Notes under the pieces: generated by a model
What the model was told of the DNA's origin: nothing
Seen by the model: only the letters and a program-made list of their open reading frames with translations
The model's database searches: none
In this document: positions 1 through 28,295 of the stretch, piece by piece
Position numbering within the stretch: the first letter of the stretch is position 1
Layout of the letters: every line of letters begins with the position of its first letter
Program-made: the position numbers and the translations under genes
Virus record (IMG/VR): IMGVR_UViG_3300020042_003126
Location: 1-28,295 of that record
Direction: 5' to 3' (one strand)
Source: a virus
Taxonomy: Duplodnaviria; Caudoviricetes
DNA length: 28,295 nucleotides

Positions 1-265
1 CAGTATGAATGCAAATGATCTGAGTACATACACTATCATCCTGTATTGGCTGTAGTAATAGTAGATCATGCTGTAATAGGATAGGCTCAACAGTCTCTAG
101 GATACTATTGATATCTGCATAATTCTTCTTAAAGTGGGGATTAGTAGCATTCTTGTGTACTTTACCGATTAGTTGCTTAGCTTGGTGTAGCCTCACATAG
201 AAGGGAGCAGGCTGCTGCTCAACCTCCTTAGGCTTTACAGCCTTAGTTGTTGTTTTAGTTTCCAT
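1..265 (-). CDS. erf: ERF-family single-strand annealing recombinase (5' part; runs off the window edge)
   Basis: Not in the ORF track. Manual translation from ATG at 265: METKTTTKAVKPKEVEQQPAPFYVRLHQAKQLIGKVHKNATNPHFKKNYADINSILETVEPILLQHDLLLLQPIQ... The KNATNPHFK-x-YADI motif is typical of ERF. Confidence 0.85.
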   Translation of the reverse strand, partial: METKTTTKAVKPKEVEQQPAPFYVRLHQAKQLIGKVHKNATNPHFKKNYADINSILETVEPILLQHDLLLLQPIQDDSVCTQIICIHT

Positions 266-285
266 GGTTAGTTATTAATTGTTTA

Positions 286-293
286 CAAATATA
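286..293 (-). promoter_or_regulatory. Bacteroidota housekeeping-sigma -7 element (TATATTTG) upstream of erf
   Basis: Matches TAnnTTTG, intergenic, 20 nt upstream of the erf ATG. Confidence 0.7.
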
Positions 294-299
294 CAAAAA

Positions 300-503
300 T
301 TAATCTATTTTAACATTATTATCAGTAATTATTTCTCTCAGCTTCTCCCTTACCTCATACATATCCTCTTTACCATTGTACTTATACTCACTTCGTAGCC
401 ACTGATCCATCTCCACAAGTGCCATATAATAATTGAAGCCATTATAAACGTGTTTGAACTCCTCCTGATCTTCAGGTAGGTTAAATTCTAGTGTTGCTTT
501 CAT
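300..503 (-). CDS. Hypothetical phage protein (67 aa)
   Basis: ORF in operon orientation; MKATLEFNLPEDQEEF N-terminus resembles small phage proteins. Confidence 0.7.
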   Translation of the reverse strand: MKATLEFNLPEDQEEFKHVYNGFNYYMALVEMDQWLRSEYKYNGKEDMYEVREKLREIITDNNVKID

Positions 504-523
504 ATCATTTCTATTTAATTAAT

Positions 524-540
524 GGGGCAACTTTTACCCC
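524..540 (-). other. Short intergenic RNA hairpin GGGGUAA-AAG-UUGCCCC
   Basis: 7-bp stem with one U-G pair on the minus strand, right after the stop of the nuclease gene. No U-tract. Confidence 0.45.
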
Positions 541-1002
541 TTATGCTTTATAGTTTTGGCTAAAGACATCATACCACTCTACAAAATCATCAAAGGTCTT
601 ACTGATAATATAGATACCTCCTGCAGCTTCTATCATTAACTGATACTGCTTCTGCACCACTGACTGCTTATCCTTACCAATCTTTACTTCTATCTTTACA
701 GATCTCCCATAAATAGTAGCAGAGATATCTGCAGATCCTGGAGTACCTGTGCCCTTGGTCCATTGCCCTGCAGTCTTAGTGCCATCGGTTCTATAGCTCT
801 GCCTGAATACTCCCATTGTATTAATTCTTTCAGCTTGGTGCTGTGAGAAGTTAAGAAAGTCAGTGATGCATCTAGTCAAGCCATTAGCTGTAGCATCTGA
901 GTACTTAGTGAAGGGGATGATGTGCCCTGGTGCTGATGGGTACCTGTAGCTCATGTACTTCTCTTCAAGCTCATGTAGTCTCTGTTTGTTTAGTTTGTTC
1001 AT
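541..1002 (-). CDS. VRR-NUC / Holliday-junction-resolvase-like PD-(D/E)XK nuclease
   Basis: G-S-A-D-I...IEVK...QS..Q......GG-Y pattern typical of phage VRR-NUC proteins; directly downstream of the primase-helicase. Confidence 0.7.
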   Translation of the reverse strand: MNKLNKQRLHELEEKYMSYRYPSAPGHIIPFTKYSDATANGLTRCITDFLNFSQHQAERINTMGVFRQSYRTDGTKTAGQWTKGTGTPGSADISATIYGRSVKIEVKIGKDKQSVVQKQYQLMIEAAGGIYIISKTFDDFVEWYDVFSQNYKA

Positions 1003-3323
1003 ATTTTAGTTATTTTAAACCATCGGCCTGCTGCACTTCTGCCCTTGTCAAAGTGGTAACCTTTAAACTTGCAATATTCAGAGACCATCTTAAGATACCT
1101 CTGTGCATTGAGATCATGCCATCCTCCTGTATATGTTTGGAAGTCCTGAATGGATACGTTATTATAGTGCAGTACATCCATTGTGATATTCCCCTCTATA
1201 GCGTAATCATAGAACTCCTTATTAGTAGCTGAAATAAACCTCTTATCATCTGCATTAATAGCTATTGCTTTTACAAGTCCTAGAGTTAAGAATTTCTGCA
1301 GGTTAGATATCATATAATTATCAAAGATCATCCAATCAACCACAGTCCAGTGATCAAACAATAACCTACCGTACTCATCTAGTGGGTTACGTTGAGCATT
1401 AAAGTACTGATTGAATTCTATTTCGTGCCTTCTCCTATCATGGCTTCCACCTGCCCCACCTATCACATAGTTGGTAGTAATGACGATCTTAGGGCTTCTC
1501 TCAAATGGAATAAAGATCTCATCTTTGTTTTTTCTGTTTACTGTTATCCCTTCTGATATCAAACTAAATAGCTGCTCAAAGTCAAAGTTCTTTTTAACAT
1601 CATCAAAGGCCAGTATTTGACTATCTAAGTTCACCCTCTGATAAACAAAGTCTGACTTCTGAGGGTTAAATGCTTTACCATCTATTTTGACTATGTTTCT
1701 AATCTTACCTATAGCTGTAAGCACTAAACTTTTACCACTCCCTCCATTAGGGTTATCATCTATTTCCTGATCATTAAAAATAATTGCTTTCTGATCTGTT
1801 TTATCTTTGTAGGTATGAAGTAAATAACCTAGGGTAGTCTCTAAGGCATTAACCCTCTGCTCATCATCAGCAGATACTTTGCTTACAAAGCTCTTAAAAT
1901 CATTTTCAATAGTAGGAGTAGGTTTGTAGTCCCTATCAATTATCTGCCTATCCCAAATGTACCCATCTATATCAATGTACGGTACTATATCTATCTTATT
2001 CTTAGTAATCTTAACTACTCCATTACGATAAGGTATGAAGCTCACATCCTTAGTATCCTGCAGCATCATTAAGCCGATAGGCTCTAGCATAGATAAGTGG
2101 CCATCTGTAAAGAGGTAAGGTGACTTACTGCAGTAGTTCCAAACTTCCACTTGCTTCTGCTTCATTAGATAAGCTAAGACAAAATCCTTCACCTGGTCCA
2201 CTGAAGATAGATTAACTTTATTCTCTATTACCCTTACAAATGTAGGTTTCTCTGATCTCTCAGGATAATACTTGTTAAACCCATATTTGTACAGGAAATC
2301 TCTATACTTCATAGGATCTACACTAACCCCCTTCTTATCACTAAAAGTCCAAAATACATCCTCACTATTAGCTACATCCTTCTTTACATCCTCTACCACA
2401 TCAGGCTTAATATCTAATTGCTTAGATATATCACCAGGGGAGATACCCTCTTTTAGTTTTGACCTTACCTTTAAGATGGTTTCTTTATCCTCAAAGTACT
2501 TAGTAGACTTATTAGCACTTTTGTAAGCAGATCCTACAGCTGTATTGATTTCTATTTGTGTGAAGTCCTTAGCACTATATTGGTGCAGGTAAAGTTTAGC
2601 AGTATTTTCACTTATGCCATACTCAGCAAAGCAGCAGGCCACCTTGAACACCCAAATGTTTCTACCATTAGAAACTTCTCCATGATTAAACTTCATGATG
2701 TTCTCAATTATATTAGCTTCATTAGTCATTGGTAGCACCGGCACCCTTTCAAATGAGCTGTGGCCTTTCTCCTCTTCTATCAAATCAAATACCTCAGCAT
2801 TTAGATTAATGTAAGCAGTAGGATCATAAGACTCAAAGCACACTCTGCTAACATTACAGCTACTAGCATCAAAGTAATCACTATCAATAAACTCCTGAAA
2901 CGCTTTAAACCTTCTCTTATGTGTAAATTTATCTGATGCTGGTATCTTTATCACACATTTTAGCCCTTTACCTGATGGTGATATAAATATCATAAACACA
3001 TTAGGGCACTCCATTAGTCTAGCCTTCTCAGCTTTCATTACTTTACTGCTAGGGTAGTCATCAAAGTCTAAAATACAAAGCCCTGAGTGCTCAATAAGGC
3101 CATTATCATTACGTTCATTAAAGGTCCCATTAAACATGATAGCCCTGAGGCTGTTCTTTAGGCTGCTGTATGCAGGATCATCCTCCTTCATAGCTCTAAG
3201 GGCAGTGATCTTATCAATAAGCTCAGGGTAGCCCTCCTTTATCCTATTGTAAACATCTACTACATCCTGAATGTAGGGAGTTTCTTTGGAATTGAATAAG
3301 GACTTAAATACAGATATCTTCAT
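999..3323 (-). CDS. Primase (VirE_N/BT4734-like) - PriCT - SF3 (D5-like) helicase fusion
   Basis: N-terminal SGLCILDFD and FISPSGKGLK motifs; NGRN PriCT-like segment; C-terminal Walker A GGSGKS, Walker B LAFDDV and sensor ITTN. Confidence 0.85.
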   Translation of the reverse strand: MKISVFKSLFNSKETPYIQDVVDVYNRIKEGYPELIDKITALRAMKEDDPAYSSLKNSLRAIMFNGTFNERNDNGLIEHSGLCILDFDDYPSSKVMKAEKARLMECPNVFMIFISPSGKGLKCVIKIPASDKFTHKRRFKAFQEFIDSDYFDASSCNVSRVCFESYDPTAYINLNAEVFDLIEEEKGHSSFERVPVLPMTNEANIIENIMKFNHGEVSNGRNIWVFKVACCFAEYGISENTAKLYLHQYSAKDFTQIEINTAVGSAYKSANKSTKYFEDKETILKVRSKLKEGISPGDISKQLDIKPDVVEDVKKDVANSEDVFWTFSDKKGVSVDPMKYRDFLYKYGFNKYYPERSEKPTFVRVIENKVNLSSVDQVKDFVLAYLMKQKQVEVWNYCSKSPYLFTDGHLSMLEPIGLMMLQDTKDVSFIPYRNGVVKITKNKIDIVPYIDIDGYIWDRQIIDRDYKPTPTIENDFKSFVSKVSADDEQRVNALETTLGYLLHTYKDKTDQKAIIFNDQEIDDNPNGGSGKSLVLTAIGKIRNIVKIDGKAFNPQKSDFVYQRVNLDSQILAFDDVKKNFDFEQLFSLISEGITVNRKNKDEIFIPFERSPKIVITTNYVIGGAGGSHDRRRHEIEFNQYFNAQRNPLDEYGRLLFDHWTVVDWMIFDNYMISNLQKFLTLGLVKAIAINADDKRFISATNKEFYDYAIEGNITMDVLHYNNVSIQDFQTYTGGWHDLNAQRYLKMVSEYCKFKGYHFDKGRSAAGRWFKITKI

Positions 3324-3341
3324 GGTTAGTTAGTTGGGGTG

Positions 3342-3349
3342 TAAATATA
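3342..3349 (-). promoter_or_regulatory. Variant -7 element (TATATTTA) upstream of the primase-helicase
   Basis: One mismatch to TAnnTTTG; position relative to ATG similar to the erf promoter. Confidence 0.5.
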
Positions 3350-3363
3350 ATCATTATTTCTAT

Positions 3364-3543
3364 ATGACAACCTTATGACGCAAAATGACGCAAATTTATT
3401 ACCCTTGTCATAACTAATAACCATACTGCTATTGACTTTCAGCGTTTTTATGACGCAATGACGCAAAATAAAATAAAAAAAATTATTTAGAAAATGCAAA
3501 AAGTTACAGAGAGTGTTAATAAGAGAATGTGTCATTGCGTCAT
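3364..3543. repeat. Iteron-like cluster, putative replication origin
   Basis: ATGACGCA at 3375, 3385, 3450 and 3458, inverted at 3536-3543. Shorter ATGACA at 3364, inverted at 3406 and 3530. A-rich tract at about 3465-3495. Lies upstream of the primase-helicase. Confidence 0.7.
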
Positions 3544-3546
3544 GAA

Positions 3547-3903
3547 TTAGTAGTAATTTCTTTTAATCTGCTCCTTAATACGATCCAATTTCTCCAGGTC
3601 ATTGCACTCTAGCACCTTCACTCTCAATGGCTTATAGTATCTAGGTGATGCAAACAGCCCTCGCAGCTCTAGTGTATAGTACAGATATAATGGATCTTTG
3701 ACTTTGTACCAAGCGTCATGATTAGCTATGCCATGAATGACAGTGCTATGACTCTGATTGAACAGTGCCCCTATCTCTGTTAGTGGCATCCCTTGATTGC
3801 GTAGCAGTGCATAGAGGTAGTACCTTTTGTAAATGTACTGTCGTAGTCTACTCTTTTTTGTGAGCTCATGTTTTACAATATACTCCTTTATCTGATCTAT
3901 CAT
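3547..3903 (-). CDS. DnaA C-terminal-like (TrpR-type) HTH DNA-binding protein
   Basis: PLTEIGALFNQSHSTVIHG matches the DnaA domain IV signature (SL..IG..F.GRDHTTV.H). Confidence 0.7.
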   Translation of the reverse strand: MIDQIKEYIVKHELTKKSRLRQYIYKRYYLYALLRNQGMPLTEIGALFNQSHSTVIHGIANHDAWYKVKDPLYLYYTLELRGLFASPRYYKPLRVKVLECNDLEKLDRIKEQIKRNYY

Positions 3904-4142
3904 GATAGTAGCTTAGGGTTTACTGATTTGAATAGCTCACTCTGACTATCTATTAACCCCACTGCATTGATATAGTCAATCTCTACCTTTGCACTGGCTA
4001 TGATGGTACTGCTCAGCTGAGCTATTGCTTTAGCCTTATCCACCTCTTGAGCTACCTGCTCAGTTGTTAGCCCATCATCTGATAATCTCTCTAATGCCAT
4101 GAATATGTGATCACGCAAATCACTTAGTTTGTTGTTTGCCAT
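3900..4142 (-). CDS. Hypothetical phage protein, typically paired with the upstream HNH-like gene
   Basis: NKLSDLRDHIFMALERL...EVDKAKAIAQLS pattern; overlaps the HNH gene end. Confidence 0.7.
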   Translation of the reverse strand: MANNKLSDLRDHIFMALERLSDDGLTTEQVAQEVDKAKAIAQLSSTIIASAKVEIDYINAVGLIDSQSELFKSVNPKLLS

Positions 4143-4731
4143 TTGTTTTGTTTTTTAGTTTACTGGTTAATTTCATTAATTCCTGTAGCTCAGCAGGATA
4201 TCTTTGTATAGTATTACGAGCCATATTTTCCTTTCTGCTTATTACTTGTAGGTTGTTTAGTTCACAATTCATAAAGTTCCCATCTAAAAAAATTACTACA
4301 GATCCTGCAGGTATCTCACCATTTGCCTGAGTCCATACGTACCTATGCAGCAGCTCCCAGTGGCTATCTTTTATTTTGATATATTGGTAAAGTCTACCTG
4401 TTTTATCAGCTCTTACATGGATGGTCCCAATGGGTTGAGTATTGTATGGCTTATTGCCTTTCTTAAACATAGTGGGTGCTACGGCAGTGTATACCTCAGC
4501 AGCCATTTTTTTACCTTTGTTTACTGGTATATGCCCTGGCTTAAATTGGGTAGCTTGATTGCTTTTAGTACCTACATTGTACCTACCACTGGCTGCAGTC
4601 TTAAGATAGTCAGGATCCTTATGTATCTTGTATCTGTAAGCTATGTTATACACCTGTGATATTGTTAGTCCTAGATCCTTAGCTATTTCAGCTGTGCTTT
4701 CAAATGGGTAGCGTTTAATTACCTGGATCAT
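4120..4731 (-). CDS. HNH-fold protein with N-terminal HTH and FKxG-x-x-P-x-N repeats (probably degenerate active site)
   Basis: LHRYVW...GEIPAG.VVIFLDGN..NCELNNLQVISRKENM HNH_3 pattern; STAEIAKDLGLTISQVY HTH. Confidence 0.75.
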   Translation of the reverse strand: MIQVIKRYPFESTAEIAKDLGLTISQVYNIAYRYKIHKDPDYLKTAASGRYNVGTKSNQATQFKPGHIPVNKGKKMAAEVYTAVAPTMFKKGNKPYNTQPIGTIHVRADKTGRLYQYIKIKDSHWELLHRYVWTQANGEIPAGSVVIFLDGNFMNCELNNLQVISRKENMARNTIQRYPAELQELMKLTSKLKNKTNGKQQTK

Positions 4732-4873
4732 ACTGCTCTACTTTTAGTATTAGTTTAGGCCACATAGCCATTATCATTATCGCATGATCTCTATCCAGTG
4801 CCTCTAAGATCCTGATGCCTATCCTCTTTTTTCCACCTTCAAAATAGTTGTAGGTTACTTTATAGCGTTTCAT
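4715..4873 (-). CDS. Small hypothetical protein (52 aa)
   Basis: Below the ORF-track cutoff. MKRYKVTYNYFEGGKKRIGIRILEALDRDHAIMIMAMWPKLILKVEQYDPGN; ATGA overlap with the upstream gene; fills the gap. Confidence 0.6.
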   Translation of the reverse strand: MKRYKVTYNYFEGGKKRIGIRILEALDRDHAIMIMAMWPKLILKVEQYDPGN

Positions 4874-5043
4874 TTATCTTCTTTTATAGGGTTAAGGTAA
4901 TCATCCTGTGCATCTAGGTAGTCTAGGTACAGCTCCAGGTTGAAGCTGCCACCTTTATCTCCCTCTGTTGACTGCTCTCGCCACCATAGCATCTTACGCT
5001 TAAGGCTATAGGTAGTATATGTGTAGTTGTTTTCAGTATTCAT
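4870..5043 (-). CDS. Small hypothetical early protein
   Basis: Track ORF 4870..5064; start more likely at 5043 (MNTENN), which minimises overlap. Confidence 0.55.
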   Translation of the reverse strand: MNTENNYTYTTYSLKRKMLWWREQSTEGDKGGSFNLELYLDYLDAQDDYLNPIKEDK

Positions 5044-5335
5044 AGTAAGCATCTTTATCAGCATCTTCTAAATCTTGATAACCCCATCCTTCAGGATCTT
5101 CATAAGCTCTATAAACTACTAGTTCTGCACAGGTTAAATGCTCCTGTTTAGTCAAAGTGTAGGGTAATATCACCCCATGATCATTCCTACTGCAGTATAA
5201 TAGCTCTGCTTCTATTTCTCCTAGTGCTAGAAAGGTGTATCTCCACTCACTAGTGTAGCATATACCTCCATCCTCAGAGTAAAAGCATACGTTTGCGAGC
5301 CCTGGGCTCTTGTATTCAATGTCTATTTCGTTCAT
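5033..5335 (-). CDS. Acidic hypothetical early protein (100 aa)
   Basis: ORF in the early operon with TAAACC-ATG start context. Confidence 0.6.
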   Translation of the reverse strand: MNEIDIEYKSPGLANVCFYSEDGGICYTSEWRYTFLALGEIEAELLYCSRNDHGVILPYTLTKQEHLTCAELVVYRAYEDPEGWGYQDLEDADKDAYYEY

Positions 5336-5338
5336 GGT

Positions 5339-5428
5339 TTAAAGATTAGTTATAAAACAAAGTAAATAAATTCCTACCCATAGGGCTGTAAAGGCAATGA
5401 TGCCCTCTATTAAATCAGAAGCTCTCAT
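5339..5428 (-). CDS. Tiny single-TM membrane protein (29 aa)
   Basis: MRASDLIEGIIAFTALWVGIYLLCFITNL; fills the gap between neighbouring ORFs. Confidence 0.5.
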   Translation of the reverse strand: MRASDLIEGIIAFTALWVGIYLLCFITNL

Positions 5429-5591
5429 CTAGTCCTAGTTTTTCGATTAGTATTAAAATAGTAGTGTAAGCAAGTTGAGCTCTTTGGGTACCAGCATCGT
5501 CATATCCGAAGGCTGTGCTCATGTCATTGTAGTGATCCTTCAACTCGTTGTAGTAGTCTAGGATATTCTCTGTTAATTTTTGATCATTCAT
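5415..5591 (-). CDS. First gene of the early operon, hypothetical (58 aa)
   Basis: MNDQKLTENILDYYNELKDHYNDMSTAFGYDDAGTQRAQLAYTTILILIEKLGLDESF; directly behind a TATATTTG promoter. Confidence 0.65.
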   Translation of the reverse strand: MNDQKLTENILDYYNELKDHYNDMSTAFGYDDAGTQRAQLAYTTILILIEKLGLDESF

Positions 5592-5619
5592 AATTGGTTA
5601 GTTTAATAAGTTAGTGAAG

Positions 5620-5627
5620 CAAATATA
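5620..5627 (-). promoter_or_regulatory. Early promoter -7 element (TATATTTG)
   Basis: Perfect TAnnTTTG heading the block of small early genes. Confidence 0.7.
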
Positions 5628-5672
5628 CGTAGTTATTTTTAATATGTTCACAAGTTTATAAAAGTTTTCGTT

Positions 5673-5691
5673 ATCAATAATCATTCTAAAT
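5673..5691. promoter_or_regulatory. Imperfect palindrome resembling a Flavobacteriia Fur box
   Basis: ATCAATAATCATTCTAAAT matches 15/19 positions of ATTTAGAATTATTCTAAAT (consensus recalled from memory); right half-site perfect. Confidence 0.35.
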
Positions 5692-5747
5692 AAGGAATAG
5701 CCTTAATTTATACATCAGAAGTAAGGTGATAACCTTAAATTTAAGGC

Positions 5748-5792
5748 AAAAAAATAGCCCCCCTGCCAAACTAACCAAAGATACAGAGGGGC
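5748..5792 (-). terminator. Intrinsic terminator ending the lysis operon and the sRNA
   Basis: 9-bp GC-rich stem followed by UAUUUUUUU. One U-G wobble pairs only on the minus strand. Confidence 0.8.
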
Positions 5793-5813
5793 CCGGTCTC
5801 TAATACGAGACCT
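5748..5813 (-). ncRNA. Candidate two-hairpin small RNA with a loop antisense to early-gene start regions
   Basis: A-GGUCUC-GUAUUA-GAGACC-GG-GCCCCUCUG-UAUCUUUGGUUAGUUUGG-CAGGGGGGC-UAUUUUUUU. Upstream TAAGTTTG -7 element, with TTG 20 nt further upstream. Confidence 0.65.
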
Positions 5814-5817
5814 AGTG

Positions 5818-5848
5818 CAAACTTACAAATTAAATTTGTGACTATCAA
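5818..5848 (-). promoter_or_regulatory. Host-type promoter for the candidate sRNA
   Basis: TTG (5846-5848), 20-nt spacer, TAAGTTTG (5818-5825, overlapping the phosphoesterase stop codon). Predicted +1 is A at 5813. Confidence 0.6.
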
Positions 5849-6698
5849 TGTATTTAGTAGTTTTTCTATCTCCTGTAGTTTCTCTTACACATTTTATAGT
5901 AAGGATCCTACCACCAAGGGGCTTAATGGGAGCTCCACGTTCAACGTGCCACCCTTGTGATCCATCACCGTACTCTTCCTTATAGGTACCTGTAAGCATG
6001 AGGTGTATATGTTTCTGCTTAAGAATGTAGCCTGATTGTGGATGGCTTTCTACTGTATCCCTCACATCATTTCTGCTGCTATTTTCGTGTATATGGCCCA
6101 TTGTAAAAACTTCAAAGTTCTCATAAGTTTCTAGTGCCCTGGTTAAATTGATAGCACCTTTAGTAACTATACCACCTCCACCTGATCCATGGAAATATTT
6201 AATTTTAGTAGTAAAAGAGGATGTGCTACGGCCTGCAGGTGATTGCTTAATGATTAGCCACCCACCATAGCCACCTGTCTGTACATTAGATCCTGCTTTA
6301 AAGTTTAGGATGTCTACAAATCTCTGCAGTATGTCAGTCTCTTGGAATTTAATTATAGCAGTTTCGTGGTTGCCATAACCTATGAGTTTTAAGATGGATG
6401 CATAGGGCAGGAACCAATCTACTGCAGTCTCTACTATAGAGTCTAAGTACTTAGCATTATTGTGCTCAGGTCTGATGTCTGACTTATTACGTCTGTTATC
6501 TCCCCTCCCTTGCATTAAGCAGAACATATCACCATTTATCATCACAGGTATATCCTCAGCTAGGCAATAGTCTAGGTGCCTCTTTAACATCTCCCTATCA
6601 CAGTGAGGGTTATCCCAGTGCAAATCACTAAGCATAGCTATCCTTACATCACTGCCTTCTAGTAAAAGCTCGTGAACATTCTTAGAGTGTCTTATCAT
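5823..6698 (-). CDS. Calcineurin-like metallophosphoesterase
   Basis: SDLHWD, NGDMF, GNHE, FHG and GHIH metal-binding motifs all present. Confidence 0.85.
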   Translation of the reverse strand: MIRHSKNVHELLLEGSDVRIAMLSDLHWDNPHCDREMLKRHLDYCLAEDIPVMINGDMFCLMQGRGDNRRNKSDIRPEHNNAKYLDSIVETAVDWFLPYASILKLIGYGNHETAIIKFQETDILQRFVDILNFKAGSNVQTGGYGGWLIIKQSPAGRSTSSFTTKIKYFHGSGGGGIVTKGAINLTRALETYENFEVFTMGHIHENSSRNDVRDTVESHPQSGYILKQKHIHLMLTGTYKEEYGDGSQGWHVERGAPIKPLGGRILTIKCVRETTGDRKTTKYIDSHKFNL

Positions 6699-7156
6699 TA
6701 TTTTTTAAATGGGTTGTATAATTTATCCAGGATCCAAAGTATAAAGAATAGAGCTATTCCACAGCCAAAGCCCCAAAAAAATAATTTCCAGTTTGTTTTA
6801 GCTTTAGTTAGCTGCACCTCTTTACGCTGCTCTTTAGCTTCCTTATATATGTACTTATATTTCAGTACATCCTGCTTTAATACCTTAGTCTTATACCTGT
6901 ACTCTATCCTAGTCTGATACCTGGTCTTAGGCATCTCTAGGATCTTAATAATAGTGTCTTTAGTCGTTATAAATTTCTCCCATACTATGGTATCACCAAC
7001 TATTACAGCCACACTATCTATAGTATTAATCTTTATCGTATCATTAGCTATACTTAGGCCATACTTAACTGCTTTCTTATAGTGGTATTGTGCTTTCTTA
7101 GCGTCTGAACAGCTAAATAGTAGGGATAGTACTATAAGGGGTAGTAAGTGTCTCAT
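6698..7156 (-). CDS. Unimolecular spanin candidate (lipoprotein with C-terminal TM)
   Basis: Lipobox-like signal MRHLLPLIVLSLLFS-C; C-terminal hydrophobic helix LFFWGFGCGIALFFILWIL; follows the endolysin. Confidence 0.65.
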   Translation of the reverse strand: MRHLLPLIVLSLLFSCSDAKKAQYHYKKAVKYGLSIANDTIKINTIDSVAVIVGDTIVWEKFITTKDTIIKILEMPKTRYQTRIEYRYKTKVLKQDVLKYKYIYKEAKEQRKEVQLTKAKTNWKLFFWGFGCGIALFFILWILDKLYNPFKK

Positions 7157-7800
7157 AAGGCTTCTAACATTGCTATCATTTTAGGACAAGGGTAGATGTC
7201 ACTCTTATCCTTTCTTACACTATTGTGTGTAAATATACCACTTTCTCCCCTTAAAGCACGTTTGTCTATATCAAAGATGGTAGTAAAGTAAGTGCGAGGT
7301 ATGCTATAAGTATCACAAAGGTAAACAAGCAGCTGCCGAGTAGACTCAATCTGAGCATCTGTATAAGACTGCCAGTATATATGCCCTTTGTATTTCTGAT
7401 CTAAAAAAGTAACTTTAGTATAGTCTACCTTGCCACCTACATAGTTGTAATAATAGCCATTCCTTTTAGTAAGTGGCCCATAGTTACAGATCTCTATACC
7501 TACAGATATTTTATCTAAACTTTGATAAGAAACTCCTGCCTCTGTGAATACTTCCTGCTTGAGGCCCAGGTGATAAGCCCAATGTTTAGAACTAAAGCAC
7601 TGTACAATTGTACCATTAGCACCTATGATAAAAGCAGTGGCTACCTTACCCTCTTTGTTGTTAAAAAACCTAGCTACAGAAACTGCATCAGGTCCACCTG
7701 CTGTATGGTGTAGGTATATTTGTTTTTTTGGGTGAGTCTCTTGTATATACTGGTTACTATCCAGCCTCTCCTGTACTATCTTTGTTAGATCTAACTCCAT
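7153..7800 (-). CDS. Endolysin, N-acetylmuramoyl-L-alanine amidase (Amidase_2)
   Basis: IYLHHTAG, SVGIEI, YTDAQI and THNSVRKDKSD zinc-amidase motifs. Confidence 0.9.
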   Translation of the reverse strand: MELDLTKIVQERLDSNQYIQETHPKKQIYLHHTAGGPDAVSVARFFNNKEGKVATAFIIGANGTIVQCFSSKHWAYHLGLKQEVFTEAGVSYQSLDKISVGIEICNYGPLTKRNGYYYNYVGGKVDYTKVTFLDQKYKGHIYWQSYTDAQIESTRQLLVYLCDTYSIPRTYFTTIFDIDKRALRGESGIFTHNSVRKDKSDIYPCPKMIAMLEAL

Positions 7801-8248
7801 CTATATCTCCTTTTATTAGTTTAGCCCTTGCAAACAGATTGCGTAGAGCAGTCCATATATCTATATTTTTAACTGCCTTATAATTTTCACTTATAGAGAT
7901 GACTTCTAGGCTTACAAGCACTAGAGATAGTATCTTTGTGACCATTAAAGGTACAGAAAAGAATTTTAAAATTATCTGATTTAATATAAAGCTATCTATT
8001 AGGTACGTTAAAATAACAGCCACCTCATATAGAAATAACTTAGACACAATAGCTGATAAGCCACGTGATGTGATTGGTATTTTTAACTTTCTTGACTTCC
8101 ATATACCTGTAATAGTATCTACTATGATAGCAAAAGCTATAAGAAATAATATACCTGATATCGGTAAAAAGAATGAACCAATAACGGCTAAAAGTTGGAT
8201 GATATATTTATCAATGGTTAAGAGTAAGATAGATAGTTGTAGTTTCAT
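7757..8248 (-). CDS. Holin (phage holin family 4-like)
   Basis: Multiple TM segments, DTITGIWKS...ITSRGL and E..SISEN motifs; upstream of the endolysin. Confidence 0.8.
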   Translation of the reverse strand: MKLQLSILLLTIDKYIIQLLAVIGSFFLPISGILFLIAFAIIVDTITGIWKSRKLKIPITSRGLSAIVSKLFLYEVAVILTYLIDSFILNQIILKFFSVPLMVTKILSLVLVSLEVISISENYKAVKNIDIWTALRNLFARAKLIKGDIDGVRSNKDSTGEAG

Positions 8249-8811
8249 AAGATAAGAATAGAATTATTATAGCCATTCTCTCTGAAAGTTCCACAGTTGC
8301 CTATGCATACATTGTTATATTGATTGATGCAGCTACAGTTATTAAACATAGGCCGTAGATCTGTATCCATGTTAGTGGTAGAAATAAAGAGAGGGAAGAG
8401 TGCTCTGTTAGTTAGCAGCCATCGGATCAGTCTCTGCTCAAAGAAACTAGCTTTTTGTGCATAATGCTCCATTCCAAAGGCCACCTCATTACGTGATACA
8501 CTAGCAGAGTAATCACCGTTTTGAGTTTGCAAACCTTTGTTCTTAAGTTGGTAGGTTAGACCAAAAACAGCATCCTCTGCAGATCTCCAAGCTATCACTG
8601 GCTGTATGAACTCAACTAAATCTATCTCATCAGGCAGAAGTGCCTGAGCATTATACTGAGTTAGCAAGTAGTTATAGAAAGTAGTACCTAGTATAGGTTG
8701 TATTCTTAAGGCTGCCTGAGTAGCTATGTATGGTGTTACATCTGTTACATCCACATTCGCTGTAATAGGGGTGTTAACCTTTAGGTAGGTTTCAGTTATA
8801 AAATATAGCAT
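8245..8811 (-). CDS. Head-tail adaptor/connector
   Basis: Follows the portal; YFITETYLK..TPI..NVD...PYI..Q...IQPILGT pattern typical of Bacteroidota phage adaptors. Confidence 0.6.
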   Translation of the reverse strand: MLYFITETYLKVNTPITANVDVTDVTPYIATQAALRIQPILGTTFYNYLLTQYNAQALLPDEIDLVEFIQPVIAWRSAEDAVFGLTYQLKNKGLQTQNGDYSASVSRNEVAFGMEHYAQKASFFEQRLIRWLLTNRALFPLFISTTNMDTDLRPMFNNCSCINQYNNVCIGNCGTFRENGYNNSILIL

Positions 8812-10151
8812 TATACAGTGGGTGTTATAGGGGTTGCTACTATAGCAGCAGCTGCTGCACTTTGTGTTACATCACCACCATCAATAGGAGGAAGGGATGC
8901 TAAGGCTCTCACCTCATTAATTGTCATAGTTTCTAATACTTTGGTAGCTACCAATGGGCTAAGGCTGTTAAGTGCATCATTAGTTTTAGAAGTATCACCC
9001 TCTAGCTCTACGATATTCTCATTAATTACTTGGAAGTTATTGATAGTAAACTCAGCAGGTATCTTAGAGATGGTTAGTAACTCATTAAAGATATGCTGTA
9101 CACAAGCTCTAAGCTCCATTACTACATTTTTCTCAAAGATCACATAAGCCTGCTTAATATCTGCACCACCTCCTAAGGATCCTGTGGTACGTACACCCAT
9201 TAAGATAGGATCTATTGTGTGAGCAAAGCATATCTGTTCTGTATTAAGTTGTGATGCCTCTTGGAATAGCTTATCATTATTATTATTAGGCATAGCCTCT
9301 ATCTTAGGTAACTGATCCTGTGAGTTTGCAAAGAATGCAACAGCTTTACCTGCATTGGCAGCCCCTTTCATTCTGTCAATAGTCTCTTTAATCATGTGCT
9401 TCTCCTCCTCTGATTGTGGTCGTTTAGGGAACATCATAGCAAAGGATGGAAATACACTATTTTGAATATTAGACTTAGCAAAGTAGCTTAGCTCCCCTGA
9501 TAAGAAAGCAAAGTTAAGACAGCTTGTATATTGTGGTAGTGAATAGTGGTCCTGGCCTATTGATTTAATCTCATAGCAGTATAACTGCTCATAGTCAGTG
9601 TTAGCTATGTGGTATGGCTTAATCTCTTGTATGCCTATCCTCCTGGACCAATCATCACAAATAAAATACATTCTCTTATCTGCACTTACTCGCACCTTCT
9701 CAGGTGATACATTCTCTATCCTAGTAATCTTTTTACCTTGACCATAGCAAATCTTAAAATACACCCTATTGTGGATGATGAGCTGCTTAGTGACAGCCTT
9801 AACAATATGCTTAAGATTAATTTTCCTTTCAAAAGTATAAAGCTCTAATTTTTCAACAGTAGTTAGTAGATCAGTTTTAAGTGCAAAGCCACCACCTATC
9901 ACTGCATTAGTTTTGAAGTCCACTATGGCACCATGTAAGGGGCTAGCGTAGTACATCTGATTAAGCATACTTGGATACAAGTTCTCAGCTCCAAAATTAA
10001 TCCACATATTAGCACTGTACCTACTATCTACATAAGGGAGTGTTAGGTTACCTGGTCCAACAGGCATAAATGGGGTGCTAAAGGATTGATAGCCTTCTAC
10101 TACCTCAGGAGCTGTGCTCTCTTTCTTAAAAAAATTGTTATACCATGCCAT
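8811..10151 (-). CDS. Portal protein
   Basis: 446 aa; FGAENLYP, SPLHGAI, ICFAHTIDPILMG and MTINEVRALASLPP (portal C-terminal motif). Confidence 0.85.
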   Translation of the reverse strand: MAWYNNFFKKESTAPEVVEGYQSFSTPFMPVGPGNLTLPYVDSRYSANMWINFGAENLYPSMLNQMYYASPLHGAIVDFKTNAVIGGGFALKTDLLTTVEKLELYTFERKINLKHIVKAVTKQLIIHNRVYFKICYGQGKKITRIENVSPEKVRVSADKRMYFICDDWSRRIGIQEIKPYHIANTDYEQLYCYEIKSIGQDHYSLPQYTSCLNFAFLSGELSYFAKSNIQNSVFPSFAMMFPKRPQSEEEKHMIKETIDRMKGAANAGKAVAFFANSQDQLPKIEAMPNNNNDKLFQEASQLNTEQICFAHTIDPILMGVRTTGSLGGGADIKQAYVIFEKNVVMELRACVQHIFNELLTISKIPAEFTINNFQVINENIVELEGDTSKTNDALNSLSPLVATKVLETMTINEVRALASLPPIDGGDVTQSAAAAAIVATPITPTV

Positions 10152-10153
10152 AG

Positions 10154-10504
10154 TTAATCGTATATTGAGGTGCCTACTGGCCCACTTACCACCATTCTAC
10201 CCTCTTCTATCACTACTCCTGTGGATTGTGCAATAGTTAAAGGTAGTACATAGGGTACTGAGCTCTGATAAATCTGATATATAAACTGCCCTTGCAATAA
10301 TGGAATATCTACAGGCTCATTAAGCACAAAGAGATTGTATCTCTCAGGGTATAAGCTAATATCTGCAGTTGTGAATAGCTCAGTAACTGATAGAGTATTC
10401 ATTTCATTAGTGAAAGCAAATAGATAATGAGGGGTGGGTACAGTAGTAACCTCTGTTAATGTTAAAACTATTTGATTGACTACCCCCTGTTCAATGTATA
10501 TCAT
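10154..10504 (-). CDS. Virion structural protein (116 aa; head completion candidate)
   Basis: Start revised to 10504 (MIYIEQG), directly after the late promoter motif; the track's extension runs into a terminator. Confidence 0.6.
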   Translation of the reverse strand: MIYIEQGVVNQIVLTLTEVTTVPTPHYLFAFTNEMNTLSVTELFTTADISLYPERYNLFVLNEPVDIPLLQGQFIYQIYQSSVPYVLPLTIAQSTGVVIEEGRMVVSGPVGTSIYD

Positions 10505-10516
10505 ACCTATATTATA
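10505..10516 (-). promoter_or_regulatory. Late promoter motif TATAATATAGGT (portal-lysis operon)
   Basis: One of five copies; abuts ATG; immediately downstream of a terminator. Confidence 0.7.
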
Positions 10517-10541
10517 GGATAGCTTGTAAATAATTATAAAT

Positions 10542-10568
10542 AAAAAAAGCCCCACAATCTGCAGGGCT
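10542..10568 (-). terminator. Intrinsic terminator after the major tail protein gene
   Basis: AGCCCUGCA-GAU-UGUGGGGCU stem followed by a U-run. Confidence 0.8.
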
Positions 10569-10588
10569 AATTTTAGAGAAGCAATAGA

Positions 10589-11137
10589 TTAAACTAAACC
10601 TAAGGTTGTGTAAGCACCAGCATTAGCTAGATTAACCTCTAAAGCTAAAGCCTCATTCTCAGCTACCAAAGTAAGCGTGTACTTAGAACCATCAGCTCTG
10701 GCTGTACCTGATCCTTCACCTGTAGCAGTAAGCTGCATGAAAGGGAAGTACCAATATTTGCCATTAGCATCTAATACTACCACTGAAAGATACTGCTGTC
10801 CTGATCCTAAAATTTTAAGAGCATTAGACTTAGCCATTTCTCTTCTATGAAATACTAAATTGATAGTTTGTGTTACAAAAGTAGAACCATTGATAAGATC
10901 AACAGCTGTTTCTTCTGTGTAGTTTGATGTATTTCTGCGAATGAAAAAACTTGTAAAAGTAGTAGTAGGTGGTGCTGGAGATAGCGTTATAGCTGTTACC
11001 TCATAGTCAGGAAAAGTTGTATTTTCAGTAACTACATCTATATTATCCTGTGGAACAATCCACGCCTGATATATTCCTCCTTGGTTCCCGTCGCATGATT
11101 TTGCAATCTCCTCAAGAGCTGCGCATAAATTTGGCAT
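10589..11137 (-). CDS. Major tail (tube) protein
   Basis: N-terminal C...C..NQGGI, FVTQTINLVF, LDANGKYW and GSGTARADGSKYTLTL pattern of Bacteroidota siphovirus tube proteins. Confidence 0.7.
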   Translation of the reverse strand: MPNLCAALEEIAKSCDGNQGGIYQAWIVPQDNIDVVTENTTFPDYEVTAITLSPAPPTTTFTSFFIRRNTSNYTEETAVDLINGSTFVTQTINLVFHRREMAKSNALKILGSGQQYLSVVVLDANGKYWYFPFMQLTATGEGSGTARADGSKYTLTLVAENEALALEVNLANAGAYTTLGLV

Positions 11138-11154
11138 ATTTATAAGTTTTATAT

Positions 11155-11174
11155 AAAGGGGGTTGCCCCCCTCT
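11155..11174 (-). terminator. GNRA-capped hairpin / weak terminator between capsid and tail-tube genes
   Basis: AGAGGGGG-GCAA-CCCCCUUU followed by AUAU. Confidence 0.55.
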
Positions 11175-11185
11175 ATGAATTAATA

Positions 11186-12142
11186 TTAATTGTAATAAAC
11201 GATGTCACCTGGATTAACATAGCTAAATCCTACTTTCATGTTAGCACGTGTTCTGATAACTGGCTCAGCAACAGTATCTGCTAAGTTTACAGCACGTAAG
11301 TCAGAAGAGTCACCTTCACCATCAAATGCATAGATAAGGTTGTCTTTCAAAGTGATAACAAATTTATTGTTAGACATACCTGGACAAAGAACTATTTTGA
11401 TACCTAAGTAAGTCAAAGATAGATCCTGAGTAATATATGCATTAGTGTTACCTGAAGCTACACCTAATCGGTAGATATTAACCAATTGAGTAGGCATGTA
11501 GATACGCAAGTCAGCAGTTCTAGAAGCAATAGTAGCAGGAACCAAAGCAAATGCAGTTTCTAAAGCATCACCTAATTCACCAACACCTGAGAATGTAGTG
11601 ATACTACCTGAACCACCATTGATAACTGGAGTAATTCCTGGGCCAGGAGCCAAGCCTGTATCTAATAGAAATTCGTAACCATCACACAAAGCAAGTTGTG
11701 GGTTAGCAGAACCTGTCCAACCTTTCCATCTTAACTCTTCAATTTGACCTGCAATAGCGTTTGCCATTTCAGACCAGTAAAAGTTAAAGAAAGAAGCTAC
11801 TGTAAAATCTCCATTAGATCCTGCTGCCATTTGTAAAGATACAAAAGACTGCTCTAGATCAAATTGACACACCTGTGCAAGAGCTGATAGCGCACATACA
11901 TCTACCTCATGTGAACTCAAATCATCTGTATTCAAGTTAGGGAAGTTACAAGGGGATGCAGCTAGTAAGCCTGTACCAAAAGTAACTGTACCAATTTTAG
12001 TTTTGTACTTAATACCAGGTAAAGTACGGAAGTTATCAGGAATTTCACTACCTGAAAGGTAAGCTTGAGCATAAAACGCATCAGCGTTTGGTGCCAATAA
12101 TGCAGAAGCATCAATGTTTAAATCAAATCTTAGTTTTCTCAT
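11186..12142 (-). CDS. Major capsid protein (HK97 fold presumed)
   Basis: 318 aa, directly downstream of the protease/scaffold; size and EMANAIA..IE..RW.G pattern fit a capsid protein. Confidence 0.8.
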   Translation of the reverse strand: MRKLRFDLNIDASALLAPNADAFYAQAYLSGSEIPDNFRTLPGIKYKTKIGTVTFGTGLLAASPCNFPNLNTDDLSSHEVDVCALSALAQVCQFDLEQSFVSLQMAAGSNGDFTVASFFNFYWSEMANAIAGQIEELRWKGWTGSANPQLALCDGYEFLLDTGLAPGPGITPVINGGSGSITTFSGVGELGDALETAFALVPATIASRTADLRIYMPTQLVNIYRLGVASGNTNAYITQDLSLTYLGIKIVLCPGMSNNKFVITLKDNLIYAFDGEGDSSDLRAVNLADTVAEPVIRTRANMKVGFSYVNPGDIVYYN

Positions 12143-12152
12143 TGTTTGTTTT

Positions 12153-13115
12153 TTATTTGTTATTGTTAAATTTATTAAACATACTCAATTTTTGTTGTGC
12201 ACTCAAAGCCACAACCTCCTCAACTACCTCTTCTTCGCCATCAACAGATAAAGCATCTTCTAATTGTGCCTTTAAATCTGCGATCATAGCTACGATATTA
12301 TTAACTTCTGCATCTAAAGCAGGCTTAACTATTGCTAGTATTGCCTCAGCATCTAGGACAGGATCTACAGCCATTGTCTCCTCCTCTACAACTTCCTCTT
12401 CGACAACTGTATCTTCTAGGGCTACCTCTTCAGAGGCCTCCACTACTTCAGCATCTCTTATCTCAGTAATCTCACCGTCTACTACGACATAGATTTTACC
12501 CTCGATAGTGTGCTCTCCATCAGGTAATTTGTTCATATTTATATCTGTTTTTAATTGTGTTACCTCTTTTAATTTCATGCCTAAATAACCTTCTATTGAA
12601 AAGCCTACCTGATCATTATCTACTAAGTGATTATAGTACTCAACATCAGTTACCTGAGCTGTTACCATTAAGGTACCTGTAGGCACTTCTATACCAAAGC
12701 TAGAGTATGCCTTATCTTTAAGGGGGCTATCTACAATCCATGCTTCCAAAATATATGCTGGTACAGTCTCAGTAGTATCATGCTCTAAATTGAACAGATC
12801 CTTATTAGACATATCACGCATAAACTTTGCATGAATTTTCTCTATCTCCTCCTTAGTAAACTTAACATAGTACTCCTTACCATCCTCATCATCCTTCCTA
12901 TAGATCTCCATAGGTATAAGAGCAGGTGCCACAATACGATACTTAACATTATCCTTAAATATCATTTGCTTAACCTGAGAATTGAAAGCCATCCCCATTA
13001 CTTTGATAGCAGGAGTGGATGTAAAAGCTATCTGCTCTATACCTAAATCCTCCCCATTTTCAGAGTATTCAGGATCAATCGTAATTTTGTATATTGGTAA
13101 ATTATCTTTAGCCAT
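12153..13115 (-). CDS. Prohead protease (XkdF-like) with acidic C-terminal scaffold region
   Basis: IAFTSTPAI, APALIP..IYR, FNLEH, EAWIV and GFSIEG motifs; E/V-rich tail. Start revised to 13115. Confidence 0.8.
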   Translation of the reverse strand: MAKDNLPIYKITIDPEYSENGEDLGIEQIAFTSTPAIKVMGMAFNSQVKQMIFKDNVKYRIVAPALIPMEIYRKDDEDGKEYYVKFTKEEIEKIHAKFMRDMSNKDLFNLEHDTTETVPAYILEAWIVDSPLKDKAYSSFGIEVPTGTLMVTAQVTDVEYYNHLVDNDQVGFSIEGYLGMKLKEVTQLKTDINMNKLPDGEHTIEGKIYVVVDGEITEIRDAEVVEASEEVALEDTVVEEEVVEEETMAVDPVLDAEAILAIVKPALDAEVNNIVAMIADLKAQLEDALSVDGEEEVVEEVVALSAQQKLSMFNKFNNNK

Positions 13116-13127
13116 ACCTATATTATA
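13116..13127 (-). promoter_or_regulatory. Late promoter motif TATAATATAGGT (head operon)
   Basis: Exact copy abutting the ATG at 13115. Confidence 0.7.
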
Positions 13128-13135
13128 ATTATTCA

Positions 13136-13143
13136 TATATTTG
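13136..13143 (+). promoter_or_regulatory. Host-type -7 element (TATATTTG) for the plus-strand gene pair
   Basis: Perfect TAnnTTTG 14 nt upstream of the ATG at 13158. Confidence 0.65.
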
Positions 13144-13157
13144 TAAAAAAATTAACT

Positions 13158-13712
13158 ATGATAAATTTATTAGGTAGGGATATCCCTAACAAAGTGGATG
13201 AGTTGACTATAGAACAGTTCGAGCTCATTACAGAAATCAGTAATAACCAAGAGATTGATCCTATAGATAGGTACCTGCAGATATTCACAGCTCTAGGGAT
13301 ACCTGAAAAGGAATTTTTTGACTATGATGTGGCCGATTTCATTACTATAGTAAAGGAGTTTAATGATGGAAATAATAATACTAAGCCATCTGATCCAGTT
13401 GGTACAATAGAGCTAGATGGTTATTCTTATTCTGCAGAGTTAAAGCTAACAGTAAGAGAGACAAAGATAATAGAAAAGATAGCTATCAATAAACCTAAGG
13501 GATACATCTCTGATATACTAGCTGTTATGTTTAAGAGAAATGATCTTACTAATGCTGAGCACTATGCTGAGGCACATCTTAAGCTAAAAGCAAAACTAAT
13601 CAAAGGCCTTACGGCAGATATAGCCATCCCATATCTTATGTTTATAGCCAACAAAATCAAAGCACAAGTGCCTGAAGCAAATGAAACTATTACTACCGAA
13701 GCAGTGGAGTGA
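13158..13712 (+). CDS. Hypothetical protein, tail-assembly-chaperone-like, paralog 1
   Basis: IPNKVDELTIEQF N-terminus; similar to the next ORF. Confidence 0.6.
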   Translation: MINLLGRDIPNKVDELTIEQFELITEISNNQEIDPIDRYLQIFTALGIPEKEFFDYDVADFITIVKEFNDGNNNTKPSDPVGTIELDGYSYSAELKLTVRETKIIEKIAINKPKGYISDILAVMFKRNDLTNAEHYAEAHLKLKAKLIKGLTADIAIPYLMFIANKIKAQVPEANETITTEAVE

Positions 13713-14421
13713 GATAACTGTTGATAAGTTTATAGAAATATATGAGATAGATAAAGAGCTAGGACCTTCACACTATAATAGTGAGATACTCTCTATCATC
13801 ACAGATGAGCCTATAGAGACTATTGAGGATTTAGAGATAGATATCCTTAATGCTTATATAGACCAGTGCAAATGGGCCCTGTCTCAACCATCTAAACAAT
13901 ACAAGCAAAAGCTTTTTGGGATGCAGCTAAAGCCATTATCTAAGCTAACTGTGTTTGAGTATATAGACCTAGATCACTATTTTACTAATAACTATGTTAC
14001 TAATATAGATAAGATCTGTGCCATCCTTTACAGGCAATCTAAAGTTAATAGATGGGGTGAGGAGATACTAGAGCCTTATGAGTATGATATTAGTGTAAGA
14101 GCTGAGAAGTTTCTAGACCTACCAATTACAGATGTGTATGGTATTATCAATGAGTTTATAAAGTTTAGGGAGAAGTTTCTAGATATATACGCTAATCTTT
14201 TTGGGGAGGTAGATGGTGAAATAACTGCAGAAGAGAGAGATACCCTAGATGCTGATGAGATAAAAAATATTGAGCAGGAAAAAAAAGAGAGTAAGTGGAG
14301 CTGGGAGCGTATGCTGTATGGCCTTACAGGTGGTGATATTACTAAGACAGAAGCAGTGGGATCACTACCCCTTACCTATGTTTTCAATGTCTTAGGCATG
14401 AAAAAAGAATTAGACATCTAA
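13681..14421 (+). CDS. Hypothetical protein, tail-assembly-chaperone-like, paralog 2
   Basis: LPKQWSEITVDKF N-terminus; C-terminal KWSW..MLYGLTGGDITK.E.V..LPL motif. Confidence 0.6.
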   Translation: MKLLLPKQWSEITVDKFIEIYEIDKELGPSHYNSEILSIITDEPIETIEDLEIDILNAYIDQCKWALSQPSKQYKQKLFGMQLKPLSKLTVFEYIDLDHYFTNNYVTNIDKICAILYRQSKVNRWGEEILEPYEYDISVRAEKFLDLPITDVYGIINEFIKFREKFLDIYANLFGEVDGEITAEERDTLDADEIKNIEQEKKESKWSWERMLYGLTGGDITKTEAVGSLPLTYVFNVLGMKKELDI

Positions 14422-14880
14422 GGGAAAGCCTTGGATAAAATCAGGAGGTGCAAATAATGCCTCAAATGTGTACACTAATTTCTGCTGTTTTTCTAAGACT
14501 TTAATAGCTTCTACTAATGGATATTTTTTAGTAAGCCAATCAGTATACTGAGAGTATATCTCAGCTGTGATACCCTTCGCTGCTAACTCACTTGTGAATT
14601 GAGATACAAAATCTCTAGGTGCAATGCTTCCACCATTAGGCCCATATTGGTTGCTAGTTTCAGGCACTCCATTATTTAAAAAGATGAAGTAATAAGCTGC
14701 TACTATTTGTATCTCTAATTTTTGAAAACCTGTTATTTTTGCGTTAATCCTGATACTGCTAACAAGTGTACCCTCACTATATTCACCTAATTCATTATCT
14801 ACAATTCTCTTAAGTATGTTAGCCATCTTTCTCCTAGTAGGGTAGAGCACATTAAATTCACCTGTGTTAGCGTATGCCAT
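14410..14880 (-). CDS. Putative neck/tail completion protein (HK97 gp10-like)
   Basis: GTLVSSI, YFIFLNNG and IAPRDF motifs. Start revised to 14880 (MAYANTG). Confidence 0.5.
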   Translation of the reverse strand: MAYANTGEFNVLYPTRRKMANILKRIVDNELGEYSEGTLVSSIRINAKITGFQKLEIQIVAAYYFIFLNNGVPETSNQYGPNGGSIAPRDFVSQFTSELAAKGITAEIYSQYTDWLTKKYPLVEAIKVLEKQQKLVYTFEALFAPPDFIQGFPLDV

Positions 14881-14881
14881 C

Positions 14882-15016
14882 TTATAAGTCTTTAAAAATA
14901 TCCATACTATCATCTACTAGGATGATGCCCTTATCAGTTTCTACATGGAGCTGAGTATCATTCAATTTCTCAACAGGTCCAGTGATGGTATAGGTTTCTC
15001 CATTTATTTCAAACAT
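14882..15016 (-). CDS. Small protein after the tail fibre (44 aa)
   Basis: MFEINGETYTITGPVEKLNDTQLHVETDKGIILVDDSMDIFKDL; fills the gap and overlaps the fibre stop. Confidence 0.6.
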   Translation of the reverse strand: MFEINGETYTITGPVEKLNDTQLHVETDKGIILVDDSMDIFKDL

Positions 15017-15776
15017 ATGCAAATACTTTGTATATATCTACATTCGCTACATCAGATGTATTTTGGCACTGCATAGCAAAGATAATATATTGATTAACTG
15101 TTCTATTAAAGGTACTGGTTAGTATGGTTCCTGTAGTATATTCTGAGAAGGTAGTACCTACCATTGTTCTGAGGCTAGTACCATCATAGCTGTAGTTACG
15201 TTCACAATATCCTACGTAGTTAGAGCCTCCCCCATTCATGGTGAACACTCCACTAATCAATGAGGCACCAGTCAAGCTGTTGGTAGTGTTGGTGTATATC
15301 CTACCATATATCTGCCCTAGGTTAGATGTTTGCCTGTACATCCTGAAAACAAGTTGTAGAATATTATTACTGTTCAAAGTATTAGCAGGTATCAATAGTG
15401 AGTGGCTTATAGTCACAGTGTTAGTCACTGATGGCGTTCCTAGTATACCACTATATCCTAGTAGCATAGGTCCTATGGTTACATTACCACTACCTACTAA
15501 TGAATTGCCATTAATACTCTTAATGTTTGTAGTACTTACTAGTGTGTCCTGCTTAGCGTTCAATGCATTCTGCAAATCAGTCTGTGTTGATAGCGTTCCT
15601 GTGATACCTCCCCAAGTTGCACCACCACCACTGGCTCCTGCTATTATCTGAGCACCTGTAATAGTATTATTGACTTCATTACCATTAATGATAGAAGTAC
15701 AATCTAGCAGATCAGTTGCTTGTAAATTGCCTATATGTGCTGGAGCTGTTTGCCTCCAATTTCCCCACCATCCCAT
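15009..15776 (-). CDS. Tail fibre / receptor-binding protein
   Basis: WGGITGTLSTQTDLQNALNAKQDTLVS...IKSINGNSLVGSGNV fibre shaft motif; T/S/N/G-rich C-terminal domain. Confidence 0.7.
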   Translation of the reverse strand: MGWWGNWRQTAPAHIGNLQATDLLDCTSIINGNEVNNTITGAQIIAGASGGGATWGGITGTLSTQTDLQNALNAKQDTLVSTTNIKSINGNSLVGSGNVTIGPMLLGYSGILGTPSVTNTVTISHSLLIPANTLNSNNILQLVFRMYRQTSNLGQIYGRIYTNTTNSLTGASLISGVFTMNGGGSNYVGYCERNYSYDGTSLRTMVGTTFSEYTTGTILTSTFNRTVNQYIIFAMQCQNTSDVANVDIYKVFAYV

Positions 15777-15788
15777 ACCTATATTATA
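15777..15788 (-). promoter_or_regulatory. Late promoter motif TATAATATAGGT (fibre operon)
   Basis: Exact copy abutting the ATG at 15776. Confidence 0.7.
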
Positions 15789-15805
15789 TTATAGTTTATA
15801 TTTAG

Positions 15806-16240
15806 TTATATTGGCACTGCACAATCAGTCCAATCATTGACAGTCAGCGTGATGCTCATCTGATACCCTGCAGCATAATCTAGTAGATCATTATTGAGGG
15901 GTGAGAATGTAGGCACTCCTACCACATCAAAGCTGTAGTCAGTACTATCCATATAGTAGATGTATAAATCATTAAGTATTTGCTGAGTATCACTAAGTAT
16001 AGTGATGATATTAGCTCTATCTTTTTGGATGATGTCATAACAATAAATATCAAAGGTAAACTCTGTAGTATTTTCTGTAGGGATCACACTACTAGGTACA
16101 ATATAGACCAGGGGATACTTCTCATTTTGAGTAGCAAAGTTATAGAGCTGTTCCTTAAAATCACTACCTACTTTGAATACTTGCTTGTGAGCTGTGTAGA
16201 AGGTAATGATGTGGTTTGTGATGGCTTGTAGTGAGTTCAT
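15806..16240 (-). CDS. Tail terminator/completion protein
   Basis: 144 aa, YPLVYIVP...LSDTQQILNDL...AGYQMSITLTV; next to the tape measure gene. Confidence 0.55.
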   Translation of the reverse strand: MNSLQAITNHIITFYTAHKQVFKVGSDFKEQLYNFATQNEKYPLVYIVPSSVIPTENTTEFTFDIYCYDIIQKDRANIITILSDTQQILNDLYIYYMDSTDYSFDVVGVPTFSPLNNDLLDYAAGYQMSITLTVNDWTDCAVPI

Positions 16241-18594
16241 TATAGTTCTGAGTTTTTATTAATACGATTAATTTTATCCTGTACTGATGTTACCTGTGAC
16301 TCACTTACTATAGCTGTCACTGTCATAGATGTACTACCATCTGAAGATGTACCTCCTGCACTCATGCTGTTCCCTGTATTAGCTGAGCCAAATAACTGAG
16401 CTGCTTGAGGTACTACCTGAGAAGTGGATGAGCTTCCCCCACCTCCTGCTGAACTATCACCACTCACAGAAGCTGATGGGCTAGTAAGCAACTGCTTAGC
16501 CTTAGCTACGTTGGTAGCAATCTGTATAATACCTGATGCAAATTGTGCTATACCTGCAGCACCTGCACTAACTCCATTCAATGGGTTGCTATTGGCAGCA
16601 GCTACTAATCCTGAGATAGCTTTAGCCGTATCTATACCTATCTGAACTAGAGCAGAGGCCTTATTGAATTTAGCTAACTTTGCTTGGTCCTTAATGAGCA
16701 TACCTCCTAAGTTAGTAAGCCCATCTACTGTATCTTTAGCTAGTGATATCTTTGCATCCCTTTCTTTTTGTGCTGCTGCTACCTTCTCATTAGATGCCTC
16801 TATCTCTATATTCTTTAGATTATCCTGATGAGCTTTCTCTAGTTTCTCTAGTGTCTCATAGTTACCATTAGCAGCTGCTACATCTAGTGCAAATTGAGCA
16901 TTCTCTGCTTCTCTCTTCTGAGTCTCTTGATCCTGTAATGATAGCAATAGATCCTGTTGTATCTTAATCTTATCCTGTGCTAGCAGTGCTAACTGATCTT
17001 TTTCCTGTTGGTTATATACAGCAATTAATTCCTGCTTCTGCTCTTCTGTAAGAGTGGCATTAGCTAGTGTATCTGCTCGCATCCTTTCAAAACTAGCAGC
17101 CATTGCCATCTTCTCTTTTTCAGCACCCTCCTCCATAGCAGCAAACTTAGCATCTAAAATCATCTGTTGGCCTGCAGCAAAATTAGTAGCAGCTGTTTGT
17201 TCGATTTGTAGTAGCTCTTGATTTTTTAACAGCTCAGCATTGGTTAATATCTGAAGCTCCTCTTTAGTAAGTTTGTCTACTGCATTTAATTTAAGCTCTG
17301 CTAACTTAGCATTGTACTGCTCCTCTGATATTTTCTTACCTAAGAATTGTTTATCTAGGGCTTCCATTTCTTTTTTGAGCCTTTCATTTAGATATGTCTT
17401 TTTGTAATCTTCAAATGCCTGCTCTCTTAGCATCTTATCCTTATCTATCCCTGACTTCATGAGTGCCATTTCACTCTTTAAAGTTTCGGTTTCTAGCTTC
17501 TCTTTATCTGCATTAAAAGCCTTAATATCATCTAGCCTATCTTTAAGTAAATTCTTTTTATCTCCATTGCCTTTTTTACCTTCTGTATTTTTTTTCTGCT
17601 CAGCTTTCTGCTCATCTAGGTTTAGGATCTTAAGTTCATTGTGGCTGTTAAGTCTAGCGTTACCCATCTCAGCTATCAATGCATTAGATTTGCCTATGGC
17701 AGCATTAGCAGCATCTGTACGTTTCTTACGATCCTCTTCAGATATGTTTAATGTTTGAAGGTTCTGGAGTTCTAGCTTCATTTTCTTAACAGTAAGCATA
17801 GACTCTTTTATCTGCTCAGTCTGATATGCAATGGATGCTCTTATCTTTGCCCTCTGTAGTTCATACGTACCCTTACCCTCTGCCTTAGCTAGTGCTATTT
17901 TTCTGTCATAGTCTGACATCTCCATCTTATTCTTATCTTCTAACACTTTTGATCTCTTCTCATTAGCTTCTATCTCAGCATCTATTCTCTCTAGTTCATT
18001 AGCTCCTCTCTCTTCCCCTGCATTATCAGTAAGGCCCATCCAGTCTGTGAGCATCTCAAAGCCTTTTATAAGCATATTGATTGGCATCATTAAAGCATCT
18101 ATGACTATCTGTAGTACTCCAAATTTTTTCATGAGTAACACTACGGCTACCACAATAGCAATAATAACAACGGCCAATAAAAAATAAGGGTTAGCTAATA
18201 ACTGTAAGCCTAACTTGAGCATCAAAGAACCTAGGCTACTCATCACCTTCATTAAGGCACCCATCCCACTAGCTAGAGCTTTAGGATCTACACCTTTTAA
18301 AGTAGTGGCAAAAGTCTTAGCCTTAGTGGCTGCCTCTTCAAAATCTAGGCTCATCAAACTTTCCTTAATACCACCCAATCCATTACTTACCTGCTCAAAC
18401 TTTGAGCCTGTAGCAAAGACAGCCACTGCCTCATTAGCATCCTTTATCTTATCTGATAATTCACCTGCTGCCTGTGATAGCCTAGCAATATCTGCAGGAT
18501 CTGTAGCATTAGCTATCTCACCTTTGAGTGCTTTTAATTCTGCCTTAATGGCACCTAGTCCTGAGACTCTTATAGGTATCTCTACTTCATTCAT
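16240..18594 (-). CDS. Tape measure protein
   Basis: 784 aa, A/K/E/L-rich helical, ANPY-hydrophobic TM segment, low-complexity S/G C-terminus. Confidence 0.85.
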   Translation of the reverse strand: MNEVEIPIRVSGLGAIKAELKALKGEIANATDPADIARLSQAAGELSDKIKDANEAVAVFATGSKFEQVSNGLGGIKESLMSLDFEEAATKAKTFATTLKGVDPKALASGMGALMKVMSSLGSLMLKLGLQLLANPYFLLAVVIIAIVVAVVLLMKKFGVLQIVIDALMMPINMLIKGFEMLTDWMGLTDNAGEERGANELERIDAEIEANEKRSKVLEDKNKMEMSDYDRKIALAKAEGKGTYELQRAKIRASIAYQTEQIKESMLTVKKMKLELQNLQTLNISEEDRKKRTDAANAAIGKSNALIAEMGNARLNSHNELKILNLDEQKAEQKKNTEGKKGNGDKKNLLKDRLDDIKAFNADKEKLETETLKSEMALMKSGIDKDKMLREQAFEDYKKTYLNERLKKEMEALDKQFLGKKISEEQYNAKLAELKLNAVDKLTKEELQILTNAELLKNQELLQIEQTAATNFAAGQQMILDAKFAAMEEGAEKEKMAMAASFERMRADTLANATLTEEQKQELIAVYNQQEKDQLALLAQDKIKIQQDLLLSLQDQETQKREAENAQFALDVAAANGNYETLEKLEKAHQDNLKNIEIEASNEKVAAAQKERDAKISLAKDTVDGLTNLGGMLIKDQAKLAKFNKASALVQIGIDTAKAISGLVAAANSNPLNGVSAGAAGIAQFASGIIQIATNVAKAKQLLTSPSASVSGDSSAGGGGSSSTSQVVPQAAQLFGSANTGNSMSAGGTSSDGSTSMTVTAIVSESQVTSVQDKINRINKNSEL

Positions 18595-21473
18595 TATGGT
18601 TGGTAGTATTTAATTTCTAAAGTGGTATTTTGTAAGTATACATCTACAAAGCCTACACCTATCTGTGAGGTGGTTACATATATTGCATTATTACTTATCT
18701 GATATTGTGCAGAGACTATCCCATCAATCTGCATATTATTAATCATGACGGTAATCTCAGGTAGAAGTATTACTCCTAGAGCAAAGTCATCTATAGCCCC
18801 ATAGTATTCACCAGCAGCGAACCTAGTCCACGTGATATTACTAAAACTATTATTAATCACTGCAGCTGTAGGAGCTGCTACACCTAACTGCGTTAGATTA
18901 GCAGTGTAGACTAAGGGAGTGATGCCGACAGGTACACCATTGAAAGTGGTAGATCTGATGCTATCTCCTATAATTACATTCTCACTAACTATGTAACCAT
19001 CACCTACTATCACTGATCTAGTGCCTCCCACTATTGTATTACCTCTACCCATTACAGTAGCAGTAGCTTGATTGCCGAATACATTAGTGTTTTGGATTTT
19101 CTTAATGTTGATATGGTTAGTAGCTAAGACTTGTAGAGGACCTATACCAGGGATGGGATCAGGTACATCAGGGCCACTAGGTCCCATGAATGGTGTGAAG
19201 TTAATCTCGTTGTCTACACTGATGAGTTCTACTCTTGTGAGCTTGTGATCATTAGCATCATAATCAATTACCTTGTTTATATTCCACCATGAGTTATCTA
19301 TTCTAATCTTATCATTTAGCTGCAGTCTCTGTATATCATTCTCTTTAAGATTAAACATAGCAGTCAACATCTTACCACTATTAATCTGCCCCATTGTACG
19401 CCTCCAGTATCTGTTATACAAGTTGTTGCTTGTTAGGCTAGTAGGTTGGTAATAGTAAAAGTCGCAGATAGCGAAGTTGATATCAAAGGTAGGAGTTAGG
19501 GGATCATCAAAGTGGCCTACTAGTGGGTAACTTGTTTGGTTAATCATACCTACACTACCATAGTCATAGATATAGAACTGTCCACAGGTAGCTAATGGCT
19601 GCCCTACTTCAGTCTTATCATATAGAATCCTTATGTTTGTCTCAGGAGCTGAGCCTGCTATCATAGGTACAAAGGCACCAAACAAAGTTTTGATTATAGG
19701 TGTAGGCGAGAATAGTATAGGCTTAGTGGCTACCTCTTTTACATATTCATTGTCAAAGATAACCTCAGCCTGCCCATAGATATTGTTAGTGGCATTGCTA
19801 TAAGTTGTGTTAGGTGCATCTTTATCAGGTGCATAAGTGAGTATCAGTTTCTTTGCTGTGAGCTCAGGGAGAAAAGATAAATTCTGCTCATCATCCTTAG
19901 CTAGTTTATCAGTCCAATCTACCTCAGCACCTGCATCATAAAAATCATCCCTAGATTGTAGCAGTAACTTATTGGGTTGATCAGCATCTATGGTAGCGTA
20001 AAGGTTGTACATATTGAATATGCCCTTAATAAAATCTGCCTGCTTAATCTTTTTAGGTACGTAGTCATTTACCTCTATTGTACCTGGTATAGCTATCACA
20101 TTACTGCTAGGTAATATGGTTAATGATATTGAACTAATTACAGCCTGTATAAGTAGATCACCTGTTGTGGGTGCTGGCCCTGATGTTGATCCTGTCCTCC
20201 AAAATCTAGGTGATGGATTGCCATTAGAATCTATCAAATAGCTCTGCTCCACATTGATACCTAGAGTAGATAAGAAACCAACACCAATTAATAAATAGCT
20301 TAATGGTATGGTAGTCTGTATATTTTGAGTTAATATGTTAGTAGTACCTACAGGTATAGTAAGAGGACACTCCACTGAATTGTTGGCTCCTGTAAAACCT
20401 GCAGGAGGTGCAGTATTAGTGTAGATGTTATTAAATATTATAGGAAGAGTGGCAACATTTACACCTAGTGCAGGCCGATAAAATACAGCAGCAGCTGAAC
20501 CTGTATTGTCTGAAGCATATAATGTACCACCTGAAGTATTAACTAAATTAAGCTGATAGCTCAAAGTAATACTGTAGTCATAGCTTTGTCCATTTTGGTT
20601 ACTGATATTAAAGGGAGCAGAGTATACTCCTGTTATAGGGTTAAATATATTCTGTAAATCGTCTAGCTCAGTCCAGTTAGTAAAATCTATTTTAGTGGGA
20701 TTAGGAACACTTTGAGGGATACCTATATTGCTATAGCCACCTAGGTTATCATTACCATTGATAGTGATAGGTGTAGTAATCTCTGCCTTAACAATAAAAT
20801 CCTGATTGTCTTGATTGTCTACCCCTCCATTATATGGGATAATTAGTTTATCAAATCTATCATAGGATAGACTAGGCCAATCATATTGAAATCCTGCATC
20901 AGCAAAGATACGATCAAAATATACCTTAGCAAATATAGCAGGTTTAAACTCTTGAGTGTTATAGACAGCATCACCTGATCCTGGGAGAAAGTACTTAAAG
21001 CCTTCTACTATTGTATTACTAAATCTAGCTACCACATTGGTAGCATCATATGTGTGGTTAAAATCTGTAAAGTCTATGTCTGTTAGCTCCTTGTTAGTTA
21101 TTGCTGTGAAAAAATCTGCCTTACTATCCTTGATCAGTACCTCATAGTCAACGTGCTCCTCATAGCCATCTGTGAGCTGTACCTTCTTAATTGAGGTTAG
21201 CTGCATAGTAGCATTTTCCATGATAGGTATCCCATCCTGAATGACTGAGCAGATAGTGATAGCGTTAATGTTAAAGGTGCCCTCCACGATATTGATATCG
21301 TAGTAGTGGTTAAGTAGGTTGTTGTTTACCTTGGTACCTGGTAGTGTAATAGTCTTAGAGAAGTTGCCCTGTCTCTTACTAATATCCCTAATATCTCCTA
21401 CCTGAAAATTCAAAGGGAAGGCAGTGCCCTCCTTTACATCTAGGTAGCCAGTAGTGAGTTGTATCTTAACCAT
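18594..21473 (-). CDS. Tail tip/hub protein
   Basis: 959 aa; DIRDISKRQGNFSKTITLPGT and FIKGIFNMYNL...DWTDKL motifs typical of Bacteroidota phage tail proteins. Confidence 0.7.
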   Translation of the reverse strand: MVKIQLTTGYLDVKEGTAFPLNFQVGDIRDISKRQGNFSKTITLPGTKVNNNLLNHYYDINIVEGTFNINAITICSVIQDGIPIMENATMQLTSIKKVQLTDGYEEHVDYEVLIKDSKADFFTAITNKELTDIDFTDFNHTYDATNVVARFSNTIVEGFKYFLPGSGDAVYNTQEFKPAIFAKVYFDRIFADAGFQYDWPSLSYDRFDKLIIPYNGGVDNQDNQDFIVKAEITTPITINGNDNLGGYSNIGIPQSVPNPTKIDFTNWTELDDLQNIFNPITGVYSAPFNISNQNGQSYDYSITLSYQLNLVNTSGGTLYASDNTGSAAAVFYRPALGVNVATLPIIFNNIYTNTAPPAGFTGANNSVECPLTIPVGTTNILTQNIQTTIPLSYLLIGVGFLSTLGINVEQSYLIDSNGNPSPRFWRTGSTSGPAPTTGDLLIQAVISSISLTILPSSNVIAIPGTIEVNDYVPKKIKQADFIKGIFNMYNLYATIDADQPNKLLLQSRDDFYDAGAEVDWTDKLAKDDEQNLSFLPELTAKKLILTYAPDKDAPNTTYSNATNNIYGQAEVIFDNEYVKEVATKPILFSPTPIIKTLFGAFVPMIAGSAPETNIRILYDKTEVGQPLATCGQFYIYDYGSVGMINQTSYPLVGHFDDPLTPTFDINFAICDFYYYQPTSLTSNNLYNRYWRRTMGQINSGKMLTAMFNLKENDIQRLQLNDKIRIDNSWWNINKVIDYDANDHKLTRVELISVDNEINFTPFMGPSGPDVPDPIPGIGPLQVLATNHINIKKIQNTNVFGNQATATVMGRGNTIVGGTRSVIVGDGYIVSENVIIGDSIRSTTFNGVPVGITPLVYTANLTQLGVAAPTAAVINNSFSNITWTRFAAGEYYGAIDDFALGVILLPEITVMINNMQIDGIVSAQYQISNNAIYVTTSQIGVGFVDVYLQNTTLEIKYYQP

Positions 21474-22941
21474 TTATGATATCGTTGTTAGCTAGTTTAA
21501 TTGTTACATTCTGCTTAATCAAATTCTTGTTTCTTTGGTTGTATACTTGGAAGTCACTAGTCATGATATTGCAGCTGATATAGTCAGTGCTTACAGGATT
21601 ATCACAATCTACTGCATAGCTTGCCTGCTTAACAAAAGTAAAGGGTGAGCTGATGAGCTCAGTAAAGTAGGTAGCCATGTCTATTGTCATAAAGTTGGTA
21701 GCTAGATCTATGGTAGTGTCAGTGCTCACATAGGTATTAGTCATCCCTCTATCTGTAAGATCATAGCTCCATTGATTCACACCATTGATATATCCTGCCA
21801 CATCTCTATTGAATTGCTCACGTGTTACGGTACCCTTCTCATAGCTGTTAAGCGTGAAAGCAAAGCTACCCCATGAGCCTAACTTGTCTAGGAATAAGAT
21901 GCTGTACTCTGTGGTACGTATCCTCCTATCTATGTTAATCCTGTAAGTTGCTGAGCTTACTACTCCATTGCGTTCATAGTGAAAGTCATAGTATTCAGTA
22001 GTAGGCTCTATCAATAGACCTGTACCAAATACCAAAGTAAGCACCCCAAAGTTGTTAGGCCCTACAGATATGCCACTCACATGATCTACAGCTGTTACTA
22101 CCTTCTCAAATATATTACCACCATCATTCTCAAATACCATAGTATCAGGTGCAGTAGGTGAGCCATTAGCCACAGCATCTACCCACATATCCTGAGATAG
22201 AGTGCAGTACATATTCCTGTTGCCTGAGGGGAAGGTGGTAAGGAACTTATCAAAGATACCATTGAGCCTGTAGTCCTGGTAGTCATAGCTAGGCCAATCT
22301 ACCCACTTGAATGCTCCGTTAAATACAAAGTTGTTTAGGTCTAGCAGTAGGTCCCTAGTCACAGTCTTACGCCCATCTGCATAGGTGATGTCACCTCCTG
22401 TACCTGTATTGGTTACTAGTGACCATAAGCTGTTCACCACTATGTAAGCAGGGTTAGCTACTAAGACAGTGAAGAGCCCTTCTAAGTTTGGGTTGGCTGT
22501 TGGACCAGGTAAGTTCTGTGCAATGTTAATCTGATCACCTGCCACAAATGTGTTAGCTACGTTTATCTGCACGTTACCTGAATAGGGAGATGTTAGATAT
22601 TGAGTTAGTGGTGCTATGTAAGTAGTAGTAGTCAGATACTCCTCGCCTACATGAAGGTCATACTTGTAGTGGCTGTCTACTGCATTGTACACAGAGGTGT
22701 TAGTTAGGTTAAGGTCATAGCTCACAAACGACTGAAGCAGCTTACTCAAATCTATCTCACCGAAGCCAGTGCTATAGGTAGGCATAACTCTATACTCAGC
22801 TATCTTGTTAAGCGTGCCACTTTCATAAACATCAAAGATATATTTAAACCCACTTAGCAATACATTCGTACTGCTGTAGATGTACTTAATAGGATTGTAT
22901 GCAGGCATTAAGGGTTGAGCTGAGGCTTGGGCTATGATCAT
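21466..22941 (-). CDS. Distal tail/baseplate protein
   Basis: PAYNPIKY, FKYIFDVY, FLDKLGSWGSFAF and ELISSP motifs; first gene of the tail operon. Confidence 0.65.
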   Translation of the reverse strand: MIIAQASAQPLMPAYNPIKYIYSSTNVLLSGFKYIFDVYESGTLNKIAEYRVMPTYSTGFGEIDLSKLLQSFVSYDLNLTNTSVYNAVDSHYKYDLHVGEEYLTTTTYIAPLTQYLTSPYSGNVQINVANTFVAGDQINIAQNLPGPTANPNLEGLFTVLVANPAYIVVNSLWSLVTNTGTGGDITYADGRKTVTRDLLLDLNNFVFNGAFKWVDWPSYDYQDYRLNGIFDKFLTTFPSGNRNMYCTLSQDMWVDAVANGSPTAPDTMVFENDGGNIFEKVVTAVDHVSGISVGPNNFGVLTLVFGTGLLIEPTTEYYDFHYERNGVVSSATYRINIDRRIRTTEYSILFLDKLGSWGSFAFTLNSYEKGTVTREQFNRDVAGYINGVNQWSYDLTDRGMTNTYVSTDTTIDLATNFMTIDMATYFTELISSPFTFVKQASYAVDCDNPVSTDYISCNIMTSDFQVYNQRNKNLIKQNVTIKLANNDIING

Positions 22942-22951
22942 AATTCTATTT

Positions 22952-22963
22952 ACCTATATTATC
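22952..22963 (-). promoter_or_regulatory. Late promoter motif variant GATAATATAGGT (tail operon)
   Basis: 11/12 match; 10 nt upstream of the ATG at 22941. Confidence 0.6.
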
Positions 22964-23141
22964 TCTTATTAGTATTATTGTTTTTAAAAGCATTCATAGC
23001 TATCAGGTAGGCATGATCTAGTAAGGCTAGATGTTGCTGCATCCTATCAGGTCTATTGAATACTATCCTAACCTGCTTACCGGTCTTATGGTGGATATAG
23101 GCCTGCACCACTTGTATCTTATGTAAGACATCAGAATGCAT
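22959..23141 (-). CDS. Small hypothetical protein after the terminase
   Basis: Track ORF; likely start MHSDVLHK at 23141. Confidence 0.6.
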   Translation of the reverse strand: MHSDVLHKIQVVQAYIHHKTGKQVRIVFNRPDRMQQHLALLDHAYLIAMNAFKNNNTNKR

Positions 23142-24279
23142 AGTAACTATCATCAGTGTAATACTCCTGCCTTATGTGAGTAGTGGCGTATCTGATGGCA
23201 TCCATAGCATCATCAAATAATTTAACAGGCTCATCAGTTATGAAGTCCCCTATCTTTTTCCATTTGTAATTCTCATACTCCCTCTTAATGGCCTTATCAT
23301 CCTGGCATATCACACCGAAGGTCTTAAGGTTATCTATCCCTTTCTTAACTACTTTGTTAGCATTCTGAACATCATACCCTGCTATGTTCATCTCCTGTAT
23401 TATTTCAGGTCTAGAGTAATCTGCTAAGATGGTTACAGTCTGTTCTATGTTTAGGGTGGCTAACTTCTCTATGAGCATTGTGGTAGTCAGGTAGCTCTCA
23501 TATATCACAGGCTCTATGTAGATGTCATTATCACAGTAGTACACCCTCATCAAAGCTGTGGGGTGGTTGTATCCAAAATCTAATCCATATACGTACTTAA
23601 CAAACTTAGCAGGCCTATGAGCTACAAAGGTCCATTGACTATAGATGTTACTCTTAGAGATAGCCTTCTCACCTAGGGCATAGATCTGATACAGTGCCTC
23701 ATCTGTTCTAGCTAGATCCTCTATCTGTGCTTTGATACTATCAGGTAGGAAGGGGTTATCTTTATAGGTGCTCTTTATCTTAATGCTCTCATTAGCAGGT
23801 AGCTCATACAGCCATGAGGCAGAGTCTGATGGATTATAGTCAAAGATTAGCTTATCCTCAGTACGCATATTTAATTGGGTGAAATCATCGAAATAAATTT
23901 CGTTGGCCTCATTGCACCAGGCTATGTCCCTTTTACGGCCTCTTATCTTCTGCTCATCATCCACACTAAAAAACTCTACCATGCTACCATTAGCAAAGGT
24001 GTAAATCTGCTCACTCTTGTTATGCATCTCCTGCTTATACAGGCCTATATCTTTTAGTATCTCTATGAAGTCCCTAAGCACTGTAGCACGTAGGGCAGGG
24101 AAGGTTTTACGGATAACTGACACCACCTTATTGTTATTCTGCAGGCAGTAGATTATCATGAGCTGGCAGAGGCTGTAAGTCTTAGAGCTCCTAGAACCAC
24201 CCTCATTAATAATGAAACGCTTATCTCCTAAGATAGCCTCATAGTTCTTTTCAAATATGGCAGTCGCTTTTATGTCCAT
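23131..24279 (-). CDS. terL: Terminase large subunit (PBSX family)
   Basis: Walker A GGSRSSKT, Walker B WCNEANE, DYNP, STYKDNPFL; nuclease motifs GLDFGY and DDAMDAIRY. Confidence 0.95.
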   Translation of the reverse strand: MDIKATAIFEKNYEAILGDKRFIINEGGSRSSKTYSLCQLMIIYCLQNNNKVVSVIRKTFPALRATVLRDFIEILKDIGLYKQEMHNKSEQIYTFANGSMVEFFSVDDEQKIRGRKRDIAWCNEANEIYFDDFTQLNMRTEDKLIFDYNPSDSASWLYELPANESIKIKSTYKDNPFLPDSIKAQIEDLARTDEALYQIYALGEKAISKSNIYSQWTFVAHRPAKFVKYVYGLDFGYNHPTALMRVYYCDNDIYIEPVIYESYLTTTMLIEKLATLNIEQTVTILADYSRPEIIQEMNIAGYDVQNANKVVKKGIDNLKTFGVICQDDKAIKREYENYKWKKIGDFITDEPVKLFDDAMDAIRYATTHIRQEYYTDDSYYAF

Positions 24280-24312
24280 AGCAAAGCTACCCCCCTCTCA
24301 GAGAGTCTATTG

Positions 24313-24330
24313 TTATTATTATTATTATTA
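24313..24330. repeat. (TTA)6 microsatellite between terS and terL
   Basis: ttattattattattatta directly visible. Confidence 0.8.
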
Positions 24331-24332
24331 TA

Positions 24333-24743
24333 CTACTTAACTATAGTAACAGTTATAGCAGATATCTTCTCATCACCACTGGTAACATCTGTATGCTCTT
24401 TCAGTGCATTTATTCTTTGCGTGATGGATGCATTATACTGTCCTACCATTCCACCCTCTATCTGATCCATCCTGATTGCTTCCTCTATGCGCGAGCAGAT
24501 TGTCGCATACTCAGAATATCTCCCATCCGTATTAGCAAAGTAATCCTGCACACTGCACTCTTTATCAGCAGCATAAGTTCTAAAACCTACCTGAGTTAAA
24601 GGTCTTTCTAATGGTATAGCTGTAGCCTCACCTGTTTTATTAGACAAGCTGTAAGAATATCTAGGTGTAGATTTACACCAGGTTCTATATCCATCAAATA
24701 GCTCCCACATTTTCTCAGGAGTTTCTATGTGCTTAGGTCTCAT
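24333..24743 (-). CDS. terS: Terminase small subunit (P22 gp3-like)
   Basis: ETPEKMWELF..Y, RPLTQVGF, RIEEAIR.DQIEGG.VGQYNASITQR; directly upstream of terL. Confidence 0.8.
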   Translation of the reverse strand: MRPKHIETPEKMWELFDGYRTWCKSTPRYSYSLSNKTGEATAIPLERPLTQVGFRTYAADKECSVQDYFANTDGRYSEYATICSRIEEAIRMDQIEGGMVGQYNASITQRINALKEHTDVTSGDEKISAITVTIVK

Positions 24744-25216
24744 TTTCTTTTTAATTTATGATAAAGGTACTCACTCTCTGCTGTGTGGGTTGCCCCTGTC
24801 ATTAGTTTACCCTCTGCATTTTTGTGAGTAGGTCCAGTGTACAGCTTACCATCTTTAGTGTAGTGAGGCTGCCCTTCTACTAGTTCAGTATTATCTATTG
24901 TCTTAAGTTTACGTTGAGCCCACTCTATCCCTGCATCACCTCCCCAACATAACCACATTAACCTACCACATCCATCACCTAGTTCCTTCTGTGAGTTTTC
25001 TCTATGCCTTTCAAATGCAGCCATTCTAGCTATCGTATCTCTACTGATGGGCTCACCCTTTGCTAACTGATTAGCTCTAGCTTTACCCACAGCTGTGCCA
25101 CATTCACCCCATCCATTTTCCTCTACCCACCTTAATGCTATTTTAGCATTTTCAGTAGCAGCTGCAGGATAGTCTGTGTAAGATGCAACGAATTGAGCTC
25201 TGTATCTATTTAGCAT
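24740..25216 (-). CDS. Conserved phage protein of unknown function (two small domains)
   Basis: SYTDYP...GTAVGKARANQLA...WLCWGGDAG domain plus His/Thr-rich PHYTKDGKLYTGPTHK...MTGATHT domain. Confidence 0.7.
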   Translation of the reverse strand: MLNRYRAQFVASYTDYPAAATENAKIALRWVEENGWGECGTAVGKARANQLAKGEPISRDTIARMAAFERHRENSQKELGDGCGRLMWLCWGGDAGIEWAQRKLKTIDNTELVEGQPHYTKDGKLYTGPTHKNAEGKLMTGATHTAESEYLYHKLKRK

Positions 25217-25406
25217 TTTCTTCGTTCTCTACACCTTTGTACTTTACCTTAGGAGCTTTCTCCTCAAATAAGTAACCTAAACCAATAGAGGTGTAATACT
25301 TGTGCTCTTTAGCAGTCTCTTCTGTTACTGTAATTGTACGTGAGTAGTTACCATGGTAAGTAGTCACTGTTGTCCCTAAAAATTCATTCTTTATTTTCAT
25401 ATTCAT
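25206..25406 (-). CDS. Small hypothetical late protein
   Basis: ORF overlapping both neighbours in the operon. Confidence 0.6.
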   Translation of the reverse strand: MNMKIKNEFLGTTVTTYHGNYSRTITVTEETAKEHKYYTSIGLGYLFEEKAPKVKYKGVENEENAK

Positions 25407-25548
25407 CCAAAATTATAAAACTGTAATAAAATAAAACCCATAGTCCTGCTGCCTTACTAGCCCACTCATACTCTAATCTAAACAAAGCATAACCAGTGAA
25501 CATGCCACAGAATAATGCTAAAGTACTAATAAATCGGCTCACTCTCAT
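25384..25548 (-). CDS. Small two-TM membrane protein (54 aa)
   Basis: Start revised to 25548 (MRVSRF), abutting the late motif; two hydrophobic stretches. Confidence 0.55.
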   Translation of the reverse strand: MRVSRFISTLALFCGMFTGYALFRLEYEWASKAAGLWVLFYYSFIILDEYENKE

Positions 25549-26059
25549 ACCTATATTGTAATTCATTTAAATTTTGTTTTATCTCCTTGATCAGATAGTA
25601 GGCTGAAGTAGTAGTTATTCCAAAGTATTGAGCCATGCTTTTAGCAGTAACATAGCCCCTATCAATGTATGCCTCATAAACTATCTTCTGCACCTTATCT
25701 GTTATCTCATTCCTGTAGATCTCTATAAGTGCTTTATTAAAAGAATAGATCCTATCCTCCCTTAGCTTGTAGTATAGATCATCATTATCAATAGGCTCAG
25801 TTAATGGATGCTCAATGGCTGTGATCCTATCATCCTTATTACTCTTGGAGCATGACCATAACACCTGATACTTGATAGTATTTAGCAGATAGCTCTTCAC
25901 CTTGCCAGGATCCCCATCTATATTAATCACATGAAGGTAGGAGTTATTAATGACTGTATCAGCGTCAATATAGCTGCCCATCTTTTTTAGAAAGTAGGTA
26001 GTATAGGCTCTCACCTCAGCATAGTTGCTACTAATGTAGTTGTCTAAGGCTCTTCTCAT
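25526..26059 (-). CDS. RNA polymerase sigma-factor-like protein (ECF size), probable late regulator
   Basis: 177 aa from MRRALDNY. Region-2-like DADTVINNSYL...KSYLLNTIK and C-terminal HTH TAKSMAQYFGITTTSAYYLIKEIK; sits at the early/late junction. Confidence 0.6.
   Translation of the reverse strand: MRRALDNYISSNYAEVRAYTTYFLKKMGSYIDADTVINNSYLHVINIDGDPGKVKSYLLNTIKYQVLWSCSKSNKDDRITAIEHPLTEPIDNDDLYYKLREDRIYSFNKALIEIYRNEITDKVQKIVYEAYIDRGYVTAKSMAQYFGITTTSAYYLIKEIKQNLNELQYRYESEPIY
25549..25560 (-). promoter_or_regulatory. Late promoter motif variant TACAATATAGGT (terminase operon)
   Basis: 11/12 match abutting ATG; embedded in the 3' end of the sigma-like gene. Confidence 0.65.
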
Positions 26060-26246
26060 ACCATGTCTCAAAATCCTTGGACCATATTCTCCTCCTTGTA
26101 GAGGCACAGAAGCACTCCCTCGGTTGTCTACCCTCATACTTCTCTCTAATCTTATATAATTTTATGCAAGAGTGCTTAGAGTACCTTGTACTATCAGGCA
26201 TCTTAGCTATTGCATCAATCAGATCTATCTCAGCTTGTTCAAACAT
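26031..26246 (-). CDS. Small Cys-containing hypothetical protein
   Basis: Likely start MFEQAEID at 26246; HSC...ECFC motif. Confidence 0.6.
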   Translation of the reverse strand: MFEQAEIDLIDAIAKMPDSTRYSKHSCIKLYKIREKYEGRQPRECFCASTRRRIWSKDFETWYEKSLRQLH

Positions 26247-26473
26247 TCCTCTAGTATAAAAGCAAGCAGTGCAGCCTGACAAGCTAGGATAAAATCAAAG
26301 GTACAAAATATAGTAAGCCAAAAAGCCACACATTTAATACATCCTAGTGCAGAGTGTATATGTATGGCTGTTGGGTACTTTGTGTTATACTTAAATAATC
26401 TATCAAAGGTTGCCTGTAAAGGTTCAAAATTAACAAACCACCAGGATAAAGGTATAAGGGCTAGTAAAGTCAT
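26225..26473 (-). CDS. Small membrane protein with CxxC (DUF1360-like)
   Basis: Hydrophobic, LGCIKCVAFW motif. Confidence 0.6.
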   Translation of the reverse strand: MTLLALIPLSWWFVNFEPLQATFDRLFKYNTKYPTAIHIHSALGCIKCVAFWLTIFCTFDFILACQAALLAFILEECLNKLR

Positions 26474-26477
26474 GGCC

Positions 26478-26485
26478 CAAATATA
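26478..26485 (-). promoter_or_regulatory. Host-type -7 element (TATATTTG), 4 nt before ATG
   Basis: TATATTTG-GGCC-ATG suggests a leaderless transcript for the sigma-factor operon. Confidence 0.6.
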
Positions 26486-26495
26486 GTAATTTTAT

Positions 26496-26738
26496 TTAAA
26501 ATGGCAAATCATCATCTTCTAATGCAAATGGCACAGCTGGTGCTGATAGCACTGGCTTAATGTAAGGCTCACTGAATGATGCACTAAAGTACTTCATACC
26601 TGATTTACTTTCTTTTAGCCATAGAGCTACCTCCATATCTTTACCGTTTACGTTTACCTTACCCTTATAATCGGGGTGAGTTTCTGCAGTCTTTTTGTCG
26701 TTCTTAAAGATAGCACCACTGTTGTTTTTTGTTTCCAT
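26496..26738 (-). CDS. Small SSB-like protein
   Basis: SGAIFKNDKK..HPDYKG...VALW beta-rich core and acidic C-terminal EDDDLPF tail typical of SSBs. Confidence 0.65.
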   Translation of the reverse strand: METKNNSGAIFKNDKKTAETHPDYKGKVNVNGKDMEVALWLKESKSGMKYFSASFSEPYIKPVLSAPAVPFALEDDDLPF

Positions 26739-26739
26739 T

Positions 26740-26829
26740 TTATTTGTTTTTAGTTAATAAATAGTTAATAGTCACTATCCACCCCCACACAATCGCAGGG
26801 GCTAGTAGTATTGATAGTATTATAATCAT
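26740..26829 (-). CDS. Tiny single-TM protein (29 aa)
   Basis: MIIILSILLAPAIVWGWIVTINYLLTKNK; ATGA-coupled to the exonuclease stop. Confidence 0.5.
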   Translation of the reverse strand: MIIILSILLAPAIVWGWIVTINYLLTKNK

Positions 26830-27497
26830 AGTTGCTGTATTAGTTCATTAAAATAATCTCTACACTGTTCTACCCTCACCTTAATCTGTTCTATCACCTC
26901 CTCATCCCTTTGTATTACAAAGGTCTTGACTCTTTTTTTATCAGGGATATGGTCAAAGCTGTGCTGTTTCTGTACCTGGTCTCTTAAGTCTAGGTTCTCC
27001 TCCATTAGTCCTAACTTATAGTGAGCACTCTTTACCTCCTGCTCTACTATAGCATGGGGTGTATTGGTTAGGCAGTAGCATAGTAGTGCCTCTTGTTTAT
27101 CACATAAAAACATATACCCTTGGAGTTGGTAAAAATACTCTTTGTTAGGGCATTCAGTATCGAACCAGGGGAACGTGCTACCACTCCATGAGTTTTTTAC
27201 ATCTATTAGCACAGTGTCGGTGACTACATCCGGTGTACCGGTAAGCCAATCATTACTAAAGTTCTCTTCATTCTTAAACAGGAAGCCTTTATCAATTACA
27301 TCCATTACAAAGCTGAGGCACATGTCCTCACACTCATTACCCTTATCAGTATACTTACTAGTGAACTCTTTTCTGATACCATAAACGTGAGCCAGGGCTA
27401 GGCCCTGGATATACGTCTTTGTTGTTTGTGATAGTACCTCCCCTTTAGTCTTGGGTGAGGTCATTATCTTACCTATAGCTGAACATCTAATTTTCAT
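26826..27497 (-). CDS. YqaJ/lambda-exonuclease-like PD-(D/E)XK nuclease
   Basis: RCSAIG, KGNECE, GTPD...DVKNS and YQLQGYM motifs. Confidence 0.85.
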   Translation of the reverse strand: MKIRCSAIGKIMTSPKTKGEVLSQTTKTYIQGLALAHVYGIRKEFTSKYTDKGNECEDMCLSFVMDVIDKGFLFKNEENFSNDWLTGTPDVVTDTVLIDVKNSWSGSTFPWFDTECPNKEYFYQLQGYMFLCDKQEALLCYCLTNTPHAIVEQEVKSAHYKLGLMEENLDLRDQVQKQHSFDHIPDKKRVKTFVIQRDEEVIEQIKVRVEQCRDYFNELIQQL

Positions 27498-28294
27498 AAC
27501 ATTCTAAGGTTTACTTTATTTCTACTTCTCCAGTTGTAGATATCCTCAATAACAGTTCTGTATTGATCTGCATTAACACAATCTACTAGAGCTGATGGCT
27601 GTAATCTTAGCTTATGCATAAACTCACTAAAGTCAAATTTATCATTATAAAGCAAAGTTATAAAAGCCTTAATAAAAACAGATCTATTATATCCATCATA
27701 GTAAGTACCAATCATTCTAATTTTATTAGCCCAATCTTGAGCCAAATCAAAATCTTTACCTACCCATGTACCTTCTTCAAAAACATTACTAGGTTTTTTA
27801 TCTTCTCTATTTTGGTATGATTGATATGCATTTGATGCACATGATATATTAGAACACAAAGCCAAACAATTTATAAAACTAAAATCATCATTTTTTAATG
27901 CAAACTCTCTAAGCTTAACATAAGCATCTATACCCATGTTTGCATAACCTTCCATGTAATCAGACTTAGCCCAATTTTTTTGGTTAAGATTAAGGGTGTG
28001 TACTTCAGTAAGAGTATATCCAGGTACTATAATGTAATAAACATAAGTGCCTGCACTTTTAGCAGCTTCTAGTCTATGCTGGCCATCTATTACCTCTAAC
28101 TCTTCATTAACTAAAATAGGGTTACATTTCATACCGTACTTGTTAATGCTGTAAATTAACCTATTGATGTGCTGTAAGTTGGGCACCCTGTTACCAGGTA
28201 GCGTCTTAAAAGTACTTAGGTCATTAGTTCGGTAAACCTTGTTTACCTCTTTGCTTGTGATTGGCACGTAGATCTCTAGTGGTGCCTCTTTAAA
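27494..28294 (-). CDS. ParB/Srx N-terminal-domain protein (frame open to the window edge)
   Basis: NPILVNEELEVIDGQHRLEAA ParB-like motif. The frame continues upstream of the track start (FKEAPLEIYVP...), so the true start may lie outside the window. Confidence 0.75.
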   Translation of the reverse strand, partial: FKEAPLEIYVPITSKEVNKVYRTNDLSTFKTLPGNRVPNLQHINRLIYSINKYGMKCNPILVNEELEVIDGQHRLEAAKSAGTYVYYIIVPGYTLTEVHTLNLNQKNWAKSDYMEGYANMGIDAYVKLREFALKNDDFSFINCLALCSNISCASNAYQSYQNREDKKPSNVFEEGTWVGKDFDLAQDWANKIRMIGTYYDGYNRSVFIKAFITLLYNDKFDFSEFMHKLRLQPSALVDCVNADQYRTVIEDIYNWRSRNKVNLRML

Positions 28295-28295
28295 A

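Follow-up and report, generated by a model that had tools for sequence, protein, structure and literature searches.

The nearest published systems to the element described here are the small RNAs FopS and GibS of Bacteroides and the c4 RNA of phage P1. c4 is released from a precursor by RNase P. CI RNA of satellite phage P4 is an RNA-only immunity factor that pairs with leader sequences of the replication operon; it is cut from the leader of the operon that it controls and triggers premature termination. In phage T4, RegA is a protein repressor of early mRNAs that acts via a tag in the initiation region. RegB of the same lytic phage, a nuclease, lowers the phage's own early mRNAs via a short tag in the initiation region (PMC1702504), and early-gene shut-off in host-polymerase-dependent lytic phages is known mainly as protein solutions of this kind. 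The c4 RNA of P1 and P7 (RF01695) is described as acting in trans, via its loop sequences, on the ribosome-binding region of an mRNA of the same phage, with a specificity that differs between the related phages (PMC12197685); it has one target operon, that of the antirepressor, and belongs to a temperate immunity circuit with a protein repressor.

FopS and GibS of B. thetaiotaomicron are chromosomal, have 14 paralogues, are bound by RbpB and are aimed at glycan-uptake targets of the host (PMC11697453; PMC7366714). FopS blocks translation by pairing beside the start codons of first cistrons (PMC11697453), and together the two RNAs indicate that blocking of the start region by an sRNA works in Bacteroidota (PMC11697453; PMC7366714). 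They have a primary-sigma promoter of the TAnnTTTG type and carry the seed in an unstructured 5′ portion. Initiation of translation in this phylum is reported to rely on adenines at −3, −6, and −11 to −15 and on an open structure (PMC7366714; PMC6847099).

The unit analyzed here, which lies behind the late lysis genes of a phage, resembles FopS/GibS in its proposed mechanism, as judged by prediction and co-variation, and its predicted promoter shares with theirs a conserved box. It differs from them in being phage-encoded, present as a single copy in the record and aimed at the phage's own early transcripts; its seed has been replaced clade by clade along with its targets, and in this phage the seed sits in the terminator loop, behind a 5′ hairpin. 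Like c4, it is phage-encoded and has a loop predicted to be complementary to the phage's own ribosome-binding regions; unlike c4, it addresses three separate transcripts, has a far simpler fold and no match in Rfam, and occurs in a phage in which no antirepressor, repressor, or integrase was found. The contrast with P4 CI is one of position and reach, the unit ending at 5748, upstream of the early promoter box (5627–5620), with a box and terminator of its own, and covering start codons. RegB and RegA are proteins, whereas here the reader of the tag appears to be RNA. A plain intrinsic terminator has the same GC-rich stem and U tract, but its loop is short and varies freely, unlike the 16–18-nt loop found here. 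No description of this element was found in the literature, mostly freely accessible papers, and its seed strings are absent from the searchable supplements of PMC10690425. On sequence evidence, we consider the element real and most likely a self-directed, multi-target antisense RNA.

The window, by which we mean the whole stretch of DNA analyzed, is a virus record of 28,295 bp from a small uncultured phage of freshwater type, estimated to be 98% complete, with 37.8% G+C, and bears nearly all of its genes on the minus strand. PHROGs labels include terminases, portal, amidase, holin, ERF, exonuclease, SSB, HNH, and a ParB-like protein; no integrase, repressor, or antirepressor was labeled among the 42 window proteins, and the integrase (PF00589) and HTH_3 repressor (PF01381) families are absent from 5 of 5 complete relatives (controls, 14/14). 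The host is probably a member of the Bacteroidota, as suggested by the TAnnTTTG boxes and the absence of Shine-Dalgarno sites. The ParB-like protein is 64% identical to its counterpart in Flavobacterium phage lillamy9-1, and no close cultured relative was found via the phosphoesterase, primase, capsid, exonuclease, SSB, or ParB. Ten matches were obtained in 185,579 prokaryote genomes, all of them on short contigs of assorted bins and none clearly a prophage. The late unit that leads to the small RNA begins at about 10504, and no other strong minus-strand terminator occurs from 10548 down to the following features:

5823–6698, minus strand: metallophosphoesterase-type gene (phrog_7339, E 6.5e-13), which closes the lysis-containing late unit and served as the marker for finding loci of the family
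5846–5848, minus strand: TTG within Ile-Asp codons, at −33; conservation lacking
5818–5825, minus strand: −7 promoter box TAAGTTTG, of the TAnnTTTG consensus (PMC9723704)
5748–5813, minus strand: predicted small RNA, 66 nt, fold z −4.76; kept in 51 distinct clade-A junctions
5795–5812, minus strand: 5′ hairpin of 6 bp; sequence variable, structure kept
5756–5793, minus strand: terminator hairpin with arms 5793–5783 and 5766–5756 and loop 5782–5767
5768–5778, minus strand: seed, complementary to the leader tag and located in the terminator loop; opening cost 1.6 kcal/mol
5748–5754, minus strand: U7 tract; sequence conserved

The preliminary description had proposed, from the letters alone, a promoter, two hairpins, and a U tract in this interval, and every element was located where it had placed them. 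The RNA is taken to span from +1 to the end of the U tract, with +1 put at 5813 because the Bacteroidota promoter box is considered to occupy −12 to −5 (PMC9723704). The TAA of the box TAAGTTTG is at the same time the stop codon of the late gene 6698–5823. What had been called a full promoter holds for the −7 box, which is conserved, but not for the TTG (5848–5846), separated here from the box (5825–5818) by 20 nt: it recurs at that distance in 21% of 28 clade-A upstream sequences and in 0% of most other families. A −33 TTG is also described as absent genome-wide in F. johnsoniae (PMC7366714). The 66-nt unit folds with an MFE of −32.1 kcal/mol (z −4.76), a stability equaled by 0 of 200 shuffles. 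The unusually large loop noted earlier was confirmed, although the terminator stem of 9 bp can be extended by two G-U pairs to 11 bp, which leaves a loop of 16–18 nt and not always 18. The 5′ hairpin (5795–5812) probably protects the 5′ end of the RNA.

A comparison against Rfam, as the preliminary description had proposed, returned no family: 0 of 4227 matched the window at E up to 1, and none reached its gathering score in 5 loci of other seed families. Two RNA runs were returned with small shares (0.12 and 0.07); against positions 3000–8000 they gave 16 and 3 low-depth contigs of relatives, some spanning the unit, in which ends, strand, and level are unreadable. As a separate observation, the 3′ arm of the terminator (5745–5767, minus strand) has an alternative pairing, mostly of G-U type, with the U tract and a GCC behind it, which might permit read-through; the GCC is common, not universal, among relatives.

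Five scans with the upstream phosphoesterase yielded 269 loci, 256 of them with a locatable stop codon. At least 100 nt past this stop was available in 247 loci (window included), and a terminator was present in 203 of these, accompanied by the box in 202. Removal of duplicates left 204 distinct junctions, which belong to related phages and are not independent. The box lies within 23 nt of the stop codon in 164 of the 165 junctions with a terminator, as against 3 of the 39 without one, and in 124 of the 165 units it shares bases with the last stop codon. Conservation within the RNA sets in, with a purine, 4–6 nt past the box in seven of eight subfamilies and 3 nt past it in the eighth, and the spacers ahead of it vary freely, a pattern that fits a transcription start. 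Within clade A (51 junctions), a 13-nt core of the loop is invariant in 51 of 51; a 14-nt loop pattern has at least 120 exact matches in viral contigs. The clade-A terminator stem is paired in 99.5% of 192 cells, five of its eight pairs never vary, and the single two-sided change is G-C to A-U, in 4 rows. The sequence of the clade-A 5′ hairpin falls into several unrelated types, but each of the 26 distinct units folds one; among distinct 5′ parts, 16 of 21 have a z below −2, and two of the misses came from shortened input.

The predicted partners of the loop, and a candidate weaker site, are the following:

5594–5604, minus strand: target 1 (net −12.2 kcal/mol, rank 1 of 41), an 11-nt tag within the first early gene's leader
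5415–5591, minus strand: first early gene, 58 aa, no family; own box at 5627–5620
265–273, minus strand: target 2 (net −11.7 kcal/mol, rank 2 of 41), a tag that takes in the A of the ERF start codon
265 to the contig end, minus strand: ERF gene (PHROGs); own box at 293–286
3323–3331, minus strand: target 3 (net −11.0 kcal/mol, rank 3 of 41), a tag that takes in the A of the primase-helicase start codon
999–3323, minus strand: primase-helicase gene (BT4734-like_N and PriCT_1 domains, primase/helicase relatives); own box at 3349–3342
5344–5351, minus strand: candidate weak fourth site with one G-U pair before the second early gene; net −5.4 kcal/mol, within background

The loop had been described as complementary to the starts of three early genes, with a genome-wide motif count and a calculation of interaction energies suggested as checks, and all three points are borne out: matches lie at 5594–5604, 3323–3331, and 265–273, sense copies of the motif occur solely at those three start codons, and the three targets rank 1–3 of 41 gene starts. 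The ranking uses the net energy after the cost of opening both partners; the next-best start reaches −7.7 kcal/mol, as against −11.0 kcal/mol for rank 3. Across both strands of the 28,295 bp, AACTAACCA has exactly four copies, three at start codons (5595–5603, 3323–3331, and 265–273, minus strand) and the fourth, antisense, within the terminator loop; the 11-nt match at 5594–5604 is the sole match of at least 11 nt between the unit and the gene strand. By chance, 0.24 exact copies would be expected on the gene strand, at least three arose in 1 of 300 shuffles, and at least three of 39 start windows held the motif in 0 of 20,000 leader shuffles; AACTAACCA was picked after the fact, so weight rests on the cross-phage tests and not on these chance figures. 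A search that tolerates one mismatch shows no genome-wide enrichment of the motif (14 copies, 10.6 expected). Each target gene is the first behind its own TATATTT(G/A) box (5627, 3349, 293), with a predicted +1 at 5615, 3337, and 281 and predicted leaders of 24, 14, and 16 nt, respectively. These leaders are already open (opening cost 0.5–0.8 kcal/mol), and the predicted duplexes are short and A/U-rich. Clade-A ERF leaders retain the tag. In an observation apart from the pairing, at least two unrelated-looking proteins of 56–59 aa alternate behind the same tagged leader as first early gene (5415–5591 in the window) among clade-A relatives, and the window's own protein resembles a hybrid of the two types.

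Distant relatives carry, at the same junction, units of 35–70 nt that end in an ordinary terminator with a short loop and differ in their 5′ stretch (families B, C, D1, D2, D3, and E), and in most of these non-A units the 5′ stretch contains the complement of a start codon. The stress that the preliminary description laid on a loop-presented seed therefore does not extend beyond clade A, the only clade whose terminator loop holds the seed; in the other families the seed is a 5′ stretch, unpaired in B, C, D2, and D3. At least six distinct seeds occur across the family.

A test in relatives, also proposed earlier, of whether seed and leader motif vary together gave a positive answer: seed and leader tag change together between clades. 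Exact cores were counted in 264 promoter-proximal early start windows from 112 distinct loci with at least 4.5 kb downstream. Tag A was found in 64 of 93 windows of its own clade (27 of 27 loci) and in 0 of 171 of other clades, and tag B in 20 of 37 own and 0 of 227 foreign windows; for tags C, D, and E, whose cores were selected after the leaders had been inspected, the counts were 6/16 vs. 0/248, 30/50 vs. 7/214, and 3/5 vs. 3/259, respectively. The exact-core test failed for family D3 (own 0/8, foreign 10/256). In 28 loci without a junction unit, tags A, B, C, D, and E were found in 0 of 55 windows; one locus of the unit-less kind, L047, is nested in clade A on a marker tree, and the tag is missing there as well. 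A threshold of 8 matching nt proved too loose for the U-rich seeds C, D, and E. In an energy test over 2397 start windows, which used whole single-stranded regions and no chosen core, the own seed was the best partner of promoter-proximal early starts in six of seven families, with z of −2.2 (A) and −2.5 (B) and values near zero at late starts; in family E the own seed was not the row minimum.

The matrix for ERF leaders is block-diagonal, the A seed reaching −14.4 kcal/mol on A leaders and −3.3 to −7.4 kcal/mol on the others. The ERF protein of L052, a clade-A phage, is 67% like that of family B and 31% like that of family A, yet its gene has the A tag; by these similarities, L052, whose RNA is of the clade-A type, is a natural swap in which a foreign-type ERF gene bears the local tag. 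On a quick tree of 111 of the 112 loci, each family forms one or two clusters, and the evidence from co-variation thus amounts to about five or six seed switches, not to hundreds of independent cases. Compensation at a finer scale was not found within these loci: the seed of L221 is altered and its leaders are unchanged, and in L214 and L215 a leader is altered and the seed is unchanged. An apparent compensatory pair in L221 was discarded; the altered leader actually belongs to L214 and L215. A count for G-U asymmetry in clade A gave 12 wobble-type and 34 other changes, and the full core is missing in 6 of 41 long-leader promoter windows of this clade, mostly those of the primase.

Several of the loci show further features. 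In L061, L230, L215, L218, and L214, a G-run hairpin is repeated before family-B early leaders (ERF and others), where it replaces the promoter box; it is possibly a processing or recombination element. About 100 nt past the phosphoesterase stop of L285, which had entered the exact-core count as a locus with no unit, lies a further seed type with a 9-nt complement to its own promoter-proximal start. Box-to-terminator units of about 80 nt occur in the early region of L381, L081, and L285, about 3150, 3390, and 4330 nt downstream of the phosphoesterase stop, respectively; in these phages without a junction unit, no match of the 80-nt units to the leaders was found. In D1 units (L073 and others), the seed can fold into a small hairpin with the anti-start CAU in its loop, which we take to resemble the anticodon loop of initiator tRNA and which may be a mere by-product of complementarity.

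The clade-A tag is strand-polar, with 52 distinct sense contexts at early starts, 12 other early-side sense contexts (the second early gene accounts for 7, at its positions +10 to +17), 0 late-side contexts, and 3 antisense contexts outside the unit. The inverted copy always lies unpaired between box and terminator, except for a weak hairpin in D1. The region just upstream of the primase and that of the late regulators contain the following features:

3547–3903, minus strand: stand-alone DnaA-domain-IV-like HTH gene (Pfam Bac_DnaA_C, E 1e-8), just upstream of the primase
26473–26485, minus strand: leaderless start of a small membrane-type gene (box, 4 nt, ATG), without the tag
25526–26137, minus strand: sigma-like ORF, presumed late activator; its own protein has weak HTH matches only

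The HTH gene accompanies the unit in 82 of 82 unit-bearing loci and occurs in 5 of 29 others. Its recognition helix is similar across clades with unrelated tags and varies inside clade A, where the tag is constant. The protein would be a poor reader of the tag, because the helix is alike across clades whose tags are unrelated; possibly it is a DnaA mimic or an origin binder.

The leaderless operon, which starts behind a fourth minus-strand box (26485), runs toward the sigma-like gene, with a spacing shared by clades A, D1, D2, and D3 that places the ATG at the same fifth base after the box as the predicted +1 of the RNA; its counterpart in B2 and C has its own box, a leader of 16–17 nt, and poor pairing. 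Positional counterparts of the sigma-like ORF, which are 12–17% identical to the window's ORF, match Sigma70_r2, above the cut-off in one of seven, and in Nonlabens phage P12024S the corresponding place is taken by a gene annotated as sigma-70 region 2. Elsewhere in the window, the motif AATATAGGT precedes late-gene starts (25556, 22959, 15784, 13123, and 10512, minus strand), often directly ahead of the ATG; it is a candidate late promoter or leader signal, common in clade A and rare in other families. The plus strand holds only two genes, related-looking ORFs of 184 and 246 aa without a family, at 13158–14421 within the structural module; they have their own TATATTTG box upstream and a leader without the tag.

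We consider it likely that the unit is an antisense RNA that acts in trans on leadered early transcripts and keeps their first cistrons from being translated; its role is more probably that of a lytic timer than immunity. The unit, its conservation, its target set, the co-variation, and the escape of the leaderless operon are all read from sequence, and we infer separate transcription, pairing in the cell, repression, and the timer role as follows. Host RNA polymerase with the Bacteroidota primary sigma factor would start the RNA at 5813 from the −7 box early in infection, and lysis transcripts that stop at this terminator may supply further copies of the loop in the late phase. The loop would pair over 9–12 nt with the tag at about −14 to +1 of the target genes, a tag that appears to be kept on the first gene of every leadered early transcript (first early gene, primase-helicase, and ERF). 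The duplex would cover the A-rich positions that Bacteroidota ribosomes use instead of a Shine-Dalgarno sequence, blocking initiation and probably speeding decay of the whole transcript. A stable RNA would accumulate, and the leaderless operon toward the sigma-like late activator would be unaffected. The net effect would most likely be a delayed brake, because the RNA would accumulate while the leaderless operon stays untouched: early, replication, and recombination proteins would be pulsed and then lowered as late expression begins. The co-repression proposed in the preliminary description stands insofar as conservation and co-variation point to a self-directed antisense RNA at early, replication, and recombination starts; that the RNA in turn lowers the expression of these genes is probable, the repression itself being predicted from the position of the pairing.

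The preliminary description had also offered immunity as a role. Under such a reading the pairing is the same, but a resident or first-arriving genome would make the RNA and silence its own early transcripts in a carrier state, or those of incoming phages with the same tag (superinfection exclusion), and seed families would be exclusion groups. The loop core that is invariant in 51 clade-A junctions and the clade-specific tags are what such a role would lead one to expect, as in the heteroimmunity of P1 and P7 by c4 (PMC12197685), and a host-type promoter would work without phage proteins. Early shut-off is nevertheless preferred because neither an integrase nor an HTH_3 repressor occurs in 5 of 5 complete relatives or among the 42 window proteins and because the transcript toward the sigma-like gene escapes; nor is any of the 10 matches in 185,579 prokaryote genomes prophage-like. 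We regard immunity or exclusion as rather unlikely, and such a role can coexist with a timer. It is unlikely that no separate RNA exists and that the seed works only from the 3′ terminus of the late lysis mRNA, intact or after cleavage, in late-to-early feedback. The overlap of the box with the last stop codon in 124 of 165 units, the missing −33 element, and the lack of another strong minus-strand terminator in the late unit from about 10504 agree with that reading, but the box shifts with insertions and is retained in 164 of 165 units, and conservation begins at the predicted +1. Pairing might instead help, by shielding short 5′ leaders from nucleases or by recruiting ribosomes; the target genes are needed in quantity, and some phage sRNAs are reported to activate, e.g., PreS on dnaN (bioRxiv 10.1101/2024.10.31.621285). 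Such help is very unlikely given a duplex that spans −14 to +1 and includes the start codon in most families, target leaders that are open already (0.5–0.8 kcal/mol), and the reported tuning of initiation by structure and key bases in the start region (PMC6847099).

Still less likely is a tag that acts as a DNA operator near early promoters and is recognized by a protein of the phage, for instance the DnaA-domain-IV-like HTH protein (3903–3547), with the loop copy as an extra site. All three targets lie directly behind promoter boxes and the HTH gene keeps company with the unit (82/82 vs. 5/29 loci), but the recognition helix is near-constant across clades with unrelated tags and variable in clade A, and the tag is strand-polar and includes the start codon in most families; the inverted copy, moreover, is always unpaired between box and terminator (weak hairpin in D1). 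That the true targets are host mRNAs with a generic Bacteroidota start context, which the phage leaders merely share, is even less probable: the C, D, and E seeds do mirror common A-rich start contexts and cross-react at 8 nt, and a FopS-like sequence is present in a phage, but the clade-A tag precedes an ATG only 0–14 times per genome, mostly no more often than a reversed control, in 41 genomes from the order of a Flavobacteriaceae bin, which may not be that of the true host. Judged by this rarity, the clade-A tag is not a generic start context; the 28 kb analyzed here hold it 3 times, and none of the 171 foreign phage leaders has it. The least probable reading is a plain terminator with a loop that fits the leaders fortuitously or because a nearby leader was copied neutrally, or else an antisense ORF start. 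The unit does terminate the late unit and the first target is only 170 nt distant; against this, an invariant loop stands next to a variable hairpin, further matches lie 2.5 and 5.5 kb off, and the co-variation is repeated. The antisense ORF, starting from the CAT, was rejected: its frames range from 2 to 71 codons and are not conserved, and the ATG is missing in 9 loci.

If the antisense timer is right, an abundant group of uncultured phages would solve early shut-off with an RNA of 35–70 nt directed at an entire early regulon. The six or more natural pairs of seed and tag provide built-in specificity controls, and the series would reveal the minimal duplex length that blocks initiation in Bacteroidota and would supply orthogonal translational switches for a tool-poor phylum. 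A broader idea, possible though doubtful, is an address code without a protein repressor, in which each lineage has one tag on all leadered early transcripts and one RNA to read it; acquired genes would be given the local tag, the late-activator operon would opt out by being leaderless, and the RNA would silence incoming phages with the same tag, the seed families being exclusion groups, defined by RNA, of lytic phages that occur together.

Look-alike units behind lysis genes in cultured phages make these predictions testable already. Eight named phage records were scanned de novo, and in four of them a box-to-terminator unit follows the lysis genes: P12024S (Nonlabens phage, about 10174–10244), tant8-1 (Flavobacterium phage, from about 40431), Leef_1, and LS06-2018-MD05. 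The pairing advantage of these candidate units lies within about 1 standard deviation of background. In a separate observation on named records, L394 (OP947161), filed under Rhodobacteraceae phages, shows promoter boxes of the Bacteroidota type, leaders rich in A, and an ERF gene similar to that of family B, and its host label may be wrong.
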